From IMG/VR virus record IMGVR_UViG_3300031813_000005, positions 1-64,000 of that record: a stretch of DNA of 64,000 nt; one strand, 5' to 3'. The notes beneath the pieces were generated by a model that saw only the letters and a list, made by a program, of their open reading frames with translations, was not told the origin of the DNA and ran no database searches. The stretch comes from a virus (taxonomy: Duplodnaviria; Caudoviricetes). The position numbers and the translations under genes are program-made. This document shows, piece by piece, positions 1-64,000 of the stretch (positions within the stretch are counted from its first letter, which is position 1; each line of letters starts with the position of its first letter).

Positions 1-329
1 GCTATAATTTGGTCAGCAAAATTAGAAAGAAGTTCTCCTAATGCTATAATAGTTCCATCTGCTAATGTAACTTGAATGCCAAATAATTCCATTAATTGTG
101 TTTGTGTTAATGTTAATTGATTTAGTTGTTTTGTAGTATAAACACCTACTTTATTATTATTAACATCTAATTCATATGTAGTAGACTGTGGTATAATAGA
201 AGCGCCAAAATTAACTGAAACAGAGCCATTAAGATTATCTACAACATCTCTATTAATTAACATTACTCTTGATGCTGTTTCTTGCTGTAATGTATATGTA
301 ATTGGTGTTGCTACTTGTTGTATTGCCAT
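1..329 (-). CDS. Hypothetical protein, partial (runs off the window); possibly fibre-associated
   Basis: Not in the ORF track. Hand translation from ATG 329 gives MAIQQVATPITYTLQQETASRVMLINRDVV... and stays open to base 1. AAGGA RBS upstream; follows the collagen fibre gene. Confidence 0.75.
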   Translation of the reverse strand, partial: MAIQQVATPITYTLQQETASRVMLINRDVVDNLNGSVSVNFGASIIPQSTTYELDVNNNKVGVYTTKQLNQLTLTQTQLMELFGIQVTLADGTIIALGELLSNFADQII

Positions 330-356
330 TTTATTATTCCTTTTATAATTAGTTAT

Positions 357-3300
357 TTACCATGTTGGTATTTCTGTAATAGTGAAAGAGTTGCCTATAG
401 CAGAAATTGCTGTATCTCCTGTTATGGTTGGAGATGGGCTACCCGTTTGATAATAACCCATAGCAGTTAATAAATCTCCAACTGATGCTGAATAAATACC
501 AGACATTTTTGTAGTTATATTTGTACTACTGGTCATAAACATTTGGTCTCTTGGGCAAAGACCAGTAGCTGTTCCACCAATTCCAAGCTGTATATAACAC
601 ATAGTTCCAGATGAGTTAGACGCCCATAGTATTCTTCCGTCATAATTATATACTCCAGCACGTTGTATAGAAATTCTATGGTTTGGTAAATCTTGCATTG
701 CTGCTGGAGCTTTTAGAACAAGCGAAGTATCAAAAGCAATAGTAGTAAACGTAACATTAGCAAAAGTTTGGTTTGCTAACATATGTATACCAGCAACCAT
801 TGGTATAGTTCTACCACCAACCTTATTCCACGATACTCCATTAGATTTTAACTCACACGATTCGCCAGCCCACATTATTCTTGTATTTTGACCATCTATT
901 AGTTCTGATGCGTTGCCAGTTACTGTTACTAAATATGTAGAACTTGGGTCTATTCTAATACCAATAAATTGACCAGAACACGATGCTGCTGGTGGTAATG
1001 TTAAAGCATAATTAGCTGACGTAGCTGTACAATTATGCCAACATCTCAATGTAGCTGTAGCTGTTGTAGATATTTGTATTTCAGCATTAGCAATTGTTGC
1101 TAATCTATCTCCAGCAGCAACTGTACCGCCTGAAGAAAAGACATCACACCTTAAACTATTTAATGCTGGGGCAGAACTAAATACTAATGTACATTGTGTA
1201 GATGATGTATTTCTTACTTCAACACCTGATGTAACTTGTCTATAATTTCCTGTTAATTCCCATACAGATACATTCAAATCCTGTGTTCCGAGATTGTGTG
1301 TTATTGTATAGGATAAAGAAGCGCCATCACCGAATGTTTGTGAATATGACGGAGAACCTTGTGCAAAATTGCCTTGAGATATTTTACGAACTCTCCATCG
1401 CCAAAAATATGGAGTAGCTCTAACTGTTGCCCAATCGAAGGCGGCAGATCCATATGTTGTTCCTTGAACTCTGCCAGCATTACTAAAACTAACAGTTATA
1501 TTGCCACCCGAAACAACTAAACATGCTCCATAGGGTACATTTCCAGAATAACCACTTCCTATGCCATTTGCAAATGTACTACCAACAACAGACCATTGTG
1601 TACCTGCATCGCCACTAACAGTATCTATTTCCAAAAGTACTAAATCAGTTGGTTTTATTGGTGTAGCTGGAATAAAAGTATACAGTGTAACGGTTGTGGC
1701 TGACGTTGAACTTATTGTTACAGCTGGAACAAGACTACCGGAAGAACTTCTTATAGGATTAACTGAAGTATATCCAGTATTAGCTGCAACCCCTTCCCCA
1801 GTTCCAGTTCCATCACAAGAATAATATTCTGTAAAATTAGTTAAAAGATTTATATTTGATGACCACTGTGAAATAGGCACAGAAAACTTCATTGTTAAAA
1901 TATCGCCAGATACAGATGGATTAGACCATAATGTACCACTTCCAGTTAAAGTTACAGTTGTAGAAGATGCCCATATCATTCCACCAAAATATTCTGTGTT
2001 AGGAGAATGCCACATAGTAGCAATACCAATTCGCGAATCGACAACAAATGGAATAACACTGGAATCAATTGTAAGCCCATTTGGTATAGTTGTAGTATAA
2101 CTGGATAACGAAGAAGTACTTCCCCAAATAATTTGAATATTGACTTCCATAGTATTTCCAACTCTACGGTAAGCACCTGACATGCTCCCATTTCCTATAG
2201 TAATACCTATTGTTGGAGTAAAAGCGATCCAAGGGCCAATAGCAGCAGCTACAGCAGATGGTTGTATAGTTGTTAACTGCGTTTCTAATGATACGCCAGA
2301 AGAGTCTATAAATGACCCAGCAGTTAAAGCAGCTGTAGATGGGTTAAAAGTAAGTTTTGTAGAAGATGTTTTTAATGTAGAACCACCAGCAGTAGTATCA
2401 ATTACTGGATAATATGTAGCATTAGTAGCATTATCATCAGTTACAGTTACTGAACCACCAACACCTGTTACATATATAGCACCAGAACCAGAAAACGCTA
2501 ATCCCGTTGCTAATGCTATACCATATGGAACACCAGTAGTTCCAGTATTATTTCCTAATAATACAGCATTACCTATTGTATAAGAACCTGCTGTTCCTGT
2601 ATTTCCTGTTGCTCCAGTAGCACCGGTATTTCCAGTTTGTCCTGTAGCTCCAGTTACAGTAGAAGTTGGACCTGAATTACCGGTAGCACCTATTGCGCCA
2701 GTTGAACCAGAATTGCCAGTATTTCCTTGATTACCAGTACTACCACTATTACCGGTATTACCATTACTACCAACAGAACCAGTGGTGCCAGATTGTCCTG
2801 TATTACCTTGTGAACCAGTTGACCCACTTTGTCCCGTATTTCCTGTACCACCTGTGCTCCCACTATTGCCTGTTAAACCTACATTACCAGTAGCACCAGT
2901 AGAGCCAGAACTCCCAGTAAGCCCAAGGTTGCCAGTAGAGCCAGAGTTGCCTGTGAAACCTTGGGAGCCAGTATTTCCGGACTGTCCTGTTGCTCCCGTA
3001 CTTCCCGTGTTGCCAGTGCTGCCAGTCTGTCCTGATTGGCCTGTAGGACCCGTATACCCCGCCTGACCTGTGTTTCCCGTTTGACCCGTTGCTCCCGATC
3101 CACCAATGCCTCCTGTTGAACCACTATTACCTGTTAAACCTATATTTCCTGTAGAACCAGTTGTTCCAGTTCCACCTACACCTCCAGTAGCTCCGCTATT
3201 ACCAGTTGGCCCAGTTACGCCTGTAATACCAACATTAGTTCCTGTTGGGCCAGTTATACCGGTAGCTCCTGTAGAGCCTGTTCCACTAATAATAGGGACT

Positions 3301-4733
3301 TCAGAACCAATTGGTCCCATTTTCCAAACTTGACCAATCTCACTCCATATTAATCTCTGGTCAACAGCAGAACCTCTATCTACTCTTAAACCGGCTACAC
3401 CTGAAGTTACTCCATTACCAATCTCGCCGCTGTTTAGTAATAATATATTATCTTGAACAACAACAGTAGTAGAATCGACAGTAGTACTTGTACCATTAAA
3501 TGTAACATTACCATTAAACGTTACAGGATTACTAACAGTTAAACTGCCGTTAATATATGTATTTGGTGTTGTAATAGTTAAATCAGTAGTAGCGCCTATA
3601 TCTACTTGACCGCCGGCTCCAGTAGAAGAAATACTTACAGGAGAATTAGTACCACTTGCGGTTAAATATACACCAGCTGTAGAAACTATTTGTGATAATC
3701 CCGCTCCAGTAGTTATCATTTCAATAGTCTGGTCTGGGTCTGCTGTAATTTTAATAGTTGTTCCAGATGTTCCTAATACTGGAGTATCGCCTAAATATAA
3801 AGTATTAGTAGCTAAATAAGCAGTATCTACATAAATAGCACTAAATCTGGCTCCTGTAGCACCTATAGTTTGTCCTGTTGACGTTGGTAAGATATTTCCG
3901 GATATAGAAAAACCACCATTAAATGTTTGTTGAGCACTCCAAGTATGAGAAGCACTTTGTGTAGAGGATAAACTTAAATTACCGGAACTTAAATTAAAAT
4001 CAGAGGACGGTGTAATTTCTTGTGGGACACCAATACCTGATATAGTTCTTCCTAATAGAGTTCCAGAATCCATTACAAAGGTTCCTGGATTTCCAGTAGA
4101 ACCAGTTACCCCAGTATTGCCAGTAAGACCACTATTGCCAGTATTGCCAGTAACCCCGCTGGGACCACTAACGCCTGTATACCCGGTGACTCCTTGATTA
4201 CCAGTGTTTCCAGTTTGCCCTGTCGCTCCGCTATAACCCGTGCCACCACTATTGCCAGTTTTTCCTGTTTGTCCTGTATTGCCTGTAAAACCTGTTTGAC
4301 CCGTTGCTCCCGACCCACCAATACCTCCTGTAGCACCGCTATTACCTGTTGGTCCCGTAGTTCCAGTCACACCAGCACCAGCGCCTGTTGGTCCTACTAA
4401 TCCAGTAGCACCAGTAGATCCGGTAGTTCCACCACCAGAACCAGTAACTACACTCAAAGGTTGTATCCAAATACCAGGAGCTATATATTGATGAACTGCT
4501 GTATTATCAGTACCATAATCAACATTATATATTAAAAACCCAGGCTGTGTTGTAGAAGATATATTATTTTGTGAATAAGTATTTATTTTTGGTAAGACAA
4601 ACGCCATCTCATCTACAGTATCGGCACCTATATAAAATGGCCCCAATAAATAGTACTTTGAAGTATCAATAACAGATGTATATGACACAACTTGGTTTGT
4701 AGCATTTGATAATAAATCAGTTAAATCTGCCAT
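357..4733 (-). CDS. Collagen-like tail fibre/appendage protein
   Basis: Two long Gly-X-Y (mostly G-x-T/S) tracts separated by a beta-rich segment; THNLG-type beta module; beta-sandwich-like C-terminus (TIAFD...AGVY). Confidence 0.85.
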   Translation of the reverse strand: MADLTDLLSNATNQVVSYTSVIDTSKYYLLGPFYIGADTVDEMAFVLPKINTYSQNNISSTTQPGFLIYNVDYGTDNTAVHQYIAPGIWIQPLSVVTGSGGGTTGSTGATGLVGPTGAGAGVTGTTGPTGNSGATGGIGGSGATGQTGFTGNTGQTGKTGNSGGTGYSGATGQTGNTGNQGVTGYTGVSGPSGVTGNTGNSGLTGNTGVTGSTGNPGTFVMDSGTLLGRTISGIGVPQEITPSSDFNLSSGNLSLSSTQSASHTWSAQQTFNGGFSISGNILPTSTGQTIGATGARFSAIYVDTAYLATNTLYLGDTPVLGTSGTTIKITADPDQTIEMITTGAGLSQIVSTAGVYLTASGTNSPVSISSTGAGGQVDIGATTDLTITTPNTYINGSLTVSNPVTFNGNVTFNGTSTTVDSTTVVVQDNILLLNSGEIGNGVTSGVAGLRVDRGSAVDQRLIWSEIGQVWKMGPIGSEVPIISGTGSTGATGITGPTGTNVGITGVTGPTGNSGATGGVGGTGTTGSTGNIGLTGNSGSTGGIGGSGATGQTGNTGQAGYTGPTGQSGQTGSTGNTGSTGATGQSGNTGSQGFTGNSGSTGNLGLTGSSGSTGATGNVGLTGNSGSTGGTGNTGQSGSTGSQGNTGQSGTTGSVGSNGNTGNSGSTGNQGNTGNSGSTGAIGATGNSGPTSTVTGATGQTGNTGATGATGNTGTAGSYTIGNAVLLGNNTGTTGVPYGIALATGLAFSGSGAIYVTGVGGSVTVTDDNATNATYYPVIDTTAGGSTLKTSSTKLTFNPSTAALTAGSFIDSSGVSLETQLTTIQPSAVAAAIGPWIAFTPTIGITIGNGSMSGAYRRVGNTMEVNIQIIWGSTSSLSSYTTTIPNGLTIDSSVIPFVVDSRIGIATMWHSPNTEYFGGMIWASSTTVTLTGSGTLWSNPSVSGDILTMKFSVPISQWSSNINLLTNFTEYYSCDGTGTGEGVAANTGYTSVNPIRSSSGSLVPAVTISSTSATTVTLYTFIPATPIKPTDLVLLEIDTVSGDAGTQWSVVGSTFANGIGSGYSGNVPYGACLVVSGGNITVSFSNAGRVQGTTYGSAAFDWATVRATPYFWRWRVRKISQGNFAQGSPSYSQTFGDGASLSYTITHNLGTQDLNVSVWELTGNYRQVTSGVEVRNTSSTQCTLVFSSAPALNSLRCDVFSSGGTVAAGDRLATIANAEIQISTTATATLRCWHNCTATSANYALTLPPAASCSGQFIGIRIDPSSTYLVTVTGNASELIDGQNTRIMWAGESCELKSNGVSWNKVGGRTIPMVAGIHMLANQTFANVTFTTIAFDTSLVLKAPAAMQDLPNHRISIQRAGVYNYDGRILWASNSSGTMCYIQLGIGGTATGLCPRDQMFMTSSTNITTKMSGIYSASVGDLLTAMGYYQTGSPSPTITGDTAISAIGNSFTITEIPTW

Positions 4734-4753
4734 TTAAACAACATTCCCTACTA

Positions 4754-4761
4754 AATTAATT
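4754..4761. promoter_or_regulatory. Palindromic late-promoter motif AATTAATT between divergent genes
   Basis: Inside CTACTA-AATTAAT-TAGTAG; 20 nt from ATG 4733 (-) and 31 nt from ATG 4793 (+). Confidence 0.5.
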
Positions 4762-4792
4762 AGTAGAACAACATCTATTTGGATATCTATCA

Positions 4793-5209
4793 ATGGCAGA
4801 CCAAGAGTTTAAAAGCGCAATTTCAGATACAATTACAAACCTCTTATCCTCTGCGAAGGAGAGACGAGCCAAGAACACTCTTGACTATGGAACTTTCCTA
4901 TCTGATATTAAAAAAGAAATGATTAAGACAGATTTACCATTTTATAATATATATCATTCTAAAACAAATAGAAATATAATTATATTAGAATTACCGTTCT
5001 GTAAAGAATGCGAAATTGCTATTACTCCAACTATGTTTGGGAGCAATAAAAAAGAAGCAAGCATTAAAATTAATGGTGTTCTTACGCGTAAGATAGGTTT
5101 AAAACAGTTCGATTCCGATTATATGGCTCAAGTAGCTTATGCCCTGATTGATTATTTAAAGAGATTTCTAATCGTTAAAAACCGTATAATCACTAATAAA
5201 AGCGCTTAA
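4793..5209 (+). CDS. Hypothetical protein
   Basis: 138-aa ORF with ATG and GGA RBS; divergent from the fibre gene; 3' end overlaps the endonuclease gene. Confidence 0.65.
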   Translation: MADQEFKSAISDTITNLLSSAKERRAKNTLDYGTFLSDIKKEMIKTDLPFYNIYHSKTNRNIIILELPFCKECEIAITPTMFGSNKKEASIKINGVLTRKIGLKQFDSDYMAQVAYALIDYLKRFLIVKNRIITNKSA

Positions 5210-6220
5210 ATCTTTTATATTATATGGAATAACTATTAGTTTAATATTATTTTCTTTACAATACTGTTCTTTTATTTTATCTCGGTATTGATAAGAATTA
5301 AACTGTTCTTTTGTTTTATGCCAGTAATTCGGATATTCATAATGCTGTATTCCATGATATTCAAAAGCTATTTTATGTTCTTCATTATATCCATCAAACT
5401 CATATATAGAATTATTGTATTTAAATCTTGTTTTCTTTAATTTAAATCCAAGTTTATTCTCCAATAATTGTTTTACTAACTGTTCTGTTTTAAATCGAGA
5501 ACACTCTAAACACCATTTTCCCTGTAATATATTGTTCCAAGTAGCTTTCCAAATATGACCTTTTTCACACTGCCATTCTAATAATAAACCTGCCTTATTA
5601 TATAATGTAGATAATAACAATCCATTTTTATTTTTAGCATATTGTTGTATATCAGACAATTTCCATTTTTTGTTTTCTATATTACAAGTAGGACACCAAG
5701 TATTATTAAAAATATTTTTCCATTTAGCTTTCCAAATATGACCTTTTTCACACTGCCAATCTAAATCTGTATTATTATCAATATATTTTAATGATAATAA
5801 TTTACCATTTTTACTTTCTGCCCAATCAGATAATCTACCAAGAGATACAGCTCCTTTATTATCACAACGCTGACACCAAATATTATGTTGTTTTATTTGT
5901 GTCCAGGAACATGTCCAAACATGCCCTTTCTCGCATTTCCAATCATAATAATCATTAGAAGTTTTATATTTTGTGGATAATAAAAAACCTTTTTTAGTTT
6001 TAGCGTACACTTGTAAATCTTTTATATCTGGACTTTTATGTCCACACTTTGGACACCACGTTTTTTTATTCTTAATATTATTCCAAGTGGCTTTCCAAAT
6101 ATGACCTTTTTCACATTGCCAAATGTATTGTTTAGTTATTCCTATATATTCAGAAGACACTAAAAATCCACCTTTATTTGTGGCGAAATCTTTAAGCTGT
6201 TCTATATTATTTTTCTTCAT
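5168..6220 (-). CDS. Free-standing putative homing endonuclease: four Zn-finger repeats plus C-terminal PD-(D/E)xK domain
   Basis: Four ~60-aa repeats KxGxLxSxxY...W(Q/K)CEKGHxW...WCxxC, then EFDGYNEEHKIAFEYHGIQHY...RDKIKEQYCKENNIKLIVIPY. Lys-rich and very AT-rich. Confidence 0.75.
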   Translation of the reverse strand: MKKNNIEQLKDFATNKGGFLVSSEYIGITKQYIWQCEKGHIWKATWNNIKNKKTWCPKCGHKSPDIKDLQVYAKTKKGFLLSTKYKTSNDYYDWKCEKGHVWTCSWTQIKQHNIWCQRCDNKGAVSLGRLSDWAESKNGKLLSLKYIDNNTDLDWQCEKGHIWKAKWKNIFNNTWCPTCNIENKKWKLSDIQQYAKNKNGLLLSTLYNKAGLLLEWQCEKGHIWKATWNNILQGKWCLECSRFKTEQLVKQLLENKLGFKLKKTRFKYNNSIYEFDGYNEEHKIAFEYHGIQHYEYPNYWHKTKEQFNSYQYRDKIKEQYCKENNIKLIVIPYNIKDLSAFISDYTVFND

Positions 6221-6302
6221 ATATTTAATTGCGGAATTAACGCAGATTTTATATAACTAAATATAAAATAATTTAATAAATAATTAATACTAATATAAAT
6301 AT

Positions 6303-6333
6303 AAAAGGCCATTCTTTATTCATAATAGGGCCT
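6303..6333 (-). terminator. Imperfect intrinsic terminator downstream of hemerythrin
   Basis: AGGCC...GGCCT stem followed by TTTTAT on the minus strand. Confidence 0.4.
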
Positions 6334-6403
6334 AAAACTAATTGAAACTATTATATGCTATCTTTTTTTCATATAATAATTTCTTTTATTAATAAGCTTC
6401 TAA

Positions 6404-6811
6404 TTAGAAGCCCAATTCCATACTTGTTGCGTCTATTTCTTTTTGTCTTCGTATATGTTCTACCATACTAACATCATATGTTGTTATATGATTAACAAAC
6501 ACTTCTTGAATATAAGAACCAGCTGAACCGCCAGTTTTTATAAATAAACCTAAAGATTTTATAAAACTTTCTTGAAGACCTTGATGTGCTGTAATATGTT
6601 CTTTCATATCCGGAACATAATATAAAGTCATCATATTTTCTTCATCTTTTATATGTTCATTAACATAGTGTAATAACTTTTCACACATAGCAATTCTTGA
6701 TGCCTTAGATAACATAGGCTCTTGTAGTTTCTCTAAAACAGAGAATATCTGTTGATGCTCTAAATCTATTCGAGCATCACCAAGCAAAATATCCTGTTTA
6801 TTGAATATCAT
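6404..6811 (-). CDS. Hemerythrin (bacteriohemerythrin-like di-iron protein)
   Basis: LGDARIDLEH, HxxxE, HxxxH and HxxxxD motifs give all seven ligands: H19, H53, E57, H72, H76, H108, D113. Confidence 0.9.
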   Translation of the reverse strand: MIFNKQDILLGDARIDLEHQQIFSVLEKLQEPMLSKASRIAMCEKLLHYVNEHIKDEENMMTLYYVPDMKEHITAHQGLQESFIKSLGLFIKTGGSAGSYIQEVFVNHITTYDVSMVEHIRRQKEIDATSMELGF

Positions 6812-6822
6812 ATAAGCAACTC

Positions 6823-7188
6823 TTAATTTTGAATTGCTTTATATCCAGCAATAAAAGCAGATTGAGCGGCGGTTTGTACAGACGCAGATTGTTCGTTAAG
6901 TAAAATATTATTACCACCATTGATAGGGCTTAACCAATTTGTCCAAGCTACCTGCGGTCCTGGAGCATTAATTCCAATAGAGCTTTTCCAACCAGCTATA
7001 AAAACATTATTAAGAAATGCTATATCATTTGCTGTCCAGGCTGGGTTTGTATTGGCATTTAACCAAACTATCCAAGCATCATTTTGTGAAACAGAGACTA
7101 CAACAGTTCCAGTTGATTTTTTCTTTGATACAAAATAAATAACTAATCCAACGACTACTAATACAGTTATAACAGCTAAAGTATTCAT
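6823..7188 (-). CDS. Single-pass membrane protein with internal duplication
   Basis: N-terminal hydrophobic helix LAVITVLVVVGLVIYFV followed by KKK. Start moved to ATG 7188 because GGAG RBS and the late motif lie just upstream. Confidence 0.7.
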   Translation of the reverse strand: MNTLAVITVLVVVGLVIYFVSKKKSTGTVVVSVSQNDAWIVWLNANTNPAWTANDIAFLNNVFIAGWKSSIGINAPGPQVAWTNWLSPINGGNNILLNEQSASVQTAAQSAFIAGYKAIQN

Positions 7189-7220
7189 ATTATTCTCCAC
7201 AAGTTAATTCTTAAAATAAA

Positions 7221-10200
7221 TTAAAACTCTGTTACATACAAAGTTCCAGTAGTTGTACTGGTACCACCAGTTGGACAAACCATAGAAATATCTACCCAAT
7301 ATTGAGTACCTATTGTAAGACCAGATATAGCCATAGAACTTCCAGAATAATATTCATGTAAAACATTCACAGAAATAGTAAATGTAAAATATTGTGTACC
7401 AAATAATCCAGGAACAGCTGTTCCAGTAGAAGCTGCTCCAGCAGCTGGTTTAGTTCCTGTTCCATACATTACTTGATAAGTAGCTGTACCTGCTCCAGTA
7501 CTATTAACTATAGCTGCTGGGAAAAATATAAGAAGGCGCGTCGAGGTGCTTGGTGTAATATAAATACCTTGCCCAGACATAAAAGTACCATTACTATTGG
7601 AATAACTAATAGAACCTGTAGAAATAGTCGGAGAAAATACTTTATTGACTACTGTAGCTACTTGATGGCCACCAAAATTGGCATTAGTTCCTAACTCAAA
7701 CTGAACATTTGTTGTAGAACCATCACCAAGAAATGTAGTTGGATACGCTGTTCCAGATAATTTAAATCCAACTGGAGCGGTTGATGTTGTACCAACAGCA
7801 TAGTTTGTAGAACGTATTGTATTAGTAACTGAAAAATCAGATATTAGTTTATTAGCAGTTAAAGTATTAGTAGTTACGCTTCCGCCATCTATTGTAGTTG
7901 TATTTGAACCACCATTAGCGGTATTAATAGCTCCAACAATACCATTAGCGCCAGTAATAACAATTTTTCCACCGTTAATTGTAGTACTGTTAGCATTAAC
8001 ATCAGCAGCGGCACCGCCAACTGGAACATAAGAACCTGAAATAGTTACAATACCATTAAATGTTAATGTATGATGCGTTCCATCATAAGAAAAATAAGGC
8101 GTTCCAGTATTCGGGTCTACAAGATTAAATTGTGAAGCGTCTAGTGTAAATGTAGATGCTGTTGAAGATAACGTAGTATCTGTTAATAAACAAGTGACAT
8201 TACAATATGGTCCAGAACTACCTACATTAAATGTAATACTTGAACCAGTAGTTCCAGATGTAATTGTTCCGTTAGTTATAGTCCAACTATATGTATAAGT
8301 ATGTCCAGAAATCAAAGAATTACTATTTATACTTGCTGTTAAACCTGTTGTAGATGGAGCAACGTTAGCGGGAGCGCTGTCTATTACAGGATATGTAGTA
8401 TTTGAACCTGATAATGGTTGTGCTATAACATTCATAGAAGCAACAGCATTTGAAACGGTAGAAATTGTTCCACCATGACCATCAGATGTTGTATCAATTA
8501 TCTTACAAGCTAATGTTACAGTTCCACCAAAACCAGCATTAAATGTTACGCTATTTCCTGTTGTGCTTCCTGATATAGTTCCACCAGAAATAGCCCATAA
8601 ATATGAAGTATGCCCTGTAGGTACAGATGCTGTATATGGCCCAGCATAATGTGTAGCTCCATAAGCATAACTATTAGCCGGAACTCCAGAAACTATAATA
8701 GTATTTGTTTGACCTGTAAATGGAACTATAGCAACAGTGGCTATAGCAGACGATTCGTTGCCAGCAGATAATGACATTCCCATAGAACCGTGCAGACCAG
8801 TATTTAATGTTAATCCATAAGTAGCTGAAGTTCCGTTAGTTGATGTTTGCGATGTAACAACAGAAGAGTTTTGGTTTCCTATTGTAGTTCCTAAAGCATT
8901 AATCGCATCTGCTATTGCTATACCTTGAGCAGTATATGTACTAAAAGCATTATTAATTTGTGAACTTATTTGTGTATATGTTCCACCAGTTAAGGTATTA
9001 AAATTAGAATTTAATGTGCTAAAAGAAGAGGCTGAAGCGTAATTTACACTTGCTGCCGTAATAGCACCGGAAGTATAAGTTGCTATAGATGTTATTGCTC
9101 CAGAACCAGTTAATGTTTGAACTTGACTGTTTAATGTGCTAAAAGATGAAGCTGAAGCATACCCTGTTCCAGCTGTTGTAATTGCGCTGGAAACATAAGA
9201 TGATATTGATGTTATTGCTCCAGAGTCAGTTAATGTACTTACTTGTGATGTTATTGCTGTAAGTTCACCAGCAGAAGCATAATCAGAACTTATTGCTGTT
9301 GTATATGCTGTGACGTATGAAGCAATAGATTGACCACCTAAACCAGTTGTTAAAGTATTATATTCAGAAACACCGGCATTAATCTGATATTGTAATTTTC
9401 CAAAAGCAGCAGCAACTGTATCTGTATTAGCTATTGGACCTAAATTAGAAGATGGATATGTATAAAAAGATATTACAGTATCCCCAAGTCTTGCTGGGCT
9501 TAAGAAATATAAACTTCCAGCTTCTGGTATATTTGCTGTTGTTAAACTTACAGCACCAGTAAATGTATTTACAGATATAACTTCTGTAGCAGAACCATTA
9601 ATTTTATCCCAATGAGCGCCATCAAATACAGCGTCATCACCAATGTTCCAATTTGAAATACCATCTAATGTAGTAGTTCCAGCAACAGATACTTTAAAGT
9701 ATTGTCCTTTTGTTCCTACACCAGAAACTAATGCTGGTGAATTAGTAGCAGCATTCCATGTTCCTTGATAATTTAGAGACCCTATAATAGATGAGGGTAA
9801 TATAGAAAGAGGTATTTTTCCAGAACCATCAGTTCCAGCTAAACCGTTTGGATTGGCTAATAAATAGTTTATTTCATCTGTAACAAACTTTGTAGTAGCA
9901 AATTGTGTATTACCACCAGTTGCTAATGTTACAGGAGAAAAACTAATACTTGTGGTTGTTGCTTCTGTAAAAGCATTAATGCCATAAAAAGTATTATTTG
10001 AAGTAGTATTTACAGCACCTGATAGATTTATATCTCCAGAACCTGACAAATCATTAAGATGGAAGTTCCAGGCAGAAGAAGTATTATTCCATTGTAAAGA
10101 TAAGTGAGGATTGGTGGAAATACCTGGAGTTGTAGTAGTTTGAAATACTAAATATTTAGGAGTTGTTGAAGAATCAGATGGATTACCAATGACAAAATCA

Positions 10201-10253
10201 TCATCGGCTGTTGTGGTCCAGCGGAATTGGCTTGTTCTTAATTCACCTGACAT
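7221..10253 (-). CDS. Tail fibre/spike-like virion protein with 40-aa helical repeats and Ig/PKD-like domains
   Basis: Ser/Thr/Gly-rich; YQGTWNA...GDDAVFDGAHWDKI...VISVNTFTGAV fibre motifs; repeated YASASSFSTLNS units; two YxWxIxxGTIxxxTTGxSxTF Ig-like modules. Confidence 0.75.
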   Translation of the reverse strand: MSGELRTSQFRWTTTADDDFVIGNPSDSSTTPKYLVFQTTTTPGISTNPHLSLQWNNTSSAWNFHLNDLSGSGDINLSGAVNTTSNNTFYGINAFTEATTTSISFSPVTLATGGNTQFATTKFVTDEINYLLANPNGLAGTDGSGKIPLSILPSSIIGSLNYQGTWNAATNSPALVSGVGTKGQYFKVSVAGTTTLDGISNWNIGDDAVFDGAHWDKINGSATEVISVNTFTGAVSLTTANIPEAGSLYFLSPARLGDTVISFYTYPSSNLGPIANTDTVAAAFGKLQYQINAGVSEYNTLTTGLGGQSIASYVTAYTTAISSDYASAGELTAITSQVSTLTDSGAITSISSYVSSAITTAGTGYASASSFSTLNSQVQTLTGSGAITSIATYTSGAITAASVNYASASSFSTLNSNFNTLTGGTYTQISSQINNAFSTYTAQGIAIADAINALGTTIGNQNSSVVTSQTSTNGTSATYGLTLNTGLHGSMGMSLSAGNESSAIATVAIVPFTGQTNTIIVSGVPANSYAYGATHYAGPYTASVPTGHTSYLWAISGGTISGSTTGNSVTFNAGFGGTVTLACKIIDTTSDGHGGTISTVSNAVASMNVIAQPLSGSNTTYPVIDSAPANVAPSTTGLTASINSNSLISGHTYTYSWTITNGTITSGTTGSSITFNVGSSGPYCNVTCLLTDTTLSSTASTFTLDASQFNLVDPNTGTPYFSYDGTHHTLTFNGIVTISGSYVPVGGAAADVNANSTTINGGKIVITGANGIVGAINTANGGSNTTTIDGGSVTTNTLTANKLISDFSVTNTIRSTNYAVGTTSTAPVGFKLSGTAYPTTFLGDGSTTNVQFELGTNANFGGHQVATVVNKVFSPTISTGSISYSNSNGTFMSGQGIYITPSTSTRLLIFFPAAIVNSTGAGTATYQVMYGTGTKPAAGAASTGTAVPGLFGTQYFTFTISVNVLHEYYSGSSMAISGLTIGTQYWVDISMVCPTGGTSTTTGTLYVTEF
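8985..9350 (-). repeat. About three degenerate 120-bp (40-aa) tandem repeats in the fibre gene
   Basis: TTAATGTGCTAAAAGA.GA.GCTGAAGC at 9011 and 9131; YASA...TLT...G.I.SI..Y repeated. Confidence 0.8.
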
Positions 10254-10280
10254 TTATATATCCTAATAATTGTGTTATAA

Positions 10281-10288
10281 ACTTAATT
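10281..10288 (-). promoter_or_regulatory. Late-promoter motif AATTAAGT
   Basis: Intergenic, upstream of fibre gene 10253. Confidence 0.65.
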
Positions 10289-10294
10289 AACCGA

Positions 10295-11044
10295 TTAACT
10301 TATAAAAAATTGTTGGTGGCTATGATGACTTATTAACTCTTCTTTAAGAGCCTCTATTTCAGCTTTAGCTTGAGATAATAATTCTGCGTGATTAAGCGTT
10401 TGTTGGTCACCAGTAGCACCTGCTATTGTTGAATATTTACCTCTAATAAGACCTAACATATTTTTACAAATAGCTAAAGTCATCTTTTGTATCCAATAGT
10501 TTCCCCAAGTGTTAGAGGTAGATATAGCATTTTTATCTGGGTCTTGTATTGAATAAACATTTTTAGAATACTCTACAATTATTGGTTGAGACATTTTAGG
10601 ATATGGATATAAAAATAATATACCATCTATTACCCTAAAAGTAATATCATTACCAATTAATCTATCTCTATTTTGAATATACTCGTAAAAAATACCAAGA
10701 TTGGCAGCGCCGTGAAGCATATTTCCAGTTCCTGGGCCAAACGGAGCATTATAAGCAGCAAAACTAAACATGTCTTGTGCTGAGCCAGCCATAATTTGAA
10801 AAGGCATAGGATATACAACGTTTGTAATAGTTCCAAGCTCTTCTGGTACTTGATATTGATTTACACCAGCAATAGCATCTATTGAATAATAACCGCGTTC
10901 AACGGCACCTGTAGCCAAATATTCTGTTAAAGCAACAGTAATAGCTTCATCAATAGCTTCTGGTTCAAGTTCTACACCGATTGTAGGATGTCCTAACATG
11001 TTCATGACATATTTACTTATATCTTCTCTTTTTATCATTGGCAT
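10295..11044 (-). CDS. Neck/head-tail adaptor protein (T4 gp13-like)
   Basis: MLGHPTIGVELEPEAIDEAI N-terminus and WIQKMTLAICKNMLGLIRGKY...LNHAELLSQAKAEIEAL C-terminus, typical of gp13-like proteins. Confidence 0.8.
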   Translation of the reverse strand: MPMIKREDISKYVMNMLGHPTIGVELEPEAIDEAITVALTEYLATGAVERGYYSIDAIAGVNQYQVPEELGTITNVVYPMPFQIMAGSAQDMFSFAAYNAPFGPGTGNMLHGAANLGIFYEYIQNRDRLIGNDITFRVIDGILFLYPYPKMSQPIIVEYSKNVYSIQDPDKNAISTSNTWGNYWIQKMTLAICKNMLGLIRGKYSTIAGATGDQQTLNHAELLSQAKAEIEALKEELISHHSHQQFFIS

Positions 11045-11055
11045 ATAACTAATCC

Positions 11056-13533
11056 TTAAACTGAAATAATATTTATTTCAAGAGTATTTAATACAAGTAT
11101 TTCATATGGTGCTAATGGATTAAGCAGAGTTGATGCTATATCATATGATGTAGATAATGCGGGAAATTGTTCGCTCGTATCTTTATAGCCTGGGATATCA
11201 ACAATAGGAGTGTATGTTTTACTACCACTTGCTACAGTCGTACCATCAGCTAATGTTATTGTAGTAATACCGCCAAGATAAACATCAGCAAAACTAACTC
11301 CGGATACTGTATTTATTGTTCTAATAAAATCAGATGCTTGTAATCCAATACCTAAATCTGTATTATTCAAATTAAAATAATTTATTGTTGCTGTTGTGAG
11401 GTCTTGGTTTACTTGTCCAGTTAAATAACCAGATTTAACTCTCGCATCTATACGTATATCAAGATTTCTTGTTATACCATCTACTATTTCAACAGCTGCG
11501 CCGATTGGCATATATTGATTAAGATAGTTTCGTAATTGATATTTTTCAGTTAAAGTTAATGTAGAAATGCTTGGGGTTGTTGTATTTGCGCTTGTAGTTG
11601 CGGTAGTGTTAGCAGCAATAGATAAAGCATATATTCTAACAATAGCAGCATCAGCCTCTGCTTTTGTTAACGCAACAGCCATTTTGTAATTACTATTAAA
11701 CCGTTTAGCAAGTAATAAATAATCATCTCCTGTTACGGCTCTATCTTGAGATGTATAAAAACGAGTTACAAGCTCTTTTGCTGTTGCTATACTTTCACCG
11801 ACAGTAGATGGAGCAGAAGACATAGTATTACTTAAATCTATATTAACATTACCATAAGTAATAGTTTGATTAGCTTCACTTATACTAACTACATAACCAG
11901 TATTTCCAGTATTATTAGTTCTATATACTATTTTAATATCTGCTGTATTATCTGGTATTCTTCCAAAATTACCATCACCAAATCTTACTTTAGCAGCAAA
12001 ATTGCCATCCCAAGTAGTTTCATATACTGGTTCAGAATAATATGAAGTTTCTATATCAGCTGATATGCCAAGAGCTATAACTTGCGAAGTAGCATCCATT
12101 ACTCTGCCAACAGCTATTTTAGCATTTGGATTATTTTGTAAATAAGCTACGTCAGGATATTTAGTTCCATCTGCTGCTAATAATTGTGTATCTGAAATTA
12201 TTTGTGGTTGTTGAACATTACCAATACCTGGAATATTTATAGATTTACGAGAAAGTAAATATAAAATATCACCAGTTGACCAAGACACATTATTGCCAAA
12301 AGGATCTAAAAATGTTGTTGGAAGTGTTGCGTAGCTTGGAGTATTTGGTGGGGTAGAACCATAAACATAAGAAGGATGAAATATAAGTAAATCTACATAT
12401 TGATTTCCAGCTTGTATTTGCGATGTTAAGTTAGAAACAATACCAAGCCTATATGGAACAGATAATGATAAAAAGTCTGTATAATTTGCTATACTTGCTG
12501 TATTAGTATAATCTATTTCCATTAACATACCAGGAAATAGAGTTCCATTATTCTTTTGTGCTTGAGCAGCCGCAGATAAAACAATTGGAGCGATTAGGTA
12601 TGGAGTATCTGTATTTGTAGTTTGTATTGTAGCCGGACTTGAAAATCCTGCTAAACTTATATAAGGTATTTCAGTCCAAGTATTATAAGCTACTTTACCT
12701 GGAATATTTATATTAGTATCTTGAACTTGAACTATAATATTAGAGTCGAGAACTGGAGAGTTTGATAAAGATATAATTTGGTTAGAAGTTCCATTAGAAG
12801 AAAAATCTTCTATATTTGTTGTTCCAGTGAGAGCAAAACAATTATATGTATTTAATGCTATTTCTGTTGTATTCGCATCAGGGTCATTTGGGTCAGCAAA
12901 AACAAAAGGAGGAATTATTAAATCGCTTAAATAATCTGGTTCAAATACACCTAAACTATTTATTTTTATTGGAAATAGCTCAAAACTTTCTTGTCCAAGA
13001 GTTATAGTTTTTCGAGAAAGAGAAGAAGATAAAATTATTTCAGAACTATTTTCATAAGCAGCGGTTGTAGCATTAGTAGATGAAGACGCATTTCTTACTA
13101 TATTTAATAATAATATACCTGCTTTTGGCCTCGATGGTTTATATTTAAACATATTAAGTAATCTATATGTAGACCAAGAAGATTGAGAAGTATCTAAAAA
13201 TAACTCATTTACCATACTATCCATATGATAACTTAACATCTGACCCATATGAGCCATTAAGTTCATCATCATACCAGCAGTATTGGAGTCTCCAAAGTCT
13301 CTGACACTATAACCAAACTTACTGGCATTAGCACCTAAAAAGTTTATAAGTTGTAATTTAATAGCATCGAAATCTAAATTACTATAATCTATTGGTGGTA
13401 AATTAGGTTTAAACTTTAATAAATCTACATCTAATGGGACAACATAATCAGGAATATTTTGGTCAACTATTATATTTCCTGTTGGGCTAACAACAGGTGT
13501 AATAATAGTTGGCGTGTTATAAATATTTGTCAT
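11056..13533 (-). CDS. Baseplate wedge subunit (T4 gp6 / P2 gpJ-like)
   Basis: LDFDAIKLQLINFL, NELFLDT, VRFGDGNFGRIP and SQDRAVTGDDY motifs. Confidence 0.9.
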   Translation of the reverse strand: MTNIYNTPTIITPVVSPTGNIIVDQNIPDYVVPLDVDLLKFKPNLPPIDYSNLDFDAIKLQLINFLGANASKFGYSVRDFGDSNTAGMMMNLMAHMGQMLSYHMDSMVNELFLDTSQSSWSTYRLLNMFKYKPSRPKAGILLLNIVRNASSSTNATTAAYENSSEIILSSSLSRKTITLGQESFELFPIKINSLGVFEPDYLSDLIIPPFVFADPNDPDANTTEIALNTYNCFALTGTTNIEDFSSNGTSNQIISLSNSPVLDSNIIVQVQDTNINIPGKVAYNTWTEIPYISLAGFSSPATIQTTNTDTPYLIAPIVLSAAAQAQKNNGTLFPGMLMEIDYTNTASIANYTDFLSLSVPYRLGIVSNLTSQIQAGNQYVDLLIFHPSYVYGSTPPNTPSYATLPTTFLDPFGNNVSWSTGDILYLLSRKSINIPGIGNVQQPQIISDTQLLAADGTKYPDVAYLQNNPNAKIAVGRVMDATSQVIALGISADIETSYYSEPVYETTWDGNFAAKVRFGDGNFGRIPDNTADIKIVYRTNNTGNTGYVVSISEANQTITYGNVNIDLSNTMSSAPSTVGESIATAKELVTRFYTSQDRAVTGDDYLLLAKRFNSNYKMAVALTKAEADAAIVRIYALSIAANTTATTSANTTTPSISTLTLTEKYQLRNYLNQYMPIGAAVEIVDGITRNLDIRIDARVKSGYLTGQVNQDLTTATINYFNLNNTDLGIGLQASDFIRTINTVSGVSFADVYLGGITTITLADGTTVASGSKTYTPIVDIPGYKDTSEQFPALSTSYDIASTLLNPLAPYEILVLNTLEINIISV

Positions 13534-13535
13534 TC

Positions 13536-13724
13536 TTACCTTTTAGATGTATAAGCTTCTTTATACCAACCAGAGTTATCAAAAGCAAAAGAAGTACTGG
13601 AAATTATTCTATGAGAAGAGTTTTCAGCACCGCAAATTTCGCAATCTTTAGTTGGTGGAGCAGTATAATGCTCCAATTTTTCAACCGTTTGTTTGCATTT
13701 GCTACACTTATATTCAAAAAGCAT
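13536..13724 (-). CDS. FmdB-family Zn-ribbon protein
   Basis: MLFEYKCSKC...CEICG...RIISSTSFAFDNSGWY matches the FmdB pattern YEYxCxxC...CPxCG...FxFxGSGWY. Confidence 0.85.
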   Translation of the reverse strand: MLFEYKCSKCKQTVEKLEHYTAPPTKDCEICGAENSSHRIISSTSFAFDNSGWYKEAYTSKR

Positions 13725-13725
13725 A

Positions 13726-13950
13726 TTAGGGTACTAAAGTTAAAATATTCTTTTGAATATATTCGTTTATAATATTTGCGTTATAGTTTACATCATGCTG
13801 GTTTGATACTAACCATAAAGACTGGTCAACATCTTCACCGGGTTGTAAAACTAATACAACGTTCTGATGAACACCGTTTACCACTGGTGATGGTACATCA
13901 AACATGGCTAATGATACAGAACCAACTGTTATATTTTTTAATCTTGGCAT
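13726..13950 (-). CDS. Small hypothetical virion-module protein
   Basis: GAGG RBS and late motif; paralogous to the N-terminus of 28882..31452. Confidence 0.7.
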   Translation of the reverse strand: MPRLKNITVGSVSLAMFDVPSPVVNGVHQNVVLVLQPGEDVDQSLWLVSNQHDVNYNANIINEYIQKNILTLVP

Positions 13951-13983
13951 TGTTTATTCCTCACTTATTTAATTGTTTTATAC

Positions 13984-14520
13984 TTAATCACTACCGGTTA
14001 TAGACCCTACAGTTAAACTTGAAATTAAAGCTTGATAATCACCAACAGCAGCATTTACATCTTGATTAATTAATCCCATTAAGTTTTGTAAGTCTATATC
14101 ACACTGTCTTTGTCTACCATATGGATTTAAATGTTGAGTATATGACATATAAGTAATTATGTCATTAAAATCTACTGCTGGATGTATTAAAGTTAAATTT
14201 CCCTGTTGTGGTAAAGGAGTTGTAGAAATCTGATTAGCTACTAAAACCTGTTTTTGTTGAACTGCCGCAATAGCATTTGGTTGTATAGAAGCTACTGTTG
14301 CGCTTTCTTGTAATAATAAGTTTTGCATTTGTAAGGCGATACCAGCTTTTGCCGATAACGCAGCTGAATATACTTTTTGGTCATCAACAGATAACGGTTG
14401 CGGCTTTAAACTTAATGTAGTTATTATACTTTGTTGAGCGGCTTGTTGAGTTAATAAGGTAGCTTTTTGTTGCGCGTAAGCGTCTAATTCATTTTGAACA
14501 GATGGAGAGTTTGTTGACAT
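13984..14520 (-). CDS. Hypothetical Gln/Ala-rich helical protein
   Basis: 178 aa; TAATG coupling to the upstream gene. Confidence 0.7.
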   Translation of the reverse strand: MSTNSPSVQNELDAYAQQKATLLTQQAAQQSIITTLSLKPQPLSVDDQKVYSAALSAKAGIALQMQNLLLQESATVASIQPNAIAAVQQKQVLVANQISTTPLPQQGNLTLIHPAVDFNDIITYMSYTQHLNPYGRQRQCDIDLQNLMGLINQDVNAAVGDYQALISSLTVGSITGSD

Positions 14521-15467
14521 TATGGCTCCGTTCTTATCGCAGGAACATTATGTAATAACTGCTCATTATCTTGTTTTTGTTGTGAAGCCCATAAATTGTT
14601 ATAGTATTCTTTTTCGTTTGGTATACCTGTAGATAAATCATATTGTGCGGCATCTAAATTATTATTTATTTCCGCAAGATATGCTTGAATAGTAGTTATT
14701 TGGTTTTGTAGTGCTAAAGTTTGTCCATCAGGTAAAATTGGAATAGCTACAGTTGGTGTGTTTGTAGATGTATTTGAAGAGCTTGCCGTTGATTGATTTA
14801 AAGCATTTACAACATCAGTATTTAACGATGAGCTATAATATATAAAAGTTCCATCATTACCATAATAGCCGTTTACTCCTGCTTGTGGTGCTTGTGTAGG
14901 AGGAAGTTGTGCCTGTAATTGGTTTAATAACACATTATAATACTGTTCTTGTGCTATATAATGTTCTATATCCATATTATCAGATATAATTCTTTTTTGC
15001 CACTCTATATTTTTAGATAATTTTTGTTTGGCTCTTGCTATAGACCTTGTAAGCCACAATGTTTTTGTATTTAAGTAATTTTGAGCGGCTATTAAATCAG
15101 AGGTAAAATACTCTAAAATAGTGCTTATACTTACAAGAGAAGCTATTAATTTTATTAAATTACTTACAAGTTGTATAGCTGCTGCTACTTCACCTATATA
15201 ATAAGATATAATTTTAATGAGTGGAGTAGGATTAGTACTTGATTGCGCAGTAGCTACTGAAGCATTATATGAAGCGTTTACTTGAGCATACCCAGAAGCA
15301 CATTCTTGATAGAAATTAGATAAATCTTTCCATAAACCTTGAACTTGTTTTTTAGCTTCCGGATCACCGTTTCCTAAACCAATAACTATTGTTCCTATAT
15401 GAGCAGTAAATACTGCTATTTTATTTGATAATGGTTTTATTACACTTGGCCCAAGAGAAGGAGACAT
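14520..15467 (-). CDS. Hypothetical coiled-coil protein
   Basis: 315 aa; translationally coupled on both sides within the structural operon. Confidence 0.7.
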   Translation of the reverse strand: MSPSLGPSVIKPLSNKIAVFTAHIGTIVIGLGNGDPEAKKQVQGLWKDLSNFYQECASGYAQVNASYNASVATAQSSTNPTPLIKIISYYIGEVAAAIQLVSNLIKLIASLVSISTILEYFTSDLIAAQNYLNTKTLWLTRSIARAKQKLSKNIEWQKRIISDNMDIEHYIAQEQYYNVLLNQLQAQLPPTQAPQAGVNGYYGNDGTFIYYSSSLNTDVVNALNQSTASSSNTSTNTPTVAIPILPDGQTLALQNQITTIQAYLAEINNNLDAAQYDLSTGIPNEKEYYNNLWASQQKQDNEQLLHNVPAIRTEP

Positions 15468-16327
15468 TATAATCCTCCATTAAGCTCTATACCAGGAGTG
15501 CCAGGACCTAATCCTATTTCTAAAACTGGTTTTACTAATGGAGTATTATTAATAGTTGGGGTTAACCAACCTTCAACCTCTACTCTAACAGTACCACGAA
15601 CTATACGTCTATCAGTTCCCGGTATAAAATTACTATTATCTGTACTTGAAATTAAATTCATTTTAGCATATGGCATATAAAAAGAACGCTGTGTTTCATC
15701 AATATAATCATATAAATCAGTAAGATACGAATACGGATTAAAATCTGATTGAAAAGCAGTTAATAATTGATGATAATGTTCTCTATATTCACACCAAATA
15801 TCTATTTGATATGAATAGTTCATGGGTTGTGGAAAATGAGTTGTAAATACCCTACCTTGTGATACAGCGGGATCGCAACTTTTTACTGGTTTGTATCTCC
15901 AACGAACAACTGGATCTACTGCTCTTTTATTATCGTATTTCATATCTGTCATATAATATGAAATTACTGGTAATACTATTCTATCTGTTATTGAAGCATT
16001 TGGAAATACTCCAGATGCTGGTCTTTTACCTTGTTTTGTTTCAGGCATGTTATCAGAAAAGGCTAAATTAGGAGCAGCATATTTTATAGGTATATCAATG
16101 TATTTATTTTGTTTTACATCATATACTTTTGATTTACTATCCCTTAAATAATCTCCAATTTTCATAGCATATAGTCTAACATCACCAATATAGATTGTAT
16201 CTACTGTATTGTGATATGTGTATAGCATGAAGTTTCTGGCAAATGACCCTAAACTCTCATTAGGAGTTGTTGTAGGTAAAGAGTTTCCAGGTCTGTTTTC
16301 TTTATTGGAATGATTAATTTCTGTCAT
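15467..16327 (-). CDS. Tail sheath stabiliser/terminator (T4 gp15-like)
   Basis: IPIKYA, LPVISYYMTDMKYDNKR and PQPMNYSYQIDIW...QLL...FNP motifs. Confidence 0.75.
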   Translation of the reverse strand: MTEINHSNKENRPGNSLPTTTPNESLGSFARNFMLYTYHNTVDTIYIGDVRLYAMKIGDYLRDSKSKVYDVKQNKYIDIPIKYAAPNLAFSDNMPETKQGKRPASGVFPNASITDRIVLPVISYYMTDMKYDNKRAVDPVVRWRYKPVKSCDPAVSQGRVFTTHFPQPMNYSYQIDIWCEYREHYHQLLTAFQSDFNPYSYLTDLYDYIDETQRSFYMPYAKMNLISSTDNSNFIPGTDRRIVRGTVRVEVEGWLTPTINNTPLVKPVLEIGLGPGTPGIELNGGL

Positions 16328-16348
16328 AAAGCTTTCTTACACAAGTAT

Positions 16349-16873
16349 TTAGACGTATATGATCCAGGTAATTATCAATGAAATAGTGCTTGATTTTGAA
16401 ATACTTGGAAATCTTTTAATAGCAAAAGCTGTCGGAGTAGCAGTATTTAACATTAAAGCTAATTCACTTAAAGCTTGACCATTTAAAGCGGTTATAGCTG
16501 TTTGTCCAGGTAATGAGGTTGCTGGTATAATTATAGAAAATACAGCTCTTGGGCTCGGAGCAGTTTCAGGAGTAGCTGTAAATAAATAATCAGTTCCATT
16601 TACTAATCCTGTAATTGGAGCTATTACAGATACTTCAGACGGAGATACAGATAGGGCTACATTAGTATTCCCAGTTATAGTCCCTCCTGTACCAAAAGCT
16701 ATATCATAAATATAAGAACTTCCATTGGTGTTGGTTAAAAAATTACAAATGTTGTTTCTTCCATTAGAGACAATTAGATTTTTGTCTTCCATAACAGTAG
16801 AAATAATACCGTTGCTATCAACAGATTGTATTAATACTTCGCCTTTTACATGTAGTAAATCTTTTAGTTTCAT
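16349..16873 (-). CDS. Putative baseplate/tail protein
   Basis: KGEVLI...KNLIVSNG...IAFGTG...LSELAL...FPSISK...ITWII pattern seen in myophage baseplate-region proteins. Confidence 0.6.
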   Translation of the reverse strand: MKLKDLLHVKGEVLIQSVDSNGIISTVMEDKNLIVSNGRNNICNFLTNTNGSSYIYDIAFGTGGTITGNTNVALSVSPSEVSVIAPITGLVNGTDYLFTATPETAPSPRAVFSIIIPATSLPGQTAITALNGQALSELALMLNTATPTAFAIKRFPSISKSSTISLIITWIIYV

Positions 16874-16893
16874 AGTCAGTCTCTAATCCTAAA

Positions 16894-16901
16894 ACTTAAT
16901 T
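16894..16901 (-). promoter_or_regulatory. Late-promoter motif AATTAAGT
   Basis: Just after a terminator, upstream of 16873. Confidence 0.65.
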
Positions 16902-16906
16902 ACCAT

Positions 16907-16936
16907 AAACACAAGGCCCCGATAAGTTCGGGGCCT
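16907..16936 (-). terminator. Intrinsic terminator
   Basis: AGGCCCCGA-N5-TCGGGGCCT 9-bp stem, then TGTGTTT. Confidence 0.75.
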
Positions 16937-16957
16937 ATATTATCACTCATATCACAT

Positions 16958-18325
16958 TTAAAAATTAAAGTTTAAACTTATATTCAAAGCTTTATCATTA
17001 CTTGTATCCATACCCATGACATTATCTAAATCAGAAATATCAACTGGTTGACCGCCTTGTGGTATTACTGAAGGAGCACCTGGGACACCATTGGTTCTAA
17101 CATACTGTCTCATATTAGGAATAGAGTGCTTTGGAGTTGTAGGTTTCTTTACTAAATTGCCTTCTGCGTCTTTACCGATAGTTTCTTGGGCATTTGGAAC
17201 ACCATTATTTTGAGCTACTGTGCCAACAATATCTTTTAATCCAAGCATATCATCGTTTGGAACCCAAAAAGCAGACTCTTTACCAGAAGGATTAGCTTCT
17301 TGTTCGGCTTCCATAGTTCCACACTCTTCTTCAGTGCTACAACCCTCCCCCTCACCAATTTGTGGTTCAGCAGAATTAGTATTTGGCTGGTCCTTACTAT
17401 CACCAGCACCTTTAGTAAAGTCTTTACCTTTTTCTGTAGCTTCTTGTCCATCTTCTTGTGTGTATGAATTATCTACACCAGTTTTATCATCTGGAATTAT
17501 TTCTTTTTCTGTTTTTTCTCCCTCAACTTCTGGAGAAACTTTACCACCAATACCAGACCAAGTGGAATCTGTTTTACCGTCTACTTTAGAAGGATTAGTT
17601 TCATTACCACTAACCTTCATTTCGCCACTTTGATCAACGGAATCTGGGTTCTCATCTTCTGAAACTTCACTATTGCCATCTGTATCAGATACATCTGTCA
17701 TTCCATCAGTTGCTGTATCATCTTCTTCGTCAACTAACATATCTCCAGCTGGCTTTACAGCAACATCACCTTCTTCTGATAAATCAGGAGCAGTTAAAGC
17801 TTCACTATTACTACCACCACCTAATACAGATAACGCGCTCATAATATCTTCTGTAGTATAGATAGGAATAGTAGTAGCTTCTTTAATAGGTACAGCCGAA
17901 GCAGCAGCCTCTTCTTTTGATAATATAAAACCCTGTGTTGGATTTTTTGGGTCAACATAAAGTTTACGACCGTCTGGTAATTCTGTAATTTGAAGATTAG
18001 GATTATTTAAATCCATTTGAGGAGTTGCTTGTGTTGCTGGCTGTCCAGGAGAAGGTGCGGCAGGATTAGCTGGAGCTACTTGAGTTGGTTTTTCTTTTCC
18101 ACCGGGATTTGATGCTGTGTTAGTATTTTGGGGATTAGAAAACTCAGGTTGTTGTATCTGAACATCATTAGCTTTTACTTGTTTATTACTATATGATTTG
18201 TTGAGGTCAGCTGCTGATATAGGAGCAATATCCTCAAGAAAAAGTTTCCTCGTCTCTTTTAATTCAGAAGACATAGAAGTATATTTATCTGCGGCTATTT
18301 TAAATAGAGACTTAGGATTTTTCAT
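16958..18325 (-). CDS. Acidic low-complexity hypothetical protein (possible internal head protein)
   Basis: 455 aa, D/E/P/Q-rich and probably disordered; candidate xxE protease sites (LFLE, PIKEA). Confidence 0.7.
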   Translation of the reverse strand: MKNPKSLFKIAADKYTSMSSELKETRKLFLEDIAPISAADLNKSYSNKQVKANDVQIQQPEFSNPQNTNTASNPGGKEKPTQVAPANPAAPSPGQPATQATPQMDLNNPNLQITELPDGRKLYVDPKNPTQGFILSKEEAAASAVPIKEATTIPIYTTEDIMSALSVLGGGSNSEALTAPDLSEEGDVAVKPAGDMLVDEEDDTATDGMTDVSDTDGNSEVSEDENPDSVDQSGEMKVSGNETNPSKVDGKTDSTWSGIGGKVSPEVEGEKTEKEIIPDDKTGVDNSYTQEDGQEATEKGKDFTKGAGDSKDQPNTNSAEPQIGEGEGCSTEEECGTMEAEQEANPSGKESAFWVPNDDMLGLKDIVGTVAQNNGVPNAQETIGKDAEGNLVKKPTTPKHSIPNMRQYVRTNGVPGAPSVIPQGGQPVDISDLDNVMGMDTSNDKALNISLNFNF

Positions 18326-18329
18326 GTTA

Positions 18330-18875
18330 TTAATTTTCTTTATCAGATTTCTTTAACTTGCCTTTGACTTTCTCAACTATTTCTTCAGCTTTTTCTTCAG
18401 CTTCAGCAACGTCTGCTTTAACTTCAGCAACTACTTCTTCTACTTTTGTTTCAACAGTAGCTACCTCTGTTTTAACTTCAGCAACTACTTCTTCAACCTT
18501 TTCTTCTACTTTTTCTACAATAGTTTCAGCTTTTTGCTCATCAACTTTTACTTCAGCTACTTCTGTTTTTACTTCAGCTACTTCTGTTTTTACTTCATTT
18601 ACTACAACAGCAACTTCTGCTGGTTTTTCAAGAGAAGCCATAAAAGGTTTAATAGGTGCTTGAGCAGCTGGAACTGGAGATGGGGCAGGAGCAGGTTCTG
18701 GTGTTCCTACTTGAACACAACTTAAAATATTTGGAACATAAAGTGTTAATCCTGGATAATCTAATGTTAATGTTGCTCCTGGCTGAAAAGACTTGATGCT
18801 TACGCTATTTTGGTCTTTTGCTGACAGTATTAAGTTTTGTGTTTGATTAGTAATATTTTTATAAATATAGTTCAT
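18330..18875 (-). CDS. Hypothetical protein: N-terminal beta module, Pro/Ala linker, EVK(T)EVA heptad tail
   Basis: 181 aa, GAGG RBS, repeats visible at the DNA level. Confidence 0.75.
   Translation of the reverse strand: MNYIYKNITNQTQNLILSAKDQNSVSIKSFQPGATLTLDYPGLTLYVPNILSCVQVGTPEPAPAPSPVPAAQAPIKPFMASLEKPAEVAVVVNEVKTEVAEVKTEVAEVKVDEQKAETIVEKVEEKVEEVVAEVKTEVATVETKVEEVVAEVKADVAEAEEKAEEIVEKVKGKLKKSDKEN
18546..18597. repeat. 21-bp tandem repeat (2.5 copies) encoding EVKTEVA
   Basis: TTTTACTTCAGCTACTTCTGT x2 plus a partial copy. Confidence 0.9.
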
Positions 18876-19057
18876 TATTTCCTCTTGTTATTAGGATTAC
18901 AAATCCCGCATGTGACTTTACCGGGCAAAGTTTTACAAACACAAGCAACTGTTGTGTTTTCTGGTGTTCTTCTTAATGTAGTACCTTTTCCAACTGGTTT
19001 ATTATATCCACCCGGCGTGACAGAGCCTGTTGTAGTGGCTTCTAATATTCTCTTCAT
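18875..19057 (-). CDS. 60-aa mini-protein with a major-capsid N-arm-like segment and CxC..CxxC tail
   Basis: AGGAG RBS; EATTTGSVTPGGYNK versus major capsid EATTTAATTPGGYNK. Confidence 0.85.
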   Translation of the reverse strand: MKRILEATTTGSVTPGGYNKPVGKGTTLRRTPENTTVACVCKTLPGKVTCGICNPNNKRK

Positions 19058-19059
19058 GT

Positions 19060-19515
19060 CTATCTCCTGACGAAACTTGATGTATGAGGTACTTCTTTTA
19101 TTGGTGTAGCTGGGTCAATTGGTATTGCTTGTGTAGCAGTATTAATATGTACATCATTCTGTTTTAAATGATTTAATAACTCTTCTGGGTCTTGAAAGTA
19201 ATCTGGATATTTTTGAGCAAGCTCTTGTTTTATTATATTTACATTTGGTATAATACTTGGAGCTTTCATTGAAAGGTCTGTTAATTTTATAAATAATGGT
19301 TGAACAACATTTTGCCAATCAGCTGGAGGATTAGTGTTTATAAGAGTTCTAATATTTCCAATTAGTTTAAATGCTTCAGCTTCAGCAACAGCCGGTGAAA
19401 ACATAGAGGCTCTTCCCATAGCTTCCATTATATTAGCATCTTTTATGATTTCAGATATAATATCTTCTACATTTTTTATAGAAACAAATTCAAAAATTGA
19501 TAGGCGCGTTGTCAT
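19060..19515 (-). CDS. Hypothetical protein
   Basis: 151 aa preceded by the late motif; candidate xxE-A site (IMEA). Confidence 0.7.
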   Translation of the reverse strand: MTTRLSIFEFVSIKNVEDIISEIIKDANIMEAMGRASMFSPAVAEAEAFKLIGNIRTLINTNPPADWQNVVQPLFIKLTDLSMKAPSIIPNVNIIKQELAQKYPDYFQDPEELLNHLKQNDVHINTATQAIPIDPATPIKEVPHTSSFVRR

Positions 19516-19536
19516 AATGTATCTCTATTATTTAAT

Positions 19537-22500
19537 TTACGATGTTGAGAAATATTCTACTTCTATTGTATTGCCAGAAACAAGCCCGAGAGAAATATTT
19601 GGATTTAAAGCTATTGAAGCTATTGTATTAGAGCCTTCTATTCTAAATAAGAAAGTCCAATCTCTCTTATAAACTGTTGTAATTCCATTTACTATAACAA
19701 CTACATTTGGTGCCGCAACATCATACAAACCAAAAGGTTGATATTGAATAGGATTAGAACTTGAATTAATATAATTTGCTAATATTTGAGTTCCATTATA
19801 CCAAGCAACACAAGGAACTTCTCCAGTATGTGGTAAATCGTACAAATATCTATTTCCTTCTTGGATTATAGCTATATCTCCAGAAGTTAATGTATAATTT
19901 AGAGTTCTTGCGTATAAAGGGCTTGGTAATGGATTACTGCTTTGACCTGGAAGTTCTTCATATTCAACTGTTATAATATCTCCTATATCAATAGGGTCTA
20001 AAACAGTTATTGATTTAATAGCAGAATATCCTAATGTCCAACTTGTTCCATATTGTAATAAAATACCATTTAAGAATAGTTTAATATTTGGAAAAACATT
20101 TATTCCGTAAGCTGCTGAAGAATAAAAACCAAAAGCTACGCTTTGACCGGAGTCTACTCCTGACCAGACTACCCAAATATTAGATTGAGATAAGTTATAT
20201 GTCGTAATAGTATTATCAACAACAGTAAAAGTATCAGTTACTGGAACTAATCCAGTTACTAATAAGCTTAAAGCATCTAATCCTTCATTTATGCCAGGTA
20301 TTGTTGAAGGATTTAAATTCGTTGGCATATTTCCAGCATATAAAGATGTTTTTATATTATATTCTGTAGGAGATACTTCTGTAAAATAGGTTGATTGATT
20401 TGTACCAGAAGAGGCATTATCATAATAAGTGTCTGAAGATGGGAAAGTTAATCCATATCCAGTAGAATTGATAGTAGCTTTTTGACCAATACCGGACTCT
20501 AATATTGGAACAACCTGTAAATCGTCGGAAAATCCAGGAGAGAAGTAAGATAAAGATACATCTGTACCATCAGATAAAACATATTTATAATTATCTACTC
20601 TTGGTGGAGTACTTGTATCAACAGCATAATCAGTAGACTGTTCAGATCTATTAAAAGCTGGAACTTCATTTCTAAATACTTGTAAATTATCTCTTCTACT
20701 TTGTATGTATGGAACAGAGGCTAATTTACAAGAACTTCTATTCCATATATTAGCTCTATTAGAGTTTATTGTTCTTGAAACTAAAAACTGATTTGGGTCA
20801 CTGGGATTATATAATTGTAATGCCGCTGCCCATTGATCGGAATTAGTATCTTTTAATTGAGCGGCTTCAGAAGTATCAATAGATGTATATGGTATTTCTG
20901 ACTCTGTTGTAGAAGAAACATTATAATAATTTCCCCACCAATTGTTTGTAATTACTTGATCGCCCAAATATACTGCTGTATATTCTGGTGAATATACTTC
21001 CCATTGAGTTTTATCTAATCTATTTAACGGATTTCTTGAAACTACGTTATGACCATCTACGAGTTGATTTTTTAAATAGCTTCTGTTATAAATATTAGTT
21101 GGTGTTCTAAACTTTTTAGTTCCTATTACAGTTTTTTGTTGTGTTCCGCCATTTAAAATGTTAACAGAACTTACTTGTGTTGGCATAACACTTTCAAGTG
21201 TAGGATTTTTAGTAGTATTTGTTAAAGTTTGTCTTGTAAACTTATGATTTATTCTTGTAGTATATCTAAAGCCTCTTATTGGTATACCATTTTCTGTTTC
21301 ATCACTATATGTTATTCTCGATAAATATAAAATATGTAATTTGCTATTTAATAAAAAAGTATAATCAGTAGCATTTCCTACTTTTGGTGCTATTGTAGAA
21401 GAATTGAGATATATATTATTAGTGTTATCAAAATAATAATCTATATTATGAGTTAAAATATTAGAATATGTAGTACTTTCTATTGTTGTTTCTAATACAA
21501 CCATAAAAGTGTTATCATATAAACTCTTAAATAATGCTGTATTAGTCATACTTGAACTCAATACAGATGAATTAAAGATAGAAAGTGCCTGTAAATCCCA
21601 AGGTCTGGAAGGTAAAGTACTTGTAGTAGTTGGTGGGAGCAAAGCCTGTGTATCATATGTGGTAGATACAATAGACCTATAAGGTTGGGTAGTAGAACTA
21701 ACACTTGAAATAACAGAACTTGTTAACCCTGGAATATAGTTAGTGGCTAATATTTTATCATATCCATTACTATCAGGTGTTGTAGTTTGATTTATAAAAT
21801 CAGTTATACCTTGTTGAGAAGAAAACATAGATTTAAAGTCTAAAACTGGGTCTGATAATAAATTAGATATATTATATTGTAATACATCATGTCCTGGATT
21901 ATAGATAGTAAATACACCAGGATTATTAACAGTAGCTTCAATAGTTCCAGTCATGTCAGTAAACATGTAATTATTTGTTCCGATAACTGGAGTAAACCCA
22001 ATTAAATCTTCTAAAGTATAAATATTATTTCCAATAGAAGCTATAGATATTAAAGTTGAATTGTCTCCAACAGGAAATGTCTTTACTGGCATAGATTTTT
22101 TAGCTATATCATACAAAGAGCTTTCTTCGTTTGGAGTTAATGAAGATAAATCTATTGTTTTATATATACTTGTAATAACACCACGATTATCTAATTGGCT
22201 TATTGGCGCTTCTTCATTTTCTGGTATTACATCTACTGCTGGAGTAGTACTATAAGTAATAGTATTTTCAGCTCTATCCATAGTCATAACTACAGCAGAG
22301 TCTAATTCTTCCTGGACATTAAAAATATCACTATTTATAGCCGTCTGGTCATAAATAAACTCAGATACATCATAGCGAACTTCCAAGTTTTCTATAAATA
22401 CATGAAAAGGCTTAAATTGAAGCAATAAATCTAATGCCCCACTAAAATTATTTTCTTTTACGGTCCCATCAGGATTTTGTGCGTCTAAATCATTGTTATA

Positions 22501-23226
22501 TTGAAGAACAACATTTATTCTCGGCAGTTTAGCATATCTGGCTAATGAGTATTGTCCAGTCAAATTATTATATCTACTTGTCGTACTTGAGGGAGTAAAT
22601 ACTAATGTTCGGGTATTCGTGACTATTCTTGGTCTTATTACATTACCAGTAGGGCTTAATTTAACCATACCAGTAAAATTAAAAGCATCAAATTGGTCGC
22701 TTTCGGCCTTACCTGGTAGTAATTCGCCTTCTAAACTTGTTAAAACGTTTCTAAACCATGGTTTTGTTGTTATATTTGTTGGTGTATTATTAAAAATACG
22801 CTCTTTAGGGACTATATCTCCAATATGGTCCCTATACATTTCACTCATAAATACAGAATAGCCTACAAGCTTTTCAGCTAATAATAATCCTCTTTTAGTC
22901 CCACGAATTTTATATAAAAGAGGAGCAGCTTTTATTTGCTCTCTCCATAAAGCTGGATCTGAACCTTGTAAGGTCCAACCAACCATTCCAGCTAAAAACC
23001 TTAAATATTTTTCTGGGCATAAATCCGGATCAAAAAGTTCATCCATATATACTATTTTATTATAAAAATAGTAATACATATGTTGTGCCATAGTATATAA
23101 TACTATTTGTAAGGATTTTCCATACTGGTCATCAGCATCTCTCCATACAGAGGGAACCATATTCCACACAATTGTATAGAAATCACCAAAGGTCAATTTT
23201 TGATACTTACCAGAGTTTAAAGCCAT
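19537..23226 (-). CDS. Large baseplate wedge protein (P2 gpI / T4 gp7-like N-terminus)
   Basis: LFDPDLCPEKYLRFLAGMVGW...REQIKAAPLLYKIRGTKRGL and FKPFHV motifs; C-terminal NG-type beta modules. Confidence 0.8.
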   Translation of the reverse strand: MALNSGKYQKLTFGDFYTIVWNMVPSVWRDADDQYGKSLQIVLYTMAQHMYYYFYNKIVYMDELFDPDLCPEKYLRFLAGMVGWTLQGSDPALWREQIKAAPLLYKIRGTKRGLLLAEKLVGYSVFMSEMYRDHIGDIVPKERIFNNTPTNITTKPWFRNVLTSLEGELLPGKAESDQFDAFNFTGMVKLSPTGNVIRPRIVTNTRTLVFTPSSTTSRYNNLTGQYSLARYAKLPRINVVLQYNNDLDAQNPDGTVKENNFSGALDLLLQFKPFHVFIENLEVRYDVSEFIYDQTAINSDIFNVQEELDSAVVMTMDRAENTITYSTTPAVDVIPENEEAPISQLDNRGVITSIYKTIDLSSLTPNEESSLYDIAKKSMPVKTFPVGDNSTLISIASIGNNIYTLEDLIGFTPVIGTNNYMFTDMTGTIEATVNNPGVFTIYNPGHDVLQYNISNLLSDPVLDFKSMFSSQQGITDFINQTTTPDSNGYDKILATNYIPGLTSSVISSVSSTTQPYRSIVSTTYDTQALLPPTTTSTLPSRPWDLQALSIFNSSVLSSSMTNTALFKSLYDNTFMVVLETTIESTTYSNILTHNIDYYFDNTNNIYLNSSTIAPKVGNATDYTFLLNSKLHILYLSRITYSDETENGIPIRGFRYTTRINHKFTRQTLTNTTKNPTLESVMPTQVSSVNILNGGTQQKTVIGTKKFRTPTNIYNRSYLKNQLVDGHNVVSRNPLNRLDKTQWEVYSPEYTAVYLGDQVITNNWWGNYYNVSSTTESEIPYTSIDTSEAAQLKDTNSDQWAAALQLYNPSDPNQFLVSRTINSNRANIWNRSSCKLASVPYIQSRRDNLQVFRNEVPAFNRSEQSTDYAVDTSTPPRVDNYKYVLSDGTDVSLSYFSPGFSDDLQVVPILESGIGQKATINSTGYGLTFPSSDTYYDNASSGTNQSTYFTEVSPTEYNIKTSLYAGNMPTNLNPSTIPGINEGLDALSLLVTGLVPVTDTFTVVDNTITTYNLSQSNIWVVWSGVDSGQSVAFGFYSSAAYGINVFPNIKLFLNGILLQYGTSWTLGYSAIKSITVLDPIDIGDIITVEYEELPGQSSNPLPSPLYARTLNYTLTSGDIAIIQEGNRYLYDLPHTGEVPCVAWYNGTQILANYINSSSNPIQYQPFGLYDVAAPNVVVIVNGITTVYKRDWTFLFRIEGSNTIASIALNPNISLGLVSGNTIEVEYFSTS

Positions 23227-23858
23227 TATACACCAGTAGCACCAGTTGGGCCAGTAGCACCAGTTGGGCCAGATAAAACTATTCCTGTATTTATACCAAA
23301 TAATCTTGCTGTTCCAGAAAAGAATATAGTGTTTGTTCCCGTTTTAACTGCTAATGGTGCTCTTGAAATATTTCCGCTGCTTATTCCTGGAGTGCTTGTT
23401 AAATATGTAGCGTCTGAATTAGGGACATTAAGATACAAATATTCTCCATTAGCATCACCAGTCCAAAGAGGCGCTACAGGATATACAAAGTTTGGGCAGA
23501 AAGTACATACTACTATATTTGAATATAACCCAGAAATTGGATTAAACTCTGCTTCCGCAACTACAATACCATATCTGCTATAAGGAGGGTCTGTTATTGT
23601 CGAAGCTACCAGAGTTTCTCCATCTTGTATTCTACCAATTTCATATAATTGAAAAACATGTGTTTGATTTGCTGGATTTACAATACTAACTAATCCACCC
23701 CAAGATTGTAATTCAGCTACAGTACTGGCTAAATCAAAAGCAGATTGAGCTGGTCTATTTAAATTACCATAATAAGGAGCTTCATCTCGTAAAAGAGGTA
23801 AAAACTCTGCGTCTGGTATTGTTTGAGAAGCGCTATAATGTACAATCTTATTATCCAT
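23226..23858 (-). CDS. Putative virion protein (NRP-motif family) with short C-terminal collagen stub
   Basis: LNRP motif; ends GPTGATGPTGATGV, encoded by an exact 18-bp duplication at 23233-23268. Confidence 0.65.
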   Translation of the reverse strand: MDNKIVHYSASQTIPDAEFLPLLRDEAPYYGNLNRPAQSAFDLASTVAELQSWGGLVSIVNPANQTHVFQLYEIGRIQDGETLVASTITDPPYSRYGIVVAEAEFNPISGLYSNIVVCTFCPNFVYPVAPLWTGDANGEYLYLNVPNSDATYLTSTPGISSGNISRAPLAVKTGTNTIFFSGTARLFGINTGIVLSGPTGATGPTGATGV

Positions 23859-23864
23859 TTTTAA

Positions 23865-26462
23865 TTATCCTATTCTTGCCATACTTAAATATTGGTCAAT
23901 AGCGTTTGTTCCAGTTAAATCGCTATTAACTTTAGCACCAACAACTAACGTATCTCCAGGATTTAATACTACAATAGATGATACAGAAGAGGTTGGTCTT
24001 GCGGAAAGTGAACCAGAAAATTGTTCCTCGGATGACGCAACAATAGTAGTATTTACTAAAATATTACAACTTGTTCTCCACTGCTGGTTTCCGCCTCCAG
24101 GACCTACCTGTTGATACCAAGAAGCTCCAGCGTTTATTTGTAATACTATTGGATGAGCATTAGATGCTTTATATAGTAAACCACCAGCTCCTGGTGTAAA
24201 TAACGAAGATAAATTAGTTTGCGTATCTGCTCCAGCGTCTGTTCCAGAAGTAGCAAAAGCACAAGAATACGTAATACTACCTACAGTTATAAGAGAACCA
24301 GGAGCATTTTTTTGGTTCCAAATAGCATAAAACGGAGTTACTGTAGCGGCTGTTACGGAAGCAACTGCGGCATCTACATAACCTTTTGTTGGGATAGATA
24401 ATGCGGCATCAGTATTTACAGAAGCTCTTGTTAATAATACTGGAGCTAATGGAGAACTTATAGTTAAAGCACTATTATCCATAGTAAAATCAACTGGGGA
24501 GCCTGTTGTAGTAGTTAACCTTAAATTAACACTATCAGACAACACATTTTCTAACTCAAGTTGGACACCAGTATCTCCAGGAGCGCCTGTAATAGTTATT
24601 TGTCCAGTTATATTTTGTGGTATAGTTGGATTAGCTGGAGATGTTTGTACAAAAGCTCCAGTTGAAGAAACTTGTTCGTAATAACTGTATAAAAAATCTT
24701 TACTTACGGCTTCTCTAATTCCTTGTAAATTAGTTAAAACGCTGTTTGATGTGTTCCAAGCAGTATTTCCTACCTTTACAATTTGATAATCTGTCCCATC
24801 AGATTGAAAAACATTAATGGGATTTGCGGATAAAATATCTGCTGTATTTATACTATTAAATACTAATACTTGTGAAGTTGATATTTGGCTGTTAGTGACA
24901 TCAAAATCAAGTTTACCTGTAATTGGAGCAGTAGATATATTTCCAGAGGCGTCTTTATTAGTTGTTCCAGTTAAAGGAACTTTTGTATTAGCAGAAGATG
25001 CTATACTCAATACCTGAGTATCTACATATTTTTTTGAAGTTAGTTCAGCATCTAATACAGGATTTTTTTGGTTTGTTAAAATACCATTACCAGAACTTAA
25101 ATTAATATATCCATCAGAAGAAAGAGCAATATTTGATGGTATAGACGTATTTGATTTAGCAGAAATTAGTAAAGTAAAACTGTTAGAATAATCATTTATG
25201 CCGTTTGTAGTAAAATTAGCATTTGATTGTATTAATTGGTCTTGTGATACTGTATTCCTTGTAGTAGTTAGAGCAGAATTATCCTGGACACCGCCAATAT
25301 AACCACCGGCGGTGTTAAAATAATCAGCAATAGTAATACCGGTAGTATCAGTAATTGGTAATAGATTAGCTGGTTGGTTTGTTGAAGCAAGTATTTTATC
25401 TCCTACAGTTATAGGAGTATTATTAAATTGTAAACCAATAGGAACTGGAGTAGAGGAAACTCTATCTTGAAAAATAAGTTTAGTGCTAATATCTTGTGTT
25501 AATTCTGATATGCTATTTGAATATGTTGAAGTATGTATTAAGTTTAAAGAAGTAAAATCTAATAAACTTCTTACATTTATACCAGCTGTTAAATATGTTT
25601 GAGAAGCCCCTGTGAAAGTAGTTATGGAAGGGGTTAAAAAGTGTATTTCATTAAGTTGAGCTTCTAATACCGGAGCTAAAAATAATCCAGTAGATTGGTC
25701 AAAATCTAATTCCGAAGAAGAAAAATATATTGGTACAGAATAAGAATTAGAACTTATAGCTCCATAACTATTAACATATTCAGCATAATTATAAGAAGAG
25801 CCTACATCATTAATGTTTACAGACTTAAATACTGTGTTCGAAGTAGAATTAGCTCTTTGAACTGTTATTAATCCAGAAGTCGAGTCGTCTCTATTTTTAG
25901 CTAAATAAAAATTATTTCCTAAAATACTAACTTGGTTTCCACCAAAAACTATACTATTAGGGCCTAATATTTTACCAACGTATAAAGATTGATAACCAGA
26001 CGAAGCATAAGCCAAATCATAGTACATTTGGTCAACTAAAACACCGCCAGGGCCAACTTTTAATAATCTTCCTTGAGAACCAGAAACAAAGGATGCGAAT
26101 TTGCTGGTTAAAGTTATGCCAGCAGAAAAGGATAGACATTGATAAGTGTTTGTATCTATATTATATCCAAGAATTAATACAATTGGCAAGGTAGTATAAT
26201 CAATTTCAATAATAGATTTAGATATGTCTATTGGGATTAATAAGCTATTTGTACCAATACAAGCACAAGTAAATGTAGAAAATCCGCCAGCCGGTAGTTG
26301 AGAAGGATCTGCCGCTATTTCAGAATAAAAGCCAGAGTTTTCTAATAAACCTACTATTTCTTGAATATTGTTTTGTATATCTAATAGTGGTCTATTGTCT
26401 ACATCAACATCGTATGGTTCAAACTCTTGATAAACATTAACAGGTTTTAGATTTATTGGCAT
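23865..26462 (-). CDS. Putative tail fibre/baseplate-attached protein
   Basis: YDVDVDNRPL N-terminus; ELTSKKYVD, AVSKDFL and PTKGYVD fibre-shaft motifs; beta-sandwich C-terminus (SIVVLNPGDTLVV). Start set at ATG 26462. Confidence 0.7.
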   Translation of the reverse strand: MPINLKPVNVYQEFEPYDVDVDNRPLLDIQNNIQEIVGLLENSGFYSEIAADPSQLPAGGFSTFTCACIGTNSLLIPIDISKSIIEIDYTTLPIVLILGYNIDTNTYQCLSFSAGITLTSKFASFVSGSQGRLLKVGPGGVLVDQMYYDLAYASSGYQSLYVGKILGPNSIVFGGNQVSILGNNFYLAKNRDDSTSGLITVQRANSTSNTVFKSVNINDVGSSYNYAEYVNSYGAISSNSYSVPIYFSSSELDFDQSTGLFLAPVLEAQLNEIHFLTPSITTFTGASQTYLTAGINVRSLLDFTSLNLIHTSTYSNSISELTQDISTKLIFQDRVSSTPVPIGLQFNNTPITVGDKILASTNQPANLLPITDTTGITIADYFNTAGGYIGGVQDNSALTTTRNTVSQDQLIQSNANFTTNGINDYSNSFTLLISAKSNTSIPSNIALSSDGYINLSSGNGILTNQKNPVLDAELTSKKYVDTQVLSIASSANTKVPLTGTTNKDASGNISTAPITGKLDFDVTNSQISTSQVLVFNSINTADILSANPINVFQSDGTDYQIVKVGNTAWNTSNSVLTNLQGIREAVSKDFLYSYYEQVSSTGAFVQTSPANPTIPQNITGQITITGAPGDTGVQLELENVLSDSVNLRLTTTTGSPVDFTMDNSALTISSPLAPVLLTRASVNTDAALSIPTKGYVDAAVASVTAATVTPFYAIWNQKNAPGSLITVGSITYSCAFATSGTDAGADTQTNLSSLFTPGAGGLLYKASNAHPIVLQINAGASWYQQVGPGGGNQQWRTSCNILVNTTIVASSEEQFSGSLSARPTSSVSSIVVLNPGDTLVVGAKVNSDLTGTNAIDQYLSMARIG

Positions 26463-26494
26463 GAAAAGTCTCACTCAAAATTAATTACCCTTAT

Positions 26495-26519
26495 ATAATA
26501 ATGGGCCAGACAGGCCCAT
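26495..26519 (-). terminator. Intrinsic terminator after the frameshift extension
   Basis: ATGGGCC-N5-GGCCCAT immediately after TAA 26521. Confidence 0.7.
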
Positions 26520-26520
26520 A

Positions 26521-26790
26521 TTATTTATATTGCTCTCTTTTGCTGTTTTCTATTTCTTCTTGTTTTTTTCTTTCAATCTCTTCTGCTACACTATAGTAAT
26601 TCATAAAATCTATTGGTGTAGCAAAATCTGTATACATAAACTCCATTTTTAAAACTACTCTTAAAAAAACTTGAAGTTGTATTATATCTTTATATGTTAA
26701 TCCATTATGAAAAAACTCTAATAAAATTGATTCGATAACGTTATAGTACTCTTGGGTAATAGGAATATCAAGGTTTAAGAAACTATTGAA
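26521..26790 (-). CDS. Frameshift extension of the gp26-like gene (gp51-like), or a 41-aa ORF from ATG 26646
   Basis: 89 open codons in the +1 frame starting at TTT-TTT-C and ending at TAA 26521; absent from the ORF track. Confidence 0.6.
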   Translation of the reverse strand, partial: FNSFLNLDIPITQEYYNVIESILLEFFHNGLTYKDIIQLQVFLRVVLKMEFMYTDFATPIDFMNYYSVAEEIERKKQEEIENSKREQYK

Positions 26791-27571
26791 AAAAGATGTC
26801 CGTGAACGGAATCACGAACTCCTGTTCTGTCTTACAAACTGGACAAATAGTAATAGCCTTACCAGATAAACCAAAATTATCATCTGGGTATGCTGATGTT
26901 ATTAAATTAGCCTCTGATGGGTCTAAATAGTCCAGAAGCTGTTCTTTGGGTACTTGGGCAGGCAAACCTGATATCGACATGATATGGGCCTTTAGAAGCT
27001 CGGTAAGAGGGTAGCTGGACATAGGTTGTCCAGTCTTGGCTGCTTGGTCTGCCGCTTGCTGAATAGCTTTATCTATTTTTAGATAATCTCCACGGGTTAG
27101 TGGTTTAACTTCTGCTACTACTTCATATCCAAAACGTTCTTTAAATCTTGGTAAAATAACAGTTTTAGATATTGGTAAAACTTCTTCCAAAAATGTTGTC
27201 TCTGCGTGTTCTGTTAAATCGTATTTAAAATTGTATTTAGTACCGCATTGTGGATTTTCACACCGTTTGGCACCACTGGCTTCAGAACCAGAAGTATAAA
27301 GTCTTGTTAAATATACAATATAATTATAATCTTGTAATAATAAGTTTGAAAAATCTATAGTTTCTTTAACGCAAGAAGCAATAGTTTGGTCAAATACTTT
27401 CTTATCTAATCTTCCAGAAGCTGTTAAATGCTTTAATTCTCTGATGGTAAGACCACGAATATTTATTTCTGCGGGAGTTTCAGAGAAAAAGCCAGCTGAT
27501 GGTAGTTTATGCGTATGGAATGGTGGTAGTAATGTCTTTAAATCAAAAGCTGGTTGTATCATGTTTGACAT
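26783..27571 (-). CDS. Baseplate hub assembly / tail assembly chaperone (T4 gp26-like)
   Basis: KLPSAGFF...IRGLTIRELKHL...LLLQDYNYIVYLTR, two Cys pairs (CENPQC, CPVC), ends IPFTDIFF. Confidence 0.75.
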   Translation of the reverse strand: MSNMIQPAFDLKTLLPPFHTHKLPSAGFFSETPAEINIRGLTIRELKHLTASGRLDKKVFDQTIASCVKETIDFSNLLLQDYNYIVYLTRLYTSGSEASGAKRCENPQCGTKYNFKYDLTEHAETTFLEEVLPISKTVILPRFKERFGYEVVAEVKPLTRGDYLKIDKAIQQAADQAAKTGQPMSSYPLTELLKAHIMSISGLPAQVPKEQLLDYLDPSEANLITSAYPDDNFGLSGKAITICPVCKTEQEFVIPFTDIFFQ

Positions 27572-27581
27572 GTAAACTCTG

Positions 27582-28847
27582 TTAAATCGTTATTAATACG
27601 GATGGGAATATTCCTGTGCTGGATAACAAAGCAGTTTCAGAGGACTGTCCATTTGTTATTACTCTATATTTATATGTTTCTAATCCAGAAATACTATAAG
27701 AGAAGAAGTCCCAAACTATAGTTCTGGTAGTTTCTCCACCTTGGCCCGAAATATTTAATGGATTAAATACTGTAGCAGTAGCTGCTATTTTACCAACAAG
27801 GTTAGCAGAAATTGTTTTATTATATTGATAGTATTTATCAATTTGAAAGTTTTTAAATAACTGAACGTTAGAACTATAATCAAATCCACCAGTAGAGGCA
27901 ATTTGTTGAAGTTCGTAGTTTTGAGAATTATAACTATAAGGAAGAGCAGTTGCGTATACAATAGAAGACCAAGTGCTTGCTACTCCACTTACAGATACGG
28001 AATCTGATGGAGAAACTCCAGTATTTATATAACTTGTATAACTTTCTTTGATTACTTTATTATCAAGAGCGCTACCATAGACAGTAGAGTCGGAAGACAG
28101 CGGAGCTATAGTAGTTAAATCAGAAGATAGCCCAACGTTCATTGGATTTACAACAGAGCTTACTCCATAATAATCAGACTGTCTAACAGTTCTTTTAATA
28201 TATTGCATAGGAGTGACTCCCATATCAATATACATTAATAAGTTTCTTAATCTTGTAAAACCATACATATTAGCATGATTATCTAATACAGCATTATTTA
28301 CTGCTATAGAAGCATCATTAGCAATAAGTTCTGCTGCTGTATTAACTTCGATATATGGTCCGTTTTTAATTCTACCTAAAATATAGTCTGTTGTTGTATT
28401 TGGTGTTGTTTTTACAACAATAGCTCCATTACCACCAGATTGCGTAGTTAAATAGCTACCAGAAGCTTGTCCAGCAGTTATCGAAGTTAAACCAATAACA
28501 TCTAAATCTAAATGCTTTGAAGACCAAATAACTCTATTTAAACCGGAGTCTGTAGCTCCAATAACAAGGCCAACAATATTCTGCATTAAATTAACAGAGG
28601 GGACTGTAATTGGATAAAAAATAGCTCCATTTGGTGCTAAAGAAACTACTGTTCCAGGAGCTAATTGGCCGCCAGCTAAAGAAGCGTGTTCACCATATCC
28701 TATACCAACAAGAGAAGTATTTATGTGTCTAATATTTGTATCTAAATTAGATAATGGCCTATTATCTACATCGTAAGAATAACCATCTGTTGATGTAAAA
28801 TATAATACTGGGCCTAAAACTGGAACTGAAGATGAGGAAGTTGTCAT
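27582..28847 (-). CDS. Putative virion protein (NRP-motif family)
   Basis: YSYDVDNRPLSNLDTNI N-terminal motif shared with 23865..26462. Confidence 0.7.
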   Translation of the reverse strand: MTTSSSSVPVLGPVLYFTSTDGYSYDVDNRPLSNLDTNIRHINTSLVGIGYGEHASLAGGQLAPGTVVSLAPNGAIFYPITVPSVNLMQNIVGLVIGATDSGLNRVIWSSKHLDLDVIGLTSITAGQASGSYLTTQSGGNGAIVVKTTPNTTTDYILGRIKNGPYIEVNTAAELIANDASIAVNNAVLDNHANMYGFTRLRNLLMYIDMGVTPMQYIKRTVRQSDYYGVSSVVNPMNVGLSSDLTTIAPLSSDSTVYGSALDNKVIKESYTSYINTGVSPSDSVSVSGVASTWSSIVYATALPYSYNSQNYELQQIASTGGFDYSSNVQLFKNFQIDKYYQYNKTISANLVGKIAATATVFNPLNISGQGGETTRTIVWDFFSYSISGLETYKYRVITNGQSSETALLSSTGIFPSVLITI

Positions 28848-28881
28848 TATTTTACCTATAAACTTATTTCTATCAAAACAA

Positions 28882-31452
28882 TTATTCTAATACGGGCTGA
28901 CCTGCCAAAAGAACTGTAGTATTTACTGAAGATTTGAAGGACAGTTCAAGCCTATTTATATCTATATATTTAATATCGTTTAATACTGCCGCAGAACTAC
29001 TGTCTAAAATGACTTGTGGATAAGTTCCGAAGTTATGCGCGATTATTCCAAATAATCCAGAAAAAGAGACTTCGGAAGGTGCCTGACAAGCATTAAAATA
29101 TATACTGCCAGAAAAGCTATTTTCAAAGGTAATAGTTGTAGAAAATTGTCCAGAAACTTCTTGCGTTATTATACTTGTTGGTATTACAACAGAGTTAGTT
29201 AAATCTGTACATACAAAATACATGTAATCCGAGCCATTATATGTATAAGTGTCCGGTAAAACAACAGACTGTATTTCTGAAACGGAAACCTGTGTTCCTA
29301 AAGTTGAAAATATAGAAATACTATTTATAGAGGGTATACTAAAAGCATGTTTATACTCATTAAGTTCTAATATGTTCAATTCTGCTGGACTTATACTTGA
29401 AATAATACGTTCTGTTATATAAGGTACATAATATTTATAAGCTAATGTAGATGTTAATTCATTACATAAAATAGTATCATTGACAAAGTTAGACAGTTTA
29501 AATGAATATTTAGCAGACTGTAAGTTATATTCATAATCAGAATATATTAAAACAGGTGTATAAGAAGCCTGTTCTCCAGAAGGTTGATAATTTAGCTGTA
29601 ATGAGTTTTGCGTGACATAATATGGGGAGTCGCCATTAGCTTCTATATCTGGTTTTAAATAATAAACATTTGATATTAATTTAGAACTATTATCTATTAG
29701 TTGTAAACAACTGCTATTATTAAACCAAGTTCGTGGTATTTGAGAGGAATATGAACATGTAAATACATACATATTCTCCCCATGTGTATTAAACTTAATA
29801 TCAGTTATTATAGCAGAGCCAGATACATTTATTGATTTATTTACTGTATTTTTAGCGTTTGTAATAAACTCATTATTTACTAATTTTAAGTTAAAAAAGG
29901 TTAACCCTAATTCAGAACCTAAAATGCCAACATACGCATTTGTAGTATTAATTTTAGGCAACATTATAAAATTAGAAAGCTCTTGTAATCCTACTATACC
30001 ATCTGACGACAAAATACCATTAGACACAGCAGTATTTAAATAGTTTATAGCATTTCCAAAATATAAAAATTGTTCCCAAACACTTGTATTCGAAGAATAT
30101 CGCCAAACTTCTGTATCTGTTGTTATAAATATATCATAGTTAATACCATCTATTTCTGATAAATATGACATATTTTTAAGTTTTATATTTTTTAGTTCTG
30201 ATGGTAATTCTAAACTTGATATTATTGGTATATTAGTTATATTATTAAAGCAAGTGATAAAATATAATGCGTTAGATGGGCCGCCTTCGACACTTGGGTA
30301 TTTAGTAAGAACAAGCATACCTGTTGGGATGTATTCTGTAATTACGTCTACTATATTTGTTGGAAAAACATTTTCTATATCTATTATATTAGGTATATTA
30401 ACGTCTGCTGTAAAATTAGAACTTTGCTGTAATAATATCCAATTATTAGCAGTATTAAAATATACTGGCTGATTAATTGTAGGAATAGTGTTTGTTAATG
30501 TATTATTTACATATATTTGTTGGTGTAAATATTTAAATGCTACTTTAGTTTCATATACGTTATTTGTCGTTACGGTAAGTGGTGGATTTGTTATAGAAAC
30601 AGTTGTATCAAAACTATTAGTTATAGTTGTTTGTATAGTTCTCGTAGCTACAAAAATAGGACAGCCAGAAGTATATGGTGTATTTATTATACCTAAAATA
30701 TATGTAGGGCAGAAAGTTGTAAATTGGGTATCAGTAGAATTAACAGTAATAACATTAGGGCCGCCTATGTAAGTAGGTCCGGAAACAGTTTCAATAACAG
30801 TAGTTAAAACATTTTTAAATAAAGGACTTACAGCATCAAATGCTGTATTTGTAGGGTCAAAATCTACATATGTTGTATCTATACCGGGTGTATAAGTTTT
30901 AACACCTTCTCTTAAAGTTCCAATATATAAACGATTAACTTGTTTTAAAATACCATTAATGCTATCATATACTTGAACGGCAAATGATGTTATTTCATCT
31001 GGATATAATAAATTAGTATTATCTATTAAAAACTGTGTCGCACCAAAATCCATTGATAATGACATGCCTTGAACAGATTTATAATAAATATATTGTAATT
31101 TACCATCCATATCATTAGAAGCTAATACTTGTTGATTATCTATATTAGTTGGAACACTTTTAGATAATAATTGGGGTGTTCCAGTAGTCATATTTATAAC
31201 AAGATTAGCTGGAGATAACAATTGTAATTCTGAACCAGTTAAACCAGAAAGATTTTGATTTAATAATATTCCAGAGTTTATATATTCTTGAATAAGAGGA
31301 ACATTATAATTAGGATTAGCCTCGTCTGTAATAACTACATCACTATATAACAAACTTGCTCCTGGGGCTATTGAAATAGTAGACCCAGGAGAATTAGTGT
31401 TAAGTGCTAATATAATACTACCAGTAGTATTATTAGTTAATACATTTGACAT
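28882..31452 (-). CDS. Putative virion structural protein
   Basis: 856 aa, Asn/Thr/Ile-rich; C-terminal AHNFG module similar to the THNLG module of the collagen fibre. Confidence 0.65.
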   Translation of the reverse strand: MSNVLTNNTTGSIILALNTNSPGSTISIAPGASLLYSDVVITDEANPNYNVPLIQEYINSGILLNQNLSGLTGSELQLLSPANLVINMTTGTPQLLSKSVPTNIDNQQVLASNDMDGKLQYIYYKSVQGMSLSMDFGATQFLIDNTNLLYPDEITSFAVQVYDSINGILKQVNRLYIGTLREGVKTYTPGIDTTYVDFDPTNTAFDAVSPLFKNVLTTVIETVSGPTYIGGPNVITVNSTDTQFTTFCPTYILGIINTPYTSGCPIFVATRTIQTTITNSFDTTVSITNPPLTVTTNNVYETKVAFKYLHQQIYVNNTLTNTIPTINQPVYFNTANNWILLQQSSNFTADVNIPNIIDIENVFPTNIVDVITEYIPTGMLVLTKYPSVEGGPSNALYFITCFNNITNIPIISSLELPSELKNIKLKNMSYLSEIDGINYDIFITTDTEVWRYSSNTSVWEQFLYFGNAINYLNTAVSNGILSSDGIVGLQELSNFIMLPKINTTNAYVGILGSELGLTFFNLKLVNNEFITNAKNTVNKSINVSGSAIITDIKFNTHGENMYVFTCSYSSQIPRTWFNNSSCLQLIDNSSKLISNVYYLKPDIEANGDSPYYVTQNSLQLNYQPSGEQASYTPVLIYSDYEYNLQSAKYSFKLSNFVNDTILCNELTSTLAYKYYVPYITERIISSISPAELNILELNEYKHAFSIPSINSISIFSTLGTQVSVSEIQSVVLPDTYTYNGSDYMYFVCTDLTNSVVIPTSIITQEVSGQFSTTITFENSFSGSIYFNACQAPSEVSFSGLFGIIAHNFGTYPQVILDSSSAAVLNDIKYIDINRLELSFKSSVNTTVLLAGQPVLE

Positions 31453-31459
31453 TTATACC

Positions 31460-31963
31460 TTAATTAGATAAAACGTAAGCTGTCGCATTATTTGGGCCCT
31501 CAAGAGCAATAAATCTAATTGGGCTCATTGGTTCATCTATATTAACTGTCTCTCCAGGTAATACAGTAGAAATTGTTTCTGCTGGTGGTGTAGTAGCTGG
31601 AGTATTAAACCAGCTAAATGAGAAGTAAATAGGCTGGGTTGCTGTTGATGGATTAGTAATTGCTAACTTACCAGCAAATCTCTGTAAATCAACGTATTGC
31701 CAAGAGCCATTAAGAGTTTGTGTAATTCTATATGGAACATTAAGGTCTGGTTCACCACTATCTATTACAGAAATAAACTGGGCATAATTTGAATTAGTTG
31801 TTAATTCAACAAAGGCATTTTCACCTACTACAACAGTTTGACCTGGACCAATTGGTAAAAGAGATTGATAGTGGTCAGACGTAGCATATATACAAATTGG
31901 TTGCCAAAAAGCTGGATTAGCATTAGTGGTATCTCCACTAAGGTTTTTAATTTTATATCTCAT
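31460..31963 (-). CDS. Hypothetical beta-rich virion protein
   Basis: 167 aa with late motif and AAGGA RBS. Confidence 0.7.
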   Translation of the reverse strand: MRYKIKNLSGDTTNANPAFWQPICIYATSDHYQSLLPIGPGQTVVVGENAFVELTTNSNYAQFISVIDSGEPDLNVPYRITQTLNGSWQYVDLQRFAGKLAITNPSTATQPIYFSFSWFNTPATTPPAETISTVLPGETVNIDEPMSPIRFIALEGPNNATAYVLSN

Positions 31964-31980
31964 TTCATTGTTTCCTTATA

Positions 31981-31988
31981 AGTTAATT
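31981..31988 (-). promoter_or_regulatory. Late-promoter motif AATTAACT
   Basis: Upstream of the RBS of 31963. Confidence 0.6.
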
Positions 31989-31999
31989 ACCTTTATAGA

Positions 32000-34363
32000 T
32001 TAACCGCCATTAGCCATACTATGCAATACAGGCATACTTGGCATTCCAGCGCTATTAACAGTAAGTTTAGCTAATGGACTAACTGGTTTAGCAGGCGTTC
32101 CTATTATCTTTTCAGTATCAGCAGAAGTATGACAAACCGCTAATCTTACTTCATGTATATCTTCTGCGGCAGATTTAGTATTTTTAGCTATTTCAGCTTG
32201 AACTCTTTTCTTTTCTTCTTCTAAAGCATACTCTTTTTGTCCAACAGTCATAAAACCAACTTTACCGCCAGCTGTTTTACCATACGTCACCGTATCTGGA
32301 CTATATTTAGATAATTGCCCTTCTTGTTTATCTATAGCAGATAACCTATTATTTAAATAGTCTAATTCTGGCATATTTCTATTGTTTCCAAAACTACCTA
32401 AAACACCGCGCTTTTCTGATAATTCTTTTTCTATTTGTTCTCTTGTTTTTGCTCCAGCAAAAGGTTTCATACCTAAAATAGAGACATTTGCCATTGCTGC
32501 TCTAAACCCTTCTCCTGCTAATTGGCCTAATAGGAAAAAAGGTAATTTTAACCCATCTACTATTAAATCTATAAGACTTTTCCAGATACTTTTATCTGGA
32601 TTAGCAAAATCTGATAACATTTTATTAACAAACTCAATCATTGGAACAAGGTTATTACCTAACCAATTAGCTACTTTGTCTACTATTTTTCCAAGAGTAT
32701 CTATTAAACCACTATGTTCCATAGTTCTTTTGAAATCCATTAAGAAATTTTCAACACTTCTTAATAAATTATTCATTCCACTTGAACCGCCTATAATGTT
32801 TTGGAACATCGTTACGAACATTGTTTTAATTCTATTCCATACAGAAGTTAAATCACTATTAACCTTCTCATAAGCATCTTTTGTAGCATCTGTTTGAATA
32901 GTAGCTAACTGTTGTTGAGCTTTTAACATATCAGCAATAGTTTCCTGTCTTGTATTTATCATTTTAATAACAGTTTCTTTTGATAAACCAGATAATTGAG
33001 CACCGACTTGTGCTGTTATTTGGATATTTTCTCCAAAACTCTTATTTAAGTTTTGTAAAAAGGTTATTCCTCTTAACATAGCATCAGTTTTATCAAATTG
33101 GTTAGTTAACATTTGATTTATATTAGCACCACCAGAAATAGCCAAGAAAGCTCTAAATGGCGAGTTTTGGTCAGAAATTAGACTACCAGCAGATTCGAAT
33201 AGCCCGTTAAGTTCTGATACACTTAAACTTAATGTTGTAGCTAATCCAGACAATGACATTAAATCTCTTGTCATTTTATTTGTAAACTCTTCTCCACGCG
33301 CAGTAGCAATAGCTAAAGCATTGGCAGAAGACGATATAGCTTCTCTAAATGTAGCAAAAGATACTTGACCAAGATTTGTTCCGTTAAAAACTATTTGATT
33401 AAATCTTGTAAACGTATCTCCCATTGCTGTTAAGGAGTCGACACTTATCTTTGTAGACTTTAATAATTCGCCGTATAAACCACTAATTTCACTTGAAGCT
33501 ACTCCTGTGGCTCCAGATAGAGTTAATACACTACTTACTAAATTAGTATCAAGAGACCTACCAAGACTAACACCAGCTTTAGCAAAATCAAGAGCTACAC
33601 CATTTACTTGTTCTAATGAAAACCCTAATCCCCAAACAGCTTTATTTAAATGCTGTAATTTACCAGCGAATTCCGTGACACCTTGTTGTCCCATACCCAC
33701 AACAAGCTGGTCAAACTTTTTAACCTCATCTCTCGCAGACATCGCAGAAGTAAACATTTTATAGAATGCTGCGCCTATACCAACAATAGCTACAGCTAAT
33801 AATGCTAATCCACCAGTAGCGATTGTAGCAAATGCTCCCATTTCAACAGCTCCTACTTCTGCTGATGTGGCAACACTATCAAGACCAGCGGCTAAAGTAG
33901 CACTATTTTTATCTGCGGATGCTAATGCTGAAGCTAAACTTGAAGTATTTTCTTTTGACTGGTCAGAGGCATCTTTTCCGGCTTTTCTCCAGCTTGTAAT
34001 GCCAGAAGCTACATCTACTAAACGTTTACTTATAAAGCCTAAACTCTTATAAAATTCTTGATTATCGAGGTTCATATTTTTAGAAGCTAAACCATAACCA
34101 AGCATTGTTTTAGTAGATTTTATTAAAGCATAATCAAAACCAGTAATGTTTTTAATTTTATCTTGAAAAAACTTTGCTCCGAAGATACCATCTTTATCCA
34201 TTTTACTTTCTTTGGATAACTGATTAAGCTTTTTAGATATAGCTGCCATAGCAGGACTTAACTGTCTGTTAATATAATCCTGGTCTACTTCTATTTTAAT
34301 ACCAATAGCGGCAAGTCTTTTCATTAAGACTTTATCAGTAGTTTCATTATCTTGTTCAGCCAT
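32000..34363 (-). CDS. Tape measure protein
   Basis: Helical and Ala/Leu-rich with a hydrophobic segment (GLALLAVAIVGIGAAFY) and periodic aromatic residues; adjacent to hub and tube genes. Confidence 0.75.
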   Translation of the reverse strand: MAEQDNETTDKVLMKRLAAIGIKIEVDQDYINRQLSPAMAAISKKLNQLSKESKMDKDGIFGAKFFQDKIKNITGFDYALIKSTKTMLGYGLASKNMNLDNQEFYKSLGFISKRLVDVASGITSWRKAGKDASDQSKENTSSLASALASADKNSATLAAGLDSVATSAEVGAVEMGAFATIATGGLALLAVAIVGIGAAFYKMFTSAMSARDEVKKFDQLVVGMGQQGVTEFAGKLQHLNKAVWGLGFSLEQVNGVALDFAKAGVSLGRSLDTNLVSSVLTLSGATGVASSEISGLYGELLKSTKISVDSLTAMGDTFTRFNQIVFNGTNLGQVSFATFREAISSSANALAIATARGEEFTNKMTRDLMSLSGLATTLSLSVSELNGLFESAGSLISDQNSPFRAFLAISGGANINQMLTNQFDKTDAMLRGITFLQNLNKSFGENIQITAQVGAQLSGLSKETVIKMINTRQETIADMLKAQQQLATIQTDATKDAYEKVNSDLTSVWNRIKTMFVTMFQNIIGGSSGMNNLLRSVENFLMDFKRTMEHSGLIDTLGKIVDKVANWLGNNLVPMIEFVNKMLSDFANPDKSIWKSLIDLIVDGLKLPFFLLGQLAGEGFRAAMANVSILGMKPFAGAKTREQIEKELSEKRGVLGSFGNNRNMPELDYLNNRLSAIDKQEGQLSKYSPDTVTYGKTAGGKVGFMTVGQKEYALEEEKKRVQAEIAKNTKSAAEDIHEVRLAVCHTSADTEKIIGTPAKPVSPLAKLTVNSAGMPSMPVLHSMANGG

Positions 34364-34376
34364 TTATATTTCCTAA

Positions 34377-34384
34377 ACTTAATT
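34377..34384 (-). promoter_or_regulatory. Late-promoter motif AATTAAGT
   Basis: Upstream of the tape measure RBS. Confidence 0.65.
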
Positions 34385-34389
34385 AATGT

Positions 34390-37278
34390 TTATGGTAGAT
34401 TTGGTATTGGTCCTGGAACAGATGCTGGTAATCCAGATGTGGCGCTTTGAGTATTTTTTATTACAGTAGAATAATATGTGTTTAAAACAATTTTTAAATC
34501 AGTAGCAAAAGTTCCTGTAGTAAAATCTGAACTATTTAAATCTATTTCTGACACTTGATTTACACCATACGGAGATATTGGAGAAGAACCGGAGAAGGCT
34601 GTACCAAGATTAATAGCTCCATTAACTGTATTAGAAATACTTTGTTTTGTATTTTGTTGGTCATGTAATATGTTTGTCATTTGATTAGTCAAAGATGATG
34701 GAACAAAAGATGGGTCAATTACTTTTTGACCATCTAACACGGTAATAAAATTGTCTCCGCTTATTGAATGCTCAATATGATTAACAAAATATAAACCAGA
34801 CGTTAGGGCGTTTAATTCTTGCGTAGTTGTTATTACACCAGTAATTGGATTTACATGTTCAACAGGATAATATGATAATAATTCAAAACATCCTGGGCCC
34901 AATCTTATTAAATTAGGGTCCCCTAAAATAGTTATTTTTGCTGTTGTAGGCCATCTTAAAAAAGTTGCTACTCTTGATTGTATCATATATGAAGCACTTT
35001 GAGCCGGTCCTGTAGTTGTATCTACAGGAATATCAGAACATGATAAACTTCTGTTTTGTCCCGACATATCATCGCCGTCAAAAATGGCAAGTTTTCCTAC
35101 TTTACCTGTTCCAACAGAACCTTTAAACGAACTTCGTATATCTCCTTGAACAGCTCTACTTTTTTGTAATTGTTTAGCAGCCGCAGCTTCAGATTTTGTA
35201 GTATCTTCGCTACTATCTGGTCTAAATAAACTATTTGTATTTTGATTTTGATAAGCAATTGCTGGTTCTATTTGGCCAAACCATTTTCCTTGAACAGCAT
35301 AAGCCATTTTTTCATTTGCTGCTTGCGTTAATGCTGCTATCAAATCGCTATGACTTACGGACAATGCTATGACTTCTCCAAACATCTGTGGAGTATTTCC
35401 TTGTGTAGCAACTTGAAATACGTTTTGGCCAGACCCATATAAATATGGCATAGAAGAAGCACCGGGCCCGTATTGAACAGGTAAATCAGATAAGAAAATA
35501 GTATAATCATTTAAAATATCAGGTAATAGGAAGAAGGCACCTACATCATAAGGTATAGATTTACCATTAGGGTCTAATCCTGTAGAGTTTATATCGCTTC
35601 CAGTAGTTTTCCAATCAGCAGGTATATTTGGTATCCATTGTAAAGAACATTTAGTAGATAGTTTAGCTATATCTTGCTTTAATTGAGCAGTTATTAAAGT
35701 TTGTGCCTGTTCCCTGGTTAAAGAGGTATCTTTTGTACCAGTATTAGTTTTAATACTTTTAAGCAAATCATCTGAAATAGTGCTAATACTTGCTGGCATA
35801 TTTTGTATAGTTTTTAAATCTGATGCTAAAGCATTAAGTTTTGTTGTAGTTATACTATCATTATCACTTTGATTTGCGGATACACTGTTTTCGTGTGGAT
35901 ACCATCTACATCTACACTGTGCCGCAAGTTCATTAGCAACAGTAAAAAAGTTTCTACCGTTTATACCAACAGCCGCAGAAGGTTGTGTAGCAAAGAAAGT
36001 TTTTGTAAGAGTTCCAGTCGTAATAGCAGCAGATTGTTGTCCTTGTTGTGTATCTGGAACAACGCCAGAAGACATTGAACTAACTATTTGATTATTAGAA
36101 TTACCAGCTGCCGATGTATTTTCAGTTCCAGATACAGAAGTTCCTGGGGCAGTTGGTTGCTGTAGAGATAGATTTTGTTTTAGTTGATATACAGCTAACA
36201 TACCACCAGGTTTTGTTGCTAAATATCTTTCTAAATCAGTTGTATTATAATAACTTGTATAACCACTTGTAGCCATACCAAACTTTTGTATAGCTAATGT
36301 TCTTAATTGTTCAGCATATGAAGATATATTATTTATAGAGCTTAATCCGCCTACATTAAGATTAGATTGCGTACTATTTTGTATTACTTGTTTTTTAGAA
36401 GAAAAACCACCTGTTGTAGAATTACTGTTAGTATTTGGATTATTTCCTCCAGGAATACCAAAATATAATAAATCATCTAATGTAAACAATCTTACATGTA
36501 ATAGACCCTCTAATAATGTTCTTAATTGTTCTTGTGGATAATCTGGTAATATAATAATATCATTAGAACTGTTTTCAAGAACTAAAGTTCCAGTTTCTTG
36601 TAGAGATAAAGTAAATGTTGTTCCCTGTGTTCCAGGATCAGTCATATCTATATGCGTAATTACAAAAGTTAAAGAAGGAGAAAGGGCTTGTACAGTATTA
36701 GAAGATGTAGTAGAAGAAAAGGCCCATCCAAACTTTAATGTAAGTGTTGGTAAACCGCCAGTTCCAAATGCAGCTTTATCTGTAGCTTCTTTAGTTCCAC
36801 CCTGCTTTGCGTATATATCTAATGGTATTAATATCTCTTTTGGGTCTTTTGTAAATAATTGAATAGAACCAGTAATTGATTTTTCGACACCGCCCAATGG
36901 AAACTTTAGATTTAGATTTTGAAAGTTCATTTTAGAGTTTATATATTTTCCAGTGTCTAAATCTATTTTTTTAGGATAAATCTGCGTACCATTTAATGAT
37001 ATTTCCGCAATAGGGGTTCTTGCGTTATAAGAAGGAAAGTATTTATTATTACCTTTACCGGAGTCTCCTATACCATTTATATTTAAAGATGAAGAACCAT
37101 TATCAGAAATTTGATTTTTTATAGTTTTAACAGACGCCTCATCTAATAAATCTGTTAATAATTTTATAACAGCATTTATAGTATTATCTCTCTTACTTGA
37201 AGTAGAGGAATTAGTATTATTTACTAATTTTTGAATATCTTGTATATCTATTAAAAGATTAGTATTATCTACTGCCAT
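34390..37278 (-). CDS. Baseplate hub protein (T4 gp27 / P2 gpD / VgrG-like)
   Basis: LTLKFGW near the N-terminus; AKITILGDPNLIRLG...SGLYFVNHIEHSISGDNFITVL at the C-terminus. Confidence 0.75.
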   Translation of the reverse strand: MAVDNTNLLIDIQDIQKLVNNTNSSTSSKRDNTINAVIKLLTDLLDEASVKTIKNQISDNGSSSLNINGIGDSGKGNNKYFPSYNARTPIAEISLNGTQIYPKKIDLDTGKYINSKMNFQNLNLKFPLGGVEKSITGSIQLFTKDPKEILIPLDIYAKQGGTKEATDKAAFGTGGLPTLTLKFGWAFSSTTSSNTVQALSPSLTFVITHIDMTDPGTQGTTFTLSLQETGTLVLENSSNDIIILPDYPQEQLRTLLEGLLHVRLFTLDDLLYFGIPGGNNPNTNSNSTTGGFSSKKQVIQNSTQSNLNVGGLSSINNISSYAEQLRTLAIQKFGMATSGYTSYYNTTDLERYLATKPGGMLAVYQLKQNLSLQQPTAPGTSVSGTENTSAAGNSNNQIVSSMSSGVVPDTQQGQQSAAITTGTLTKTFFATQPSAAVGINGRNFFTVANELAAQCRCRWYPHENSVSANQSDNDSITTTKLNALASDLKTIQNMPASISTISDDLLKSIKTNTGTKDTSLTREQAQTLITAQLKQDIAKLSTKCSLQWIPNIPADWKTTGSDINSTGLDPNGKSIPYDVGAFFLLPDILNDYTIFLSDLPVQYGPGASSMPYLYGSGQNVFQVATQGNTPQMFGEVIALSVSHSDLIAALTQAANEKMAYAVQGKWFGQIEPAIAYQNQNTNSLFRPDSSEDTTKSEAAAAKQLQKSRAVQGDIRSSFKGSVGTGKVGKLAIFDGDDMSGQNRSLSCSDIPVDTTTGPAQSASYMIQSRVATFLRWPTTAKITILGDPNLIRLGPGCFELLSYYPVEHVNPITGVITTTQELNALTSGLYFVNHIEHSISGDNFITVLDGQKVIDPSFVPSSLTNQMTNILHDQQNTKQSISNTVNGAINLGTAFSGSSPISPYGVNQVSEIDLNSSDFTTGTFATDLKIVLNTYYSTVIKNTQSATSGLPASVPGPIPNLP

Positions 37279-37280
37279 AA

Positions 37281-38570
37281 TTAAAATAACTTCTTAAATG
37301 GATTTAATGAGGTAGTTGTTTGTGGAGTTTGAGTAGAAGACGGATTAGCTTTTTGAAACAAGCTCAACATTTGAGAGCTTATAGCATTTGTTATAACTCC
37401 CTGGTCTGATAGTCTCTTAACTGAATTAGCATTATCGTATATATTTAAGTTTTGGGCAGCAGTAGTATAAGATAAAGAGGAGTCTGTATATGTATTTAAC
37501 TGGCCTCCCTCAAATGTATATGCTGTAAAAGCCGTATTTTGATATAATCCTGTATTTACATCAGTATCAATTTCATTTAAGTTAAAAGTTAACATGCTTT
37601 GAAGTACTGGACTATTCATGTCATCTTTTGATAGCTCTTGTCCATTATTAACACCGCCATTATTAGACACAACTTGTTCGGCATATTGAACATTATTACC
37701 AGGACTTACAACAGTAAAGTTAAAAGTAGCTTCAAACAAATATGGAGCATGCGTTGGTATATTAGAATTGTTTTGGTCTATTATAGCATTATTAATAACA
37801 TTTTTTTCAGCTGTGCTTGAAGCTCTATTCACATCATCTTGATTAACCTGTAAAGACCATGGTCCAGAATATTTTATACTAACATTATTTACTATACAAT
37901 GTAATACTTTCCAAGTTCCTATAAAAACCGTAACTGGAGATGGCATATAATTATTTTCTGAAGGTGTAGCCAAAGACATTATATAATCAGAAAGTTTTAA
38001 TAGCTTTCCATGTGCTTGAACAGATTCGGCATAAAACTTTCCAGTTAAAGCGAAAGTTATAGGACTACTATTTTGATATGTCCAAACCGGTTCTGGCCTG
38101 CCTAAAAAGTTAACAGCATTCCAATTAGCTGTTTTTTGAAGCGTTATATCTTCTGGCGTACTATCAAAAACTATATATAATGGGACAGGCTGGTTGTTAG
38201 TTCCTGCTGTAGATTTTGGGTTTAAATTAAATAAAAAATCTGTTTTTAATATGATAGGAATAAAAGTTCTTTTAGAACTACTATATTTTACATTACCAGA
38301 TATTGCTGGTAATCCTTGACTATTTCCACCTAAAACATAATCAAGAGAAGCATTTATAATTGATGCCATATTACCATTAACTATATTTTTACTTTGTAAA
38401 TACGTACCAACAGAGCCGGCTGATAGGGATTTAAGATTAGTCAATGATTGTTGGTTCATTGCCTGGAATAAAACATTGGGAGACTGTAAAAATCCAGTTT
38501 GAGTAATAGAACTCTGTCCAGGCGTATTCGCACCCATAATAGCTTGCTGCATAGTACTTGTATCTGCCAT
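37281..38570 (-). CDS. Tail tube initiator (gp48/gp54/P2 gpU-like)
   Basis: PEDITLQKTANWNAVNFLGRPEPVWTYQNS...PSPVTVFIG...CIVNNVSIKY. Confidence 0.75.
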   Translation of the reverse strand: MADTSTMQQAIMGANTPGQSSITQTGFLQSPNVLFQAMNQQSLTNLKSLSAGSVGTYLQSKNIVNGNMASIINASLDYVLGGNSQGLPAISGNVKYSSSKRTFIPIILKTDFLFNLNPKSTAGTNNQPVPLYIVFDSTPEDITLQKTANWNAVNFLGRPEPVWTYQNSSPITFALTGKFYAESVQAHGKLLKLSDYIMSLATPSENNYMPSPVTVFIGTWKVLHCIVNNVSIKYSGPWSLQVNQDDVNRASSTAEKNVINNAIIDQNNSNIPTHAPYLFEATFNFTVVSPGNNVQYAEQVVSNNGGVNNGQELSKDDMNSPVLQSMLTFNLNEIDTDVNTGLYQNTAFTAYTFEGGQLNTYTDSSLSYTTAAQNLNIYDNANSVKRLSDQGVITNAISSQMLSLFQKANPSSTQTPQTTTSLNPFKKLF

Positions 38571-38585
38571 AAGTATTCCCGTCTA

Positions 38586-38593
38586 ACTTAATT
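38586..38593 (-). promoter_or_regulatory. Late-promoter motif AATTAAGT
   Basis: Just after the sheath terminator, upstream of 38570. Confidence 0.65.
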
Positions 38594-38596
38594 TGG

Positions 38597-38629
38597 AAAA
38601 TAAAACAGCCTCTAAATTAATAGAGGCTG
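38597..38629 (-). terminator. Intrinsic terminator after tail sheath
   Basis: CAGCCTCTA-N6-TAGAGGCTG followed by TTTTATTTT. Confidence 0.85.
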
Positions 38630-38651
38630 CTCTACATTTATTTATTAATTA

Positions 38652-41318
38652 TTAAGCATTATTAATTGTAATACCCTGTCCTTGTGGAAGAATATTGAAA
38701 ACTTCTACAATTATTTCTGCTGTCTTTGTTGGAACAATAGAGATAGACATTACAAGTTCATTGTTTTCTAATACTTGAGACGTATTAACATCAGAACCTA
38801 CATCTACTGTAAAGTTTCTAATGGCTCCTAAATTCTGTTGAGCCTGAAGAGTAGATTCGGCAAGCTGCTTCAAACGAAGAGCAGTAACGGAATCCCCTGG
38901 TTCAAATTCGAAATATTTAGAAGCAGTAGAAATAACCTTACGAAGATAAAGTAAAAGTCTACGAACATTTACACGATTAAGAGCAGTTGTAGCTCTTTGA
39001 AGGGTCATTTGACCGCGAATATAAATACCATAACCAGCTTCTGAATAAATTGGGTTAATTTGAGCAAGAGTTAGAGCATCTCTATCGCCCTGGTTTAAAA
39101 TACGTTCTACAGCTGTAGCATTTAATAAATTACCGCGATTACGGCCAGCTGGAGCAGTATATACGGCACCAACAGAGTCGTTATATGCGTATTGAGCAGA
39201 TACCATACCGCTGGGAGGAACAAAGAGGTTAACCTTGTTTACAGAATCAACAACCTGAACCCAAGGGTAATATACAGCAGCATAATTACTACCAGAAACT
39301 AACACATTATTTCTATAGTTAATAGCTTCTTGGACACTTAAACCATAAGGAGTATCAAGAATACACATACAGTCACTACGATTTTGGCAAAGACTAATCA
39401 TAGCAGCAGCAACAGCAGGGTCGGCAGACCAACCTGGAACAACTAATAAATTAATATCAATTGCTTCTGGGTCAGAAACGCTATAAATGCCAGTCTTATC
39501 AGCAGCATCACCAATAATAGTATAATTATCTACAATAGTTCCAGTAGAGCCGTTTTCAAGGAAAGCAGCATAAGAAGGATATGCTATGTTAGAAGAAGTA
39601 GTATTTACTGCTCCCGTAATAACACCTAATCCGCTTGCGTCAGTAAATAGACCAAAAGAAGGAGTTAAATTATCGGAAGGTGTGCCATTTGTAATAACGC
39701 CGCTTGTATAATTTAAAGTATCTACAGTAGCATAGTCTATTTTTAAACTAACATAGGCAGAGCTTGAATTGATAGTAGACTGTAAAACATCTGGTGTTCC
39801 AGTATATTGTTCTGTTAGAACAAAATCGCTCTGATATACACTGGAGGGAGAAATGGATAATCCAGTACCTCTGGTATATAAAGAAACAACATATTGTTGT
39901 TCATCACTTGCGTCTACATTATTTAAGTTTAAATCTACAGTAATAGCTACATTAGAGAAATCAGCTTCACCAAGAGAAGAGAACTTTAAAAATGTTGGGA
40001 CAAAAGAAGAGCCAGCAGCATTCATTACCCAAGTAGGTCTGGAAAGATTTAAAGAGAACGTTCCAGTAATCTGCATGTTTGTAGTAGATACAAATGGACC
40101 TGCGTTAGTTCCATAAGAGAAAGTAGAAGAAGCACCTAATGTAATACCAGCTAATACAATTGTTAATCCATCAGATTGCACTGTAGCAGAAGATAAGCCA
40201 GCAGAAGCTCCAGTAACAGGATTAATATAACCTAAACCAGTTACTCCATCAAATGTGGCAGCGCAAAGTGGATAAGCAGTAGCAAGATTTCCAGTTAAAG
40301 AACTTGAACCACCAGCAAAGGCAGAAATTATACCGTTTAATACTGCGGAAATTGAAAGTGCATTATTTGCGGCATTAGCGGCTGTAATAGTTCCAGTTCC
40401 ACCTGTTCCGGTATAGAACATTGGGATTGTAATAGTAACGTTTGGACTGGCTACGCTAACATAACTATTTATATTAGTTAAAGTTGGGGTAGCATTAGGA
40501 GTTCCGGTAGTAGTAAGAACCAGTGAAAGTGTTCCAGTAGTAGTTCCGTTAGAGGTACTACCAATAACAACAGTTTCAGCAGCGATAGCACCGGAAACAG
40601 CCTTTGTGGTACAGAGGAATGAGCCAGTAGCAGTTGCTAATATTGGAGAGTTGAAGCTATTGAATTTAGTAGCATCTACAGTTAAATACAAATCTGCTAA
40701 ATCATCTACAGCTAAATTAGTTACTGGAACAGAGCTTCCCTTACCATAACCGGTGTTTACTGTAAAAGAACGACCTACAACATAGCTATTAACAAGGCCA
40801 GAAGAAATAAAGCTTGATAAATCTGAACCTACCTTACCATTTATAGCAGCTACATTTGTGGTATCCGTAAAATCAAAACCAGATAATGTTACTGGAGGAG
40901 TTGTTGGTAATACTACTAATTGGTTAGCTCCAGTAGCGCCCGTAGAATTGCTTACCGTAAAAGTAGCAGTTGTTGCTGTATTTGAAGATAAGGTCCAATT
41001 ACCAGAGTATGGTGTATAACTGGCGGGTAGTGGAACAGTTAGTTTGGCAACAGAAGCATCAGATGGTGCTACACGTGTTACATATAACTGATTTCCTTGT
41101 TCCAAGTACGAAAGAGCCGCATATCCTAAATAATGATTAGGGTTTGGCTGTCCAAATAAACTTACATATTGAGAAGCGGAAGTTACAAGAGTGGGTGTTT
41201 CAGTTGGTCCCATATCTGAAGTTCCTACCATAGCTACAATGGTAGAAGACAGATTGGAAACATACTGTGACAAATCCTGCTCCAGTGTATATACGCCAGG
41301 GGAAATAAATGTTGTCAT
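38652..41318 (-). CDS. Contractile tail sheath protein (T4 gp18-like)
   Basis: FISPGVYTLEQD, YAAVYYPW, VPPSG, APAGRNRG, INPI and RVNVRRLL motifs. Confidence 0.97.
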   Translation of the reverse strand: MTTFISPGVYTLEQDLSQYVSNLSSTIVAMVGTSDMGPTETPTLVTSASQYVSLFGQPNPNHYLGYAALSYLEQGNQLYVTRVAPSDASVAKLTVPLPASYTPYSGNWTLSSNTATTATFTVSNSTGATGANQLVVLPTTPPVTLSGFDFTDTTNVAAINGKVGSDLSSFISSGLVNSYVVGRSFTVNTGYGKGSSVPVTNLAVDDLADLYLTVDATKFNSFNSPILATATGSFLCTTKAVSGAIAAETVVIGSTSNGTTTGTLSLVLTTTGTPNATPTLTNINSYVSVASPNVTITIPMFYTGTGGTGTITAANAANNALSISAVLNGIISAFAGGSSSLTGNLATAYPLCAATFDGVTGLGYINPVTGASAGLSSATVQSDGLTIVLAGITLGASSTFSYGTNAGPFVSTTNMQITGTFSLNLSRPTWVMNAAGSSFVPTFLKFSSLGEADFSNVAITVDLNLNNVDASDEQQYVVSLYTRGTGLSISPSSVYQSDFVLTEQYTGTPDVLQSTINSSSAYVSLKIDYATVDTLNYTSGVITNGTPSDNLTPSFGLFTDASGLGVITGAVNTTSSNIAYPSYAAFLENGSTGTIVDNYTIIGDAADKTGIYSVSDPEAIDINLLVVPGWSADPAVAAAMISLCQNRSDCMCILDTPYGLSVQEAINYRNNVLVSGSNYAAVYYPWVQVVDSVNKVNLFVPPSGMVSAQYAYNDSVGAVYTAPAGRNRGNLLNATAVERILNQGDRDALTLAQINPIYSEAGYGIYIRGQMTLQRATTALNRVNVRRLLLYLRKVISTASKYFEFEPGDSVTALRLKQLAESTLQAQQNLGAIRNFTVDVGSDVNTSQVLENNELVMSISIVPTKTAEIIVEVFNILPQGQGITINNA

Positions 41319-41344
41319 TGCTGTTAATCCTTAAAAATATTTTA

Positions 41345-41836
41345 TTAGCTTAATGTTAATACAGCTTGGTCAACGCGTAAGTCCACCGAAACATTTCTTA
41401 CGCCAGCACCGTCTTTCCAATCCATCTGTCCAAAGGCTAAACTTACGGGCCATGAACCAACTAATAACCAAGATTCAACAATAGAATGATCAGGACCATA
41501 TACTAAAAGTTGTAAATCTTGTTTATAATTTTGTGGATATCCCATAAGAGAGGTAGCTTGACTATAAATTGTAGTATACCATGCTTGTAGAGATTTTGAA
41601 GCAGCATTATCTACGAAATCATAAAACTCTAATTTTACTTCGCCGTATGTTACTTTTGAACCAGCAACATAGAACTTTTCGTGCATTCTATGGACTTCTA
41701 CTTTTTCTACTTCAATATTTGGTATACTAACAGAATGGCAGGTTAGGCGAAGAGAATCAGTTAATAATAACTCAAATCTATTAGTTCGCTTTGGTTCTGC
41801 TAAATTGTTGGTCCAACCCATCAACTTCTCACTCAT
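41345..41836 (-). CDS. Tail tube protein (T4 gp19-like)
   Basis: EPKRTNRF, AGSKVTY, YKQD...WLLVGSWPVSL motifs; 163 aa next to the sheath gene. Confidence 0.92.
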   Translation of the reverse strand: MSEKLMGWTNNLAEPKRTNRFELLLTDSLRLTCHSVSIPNIEVEKVEVHRMHEKFYVAGSKVTYGEVKLEFYDFVDNAASKSLQAWYTTIYSQATSLMGYPQNYKQDLQLLVYGPDHSIVESWLLVGSWPVSLAFGQMDWKDGAGVRNVSVDLRVDQAVLTLS

Positions 41837-41987
41837 AACTCATTCCTTTTCAATACTTTAAAGTGTTTTACTTGCTTGTTTCGTTTGTGGAGTTCAATTT
41901 CTCTACTATTTAATTACTGCTTTATTATAAGTTTCCCTGTCAGCTGTAATACATTTTATACACACAAGTTAATTGATATTTTTATAC

Positions 41988-42018
41988 AAAAAAAGAGGGC
42001 TCAAAAGAACCCTCTTTT
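41988..42018 (-). terminator. Intrinsic terminator after major capsid
   Basis: AAAAGAGGGTTC-TTTT-GAGCCCTCTTTTTTT. Confidence 0.9.
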
Positions 42019-42039
42019 CTTATATTGTTATACCAATTA

Positions 42040-43647
42040 TTAGCTCTGGTACATGTTAAGTACTTGGAGATTAGCAAGACCATACTTACCATCAAGTAGG
42101 ACCTTGTGGTCATATCTCTGTTGTAGACCAACGATTGTGGAGAACATGTCACCACTTAAAACGTCAGCTTGTGGAGGAGTTAAGTAAGTTACATAGGGGA
42201 AGTAAGCATAAGGAGCCTTGGCTAAATCCTTAGAAGTATAACCCATTAACATCTTATCAGACTGAGGATGATAAGCATTCTTGGCAATTGTATAACTGTC
42301 AATTGTACCCATCTTTTCAGCATTTACATTAAAGTCGCCCTGGTGAAGATGATTTAGGTCGCTCATATGGAAATTATTGGTGTTTTGTAGAATATTGAAG
42401 AGGTGTGGGTGGCAGATAGCGAAGAAATCATCACCACGTAGATAATTTACAGACATATCGTTAGAAACGAAGTTCATCTTGTGAACTAATGTCTGGTTGT
42501 ATTCAGCTTGCGTACCACGGAACTGACCAGTTGGATATAAAGCATTCCATGTGGTAGTAGCGTAGGCGGTCTGCATCATGGCTAAAGTTAATTCCTGGTC
42601 GATTTCAAGGGCCATTGTTTCAGTCATAGCAGTTACTAATTCCTTGAGGGCATCAATCTTGCCATCAGTGTAAGCTTCTAAATCCTGGATAGCTTCAGCA
42701 GAAATCTGAGCAAAGTTCTTACGAGCTTTGGCGTTAACCTGAATAGTATCCATAGCGAAGCTGATTTCACTTAAAGCAGTCTTATTACGCTCAAGAGAGA
42801 AGGAGTAATTCATTTCCCAGTGGAAAGTATCAGCAGGTTCACCAGAAACATCAGATTGCTGAGGAACTGGAAGAGCAGCTAAATTGACCATAGGAGCGGT
42901 GCCATTTAATACACCATAGTTAGCAATAGTAACACCAGATAATACTAAACCAGTTGAAGAGCTGACGAAAAGACCAGCACCATTATCGTAAGCATAAACT
43001 ACAGCAGAACGAGGATCGTTGTCAGGAACTAACATAATCTGGGCAGAGCCAGGAAGTAAAGGACCATAAGCAAGTGTTTGACCATTAGAGCCAGTTACAC
43101 CAGAAGCAGACATTACTTCACCAACTACTGATTGAGCAGAATAGTTAGGGTCTAATGCAAACTTATTACCCTGCCAAATGTTCTGACCAATTACTTGACC
43201 AGTAGCAGATGTTACAGGAGTGTAACGTTGAAGCTGGCTGGGATCAGCCCATTCTGTACCAGCACCAACACCATCCTTGGCATTTTTGCGGTTTAAACGG
43301 AAGGTTTGGATTATCTGTGTAGGAACATCCAACTGACGAGTAGCAACGAACTTCGTAGCAACTACCTGGGGTAGAACACGACGAATAATTGTTGGTAACA
43401 TGGCCTTGTTGTAACCACCAGGAGTGGTTGCAGCGGTTGTAGTGGCTTCAGATAAACTTAAAGCATACTTCATAGACTGTACGGTGTGCATAAATACTGT
43501 ATTACGAGTATCTTCATCCTTGATGCCCTGAAGGTGTTCCATGATGCCTGCCCAGTATGGGGCACGACCACGGGACTTGGCTACTTCTTCATCTCGCTTG
43601 AGAATAGATTTAACCTTTGATTCTAATAGAGGTTCTTGATTTAACAT
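42040..43647 (-). CDS. Major capsid protein (T4 gp23-like)
   Basis: PTIIRRVLP, VNAKARK, EAIQDL, MALEIDQE and YAYFPYV motifs; biased codon usage; strong terminator; likely cleavage at LSE^A. Confidence 0.96.
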   Translation of the reverse strand: MLNQEPLLESKVKSILKRDEEVAKSRGRAPYWAGIMEHLQGIKDEDTRNTVFMHTVQSMKYALSLSEATTTAATTPGGYNKAMLPTIIRRVLPQVVATKFVATRQLDVPTQIIQTFRLNRKNAKDGVGAGTEWADPSQLQRYTPVTSATGQVIGQNIWQGNKFALDPNYSAQSVVGEVMSASGVTGSNGQTLAYGPLLPGSAQIMLVPDNDPRSAVVYAYDNGAGLFVSSSTGLVLSGVTIANYGVLNGTAPMVNLAALPVPQQSDVSGEPADTFHWEMNYSFSLERNKTALSEISFAMDTIQVNAKARKNFAQISAEAIQDLEAYTDGKIDALKELVTAMTETMALEIDQELTLAMMQTAYATTTWNALYPTGQFRGTQAEYNQTLVHKMNFVSNDMSVNYLRGDDFFAICHPHLFNILQNTNNFHMSDLNHLHQGDFNVNAEKMGTIDSYTIAKNAYHPQSDKMLMGYTSKDLAKAPYAYFPYVTYLTPPQADVLSGDMFSTIVGLQQRYDHKVLLDGKYGLANLQVLNMYQS

Positions 43648-43707
43648 TTAGGTCTTTCTCCCTTAAATTCGGTTTTGTTTTTTATTACAATTGTTTCTTA
43701 CGTTAAT

Positions 43708-43715
43708 ACTTAATT
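43708..43715 (-). promoter_or_regulatory. Late-promoter motif AATTAAGT (major capsid)
   Basis: Intergenic, upstream of the major capsid gene. Confidence 0.65.
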
Positions 43716-43747
43716 ATAGTTTTTATTAAGTCGTTTGTTGGGTTTAT

Positions 43748-44602
43748 TTAAAAAATATCAAGGGGTTCGAGCATTCCCTTTGGGGCAGAGGTAGAAGCTA
43801 TTTTTGCGGCTTCTCTCTTTTTTACATCCTCTGCTAAAGCTACTAAAGAAGACTTCATATCTTTAGTTGGTTTTGTGGGAGTTTCAGCAACTGGAGCAGG
43901 AGCTACAACAGCTTCTGTTACAGGTTCGGCTGGTTTAGCTTCTTCTCTAATTGAAGCCTTAATGCTTTCAATAGCATCTTTTGCTTCTACTAACGTATTT
44001 GGTTTTGCTTCTTTTAAAGCAGCAACAATTACTGTTTTCTTTTCTAATGGATAGCCAGCACATTCTTTAACAACTAAAGCCTCTAATTCATCAGAAAGTA
44101 CCTTGCTACGAAGTTTAGCATTTTCAAGCTTTTCAGCGTTTAATAAGCTCTTGTACTTTTCAACACTTTCAGTATTAGCTTCTACTAATTCATTAATGTT
44201 GAAAAAAGGAGAAAGTGAACGAACAGCATTAGAAAAAGCTTCTTGCATCTTTTCAATCTTGCTGTCTGGAGTAGCATCTTCTGTTACAGCTTTAGTAACC
44301 TTACTAACAGACTCGTTAATAAAATTGAATACATCTGTAGCAACTTTCTTTGAAAGTTCCTTAAACTTGGCTTCATAAACATCTTTTAATTTAGCTTCGT
44401 ATAAATTAGCCTTGCTTAAAAGCATTTGCTTTTTGATGAATAGTTCTTTTTCGCCAGCTTTTTTAGCTTCTTCAAGTTCTTGCAGCTTTTTATCGAGAGC
44501 ATCTTGACGCTCCTTGCACTGCTCTTGAATAGCAGATTCTAAAACCTCTTTAATTTCAGGGGTTTCTAATAATTCATTAATTTCTTTTATTTTAATTGCC
44601 AT
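43748..44602 (-). CDS. Prohead scaffold (T4 gp22-like)
   Basis: E/K-rich coiled coil with many L/IxE sites, located between protease and capsid genes. Start at ATG 44602 (AGGTG RBS). Confidence 0.8.
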   Translation of the reverse strand: MAIKIKEINELLETPEIKEVLESAIQEQCKERQDALDKKLQELEEAKKAGEKELFIKKQMLLSKANLYEAKLKDVYEAKFKELSKKVATDVFNFINESVSKVTKAVTEDATPDSKIEKMQEAFSNAVRSLSPFFNINELVEANTESVEKYKSLLNAEKLENAKLRSKVLSDELEALVVKECAGYPLEKKTVIVAALKEAKPNTLVEAKDAIESIKASIREEAKPAEPVTEAVVAPAPVAETPTKPTKDMKSSLVALAEDVKKREAAKIASTSAPKGMLEPLDIF

Positions 44603-44616
44603 GTTTATCACCTACA

Positions 44617-44624
44617 AGTTAATT
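44617..44624 (-). promoter_or_regulatory. Late-promoter motif AATTAACT (scaffold)
   Basis: Sits in the 25-nt gap between protease and scaffold genes. Confidence 0.6.
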
Positions 44625-44627
44625 GTA

Positions 44628-45275
44628 TTACTTATTTCTTAAAATTTCTCTAATATGTTCTTTAAATTGTTCTGTAATTCTTTCATCTTCTAAGGCTTGA
44701 TGTATAGAACGACCGTATTTCTTTGCTTCATTTACAGCATGAACATAAGCTTGTTGTGTGCTTGGATCGTGAACACAATCAAACGTTATTAGCTTATATT
44801 CATTTACTACATCACCAGTACTATATCCTTTAGATAAAGCACCTAACCCACGGCTTGAAATACCAACCGTACAATTATTTCTAATTAAAGCACCAAGTAA
44901 TCTACCAGAAGGTGTTCCTGCTGGACCTGGGTCATCAAATACTATTGCTTCTCCGAGTAAATCTTTACCAGAGAAGTTTAATGTCGTAATAACGTGACTT
45001 ACATTCTTTAACGATACTGTAGGATTACCATCAGCTGGGTGGTCTAATTCACCAAACATGTTTTTTGAATCTAAACTATCTTTAGCTTCCCCTAAAGCAC
45101 GAACTAATACATCATAAGGATATACTCTACCATTATGATTTTTAGCATCAGCTCTTTGAAAAATGCCACGGATTTTTAAACTTTTCCAAGAAGAGTTTGG
45201 AGTAAGGGCTTCTTCAAGAACCTCAAAACCACGGGTTGTACCGCAGTCATCTTTCATGAACTCTAAATTACTCAT
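44628..45275 (-). CDS. Prohead protease (T4 gp21-like)
   Basis: GIFQRADAKNHNGRVYP, GELDHP, GISSRGLG and FDCVHDPS motifs. Confidence 0.97.
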   Translation of the reverse strand: MSNLEFMKDDCGTTRGFEVLEEALTPNSSWKSLKIRGIFQRADAKNHNGRVYPYDVLVRALGEAKDSLDSKNMFGELDHPADGNPTVSLKNVSHVITTLNFSGKDLLGEAIVFDDPGPAGTPSGRLLGALIRNNCTVGISSRGLGALSKGYSTGDVVNEYKLITFDCVHDPSTQQAYVHAVNEAKKYGRSIHQALEDERITEQFKEHIREILRNK

Positions 45276-45284
45276 TATTAATCC

Positions 45285-46568
45285 TTATGCTACTGGTAGC
45301 TGTCCTGGAGCCTGTGAAGGAGCCGAAGCAGCTGGAGGAGCTTGTGGTGCGCTTGCGTTTGCTGAACCCTGTTCAACATTTTCTACTGGGGTAGAACTTT
45401 GTTCACCTTCTGGTGGTAATTGGTCTTCTAAAGGCTGTTCCTCTTCACCCATTAATTCGTCAGCAGGGGTATGATAAGAACTGTCAAGGAAATAAGAAAT
45501 CATTGGATTCCAACGAGCTTCTATTTCAGCAAGCCTATCATCACCAAGCTCTTCGCCATCTTCTAATGCTAATAAATCAGCATTAATCTGGTCAGCTAAA
45601 TCTGGGTCTACTTGTTCATCAGCAGAATCAGCAGCCTTATCATGAATAAAGTCTTGCATTGCTAATAAAATAGATTTTAATGTGGTTTTGTGTAATTGCT
45701 TAATATCTTCTTCAGAGAACATAGCTGGATTAAATGGGGCAAATTCTTTGCTCTCATCTTCAGCATTTATGTCCTCTTTTTCTGTAGGAACAGAAGGGAT
45801 TTCCTCTTCTTCACGGTCTAAATCAGACTGTTCTTCATCACTAAACTTACCAGCGCCAGCATCGTATCTGTTTTCTCTATGACTACCATCTTCCATATTC
45901 CACTCTAATATCTCATAAAGATTATTAGTAACAGATTCGGCTAAAAAGGTATTTCCTAATAGAGCGTCTGTAACGATTGCTTTTACTTTTTCTTTTCCTA
46001 AATTCAATACTTTACCTAAATCAGACTCAACAATAGCCATTAAATTAGTAGTGGCTAATTCTTTATCTTCTTCAGTACCTTCAGAAATTACAGTAGCATT
46101 AAAGATTTCAGCTTTAAAAGCAGGAATATGCTTTCTGGCTTCCATTCTAATTGCTCTGCCTTCTGATTTCTTTATTAACTCTTCTGTAAACATATCAGGA
46201 TATCTATTTTTTAAAATAGACATTTGATAAAAAGTTTCACAGAACTCGTCAAGATTTTCTTGAGCATCTACAAGATTTTCTGAAATAACACACTCAACTA
46301 CTTTGTTAAGCATATTTTTCATAGATTCTGTTAAGTCATTCTTTGAAATCTCTATAACTTCATTATTTAAAACATGAGATGAAGTCATTCTTGACTCTGT
46401 AAGAGGGTTTTTAAACTTGGCTAAAACCAGCCTGTGCCCTTTTGTAAAGAGAACGGAGTCATTAGTGTATTCTAAAATCGTGCAGTCTTCGGTTAGTAAA
46501 TTAGATAATTTACTCCCCAAAGCTAAATTACCACCACGAAGTATGTCTATAAAAGTTTGTAGTTTCAT
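45285..46568 (-). CDS. Putative prohead core protein
   Basis: Acidic, many LxE sites; lies between portal and protease like T4 gp67/gp68. Confidence 0.55.
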   Translation of the reverse strand: MKLQTFIDILRGGNLALGSKLSNLLTEDCTILEYTNDSVLFTKGHRLVLAKFKNPLTESRMTSSHVLNNEVIEISKNDLTESMKNMLNKVVECVISENLVDAQENLDEFCETFYQMSILKNRYPDMFTEELIKKSEGRAIRMEARKHIPAFKAEIFNATVISEGTEEDKELATTNLMAIVESDLGKVLNLGKEKVKAIVTDALLGNTFLAESVTNNLYEILEWNMEDGSHRENRYDAGAGKFSDEEQSDLDREEEEIPSVPTEKEDINAEDESKEFAPFNPAMFSEEDIKQLHKTTLKSILLAMQDFIHDKAADSADEQVDPDLADQINADLLALEDGEELGDDRLAEIEARWNPMISYFLDSSYHTPADELMGEEEQPLEDQLPPEGEQSSTPVENVEQGSANASAPQAPPAASAPSQAPGQLPVA

Positions 46569-46628
46569 TTTTTAACCCTAAGTTAATGTTTTATAAAAGA
46601 CTGTTCAATAATTTAATTGTTAAAGAGT

Positions 46629-48617
46629 TTAATCAATTAAGCGGTTAATGTTAGCTTGAAATTCATCACTTAAAAGAGGGTCTAATACCTCATCCTCTTT
46701 TATTGTCTCTGTAAGGATTTCATTTTTCTTCTTTTCTTCCTCTTCTTGCTTTTTGATTAAATCACGAATTTCAGTTACAAGAACTCTTGGTGAACGTACT
46801 TTAACTCTTGTTTCAATAGAAGCACCTTCATATAGAGGAGTGTTTTCACTGTTATACTCATATTGTTGTACTAAAGGAGAGGGCTGTGCTGCTGGAACCT
46901 GTGCTCCTGGACCTTGCGGAGTTCCTGCTGGTATATTAGCAGGATTTAATGTTGGTAGTGGAGCTTCTACGCCTTCTCCTGGCATACCTTCCATACCAGG
47001 AGAAATAGTATCTAATCCTGGCATACCGCCACCCATAGGCATTCCTCCACCCATTCCACCAGCTTGAGCTGCTGCGGCTGCGGCTGGGTCTAATTTTAAC
47101 ATAGCTTGAATATCCGCATCGTTTTTCTTTAATACGTTCTTTAATACCCATTCACGATTAATACCTTGACTTAAATATGCTTGTGCTAATCCAACAGCAG
47201 CTGTGTCAAGTTCTATACGAGCTTTTTCTTCAATATATGACGGTCTTGTCATTACAAGACTAAAAGACTTTAGTTCAGAAACATCTGTTATGCCTTTAAT
47301 AGCTAAATGAATTACACAAAGCTCTTTTATAACAGATAAGAAATCTTCTTGGATATTGGCTAATGCTTTTCCAAACGTAACATTTTGTTGAGATAAAGTT
47401 CCTTTTGAGTTTACATCACCTTCAAAGCCCAAGAAAGCTTTTGGAACTTTAAGAGCCGAGAAAAGTCGATTATTTAGATACATTAAATCTTCAATATCGC
47501 CAAGATTTTGGGCAGGTTGAAGCATATCTACTTTAGAGCTTTGTGCTGTTTTAGATACAGGAATAAAGATATTAGCATTCATATCTAATAACTGATAACG
47601 TTCATTTAACTTACCAGTTGGGTCATAATACTCTCTCTTATTGATGGAGTTAATCTGACGTTTAACAAGAGCTTCTATATCAGCACCTTGATTATTACCA
47701 ACATCAACATAAAATACTAATCTGGCGGGACCTCGATTTAACCTATATATAATGATACTATCTAAAAGTAAGTCAACTTTTTTCCAAACATCTACTGCCG
47801 CTTCTAAACTTGATACACCATAAGGCTCAAACATTCCGTTTCCACGGCGCTTAAAATGAAGCATTTCATATTTAAGGAAAGGAATAAGATTGTCTTTATC
47901 TGTTTCTGTAGAAGTTTTCATCTTCCTTGTCATATAAGGAAGAGATAGAGTAGTTAAGTCAATGAAGGGACTTTGTGTAGAATACTGTGAACTGGCATCA
48001 AGAGAGTTCTGTCTAACAATTTCCATATCCTGAACATAGCCTTGGAGTTCTCCATCAACATCTAAACGATAGACTCCGCGAGGATCTAATTGCATTAAAT
48101 CAATCACACCTTTACGAGCATCAAGCTTTATGGATTCAAACCTATCACCATATTTACACATATCTCTTATGACAGACCAGGATTTCCAATTATTCAATCC
48201 GGTTGTTTCTAACATATCCATTAATTCATCTTGAATATATTTAGAAGAACTTGATACTGTAATTACTTCTTGTCCACTACCTTTTTGTGTAGCTTCGTTA
48301 GCATATACATCTAACGCAGATGCCACTAAATCCGTATCCATTCTATCATATATAGAATATCTCGCATGCCGTAGATTTTCTCTATCTAAATATCTATGAA
48401 ATACTGGACCATCTGTTCTATCAACATATACGCCAACTCCCATTCCTTTTTTAGAAATAACAGTGGGTTCGATAGCGGCAGTAGTAGCATTTTTACTATT
48501 TATAGCCTGTAAAGCCTGTTCAACGCCTAATCTTGTAGAGAACTCTTCTGGCCTGCTTCTTGTAAATAAGGAAGCAATTGCTGTCATTATACTCTTTTTT
48601 TGTTTTTCTTCTGCCAT
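46629..48617 (-). CDS. Portal protein (T4 gp20-like)
   Basis: IIYRLNRGPARLVFYVDVGN, QNLGDIEDLMYL and LFSALKVP motifs. Confidence 0.96.
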   Translation of the reverse strand: MAEEKQKKSIMTAIASLFTRSRPEEFSTRLGVEQALQAINSKNATTAAIEPTVISKKGMGVGVYVDRTDGPVFHRYLDRENLRHARYSIYDRMDTDLVASALDVYANEATQKGSGQEVITVSSSSKYIQDELMDMLETTGLNNWKSWSVIRDMCKYGDRFESIKLDARKGVIDLMQLDPRGVYRLDVDGELQGYVQDMEIVRQNSLDASSQYSTQSPFIDLTTLSLPYMTRKMKTSTETDKDNLIPFLKYEMLHFKRRGNGMFEPYGVSSLEAAVDVWKKVDLLLDSIIIYRLNRGPARLVFYVDVGNNQGADIEALVKRQINSINKREYYDPTGKLNERYQLLDMNANIFIPVSKTAQSSKVDMLQPAQNLGDIEDLMYLNNRLFSALKVPKAFLGFEGDVNSKGTLSQQNVTFGKALANIQEDFLSVIKELCVIHLAIKGITDVSELKSFSLVMTRPSYIEEKARIELDTAAVGLAQAYLSQGINREWVLKNVLKKNDADIQAMLKLDPAAAAAAQAGGMGGGMPMGGGMPGLDTISPGMEGMPGEGVEAPLPTLNPANIPAGTPQGPGAQVPAAQPSPLVQQYEYNSENTPLYEGASIETRVKVRSPRVLVTEIRDLIKKQEEEEKKKNEILTETIKEDEVLDPLLSDEFQANINRLID

Positions 48618-48652
48618 TTAAATTATCCTATACTTTCATATCGTGTATCATA

Positions 48653-50638
48653 TTACCAAAAACTACTGTTTCTTTTAGCTTTTGAGCCATATAAAAAGTT
48701 TCTGTGTGCTCTTTGTATACCTTCTAAATCATCTGAAAAAGGGTCTCCTAAATCATACTGCTCACCGAAAGGCAGTGTAGTATTCTTAAAATTAGTAAAC
48801 TCCAAATCAGATAGTATTTGTGTATTTTTCATACCAAGAAAATCGGCAGCTGCTTGTGTTCTTTCCCATTCTTCTACAGGATGAACAAAGTTTATATCTT
48901 CTAATCCAGAACCCTCATAAACACCAGATTTTATTTCATGATAAAGCTTTAATCTCGACTCTAATGAAGTTTTAGATATGCCCATCAAAATAGAAAAATG
49001 TTCTAAATATTCGTCAGAGTATTCTCCAGTTCTTGTCATCATTTCAGTGCTGGCCATGAGAGAAGCATTTTGGTCTATTTCTGGTCTATGAAAGTATTCT
49101 TTTGGAATAAGCGTAACTACAGCTAAAGCAAGAGCTAATATAAGGTCATCATTACCAGTAGATGCTTCCATTTTTCTACTACCATCTGCGTAAGCTTGTC
49201 CAGCAGAGAAGTTTTCCATTTGAACTTTTAATCTTGCGCTTTTGAGTTTAGAAATACCGTGTAGATTATTATAAAATAAAATCAATTTTTCAAGTAGTAG
49301 CACTCTACTGCTTCTATTGGTATTAAATCCCGGAGTTTGTTTATTATCAGCCATCCATAAGTTTTTATAGTTTTTTTGTTCGAGTAAGAATATAACTAAC
49401 TGGGAATATGAATTTTCTTCTATAACAAGCTCAGCAGTATTATAATGCTTTGCTGTTTTTAATAAAATATCAACAAACAATTCTGTTGGTAATTTACCCA
49501 TATATTCAGCCATTTGTTCTTGTGTTTCAACATCTATAACTTGAAATGCTGTATAATCCTTTGCTGAAGATTTATTAGAAGAACAGTCAACACCTATTAT
49601 ATATCTCTTACCAGTTTCAGCAAGTTTCCATATAAATAAAGTATCTTCATATGTTATTCCACCAAGTTGTTTATTTAATATGTTTTCATTCACTTTAAAA
49701 GCTTTTAATACATTATTATTAAATAAAGACGCTAAATTGATATCAAATCTACACTCATATTCCTGTTCAAACTTATCTATATTACCGTTATCAATTTGGA
49801 TTTGATGTTCCCTGAAATGAGGGTCTTTTGTGAATACTGGAGATACTGTATAGGGCAAGTTGTAATCAGTCCACGTATTCATTTTTGCGGCAGCGTATGT
49901 ATAAGTTTTATAAAACCAGTTTAAATCTGAATTGCCGTTTGGTGAAGAGATAGCTATAAGTTTAGCATCTGCGGCAGCTACTGTTGGTAAAATAGCTTTT
50001 ACCACCTCATCGCAGTTTTCAATGAAGGCGGCCTCGTCAAGAACAAATAATGTAGCAGAAAACGATCTGGCGGCGTGTGGGTTTGAAGTTATGGCTTTAA
50101 TGATAGATTTAGTATCAAACTCTACTGTACTCTTACTATAAAGAGTTGTTGCCGGTTTTAGCCACTCAGGTAAAAACTCATACGCAGTCTTTAATTTAGC
50201 AATAAACTCTTCTGCGGACTCTCTTTTGTGGGCCACAATTAGAGTTTTCTTACCTTGTGAGAATATAGAATACCATAGACAATAAAACATTACAATAGTA
50301 GATACGCCTAACTGACGAGATTTAACCGCTATTGAGTATTTATCATTTCGAACACCTTTGAGAATACTCTCCTGATAAGGGGCTGTATTGAAAGGAATAA
50401 TACCAGCAGCACCATGGCCGATAATAAACCCGTAATTATTAGCAAAATATACAGGGTCATCAAAACACTTTTGACGCTCTTCCTTAACATACTGAATAAG
50501 AGTTTCACGTATTTCATCAGATGACTTTCCTTCTTTTTGTAATTTAGCAACAAGTCTTTCTGGCTCATAATATCTATGAGTTAAGTCATCCGGTTTATTC
50601 ATAAACTTTTTGGCTTGTAAAGACTTGGTTTTAGCCAT
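48653..50638 (-). CDS. terL: Terminase large subunit (T4 gp17-like)
   Basis: Walker A KSRQLGVST, Walker B FVLDEAAF, SSPNG, FEQEYEC, nuclease GVD...DY...NDDL. Confidence 0.96.
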   Translation of the reverse strand: MAKTKSLQAKKFMNKPDDLTHRYYEPERLVAKLQKEGKSSDEIRETLIQYVKEERQKCFDDPVYFANNYGFIIGHGAAGIIPFNTAPYQESILKGVRNDKYSIAVKSRQLGVSTIVMFYCLWYSIFSQGKKTLIVAHKRESAEEFIAKLKTAYEFLPEWLKPATTLYSKSTVEFDTKSIIKAITSNPHAARSFSATLFVLDEAAFIENCDEVVKAILPTVAAADAKLIAISSPNGNSDLNWFYKTYTYAAAKMNTWTDYNLPYTVSPVFTKDPHFREHQIQIDNGNIDKFEQEYECRFDINLASLFNNNVLKAFKVNENILNKQLGGITYEDTLFIWKLAETGKRYIIGVDCSSNKSSAKDYTAFQVIDVETQEQMAEYMGKLPTELFVDILLKTAKHYNTAELVIEENSYSQLVIFLLEQKNYKNLWMADNKQTPGFNTNRSSRVLLLEKLILFYNNLHGISKLKSARLKVQMENFSAGQAYADGSRKMEASTGNDDLILALALAVVTLIPKEYFHRPEIDQNASLMASTEMMTRTGEYSDEYLEHFSILMGISKTSLESRLKLYHEIKSGVYEGSGLEDINFVHPVEEWERTQAAADFLGMKNTQILSDLEFTNFKNTTLPFGEQYDLGDPFSDDLEGIQRAHRNFLYGSKAKRNSSFW

Positions 50639-51114
50639 TATTTAAAATCTTTCATTAATATATCTGCTGCTGTTTCTGGTGATACGGTTTTAGAACCTGT
50701 ATTTTCAACTTGAACATCTATTATATCTACTTCACCATCTTCTGTGAGAAGTTTTGGCTGGCTTGGTTGTTGTCCAGACATGTTTAATTTAGCCCCAACT
50801 CCAGCACCAAGAGCTGCGGAGTTTAAAAGGTCAGAAATACTTAAATCTCCACCTCTTTTGTTTCCAGCAGCTTCTGTTGTCTTATATGAAGTTAAGTTCT
50901 TTAATATATCATTTTTTTGTTTTAATGCTTGTAATTGTAATTCACCGAGTTTTGCTAAACTGATAGGAAATGAAGCATCTGTTGATTGTATCATTCTATC
51001 TCGTTGAATATCTATTAGTCCCGAATAAAGTTCTGCTACATCATCTAATTCTTTTATAAGCTTTTCAGACTCATCCATTACAAGTCCATCAATTTTTTGG
51101 ACTATTGGATTCAT
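50638..51114 (-). CDS. Putative terminase small subunit
   Basis: Helical 158-aa protein coupled (TAATG) to terL. Start moved to MNPIVQK, downstream of the late motif at 51127-51134. Confidence 0.55.
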   Translation of the reverse strand: MNPIVQKIDGLVMDESEKLIKELDDVAELYSGLIDIQRDRMIQSTDASFPISLAKLGELQLQALKQKNDILKNLTSYKTTEAAGNKRGGDLSISDLLNSAALGAGVGAKLNMSGQQPSQPKLLTEDGEVDIIDVQVENTGSKTVSPETAADILMKDFK

Positions 51115-51171
51115 ATTTTCGCGTTTATTTAATTGGTTCATGTAAAGGCTCTTATTATAACTTATTTCTTA

Positions 51172-51198
51172 ATAAATAATAAAGGGCCCGAAAGCCCT
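51172..51198 (-). terminator. Intrinsic terminator between sigma and terminase genes
   Basis: AGGGC-TTTCGG-GCCCT followed by TTATTATTT. Confidence 0.75.
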
Positions 51199-51274
51199 CT
51201 ATTATACATGTATTATGAGTTGAAAAACTCACGTTTTTAATAACAGCACAACCACTACAAGGCTTACTGTACAT

Positions 51275-52273
51275 TTAATTATCTTGTTCAAAATCATTTT
51301 GCGTTAATAATAATTTAGATGAAAATATATTGAGAGGCCCAAAAGCCTCTCTCATTTTTATCATAGTAGCTAAAACTTCTTTTGATTTTACTTGACATTC
51401 TGTTTGTAATGTATATATTAAATTATTAGCTATCTTATGTAAATCTTCGCCGTTTTCTAAAATACTATACAATTTATATAATATCTTTCTATCTATTTCT
51501 GTTAAGTCTTCATAATCCTTAAAAGCATTCAAAAAGATTAAAAACTCCTGAAATACCATAGCAGCATCACTTACAAATTGTTTATCTCCTTCAACAGCAC
51601 GACCCATGGCATCATAAGACATATTATGTATCTTATCATAGCCGTGGGCCATTGTTATAGTTGTTATGCCATAGTTAAGTATCATTGTAAAATATGTGTA
51701 TACCCTGGCATATATAGGACGATTTTTTTCGTCGTGGCCGACTACTCTTTGAGGGTCAAACTTATCCATGGCTTGGATGAGCTTGATAACAGCACCTTGA
51801 AATATCTCACCGTAAGATATCCCATGCTTATGACGACCATACTTAAATATAACACCATCAATAATCGTGTAAAGATATGCCACAAAATCGTTTTGATTTT
51901 CTGGAGTTTTATTAGCATTCCATTTTTCCCATAAATGCCTTCCAACAGCTTCAATAAAGTAAATATTTGATTTCTTTCCGCGTTTCTTTTTTAATTCAAA
52001 ACCTTCAAGAAGTTCTGGATAATATGCAGTAGCTCTTGTTATAAAAACCTCTGAATACTTATTAAGATCTGGTTCTATAAGTATCATCTCACCCATAGCC
52101 TTTTTCTCTACATCAGACACATCTTGTTTATTATAAGTTATCTCACGATACTCATATTTTTTATCTTTTCTTTTTTCAACTTCTGTTCGTTGGTCCTCAA
52201 AAGAAAAGCTTTCTAATATTTCATCAAGTTCAGATTCTCTATGTTCGGAATTATTCTCATCAAATAGTATCAT
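51275..52273 (-). CDS. Phage sigma factor (gp55-like late sigma)
   Basis: Sigma region 2-like segment YGEIFQGAVIKLIQAMDKFDP...VYTYFTMI. Confidence 0.75.
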   Translation of the reverse strand: MILFDENNSEHRESELDEILESFSFEDQRTEVEKRKDKKYEYREITYNKQDVSDVEKKAMGEMILIEPDLNKYSEVFITRATAYYPELLEGFELKKKRGKKSNIYFIEAVGRHLWEKWNANKTPENQNDFVAYLYTIIDGVIFKYGRHKHGISYGEIFQGAVIKLIQAMDKFDPQRVVGHDEKNRPIYARVYTYFTMILNYGITTITMAHGYDKIHNMSYDAMGRAVEGDKQFVSDAAMVFQEFLIFLNAFKDYEDLTEIDRKILYKLYSILENGEDLHKIANNLIYTLQTECQVKSKEVLATMIKMREAFGPLNIFSSKLLLTQNDFEQDN

Positions 52274-52290
52274 TTATCTATTGTCTCTAA

Positions 52291-52319
52291 ATAATACATC
52301 GAAAGATATTTAAAAACAA
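52291..52319 (-). promoter_or_regulatory. Candidate sigma70-type promoter for the phage sigma gene
   Basis: TTGTTT-17 bp-TATTAT, with the -10 box ending 17 nt before the ATG. Confidence 0.4.
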
Positions 52320-52363
52320 GCAGCTTAAATATATAAATTAAATTATATTGTGAAAGATTTATT

Positions 52364-52654
52364 ATGTCCTTCGACCCATTTGATGAACGATTATATACTA
52401 GTAAGATAACTGTCTCAGAAGAAACCATTCAAGATACAATTAATGCAACAGAAAAATTATTCTCTCTTGACGAAATTCAGAAAATGGCCGCATTGATTAA
52501 ACGCGGTGGTAGATTTGAGCACATTAAAGACGCATTTCCATATACCGGCTCTTTTAGTGATGTTAACAGTCATGAAGGAATAAATGCATTTAATAGTAAA
52601 AGAGATGCTTACTATGCAAAATTGGATAAACTATACCGGGCAATGATTAGCTAA
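52364..52654 (+). CDS. Hypothetical protein
   Basis: 96 aa, late motif at 52336-52343, ends at a bidirectional terminator. Confidence 0.7.
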   Translation: MSFDPFDERLYTSKITVSEETIQDTINATEKLFSLDEIQKMAALIKRGGRFEHIKDAFPYTGSFSDVNSHEGINAFNSKRDAYYAKLDKLYRAMIS

Positions 52655-52660
52655 GTATAA

Positions 52661-52697
52661 ATAAAAAGACCCACTGTTTTAAGGTGGGCCTTTTTAT
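52661..52697. terminator. Bidirectional terminator between convergent genes
   Basis: ATAAAAAGACCCAC...GTGGGCCTTTTTAT. Confidence 0.85.
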
Positions 52698-52714
52698 GTC
52701 TATTAATATTGATA

Positions 52715-52972
52715 CTAATTACTGGATAATATTAAATAATGTTCGTGGTTAGTAATACCAAATAACTTTTTAGATTGCTCATCAGATAATTTCTTTTGAA
52801 GAGAAGACATTCTATTCCAATTAGCCCAAATTCTTTCTAACTCAGCTTTTGTTGGCTCTTCGTGAATTAGCTCTATACCTGTAGTAGCTCTCCACACATG
52901 AACTGGATCTTTTAATAGAGCAGGATAATGTGCTTTTAAGTACTCTAAAGGATAAGGCGGATCATAAAGCAT
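52715..52972 (-). CDS. Hypothetical 85-aa protein (MLYDPPYPL...)
   Basis: ATG 52972 lies just past the recA stop and 4 nt after AATTAA; the longer track start overlaps recA. Confidence 0.75.
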   Translation of the reverse strand: MLYDPPYPLEYLKAHYPALLKDPVHVWRATTGIELIHEEPTKAELERIWANWNRMSSLQKKLSDEQSKKLFGITNHEHYLILSSN

Positions 52973-52980
52973 AAACTTAA

Positions 52981-54138
52981 TTAAAGCAAACCTAAACCTG
53001 GGTCCATATCTTCTGTGAGAAGCTGAGTATCTGTTTCTGAATTGTCGTTGAGAGCAAGGTTGGTAAAACAAGACTTCATCATATTAACGAAATGCTGTCT
53101 ATTCTCTTCCGAAGCATTAAATAACTCAATAAAAGTACTATCAGAGTTAAACTTCTTTTCAGTACCGTCTGGCAGGGTAATAGTTTTCCATGCTCCGGTT
53201 CCTGGGAAGGCTTTAGCATCATTTAAAACATCATAAACGATACCAGCGTTGCTATAAGCTCGTTGGTCATAATAGAACCTGAGAGGGAGAACCCGGTTCA
53301 TTGCTCCAGAAGTCTTACATTTAATAACCTTGCAATTAACGATGTGACCTTCAGACATTTTAGTATCACCAAGGGTCTTGCCACGCGTGAAGAACAAACG
53401 AGTAATAGCCATGAACTTCAACATATCGCCACCTGGAGTTGTATATTCAGGGCCAGTGAATGAATTAGTCATTCCACCAATCTTGATGCGACTCTGATTT
53501 ACAAACATTGCGGCGAGGTTTGTTTCATGACAAATAGACTTTGTTCTTTTAATACCTTTAGAAATTACACGGGCTGTGGTTGCAAATGAATTTGTTTCCA
53601 TATCAGCCTCAAGCTCTGCCTTGGCAATTAAACCAGCAACAGAGTCGACAATAACCATAGATGGAGCTTTGATATTATTCTTAGCGATATGGTTGGCTAC
53701 TCTTTCAATCTGACTAAATACTTTTTCAGCCACATCTTCAATGGTAATGATAGACTTTTTGGGATCAACTCCAAAATGCTCCAACCTAAAACGATCACCA
53801 ACACCACCCGACTCAGTATCAATAATAACACCTAAGCCACCCTGTCTTTGAATATTAGCAAGCATGTGAATACCGAAACTCGATTTGCCAGTTCCTTCTC
53901 GTCCTGCTACTTCTGTCATCTTACCTTGAGGTAGACCACCACCTAAAAGATAATCAAGAGCATCAATATTGGTTTTAATAAAACCACTAATGTTATCATC
54001 GTCATCAATGGCTGTGCCAGCCCCAAACTCTTTTCGGAGTTCTGCTCTAAATCCGTCCAAATCACCTAAACCAGAAACTCCAGCTAATTGCTCTTCTTCT
54101 TTAGATAGACCAGTTAAACTTTTCTTTTTATACGCCAT
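52981..54138 (-). CDS. uvsX: RecA/UvsX recombinase
   Basis: LDYLLGGGLPQG, Walker A GREGTGKS, IDTE, Walker B IVDSVAGL, FVNQSR and TPGG. Start at MAYKKK (AAGGA RBS). Confidence 0.95.
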   Translation of the reverse strand: MAYKKKSLTGLSKEEEQLAGVSGLGDLDGFRAELRKEFGAGTAIDDDDNISGFIKTNIDALDYLLGGGLPQGKMTEVAGREGTGKSSFGIHMLANIQRQGGLGVIIDTESGGVGDRFRLEHFGVDPKKSIITIEDVAEKVFSQIERVANHIAKNNIKAPSMVIVDSVAGLIAKAELEADMETNSFATTARVISKGIKRTKSICHETNLAAMFVNQSRIKIGGMTNSFTGPEYTTPGGDMLKFMAITRLFFTRGKTLGDTKMSEGHIVNCKVIKCKTSGAMNRVLPLRFYYDQRAYSNAGIVYDVLNDAKAFPGTGAWKTITLPDGTEKKFNSDSTFIELFNASEENRQHFVNMMKSCFTNLALNDNSETDTQLLTEDMDPGLGLL

Positions 54139-54151
54139 TTTATATCCTTTT

Positions 54152-54205
54152 AAAAAAATGGGCCAGTGAGTGTTTAAGGAGGCGAAACACACTCACTGGC
54201 TCCAT
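54152..54205 (-). terminator. Long terminator hairpin between ssb and recA
   Basis: GCCAGTGAGTGT/ACACTCACTGGC 12-bp perfect stem, 15-nt loop, T7 tail. Confidence 0.8.
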
Positions 54206-54249
54206 TACACGGTCCAACTATTATTTTACACAATTAGACCGTTTCCCGA

Positions 54250-55101
54250 TTAGTTATCGTCTCTCAATGAAGCGCGAAGAGTGTCCAAATCAGAAGGACT
54301 AAACTCTTCACTATCTGCTTCCTGCGAAGAAAGCTTCTTTGGTTTAGAAGAAGCCGTTGGGCTTACAACAGGTTCATCTACCTTTGGTTGGCTTGTAAAA
54401 CGAGCTACAAGTTCAGCCATCTTTTCCTCTGAAGGAGGAGTAATGATTGCGGTTAAATCGGGAGATACTTCAATTAGCTTATCCCAAATGTCCTTACCCT
54501 TTTTGCCAGTAAAAGCAGGTTCTGGGTCCTGAAACTGCCAAGTAGTAGCAACTATAGTTCCCTTACCGGCTGGCTTCAAGAGTTCACAATTTCTACCGCT
54601 ATCAAAATCTACGAAATCCTTTTCCTTGCTCATAATGGAAACAATACCTTCCATAGAAGCTTTAGACGAGGCACGAACGATCTTCACAGACTCTTCTGTG
54701 ATGTTAGAAGTATCGAGCTTATCTACCTCATAACCTACTAACAAATAATTTTGCTTAACTACCAACTGCTTAAAAGCTTCCTTGTAAGCTGGGTCTTCGG
54801 TGGCCGTAAACTTTCTATAAGAGTTGGAAGCTAACTCGCAGAATGGACACTTTCTTCCATCGCCGGCCTTTTGGGGACAAGCGAAACTTTCAAATCTACC
54901 GTCTGGAAAATTGACAGCATGGTGATTGTAAATCTCAACAGGAAGTTCAAAATCCTTTGACTTTAGAGGTAGAAACCTTAAAGTATGTGTAGCTCCTGGA
55001 GAGGGTTTAAACCAATAAGGACCAGTCTTCGCTGACTTTTGGTTTGACTTTTCGAGTATTTCCTTGAAAAGATTAAAATTCGTTTTCTTAATTTCTGCCA
55101 T
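54250..55101 (-). CDS. Single-stranded DNA-binding protein (T4 gp32-like)
   Basis: WFKP...LRFLP, H...CP...CPFCE Zn site, D..SGR, acidic C-tail. Start at MAEIKK (AAGGA RBS). Confidence 0.85.
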   Translation of the reverse strand: MAEIKKTNFNLFKEILEKSNQKSAKTGPYWFKPSPGATHTLRFLPLKSKDFELPVEIYNHHAVNFPDGRFESFACPQKAGDGRKCPFCELASNSYRKFTATEDPAYKEAFKQLVVKQNYLLVGYEVDKLDTSNITEESVKIVRASSKASMEGIVSIMSKEKDFVDFDSGRNCELLKPAGKGTIVATTWQFQDPEPAFTGKKGKDIWDKLIEVSPDLTAIITPPSEEKMAELVARFTSQPKVDEPVVSPTASSKPKKLSSQEADSEEFSPSDLDTLRASLRDDN

Positions 55102-55253
55102 TTGGCGTTCCTTTATATGAAGGCTGGAGATTTCCAGCAAAAGACCCGATATATTGGTATCAGGTAAGTAATAATTCCGTGTGAAGTTTAATTCGCCTCG
55201 GTAAATATATATCGGATATGCGGGTCAGACTGGAAATGAAAAGTTCAAAAAGT

Positions 55254-55270
55254 TTGGCACGATTATTGCT
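55254..55270 (+). promoter_or_regulatory. sigma54 (RpoN) -24/-12 promoter
   Basis: TTGGCACGATTATTGCT matches YTGGCACGRNNNTTGCW with GG-N10-GC spacing; predicted +1 about 55281, 11 nt before ATG 55292. Confidence 0.7.
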
Positions 55271-55291
55271 AATATAAATAATAAAGTATAT

Positions 55292-56416
55292 ATGATAATA
55301 ACCAGCTCTCCTAAAAATAAACTCCTATTAGGAGACAATAATAAAAAAATCAATAAAAGATTACTATCAACTGTTGATATTAATAATAGTATACTGGTAA
55401 TAGATTTTACTTACTACTGTTCTCTAATAGCTAACAAACTAAAATATAGTAGCTCTTTTGGCGAAAAATGGTCCGACCTGGTTGGCTCGAGCGACAGGCT
55501 TCGTGCGCTACAAGCAGTTGATGATATCTTCGAACCGATTTTGAGCATTAAACGCCTTGTAGAAATAAAAAATCTGGTGCTTCTAACCAAACCAACAAAA
55601 GATTTTTCAATTTTTGAAAAAGAGCTGTTTAAAGTTTTCTCTGGTATAATAAGTTATTATATAGAAACAACAAATAAAGTATCTTCTTTATATTCTATAG
55701 CCGTTCAAGAAAAACAAAAATATATTATACTTACAGATGATGTTAGTTTTTGGTCTATTTGTAGTCAAAAATCAAAGATTTGTTTTTGTACTGTTATTAA
55801 AAATAATAAAGTTAGATTTTATTTTGATAAGTTTGGGTTAGAATACCTTTCAAGCCTAATCCAAACAAACAAAATTGTTAATAAACTACGCCTCAGTAAA
55901 TTAAAATATGTTAATCTCCAGTATTTGTTTTTACTGTTATTATATGTAAAGTTTAAACAAGTTAAAATGAAAGAAGAACTTGATATTTCAGATAAGCAAT
56001 TTTTAGGTGCGAAAGGAAAAGCTTTACAGTTATTAACAACAGCACATAAAGAGATATCTTATTATTTTCTGACTAAACCTGATATAATGGAAATATTCTT
56101 AACAAGTTCTATAACGCACTTCACTCTTAATTTAAGCAGATTAAAGAAATTAACACAATTTGATATTACTTTACTCTCTGGTTTTGCTGCTTACTACAAT
56201 TATAGTAAAATAACACAAATAGATGTAATCAAAACCAAACCAAAAACTGTTTATTATAAGCTCATAGAACATTCAAAGTTATTTTGTTTTCAAGACATAG
56301 AGAAACCAGAAAAAAATAAAAAAGTCTCTCTGCCACAAGAACCAATTCAATCCGATATATCTTCGCTGGAGACTTCTCTGGCTGTTAATCAAATTTTAAA
56401 GGATTTAGCATGGTAA
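55292..56416 (+). CDS. Hypothetical protein; possible inactive 5'-nuclease paralog
   Basis: 374 aa, basic; ILVIDF and YIILTDDVSFWSI segments echo FEN motifs. Confidence 0.65.
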   Translation: MIITSSPKNKLLLGDNNKKINKRLLSTVDINNSILVIDFTYYCSLIANKLKYSSSFGEKWSDLVGSSDRLRALQAVDDIFEPILSIKRLVEIKNLVLLTKPTKDFSIFEKELFKVFSGIISYYIETTNKVSSLYSIAVQEKQKYIILTDDVSFWSICSQKSKICFCTVIKNNKVRFYFDKFGLEYLSSLIQTNKIVNKLRLSKLKYVNLQYLFLLLLYVKFKQVKMKEELDISDKQFLGAKGKALQLLTTAHKEISYYFLTKPDIMEIFLTSSITHFTLNLSRLKKLTQFDITLLSGFAAYYNYSKITQIDVIKTKPKTVYYKLIEHSKLFCFQDIEKPEKNKKVSLPQEPIQSDISSLETSLAVNQILKDLAW

Positions 56417-57459
56417 AAGATATGATATTTATGGATACAAATCCAGCACTTTTAGTTGATGGGAGTAATCTTTTAATTCGTTTGCTATATGCTCGTCAAT
56501 CTGGTTCTAACTTACTAACAGAAACAGAATTATTATCTTCTGTTGCTGATATGTTTATTCACCAATTAGGGCTTCAGGCAAAGAACTTCAACTGTTCGAG
56601 TATTTATATTATATTTGATATTGGCGGATCTCACCGGAAACAAGCTTTATATACAGAATATAAGAGCAACAGAGAGTTAGCACCCATAGCTGGTGCTGCT
56701 ATGGATACTAAAGACTATTTGTTTAGTATGTATGGTAAGTTAAGAGATAATGTAGTTGACTTGTGTAGAGCTTTTAATTTACCTGTATTTATGGAAACTG
56801 GTATAGAAGCGGATGACATCATTGGTATAATGGCTGAACAACTAACAAGCCTTGGAAAAAACTCTGTTATATTAAGCAACGATACGGATTTCTTACAGTT
56901 GGTAGCTAGCCCATCCGTGTCTTGCTATGTTCCATACAAAAAAACAATTGTTAATAATAAAAACTTTCCAGAGTATTTTAATGAAATGAAGGGTATAAAA
57001 ATCCACCCTCAAGAGTATTTATTCTTTAAAGCGTTAGTAGGAGATAAAGGCGACAATATACCAGGAATTAATCGCGTAGGCTATAAGACCCTTTACAAGC
57101 TCCGCGAAGCCTACTTTACAAACGACCAGACATATTTAAATCTTTATGATAAAAACCCTATTGACTTTATCAATACTGTATCATCTATTAATAGCACTGA
57201 CAAATTTCTAACTCTTATTAAAAACAATAAAGACTTGATACTTCGTAATTACAAACTAATAGACTTATCAAGCACATACTCTTCTGCTTATACTTTAAAC
57301 CAAGCATTAAAGTTTTTATCTTCTAATACACTTCAAAAGCCCTCTATCCCACAAATTACAACTAAATATAAAGAACTGTTTAAGTTATCCCCAAAGTTTG
57401 AATTTGTCGTGGAAAACATTGGGCGGCTCGGAAAATGTTTTCGGCATGAACAGGGTTAA
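56410..57459 (+). CDS. 5'-3' exonuclease / flap endonuclease (T4 RNase H-like)
   Basis: LLVDGSN, FD, YKSNR, EADDII, SNDTDFLQL and ALVGDKGDNIPGI motifs. Confidence 0.95.
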   Translation: MVKDMIFMDTNPALLVDGSNLLIRLLYARQSGSNLLTETELLSSVADMFIHQLGLQAKNFNCSSIYIIFDIGGSHRKQALYTEYKSNRELAPIAGAAMDTKDYLFSMYGKLRDNVVDLCRAFNLPVFMETGIEADDIIGIMAEQLTSLGKNSVILSNDTDFLQLVASPSVSCYVPYKKTIVNNKNFPEYFNEMKGIKIHPQEYLFFKALVGDKGDNIPGINRVGYKTLYKLREAYFTNDQTYLNLYDKNPIDFINTVSSINSTDKFLTLIKNNKDLILRNYKLIDLSSTYSSAYTLNQALKFLSSNTLQKPSIPQITTKYKELFKLSPKFEFVVENIGRLGKCFRHEQG

Positions 57460-58042
57460 ACCGATATACAATTCGGAGGCTTTTATGCTCGAAAGACGAA
57501 GTACATATGGCGTAGTTGACGCTATTGTTGGCATGAGCGCTGTTAAGCGTTTCCATGGCCGAAACACTATTAAACAACAAACATTAGCTGACCATAGTGG
57601 TCGAGTTGCTCAAATTGCGTTCTTTTTAGCCCTTGAGTTTTATGAGGGAGACTATTCAAAAGTTAACTATGTAGCTACTCTTGGTTTGTTCCATGATTTA
57701 CCAGAAAGTTTACTTGAATGTGATATTCCAACACCTGTAAAGCTCCAAAAAGGAATTGGGCCAAAACTTAAACAAATAGAAACAGAAGCTGTTAAAAGGA
57801 TATTTCCAGACAGCCCATATCTCCAAAACTTAGCTATGGAAGTAGCATCAGAAGACGATTTTAGTTTAATGAAGCTGGCAGACCTACTCGATTTAGGTTT
57901 ATATATTTGGGAAGAAAAACAACTTGGAAACAAATCTTTAGATCCACTGTTGGAAATGTTTTTTCATTTATTTGATAGTTATCCAACTGTTTATAGGGAT
58001 TTAGCGTTTGCTCAAGCGTGTAGAGTAAAGATAGCGAGTTAA
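57446..58042 (+). CDS. HD-domain nucleotide phosphohydrolase (YfbR/DatZ-like)
   Basis: KRF...QTLADHS, FHDLPE...DIPTPVK and KLAD motifs; start uncertain (57446 or 57485). Confidence 0.85.
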   Translation: MNRVKPIYNSEAFMLERRSTYGVVDAIVGMSAVKRFHGRNTIKQQTLADHSGRVAQIAFFLALEFYEGDYSKVNYVATLGLFHDLPESLLECDIPTPVKLQKGIGPKLKQIETEAVKRIFPDSPYLQNLAMEVASEDDFSLMKLADLLDLGLYIWEEKQLGNKSLDPLLEMFFHLFDSYPTVYRDLAFAQACRVKIAS

Positions 58043-58044
58043 TA

Positions 58045-58908
58045 ATGGACGAGCAGACCTTTCAATGCCCAAAATGTAGGCATCATAATCATAAATTATA
58101 TGTGAATACCGATAAGGGCTTATTCAACTGCTTTCATTGCGGTTTTGCCGGGGATATAAATAAGCTAAGAAAATATCCAGAGGTTTGGTCAAAGATAGAA
58201 GACAAAGCTTCCTTATCAGTGTTTGCTAAATTATTATTTCCAGCGGCTAAAGAACATAAGTTCAATTCGGAACTTTTAAAACCTCTAAAGCCTTTTAGAG
58301 AAATAGACCCAGAAGATAATGAATATAAATACCTTTTATCCAGAGGCTGGGATGAAGACATTATAGATTGTTATGATATTTTAGTATCAGATAATGAACA
58401 TTATTTAGATAGAGTTATTATTACAATTCAAGACAATAAAGGTAATACTGTATTTTATACTGGTAGAGCTATTGATAAACATATTACACCAAAATATCTA
58501 AACTCGGTAGCCCCAAAAGATTTTGTATTTCAATCTATTACTCCTGTCGATTCCTTTTACACAGAAGACGCTTATATTGGTGAGGGTATTTTTGATGTAT
58601 TTAAATTGCCTGGAGGTATAGCATTACTTGGTAAAACTTTATCAAAAGACCAGCATTCAGCGTTGTTTAGTGGAATAAAACAAAAGAAAAATATCTATCT
58701 TTGTTTAGACCCAGGTACGGAAAAGGAATCTAAAACATTAGCAAGAGAGCTTGATAGTTGGTTTCCTAATAAAAATATATACATTTTGAACTGGAAAGAC
58801 GAAAAGGTAAAAGACCTTGGCGACCTCTCAAAAGAAATGTCAAGAACAAACTTAATGAAACACATTCAGAAAAACTCAAAGAAGTTTAGTACCAGAATGT
58901 TTGTATAA
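58045..58908 (+). CDS. DNA primase (Zn finger plus TOPRIM; gp61-like)
   Basis: CPKC...CFHC, YLLSRG, YTGRAI...KYLN, EGIFD, LCLD and KDLGD motifs. Confidence 0.9.
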   Translation: MDEQTFQCPKCRHHNHKLYVNTDKGLFNCFHCGFAGDINKLRKYPEVWSKIEDKASLSVFAKLLFPAAKEHKFNSELLKPLKPFREIDPEDNEYKYLLSRGWDEDIIDCYDILVSDNEHYLDRVIITIQDNKGNTVFYTGRAIDKHITPKYLNSVAPKDFVFQSITPVDSFYTEDAYIGEGIFDVFKLPGGIALLGKTLSKDQHSALFSGIKQKKNIYLCLDPGTEKESKTLARELDSWFPNKNIYILNWKDEKVKDLGDLSKEMSRTNLMKHIQKNSKKFSTRMFV

Positions 58909-58914
58909 TTAAGT
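58907..58914 (+). promoter_or_regulatory. Late-promoter motif AATTAAGT directly before ATG (leaderless candidate)
   Basis: TAATTAAGTTTATG, identical to the minus-strand context at 52970-52983. Confidence 0.6.
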
Positions 58915-58916
58915 TT

Positions 58917-60122
58917 ATGGCCGTTATTATAGATGAAAACTTCGACTCCGTCTTATTAGACACAACCAACAAAGCTGTAATCAGTGAAAACTTCACATAT
59001 TTGATTAAGCAATTAATGGATTATGTAGATCCGGCTGTTTCAAACGAACACGAAAAATTAAGCCACGTAATAGGCGGAAAAAGAAGAGCAATGAGAGGAG
59101 AAAGGTCCTCTAAATTAGGCTATTCTTATAGGATAGCTGCTGGCAAACTTATAACAAAAAGCGGTAAAAGTAAAGTTATAAATGCTTTTGGTACTAACAT
59201 TTTAGTAGACGAATGGACAGTTTCACACCCACATGTAGTTGATTCGAATATGGGCGAAGAATACCCAACTGTCGATAGTAATGGTGAACCAAGAGGACCA
59301 TATACTTGCTTAATGACAGCAAGAATATCTCTTACAAAGAAAACTCCAACCAGATGTTATGTAAGTTGTAATTGTAAAGATTTTGATACAAAGTTTTATG
59401 AACGCTTACAACAAGGCGGTTATACAAAAGAAAAAAGTTTACCCAAAGCCACACAACCAGAACGACTTGCTCCAGCATTGTGTAAGCATTTATATGCTAT
59501 ATATATTCAACATTATAGAGATTTAGTTAAAGAAACTGAAAACTTTGTTGTCGATTCAAGCCCCGTCCTTTTTGGTGGAACAGACACAAATACAGGACCG
59601 CAAAATCCAATCCCAACTACAATTACATCACCTACTACAGTAAATAAAGTAGCTACTAATAAACAAGAAGCTATTGATATAATTACAGCCTACTTAAAAA
59701 CAGAATATAATAGGATTAAAGATAATCCAGACGCGTATTTTGATACAAGAACAGCTGCTAATGGTGGACAAACGTATCATAGATACCCATTTTCTGTTAT
59801 TTTACAAAACGGTAATCTAAAAGCTATTGCCTATAGAAATAAAAATATGCCTTTGACTAAAGCTAATAATAGTCCTATACAAATTTTAAATATCCCAAAT
59901 AACCCAAAAATCTGGAGATTTATGAAGTTTGGAACTGACCATATAAAATTATGGAATATCATAAAGAGTTTAGGAGAGATGCCAGCAAACGTAAAAGCTA
60001 AACTAAAAGCATCTGGAAAAAAAGAACCTGTATTTGATAATGTGGAAATTATAACAGATTTAAGCTATTTAGCAGAAAACGATAAAAGCTCAATACTATC
60101 TTCTATATCAGAACTAAATTAG
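58917..60122 (+). CDS. SWIM Zn-finger protein
   Basis: VSCNCKDF...LCKHL (CxC...CxH). Confidence 0.75.
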   Translation: MAVIIDENFDSVLLDTTNKAVISENFTYLIKQLMDYVDPAVSNEHEKLSHVIGGKRRAMRGERSSKLGYSYRIAAGKLITKSGKSKVINAFGTNILVDEWTVSHPHVVDSNMGEEYPTVDSNGEPRGPYTCLMTARISLTKKTPTRCYVSCNCKDFDTKFYERLQQGGYTKEKSLPKATQPERLAPALCKHLYAIYIQHYRDLVKETENFVVDSSPVLFGGTDTNTGPQNPIPTTITSPTTVNKVATNKQEAIDIITAYLKTEYNRIKDNPDAYFDTRTAANGGQTYHRYPFSVILQNGNLKAIAYRNKNMPLTKANNSPIQILNIPNNPKIWRFMKFGTDHIKLWNIIKSLGEMPANVKAKLKASGKKEPVFDNVEIITDLSYLAENDKSSILSSISELN

Positions 60123-60131
60123 TAGGCGTAT

Positions 60132-60512
60132 ATGACGGCAACTCCAAATTCCTTTTTAAAAATTATACCGATTACTGTATCAAGCGGAGAAGCTTCTGTT
60201 GGTATAGTAAATAGAACATATTCAGATAGAATTGAAAACTCTTCTACTGTTGAAGTTTATTATAATGGACAACTTATTCCGGGCGGTTTACATCCAGTCA
60301 CGCCAACATCAAAGTTTTATTATGACTTAACTATTACTCTTGGAACCATAAACGGAACAACTGGAGCCGATTCCGGCTCTTCTGCCGTATTTGTTTTAAG
60401 AACAAATCCATCCTACGAAGGGCCTGGATATACAAGCGGTACTTCTACAAGCACTTTATCAGTATTTGATAGTTTTAACATTTCCTACTATTATGTAGTT
60501 TATACGGTGTAG
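60132..60512 (+). CDS. Hypothetical Ser/Thr-rich beta protein (possibly structural)
   Basis: VEVYYNGQL...DSFNISY resembles the C-terminal modules of 19537..23226. Confidence 0.6.
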   Translation: MTATPNSFLKIIPITVSSGEASVGIVNRTYSDRIENSSTVEVYYNGQLIPGGLHPVTPTSKFYYDLTITLGTINGTTGADSGSSAVFVLRTNPSYEGPGYTSGTSTSTLSVFDSFNISYYYVVYTV

Positions 60513-60513
60513 C

Positions 60514-61056
60514 ATGTTAAAAAAAACACATACCCAACAACAATTTCTTAATGATGTTAAAACCAGAATTAACATGTATTTATATAGAAGTTTAGAGGTT
60601 TCTTTTGACCCTCTTACGCTATTTCTACAAGATACCTCATTAATCGGACCAATGAATTGGCAAATTCCTGCTAATAAAGAACGATTACAAAATGTCTTTA
60701 CAAATTTGTCATTAGCTGTTAGTAATTATTCAATGACAGACGGAGATTTTAGAACATATTTATTATTGAAAATGGTAAATATAGTATATAATGAATTTTC
60801 AGAAGAGTTATTTAGAGCCTTTGTTTCAAGCGCATATGGAGTTGACGCTGATACGGTGGTAGGAAATTTAGATGAAGCCTATTCTATACAACCGTCACAA
60901 AACACGCAATTTCCAGGATTAAGCACTAATACAAATCCTATGGCACCATTACCACAAAAGCTTGTTCCAAATATTCTATATGCGTCTGCGTCATTAGATA
61001 AACCTAACTTCTTTGAGCAAGCTAAAATTGATATCGAAGACATCAAACCATTCTAA
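60514..61056 (+). CDS. Hypothetical protein
   Basis: 180-aa ORF tightly packed in the operon. Confidence 0.7.
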   Translation: MLKKTHTQQQFLNDVKTRINMYLYRSLEVSFDPLTLFLQDTSLIGPMNWQIPANKERLQNVFTNLSLAVSNYSMTDGDFRTYLLLKMVNIVYNEFSEELFRAFVSSAYGVDADTVVGNLDEAYSIQPSQNTQFPGLSTNTNPMAPLPQKLVPNILYASASLDKPNFFEQAKIDIEDIKPF

Positions 61057-61309
61057 TCAGTTAACAATAAAAGAGTTTTCTGATATTTTAGAAAAACACC
61101 ACAATGTGTTTTCTATTGACGATATAATATATGATAATATATTATATTGTGGAAATGATAACTTATATTTTTCGTATTGCTTTAATTACGTAACTGGAAA
61201 AGCAACGTCTGAAGCTCTTTTTATAGTTGAAACTATTACAAAACTCTCTGATTTGTCTTATTGTATTAAGACTTCTACATCAGAGAGTTTTGTTTTTTTA
61301 AAGGAATAA
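61013..61309 (+). CDS. Hypothetical protein (start uncertain)
   Basis: Fills the gap between neighbours; TTG start overlaps the upstream gene. Confidence 0.45.
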   Translation: MSKLKLISKTSNHSNQLTIKEFSDILEKHHNVFSIDDIIYDNILYCGNDNLYFSYCFNYVTGKATSEALFIVETITKLSDLSYCIKTSTSESFVFLKE

Positions 61310-61312
61310 TTA

Positions 61313-61687
61313 ATGAGTAAAAGGTCAAAACGAATGTTTAACAACATGTATGAAAATGATGTTTTAGACTTGGATACTATTGAGGACTTGGAAGAGATAT
61401 TACCGATTAAAGAAAATAAAGCAATAAGAAAGAGAAAAGAAAAGGTTATAAATCAAGGAAAGTCGTCGTCAGAAATAAAACCTCTAACAAAACCAGTAAA
61501 CGCAACATGTAATAAATGTAATTCTGGTATTGTTGGTGATTTAGTTGGAGATATCTATATGCCATTAGCAGATAAAATAATGCCATTAATTACTTATACT
61601 TGCTCGTCTTGTGGACATATAGGAAGAAGAAGTGTGCTTTCTTTGGCCCTACCTTTAGACCAATATGAAAAAAAGTTCTTCAATTAA
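61313..61687 (+). CDS. Zn-ribbon protein
   Basis: CNKC...CSSCG; AAGGA RBS. Confidence 0.7.
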   Translation: MSKRSKRMFNNMYENDVLDLDTIEDLEEILPIKENKAIRKRKEKVINQGKSSSEIKPLTKPVNATCNKCNSGIVGDLVGDIYMPLADKIMPLITYTCSSCGHIGRRSVLSLALPLDQYEKKFFN

Positions 61688-61691
61688 CTTT

Positions 61692-62144
61692 ATGAAAAAC
61701 AAAATCCCAACTACAGGCGATGTATATAAATTACACAATAACAGGCTTTGCGTAGTTGGCAATTCCGTTACACTCGATTCTTTAGTCTTATATAATATAT
61801 TACCAGTAAGTACGGCAATATATATGGCAAGCGATAAAGATTTCCTTATAATAGAAGATGAGATTTTTCAAAAAGAAACGGTAATGGTAGAAACTTGGAA
61901 TAGTTTGGCCGTACCAATAGAATTTTTTAATTCTGTTAAACTTAAAGGCAGATTAGGAGATAAGTATATACGCTATCTATCTTCATATATATACTTTTCT
62001 TTACAGAACAGAAGAAACGATAATCTAATTGTACTTACAGGTCCGCCGCTTTCTTCAAGTTCTGATATAAGATGGTTATTTAGACAAATGGAAGTAAAAG
62101 AGTTTCACGAACTTCGAAAAACATTAATAAGCATTTCTGGGTAA
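61692..62144 (+). CDS. Hypothetical protein (possible PemK/MazF-like barrel)
   Basis: Start at ATG 61692 after AATTAA-CTTT; PxxGDVY...RLCVV...LPVS...ETWN...KGRL. Confidence 0.6.
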   Translation: MKNKIPTTGDVYKLHNNRLCVVGNSVTLDSLVLYNILPVSTAIYMASDKDFLIIEDEIFQKETVMVETWNSLAVPIEFFNSVKLKGRLGDKYIRYLSSYIYFSLQNRRNDNLIVLTGPPLSSSSDIRWLFRQMEVKEFHELRKTLISISG

Positions 62145-62147
62145 TTT

Positions 62148-62486
62148 ATGTCCGTAACATTTACTAAAAAACATTATACTTGTTCTATGTGTCAAAATAC
62201 TGATTATGAGCTTTTTGCTATCGCAAAGACTTCTGATATTTCTTCTGGCTATCCATTAAGTTCTATACCACAAAACATTAAAGATGGTGGTATATACGTA
62301 GAAATCCTTGTTAGAGACGATTATGGTATAGTTATTACAAGGAAAGTAGAAGAAAAATTATGTTCAGCTTGCGGACAAGCAACCCTTATAGCACATAAAA
62401 AAGATAACGAAACACCAGTTCTCAACTTTTATCCTCAAACAGAAGCGCATAAATGGTTAGACGGTCTCGGAAAAGCTGGTCTATAA
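62148..62486 (+). CDS. Zn-ribbon protein
   Basis: CSMC...CSACG. Confidence 0.7.
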   Translation: MSVTFTKKHYTCSMCQNTDYELFAIAKTSDISSGYPLSSIPQNIKDGGIYVEILVRDDYGIVITRKVEEKLCSACGQATLIAHKKDNETPVLNFYPQTEAHKWLDGLGKAGL

Positions 62487-62490
62487 TACT

Positions 62491-62498
62491 AATTAAGT
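62491..62498 (+). promoter_or_regulatory. Late-promoter motif AATTAAGT
   Basis: Intergenic, upstream of ORF 62530. Confidence 0.6.
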
Positions 62499-62529
62499 TT
62501 AGTATAAATATGTAAATTGAGGATTTAAA

Positions 62530-64000
62530 ATGTCAAATCGCTTAAAGTTGTTTAGTAATATGTCTGGCATGCAGAAAAGAGTTTCTGATATTCAAGAAGC
62601 TAAAAAGTCTGCTGGAACACAGGGATATGAAATGTATAGAAGTTCTCATATTAAAACCTATGAAGACCTTCAAACAGAGTATAACAACAAGAAAAAAGCT
62701 ATACAAGATAAAATTAGCGAATATGAGACTAATACAAAAATTCCAGACGCTGTAAGAAAAAATAAAATAAAGAAATTAGAATCTGAATTAGAAGCTCTTG
62801 TTTTCGAATATGAGGGCGGAACCGAAAAAAGTGGTTATTTTCAAGGTAAATTAGAAAAAGCTAAACGAAAAGCCTCTGGAGCGGAGAAACATACTCGCGG
62901 TAGAAAAGCCCAAGAAACTACAGAAATAATAAAAAATCTAAATAAGAGTACTAATCCTCTTGTTGTTCCAGTAAAAACTTCAGATGCTGGTCCTGGCCAA
63001 CTTACCTTTACAGATATGCTTTCTATCGCAAGTAGAGATATTGATATAAGTGATGAAGGAAGTAAAGACCTGATTGCTTATAGAGACTCTGTAGATGGTA
63101 TTAATAAACTAATAAACAACTGTTTAAAGATATTTTTACGAAAAACAAATAGAAGCAATCCAATTTTTTCAGATAAAACAGTCGAAAAACTTTTCGGCAT
63201 TATTAGACCAGATGATATAACAGTTGGCAGAATTGAAACAAATCCTGACCTTATAAAGCTTGTTTGGTTATATTTAAACAGCGAAGATACCTTTAATTTA
63301 GCTAAACAAAGAGAGCCATTCATAGCAGCATTAACAAAGCAAGAGACCAAGAATAAAAAAAGTATTACCAATCCTATAGAAACAGCCACTTCTGTAGAAG
63401 ATTTAATATCTTCAGATGCTGTTAGAACTGTTTTTTCTTACTTAAAACAATTCATAGAAAAAGATAGAAATGCTCCAGCTAATGCTAAAGAATACTTAAA
63501 ACAAAGAGTAGAAACAATTATAAATACTCCAGATGCGATATATAATGGGTTTTCTACATCTACATCGGAAAATATAGCTGACACTATTTATTACAATTTT
63601 ATATCAGCTTTCGGTTCTCCAGAAGACCAAGTTTTATTATTAAAGCGCAGCGGAGTTGTGGGAGAAAACGGATTAAAGGGCTTACAAACTTCTAAATTCT
63701 TATCCAAAGAAGCTCTTGATGCCTTAAATCTAAAAATAAAACAACTAACAAACGAAAAAGAAGAGTTTAAACCACTACCCTCTGCCGGAAGACAAGTAGA
63801 GTGGGGAATTGGTGCCAGAAACGTAAATAAAACCTATGAAAAGTATCGTGGTGGAAAGATGCTTTCTGCTTTAGGGGGTAAATTTTTACGTCCTGTCAAT
63901 TTAACAGATTTAGAAAAAGAAGAAGTTGATGCTATTGTTGGTCAAGTTTTTGAAGATATCTCTTCTTCAATACAAGAAAAGAAACCAGAATTAGAACAAA
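62530..64000 (+). CDS. Large hypothetical protein, partial (possible internal head protein)
   Basis: Not in the track because it has no stop. MSNRLKLFSNMSGMQKRVSDIQEAKK... stays open to the window end; GAGG RBS; late motif at 62491-62498; IQE^A site. Confidence 0.75.
   Translation, partial: MSNRLKLFSNMSGMQKRVSDIQEAKKSAGTQGYEMYRSSHIKTYEDLQTEYNNKKKAIQDKISEYETNTKIPDAVRKNKIKKLESELEALVFEYEGGTEKSGYFQGKLEKAKRKASGAEKHTRGRKAQETTEIIKNLNKSTNPLVVPVKTSDAGPGQLTFTDMLSIASRDIDISDEGSKDLIAYRDSVDGINKLINNCLKIFLRKTNRSNPIFSDKTVEKLFGIIRPDDITVGRIETNPDLIKLVWLYLNSEDTFNLAKQREPFIAALTKQETKNKKSITNPIETATSVEDLISSDAVRTVFSYLKQFIEKDRNAPANAKEYLKQRVETIINTPDAIYNGFSTSTSENIADTIYYNFISAFGSPEDQVLLLKRSGVVGENGLKGLQTSKFLSKEALDALNLKIKQLTNEKEEFKPLPSAGRQVEWGIGARNVNKTYEKYRGGKMLSALGGKFLRPVNLTDLEKEEVDAIVGQVFEDISSSIQEKKPELEQ

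Follow-up and report, generated by a model that had tools for sequence, protein, structure and literature searches.

A 60-residue late protein of a T4-like phage carries a co-varying copy of the predicted maturation site and N-fist equivalent of its own major capsid protein

Why should a phage encode, in the baseplate and neck part of its late region and about 23 kb from its head genes, a 60-residue protein that opens with what reads as a piece of its own major capsid protein (MCP)? The question arises from the window, the 64,000-nucleotide stretch of DNA analyzed here, which is part of a 127-kb IMG/VR virus record (IMGVR_UViG_3300031813_000005) from an uncultured phage, with a completeness estimate of 56%. 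The minus strand of the window follows a T4-like morphogenetic order of large terminase, portal, a 427-aa acidic protein, an S77 (gp21-type) prohead protease, a scaffold-like protein, and a gp23-type MCP, continued by tail tube, sheath, baseplate hub, and a 1229-aa gpI-like baseplate protein. After the gpI-like gene come p151, the 60-aa ORF (hereafter the mini-protein), p181, and p455, and then sheath stabilizer, baseplate wedge, and head-tail adaptor genes. No close relative was found among deposited phages by blastn and tblastn against a phage collection, the best MCP identities being 22–31%. The features on which the analysis turns are as follows.

19530–19537, minus strand: late-promoter-like octamer AATTAAAT, just 5′ of p151
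19060–19515, minus strand: p151, upstream gene of the unit; found in some relatives (164–192 aa), missing from G001 and L009
19064–19068, minus strand: AGGAG ribosome-binding site, 6 nt 5′ of the ATG, within the 3′ end of the upstream gene
18875–19057, minus strand: mini-protein gene, 60 aa plus stop; dN/dS 0.06–0.15 against L008–L011
18330–18875, minus strand: p181, downstream gene, whose start overlaps the mini-protein stop (TAATG)
16958–18325, minus strand: p455, acidic low-complexity protein, last gene of the unit
16914–16936, minus strand: strong intrinsic-terminator-like hairpin (9 pairs, 7 GC), 3′ of p455
42040–43647, minus strand: MCP, gp23 type, 535 aa (PF07068)
43372–43473, minus strand: MCP residues 59–92, the copied segment, with the predicted maturation site L65-S-E67/A68, the N-fist equivalent, and the base of the N-arm
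43748–44611, minus strand: probable scaffold protein, by position and composition only
44628–45275, minus strand: prohead protease of the T4 gp21 family (Pfam Peptidase_S77)

The ORF at 18875–19057 (−) is a real, conserved late gene. Its translation and its ribosome-binding site are as an earlier, sequence-only reading of this DNA had given them. The start codon lies 2 nt past the p151 stop, and the stop overlaps the p181 start, an arrangement that indicates translational coupling with both neighbors. The low dN/dS values, obtained pairwise against the four relatives at dS of 0.7–2.3, indicate purifying selection. An antisense ORF of 77 aa (18837–19070, +) spans the entire gene; it is most likely a shadow frame, because the minus-strand frame is the one under purifying selection. 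Since the octamer precedes p151 and the terminator-like hairpin follows p455, the four genes p151, mini-protein, p181, and p455 look like one late unit. In all relatives examined, the small gene comes after a gpI-like baseplate gene, in some cases with a p151-like gene in between, and is immediately followed by a p181-like gene, the N-domain of which is conserved beside it in each case. Searches of Pfam and PHROG returned no match for any of the four proteins, and the proteins neighboring the mini-protein gene had no PDB sequence match.

Homologs of the mini-protein fall into about 36 clusters overall, with about 23 close ones at 90% identity; those beyond the close clusters came from an exhaustive profile search together with a longer form of 81–105 aa. 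A whole-library profile search with the family recovered 6 representative clusters only; none was a fused form, and no MCP came up at E ≤ 0.001. Pattern scans gave no match in viral or genome contigs and, in metagenomes, short contigs only. Across the family T8, R30, and the four cysteines are invariant or nearly so, as are G16-G17-Y18-N19-K20 within the close clade.

The relation to the capsid protein was established at several levels. The MCP itself is securely identified, scoring 98.6 bits against PF07068 (cutoff 24.4). BLASTP aligns the mini-protein with it at E 0.008 over 28 residues, and hhalign of the two families gives a probability of 96% and E 3.7e-9 over 28 columns, pairing mini-protein residues 3–31 with MCP residues 64–92. 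In four further phage records, too, the mini-protein profile recovers the N-arm of the MCP, with E from 5e-8 to 1.6e-4. When MCP residues 59–95 were searched against the whole 127-kb record, the matches were the MCP itself and the mini-protein ORF (E 6.2e-5) only. The 12 identities in 15 residues that had been counted earlier between the mini-protein and MCP E67–K81 (43405–43449) were recomputed with the same result. A general tag of protease substrates was considered as a source of the likeness and rejected: GGYN is absent from all other open frames of at least 20 aa in the record, so the copied motif is not such a tag.

In terms of extent, the copy spans both sides of the cut, from P6 to about P25′. 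An HMM alignment to T4 gp23* anchors TIIRR of the MCP on T4 GMVRR, and the segment from cut to anchor is therefore 18 residues here versus 31 in T4. Judged by this alignment, the copy in the mini-protein takes in the predicted cut site and the complete N-fist equivalent as well as the anchor, and ends with the invariant Arg. L65, E67, A68, T69, Y79, N80, and K81 are invariant among the MCPs. There is one gp23-like gene in each of the window's record (G000) and the relatives G001 and G002, the latter two being 93–95% complete, and no gp24-type vertex paralog was detected in these three whole records; the pentons are thus presumably built of the MCP or of an unrecognized protein. A second N-fist copy was also sought in two distant gp23-type phages, Flavobacterium phage immuto and Microcystis phage Mel-JY01, and was not found, under conditions in which the own-genome positive control worked. 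Two minor matches were recorded. Residues 22–45 of PDB chain 9tic_d (‘ORF67’, 124 aa) give a non-significant match to the mini-protein profile (E 0.76) with the pattern T-G-x-T-T-x-G-G-Y-D-K...R. The MCP homolog P0037, 78% identical in the N-region, carries an NCBI label as a MAG protein of the archaeon Ignisphaera sp. and probably derives from a misbinned phage contig.

The mini-protein can be divided into four parts, namely a short leader, a copy of the MCP segment past the cut, a four-cysteine putative zinc knuckle, and a basic tail.

19040–19057, minus strand: leader, residues 1–6, ending I-L-E (hydrophobic-x-E, a T4 gp21-type site)
18965–19039, minus strand: copy of the MCP mature N-terminus, residues 7–31, comprising the N-fist equivalent and the start of the N-arm and ending with the invariant Arg30
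18899–18943, minus strand: four-cysteine motif CxC-x8-CxxC (C39, C41, C50, C53)
18878–18898, minus strand: basic C-terminal tail, residues 54–60

As the sequence-only reading had implied, an LxE motif precedes the copied stretch in both the mini-protein and the MCP. The gene of a T4 gp21-type (Pfam S77) protease lies close by. E6 of the mini-protein is conserved in at least 90% of family members. The leader has 6 aa in the window's clade and 9–11 aa in the G002, G003, and G005 forms, where an LxE-type motif is again present. Removal of the leader would give a mature protein of 54 aa and 5.6 kDa with a predicted pI of about 10. Three metagenomic homologs (P0021, P0022, and P0023) have a predicted start at Met-Ala at the proposed cut position, without a leader; such starts would fit a mature N-terminus at that Ala.

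The cysteine motif and basic tail reported earlier are present, but the spacing is CxC-x8-CxxC and not x9. C41, C50, and C53 are invariant and C39 is nearly so; the window's clade has the CxC-x8-CxxC arrangement, and in G001 and in the longer forms both pairs are CxxC (CxxC...CxxC), the second being followed by a His. The conservation of four metal-ligand-type cysteines in two pairs marks a putative zinc module, for which no Pfam zinc-finger model was matched, and the basic tail ends every form of the family. The longer forms are a 105-aa protein in G003 (L045:4962-5279, −) and a 93-aa protein in G005 (L044:10791-11072, +). The former carries a 19-residue Ala/Thr/Ser-rich insert between the LxE site and the MCP-like motif and the latter 3–4 extra residues; both have a bigger CxxC...CxxC-His domain with a weak PHROG match to the zinc region of an HNH endonuclease (E 4e-4).

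AlphaFold2 models of the 60-aa form are of low confidence and show a disordered N-terminal half, and in the 81-aa form a zinc-ribbon-like part is predicted with moderate confidence (pLDDT about 80). A Foldseek search with the 81-aa form found no structural neighbor. A complex prediction of two mature MCP chains with mini-protein residues 7–60 gave a score of 0.25 (mark, 0.32), which weighs neither for nor against binding.

Whether the likeness is maintained was addressed with same-genome pairs of mini-protein and MCP, taken from the IMG/VR records behind the MCP loci (n = 6).

Window: MCP ...TPGGYNK, mini-protein ...TPGGYNK; 14 residues from cut to Lys in both
G001: MCP ...VAGYNK, mini-protein ...VAGYSK; 12 residues in both, a matched 2-residue shortening
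G002: MCP TTSSSVATY, mini-protein TTSSSVATY; nine residues identical
G003: MCP TTSASVATY, mini-protein TTSASIAKY; 19-residue insert before the copy
G005: MCP TTTS...AGGY, mini-protein TTTS...SGGTF; copy begins 3–4 residues past the cut site
G006: MCP as in G002, mini-protein close to that of G002

Pair by pair in these six genomes, the length and the residues ahead of the conserved Tyr agree between the two proteins. In a 6 × 6 score matrix each mini-protein scores best with the MCP of its genome or with one from its clade, and the observed diagonal is reached by only 2 of 720 permutations, a figure that is not a clean probability, as the six genomes are related. Because several clade-specific changes are matched, one indel included, a coupling between mini-protein and MCP is needed. 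The sequence-only reading had staked its proposal on homologs that co-vary with the capsid N-arm, and such homologs are found here. Among members of the window's clade, no variation is seen in the MCP segment, while the copy in the mini-protein differs at several positions.

The codons speak to how the likeness has been kept. Six of the seven TPGGYNK codons differ at synonymous positions only (ACT/ACG, CCT/CCG, GGT/GGA, TAC/TAT, AAC/AAT, AAG/AAA), exactly as first noted, and most residues shared by mini-protein and MCP use different codons, including TCN versus AGY serines. Recent gene conversion is therefore unlikely and was rejected; an old conversion followed by synonymous drift under selection at the peptide level is possible. 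The pattern points to selection on the peptide, and not recent DNA copying, as the agent that has kept the likeness, in agreement with what had been proposed from the window.

A protein of comparable design exists in T4. Gp61.1, a 54-aa ‘hypothetical’ protein of phrog_1823 (3e-33; the long form is phrog_2086), consists of a leader, a copy of gp23 residues of about 59–95, and a Lys-rich tail. It is identical to gp23 at 17 of 37 positions (E 2e-10) and, searched against the T4 genome, matches gene 23 at E 1.4e-5. Like the mini-protein, it has a short leader ending in hydrophobic-x-E, then a free copy of the maturation site and N-fist of its own MCP, and then a charged or basic tail. Unlike the mini-protein, it lacks a cysteine motif, and its gene adjoins the primase gene, whereas the mini-protein gene lies in a late structural unit past a gpI-like baseplate gene. 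Neither the window protein nor four relatives matched phrog_1823 or phrog_2086, even at E 10; hhalign of the mini-protein family with gp61.1 gave a probability of 1%, with no significant profile similarity; and phrog_1823 is absent from G000–G002. Because it has no phrog_1823 match and has a zinc module in addition, we file the family as a functional analog of gp61.1 with a different C-terminal module and genomic position, and not as a member.

The biology of T4 gp23 suggests what such a copy could do. Gp21 takes 65 residues off gp23. Before the head expands, gp23 residues 66–105 are disordered and lie in its interior, where they are probably bound to the scaffold core; in the expanded head they lie on the outside as the N-arm and the 25-residue N-fist (66–91), which contacts four subunits and contributes to the Soc sites (PMC9546572, PMC9958956, PMC7136217). 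Because the copy changes together with the MCP in related phages, the mini-protein probably uses the contacts of the MCP itself in head assembly. The reading that we favor, and that we hold to be about evenly balanced between right and wrong, is of a minor head protein that is loaded into the prohead, trimmed by the S77 protease, and addressed or docked through the N-terminal contacts of the MCP. The copy would make the same contacts as the MCP N-terminal segment, and the mini-protein would in this way enter the prohead as it assembles. At the LxE site the leader would then be cut off, as for the MCP, by the S77 (gp21-type) prohead protease, and the 5.6-kDa basic zinc module would remain in the head as payload, with the inner wall or the DNA as its likeliest location. 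We infer cleavage, prohead incorporation, binding partner, and final location from T4 biology and the conserved LxE motif.

Besides the match itself, its co-variation with the MCP, the codon differences, and the T4 analog, this reading is supported by the invariance of MCP L65 and E67, the strong conservation of mini-protein E6, and the presence of an encoded S77 protease. A disordered N-terminal half joined to a small folded zinc domain, as predicted by AlphaFold2, is the pattern to be expected of a docking peptide with a payload. Against it stand the position of the gene in the baseplate and neck region, far from the head genes; the 6-residue leader, which is shorter than the roughly 10-aa capsid-targeting sequence of T4; the different tag, PLD[IF], borne by other candidate core proteins of this genome; and the G003 and G005 forms, in which the copy lies away from the predicted new N-terminus. 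The latter two forms also contradict one part of the sequence-only reading, which had both proteins begin identically after maturation: as a general rule this fails, since the copy starts 19 residues (G003) or 3–4 residues (G005) past the LxE. These displaced copies argue against a strictly identical N-terminus and against pure P′-side recognition by the protease.

The internal head proteins of T4 offer a partial parallel. IPI, IPII, IPIII, and Alt resemble the mini-protein in being small and basic and in having a leader that stops at an LxE-type site, again in the presence of an S77 protease (PMC9958956). Core proteins with such a leader are trimmed by gp21 in T4, and for these four, loading into the prohead core and gp21 trimming are expected (PMC9958956). 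The mini-protein differs from them in carrying a copy of the MCP N-terminus past the cut site and, in the window's clade, in having a leader of only 6 aa; no sequence similarity to them was found. If the copy does act through MCP contacts, phages would have a simple means of directing small proteins to the head, namely a duplicate of part of the capsid protein itself, and an overlooked component would be added to the T4-type head, which is among the best studied of virus assemblies. The co-variation in six genomes makes this a concrete, testable prediction, and T4, a model phage, lends itself to a test of the principle because it carries the analogous, unstudied gene 61.1.

An alternative that we consider unlikely, and that goes back to the sequence-only reading, gives the processed mini-protein a permanent place in the mature shell, where its N-fist copy would fill docking sites that have no MCP partner, for example at the portal, or would pair with MCP N-fists as a cement, riveting the zinc and basic module to the wall. 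The sequence-only reading had also named the vertices as possible vacant sites, and it had suggested that the mini-protein might tune capsid size or tether a zinc- or DNA-binding module inside the head; all of these are possible but speculative. Once the T4 head has expanded, the N-fist is docked on four subunits, and five N-fists that face the portal remain disordered (PMC9958956, PMC7136217). The lack of a gp24-like vertex paralog in two near-complete relatives favors this alternative, and the co-variation fits a common docking site. Tiny capsid proteins that are disordered until bound are also known: gp4 of Patience and Adjutor (about 6 kDa), T4 Soc, and lambda gpD are, like the mini-protein, tiny and partly disordered alone, and become ordered only on the capsid lattice (PMC11965321), and Soc sites are partly built by N-fists (PMC9958956). 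Unlike the mini-protein, none of the three copies an MCP segment, and against decoration and cement families of the Soc, gpD, and Hoc types the mini-protein had no Pfam, PHROG, PDB-sequence, or Foldseek match. The 19 extra residues before the copy in G003 clash with a strict N-terminal fit, and the vacant sites are purely an extrapolation from T4.

In a wider form, to which we give a similarly low probability, gp23-type phages in general would encode a detached, co-evolving N-fist copy, of which 61.1 and the zinc-knuckle family would be two forms; once trimmed by the prohead protease, it would be a component of the lattice, docking in the place of an MCP N-fist or pairing with MCP N-fists (for example at unsatisfied portal-facing sites such as those of T4), and would hold a basic DNA-binding module against the inner wall. 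If so, the detached N-fist copy would be an unrecognized class of capsid stabilizer or DNA anchor.

Improbable too, and ranked next, is a regulatory role, in which the mini-protein would mimic the MCP cleavage junction and so compete as a pseudo-substrate or a pseudo-partner. It would thereby adjust when the MCP is cleaved, or how the MCP contacts the scaffold, and then be degraded or lost. The copy does cover both sides of the cut, and it co-varies with the MCP. However, a regulatory role leaves unexplained why the zinc knuckle and the basic tail are conserved, the displaced copies in G003 and G005 do not keep their distance from the cut site, and T4 gp21 substrates are not known to have a P′-side motif in common. 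Competition through a copied capsid-binding motif has a precedent in CpmB of SaPI1, which competes with the 80alpha scaffold (PMC5644958). CpmB resembles the mini-protein as a small protein bearing a copied short capsid-assembly interaction motif, and it makes the same contacts as the original (PMC5644958). The two differ in that the satellite copies the C-terminal helix-and-hook of the 80alpha scaffold and hijacks its helper, whereas the mini-protein copies the MCP of its own phage; their sequences are unrelated.

We regard it as very unlikely that the mini-protein is a tail, baseplate, or other zinc-finger protein, the N-terminus of which is a relic of an old partial MCP duplication with no present functional link. 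Its position right after the gpI-like baseplate gene in all relatives would suit such a protein, but the clade-specific matched changes and the saturated synonymous divergence require a continuing coupling, and the conservation of T8, Y18-N19-K20, and R30 likewise argues against a relic.

Equally hard to credit, and placed just below it, is a cytoplasmic decoy for a host or phage factor that recognizes the uncleaved N-terminal segment of the MCP, such as a capsid-sensing defense or a chaperone. Defenses that sense the MCP exist (Lit/Gol, CapRel), a decoy would have to track its own MCP, as observed, and the uncleaved junction is included in the copy; the T4 analog 61.1 stands among early and middle accessory genes such as dmd and sp. 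The mini-protein gene, however, is late, translationally coupled, and within a structural region without defense-related neighbors, and a decoy leaves the zinc and basic module unexplained.

Chance similarity or a non-coding ORF, for which only the shortness of the match could be cited, is given a negligible probability and is ruled out by the family, the profile statistics, and the dN/dS values.

Several further motifs were noted in this genome. At about residues 155–165 of p455, I-K-E is followed by A-T-T, a possible LxE-type site with a similar P′ side that may be due to chance. A 1010-aa tail protein (7221–10253) has F-T-E followed by A-T-T-T, which may again be fortuitous. The C-terminus of the scaffold-like protein (43748–44611, −) reads EPLDIF, and a pattern search located PLD[IF] near the N-termini of three consecutive ORFs outside the window, at genome positions 80631–80939, 81398–81886, and 81858–82286 (−). 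PLD[IF], shared in this way, may be a head-targeting tag that mimics the scaffold, and its sharing suggests that the copying of assembly motifs is a wider habit of this genome. Proteins of the p151 family open with stretches of the type L-x-[IL]-x-[ED]-F-[IV], which are similar to PLD[IF] (window 19060–19515, −; L040:16783-17277, −; L045:5281-5790, −; L044:10211-10789, +); if this resemblance is real, all four genes of the unit could encode head-core proteins.

Follow-up and report, generated by a model that had tools for sequence, protein, structure and literature searches.

We find that a sigma-54 (RpoN/SigL)-type -24/-12 promoter element lies just upstream of, and co-oriented with, the first gene of the rightward replication block in an uncultured T4-like phage of virulent type, as a preliminary description of this DNA had proposed, and that it is kept at the orthologous place in six relatives. 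The element is a match to the sigma-54 consensus and is not a chance occurrence. To the reading that it is a host RpoN/SigL-dependent, activator-gated promoter for a FEN/RNase-H-like nuclease gene, which is the first gene of the block, we give about an even chance.

The window, meaning the whole 64-kb stretch of DNA analyzed here, is the first half of one 127,104-bp IMG/VR virus record with 34% G+C and a completeness of 56% (CheckV), which would put the full genome at approximately 225 kb; 5% of the record is non-coding. The record carries a virion module with a contractile tail (major head, portal, large terminase and sheath). Genes for a gp32-like single-strand-binding protein and a UvsX-like recombinase occupy the minus strand, and a plus-strand block of approximately 25 kb starts at 55292 and holds the exonuclease, HD phosphohydrolase and primase genes along with further replication and nucleotide genes. 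A DNA search of GenBank phages with 4 kb around the site gave no match, and because the UvsX-like and capsid proteins are <31% identical to those of any cultured (GenBank) phage, no cultured relative or host was found. The features around the strand switch, in window coordinates, are:

54250-55101, minus strand: gene for the gp32-like single-strand DNA-binding protein (Pfam gp32, E 2.9e-6; phrog_1192).
55123-55138, minus strand: hairpin in the gp32 leader, GCTGGA-GATT-TCCAGC; the minus-strand ATG at 55101 follows after 22 nt.
55144-55165, minus strand: another conserved hairpin in the leftward leader, with a U-rich run behind it; a terminator-like match on the minus strand.
55146-55153, plus strand: rightward CCGATATA box, class-2 -10-like, 145 nt before the ATG at 55292.
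55208-55215, minus strand: leftward CCGATATA box, with ATATCG invariant in 7 sequences.
55254-55270, plus strand: sigma-54 (RpoN/SigL)-type -24/-12 element, TTGGCACGATTATTGCT; GG at 55256-57 and GC at 55268-69, with 10 nt between.
55279-55283, plus strand: predicted transcription start, from the -24/-12 geometry, approximately 12 nt after the GC.
55292-56416, plus strand: first gene of the rightward replication block, 374 aa; the exonuclease gene starts within its 3′ end, at 56410.
56353-56359, plus strand: internal CGATATA box, a putative promoter box, 57 nt before the exonuclease gene.

The position of the element, its exact GG-N10-GC spacing and the ATG at 55292 are all as first described. 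Every position of YTGGCACGrNNNTTGCW is matched, and the element stands in non-coding DNA and ends 22 nt upstream of the start codon of the nearby gene toward which it points. The window contains the exact pattern TGGCAC-N5-TTGCW a single time, compared with an average of 0.05 in shuffled windows (5 of 100 shuffles had a match). An earlier by-hand estimate had given well under one chance match per window. It had also been noted that other TGGCAC sites lack a correctly spaced -12 half; consistent with this, the sole one-mismatch match in the window falls inside the uvsX-like gene. The window has this one sigma-54 promoter-like site only. Across the whole record there are three sites with at most one mismatch (55254, 124991 and 125012), all of them non-coding, and the identical 15-16-mer has its second occurrence outside the window, on the minus strand at record positions 125012-125026.

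Relatives were retrieved via UvsX, gp32, the 374-aa protein and alignments, from IMG/VR (L047, L048 and L060) and from metagenomes (L183, L184 and L188); an IMG/VR scan with the 374-aa protein alone had returned none. These six fragments come from different metagenomes, and their downstream protein is 58-83% and their gp32 77-80% identical to those of the window. The preliminary description had looked to related phages for conservation of the motif, and in an alignment (A4) of seven orthologous intergenic regions, the window included, all six relatives carry it with its consensus positions invariant: no other stretch of the intergenic region stays unchanged for as long as TTTGGCACG, and the T and the TTGCT that come after it are likewise the same in all 7 sequences. 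Change is confined to the four degenerate spacer positions, three of which vary (ATTA, ATTT, ATTC, GTTC or GATC), and to the flanks, which have indels of 7-17 nt. Indels in the AT-rich stretch also account for the variable distance from TTGC to ATG (22, 22, 29, 29, 34 or 39 nt). Each relative fragment (12-36 kb) has only one such site. A more distant relative (L187 = L189, 51% identity) keeps the leader hairpins and lacks the element, with other sequence at the same place before the same gene, which makes the element a trait of a single clade. The alignment shows purifying selection with exactly the sigma-54 pattern; a -35 hexamer or a structured RNA would be expected to leave a different one.

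The 374-aa protein had no match in Pfam or PHROG. An AlphaFold2 model built from seven sequences reached a pLDDT of 61.5, with residues 30-150 above 80, and the top Foldseek matches of this model all belong to the FEN family (plastid exonuclease 1, T5 D15, FEN1/GEN1, Pol I 5′ nuclease domains and T4 RNase H), with E-values from 8e-5 and TM scores of only 0.25-0.36. The predicted fold tentatively suggests that the protein is probably a FEN-type 5′-3′ exonuclease, a nuclease resembling T4 RNase H.

The favored reading, that of a gated promoter, runs as follows. Host RNA polymerase-sigma-54 holoenzyme would read the element and fire rightward from approximately 55281 into the nuclease gene, having bound as a closed complex that would await an AAA+ enhancer-binding activator. 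This activator could be a host protein or a phage protein from the missing 44% of the genome. Because the exonuclease gene overlaps the 374-aa gene, transcription would run on into the exonuclease gene, and expression of the first gene and its read-through would be conditional on the signaling or metabolic state of the host. The remaining replication block would run from the phage's own CGATATA-type promoters.

These CGATATA-type boxes stand 11-145 nt before approximately 15 co-oriented genes of early type or for DNA metabolism, usually with a Shine-Dalgarno sequence next. They lie at 55147, 55214 (minus strand), 56353, 57462 and 61120 in the window and at 72212, 75717, 76314, 83583, 97079, 112976, 114310, 116717 and 122206 in the rest of the record. 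From their sequence and placement, we take them to be a promoter class of the phage that resembles the sigma-28/SigD -10 element. The leftward box at 55208-55215 is the probable promoter of the gp32-uvsX transcript, to judge by its invariant core. The internal box at 56353-56359 would make the downstream genes independent of the sigma-54 site, and the box at 57462 precedes the HD and primase genes. A second motif, the octamer AATTAA[ACG]T (AATTAAVT), occurs 54 times in the record where approximately one is expected, and fits a late-promoter class.

Two proposals of the preliminary description have to be revised in this light. At most, sigma-54 could gate the first gene of the replication operon together with its read-through. 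A co-oriented putative promoter of CGATATA type stands before each of the exonuclease, HD/primase and later genes, so that the replication block as a whole would not be sigma-54-gated. The three-tier program with a sigma-54 tier is not borne out, since the window contains a single promoter-like site and the only addition is a face-to-face pair at a distance of 70 kb. The boxes also weigh against the gated-promoter reading itself, in that the CCGATATA box at 55146-55153, 145 nt upstream, could already serve the 374-aa gene. Its promoter role is uncertain because it overlaps an arm of the 55144-55165 hairpin, and in the distant relative L187 the hairpin is kept and the CCGATATA box is absent from this place.

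The palindrome at 55123-55138 is present where the preliminary description had placed it, and was proposed there as an enhancer site. Its arms covary in relatives (GCTAGG/CCTAGC in L047 and GCTGAG/CTCAGC in L187), and it is located in the gp32 leader, on the other strand. These compensatory arms and the position 22 nt before the gp32 start indicate that the palindrome forms a hairpin in the leader of the oppositely directed transcript (RNA folding energy -9.0 kcal/mol, z -3.7) and speak against an enhancer. The second hairpin, at 55144-55165, shows the compensatory change ACTCGATA/TATCGAGT in L188, and its wobble pairs favor the minus-strand RNA. T4 gene 32 has a translational operator in its leader, which the hairpins of the gp32 leader recall, and by this analogy the hairpins in 55123-55165 may be a translational or attenuation operator. 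In the relative G006, an extra minus-strand ORF (L060:660-1310) is present between the gp32 gene and the leader hairpin and occupies the position of gp32 directly behind the hairpin; from its sequence, our guess is that the inserted ORF is a gene of homing-endonuclease type.

Sigma-54 cannot open DNA without an activator. Within the 127-kb record, which is 56% complete, we found no match to the AAA+ activator domain PF00158 and no GAFTGA loop, and likewise no RpoN (PF04552) and no RpoN box; the missing activator counts against the promoter reading. PF00158 matched in 14 of 14 control genomes, so that AAA+ matches of this kind are unspecific, and the AAA+ matches in three unrelated site-rich jumbo contigs all lack GAFTGA. 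A further point against a sigma-54 promoter is the predicted leader of approximately 10 nt, which has no Shine-Dalgarno sequence.

We also compared the element with T4 middle promoters (MotA box plus sigma-70 -10, with AsiA), which likewise precede replication and recombination genes in a T4-like genome. T4 middle promoters head replication genes and act as origin promoters, and the TTGCT core of the phage element resembles the MotA box TGCTT. Unlike in T4 middle promoters, conservation in the phage spans TGGCACG and the distance to a -10 hexamer is not conserved. MotA (PF09114) is absent from the incomplete 127-kb record.

The closest likenesses of the element were met in bacteria. A blastn search for CRISPR spacers, with 20 kb of the window as query and 388 genomes from one Bacillota family (GTDB) as database, gave no spacer-like perfect match. 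Of the approximately 150 short matches listed, 9 stack exactly on 55247-55293 and are 91-94% identical across 31-36 nt. We inspected five of these places, and the strict motif is present in four of the five, L199 being without it. The neighboring genes at the four are:

L195: after the site, a GH4 glycosidase gene.
L196: before the site, a Sigma54_activat protein gene; after it, serine dehydratase.
L197: before the site, a LevR-type regulator (PRD + EIIA); after it, PTS EIIA-man.
L198: before the site, a LevR-type regulator (PRD + EIIA); after it, PTS EIIB.

These neighborhoods are textbook sigma-54 contexts, the LevR/PRD type being that of the Bacillus subtilis levanase operon. Bacillota promoters of LevR/PRD PTS and catabolic genes have the same GG-N10-GC core and extended consensus as the phage element, and in LevR/PRD-type promoters, as in the phage, the core is preceded by A-rich and followed by TA-rich sequence. 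With the same core and similar flanks, the phage element is indistinguishable in sequence from working sigma-54 promoters of AT-rich Bacillota. It differs from the Bacillota promoters in its setting, since it belongs to a T4-like phage of virulent type and precedes a gene for a putative DNA-replication nuclease, with neither an adjacent activator gene nor a recognizable upstream activator site. The leaders differ as well: those of the Bacillota examples are 45-80 nt long with a strong Shine-Dalgarno sequence, whereas that of the phage would be approximately 10 nt without a ribosome-binding site. The Bacillota family has approximately 18 half-sites per genome compared with approximately 1 for a reversed control, and rpoN in 32 of 41 sampled genomes; its sites mostly read TGGCAT, whereas the phage clade always has TGGCAC, which counts against the sigma-54 promoter reading.

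These look-alike promoters give, together with two other observations, a weak hint of a Bacillota host. One is that the 51% relative was binned in the MAG "Bacillota bacterium BP8.bin49", which belongs to this family and carries rpoN (the coverage of the relative is 1.3x and the motif is absent from it). The other is the CCGATAT sequence, which we take to resemble the SigD/sigma-28 -10 element. Against such a host, a Shine-Dalgarno core precedes only approximately 35-44% of the phage genes, versus 3.5% at control codons, and usage of approximately 40% is low for a Bacillota phage; the prevalence of TGGCAT among the sites of the family likewise speaks against it. Other searches for host clues gave no tRNA genes in the phage and no match in a hemerythrin scan of bacterial genomes. 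A 30-nt blastn against cultured phages yielded noise only.

The second copy of the element bears on what its first copy does. It is one half of a pair of sigma-54-type sites at record positions 124991-125026 (L036:6992-7027), in which TGGCATGGTCTTTGC on the plus strand at 124991-125005 faces the minus-strand site at 125012-125026, with 6 nt between the cores. The TGGCATGGTCTTTGC arm has one mismatch, and the minus-strand arm is identical to the 15-16-mer of the window. The pair lies in a repeat-rich gap of 631 bp, approximately 250 nt before a 205-codon gene, and folds at -21 kcal/mol on the plus strand. An Rfam search of the 125-kb region gave no match, and no relatives of the genes flanking the paired site were found.

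Similar sites occur in other virus records. The exact 17-mer is present in 35 IMG/VR stretches, and three unrelated jumbo records (G001:21925-33708, G002:81450-97024 and G003:195145-205119) have clusters of 4-8 co-oriented perfect sites within 12-16 kb. A start codon follows each of these sites at 30-45 nt, and the leaders are A-rich and lack a Shine-Dalgarno sequence. Face-to-face pairs with their -12 ends 3-6 nt apart are found in more than 120 IMG/VR stretches among the matches listed, compared with approximately one by chance (a rough estimate), in records of 30-68% G+C and often in tandem arrays that repeat every 41-67 nt. No face-to-face pair turned up in 301 Bacillota genomes from the family above, where approximately 5,000 half-sites are expected. 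We considered and rejected hairpins as a general account of the paired sites: the spacers of the two arms are not complementary, which places the symmetry in the recognition (protein-contact) positions. A reading of the pairs as ordinary divergent promoters is not supported, given that the orientations of the flanking genes have no divergent bias (crude ORF calls).

The pair leads to an alternative in which the element at 55254-55270 is not a promoter but a docking site, where the holoenzyme or free sigma-54 would sit as a stable closed complex. Such a complex might modulate read-through from the upstream CCGATATA promoter, mark an origin-like strand switch, or tie up host sigma-54. We regard docking as unlikely. 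It would explain why no activator gene was found in the record, and it draws on the paired arrangement of the other copy, in which each site lies on the melting region of its partner; this second copy hints at docking and counts against a firing role. The abundance of pairs in virus records and their absence from the 301 Bacillota genomes, the non-complementary arm spacers with symmetry in protein-contact positions, and the location of the window's site at the minimum of the cumulative GC skew also agree with docking. The site itself looks otherwise: it is single, correctly oriented and at a typical promoter distance before a start codon, and a very AT-rich stretch follows it as in the bacterial promoters that it resembles. 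In addition, the 51% relative has other sequence in its place, as expected if one promoter had been replaced by another.

The paired symmetric form, present in the same genome and in many virus records and missing from the bacterial genomes searched, could also be explained by a phage-encoded DNA-binding protein for which the element is an operator, bound by a dimer at the pair and by a monomer or as a half-site here, with the likeness to sigma-54 promoters convergent or irrelevant. That sigma-54 machinery was not found in the record is in keeping with such a protein. We consider this account distinctly unlikely, as it needs an accidental match at all 12 sigma-54 consensus positions, with variation only where sigma-54 tolerates it. 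The occurrence of the motif in virus records of 30-68% GC argues for one universally conserved reader rather than many phage-specific proteins, and both the flanks and the core resemble host sigma-54 promoters.

Very unlikely, in our estimate, is a housekeeping sigma-70/SigA promoter, with TTGGCA as -35, a 17-nt spacer, AATAAT as -10 and a start almost at the ATG. A consensus scan scores this arrangement at 10 of 12, and most relatives have TAATAT or AATAAT 16-18 nt after TTGGCA. The downstream DNA is almost pure A/T, however, so that -10-like hexamers are expected anywhere, and in L060 an acceptable -10 is missing at 15-18 nt. Under this reading CACG and TTGCT, both invariant, would be part of an unconstrained spacer, which leaves the spacer more conserved than the hexamers, and the second copy at 125 kb has no -10. 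Finally, a chance match in AT-rich non-coding DNA, as five of the 100 shuffled windows produced once each, is negligible as an explanation and is refuted by the conservation in six relatives, with the second identical copy in the same genome also against it.

The common view is that lytic phages depend on the housekeeping sigma factor, on sigma factors of their own or on their own polymerases. Sigma-54 promoters give no transcript before an ATP-driven activator has responded to a signal, so that a phage gene behind such a promoter would be tied to the physiological state of its host. Such gating would obey a different logic from that of T4, whose early, middle and late genes run on a fixed clock. 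In literature searches we found no paper on sigma-54 promoters inside virulent phage genomes. If the element is the gated promoter that we favor, the 374-aa gene is probably wired to a host signaling route in this phage and in at least six relatives. The conserved site at the head of the replication block is a clean test case that can be mutated, and the paired form, which is specific to viruses, suggests that simple promoter use is not the whole story. We therefore put forward a broader idea, possible but in our view more probably wrong than right, that host sigma-54 sites serve this phage, and many unrelated uncultured phages as well, in two ways, as a conditional promoter of a nuclease gene and as a virus-specific docking or trapping pair (124991-125026). 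Were this dual use true, phage-host control would involve sigma-54 as a handle that is exploited widely and has so far gone undescribed.

A minor observation concerns the 205-codon gene that follows the paired site (record 125254-125871; L036:7255-7872). Its protein is of low complexity, folds poorly and has no family match, and the gene has a strong Shine-Dalgarno sequence and a G+C content of up to 59%. Such a composition in a phage of 34% G+C, along with the missing family match, suggests that the gene is probably a recent acquisition.
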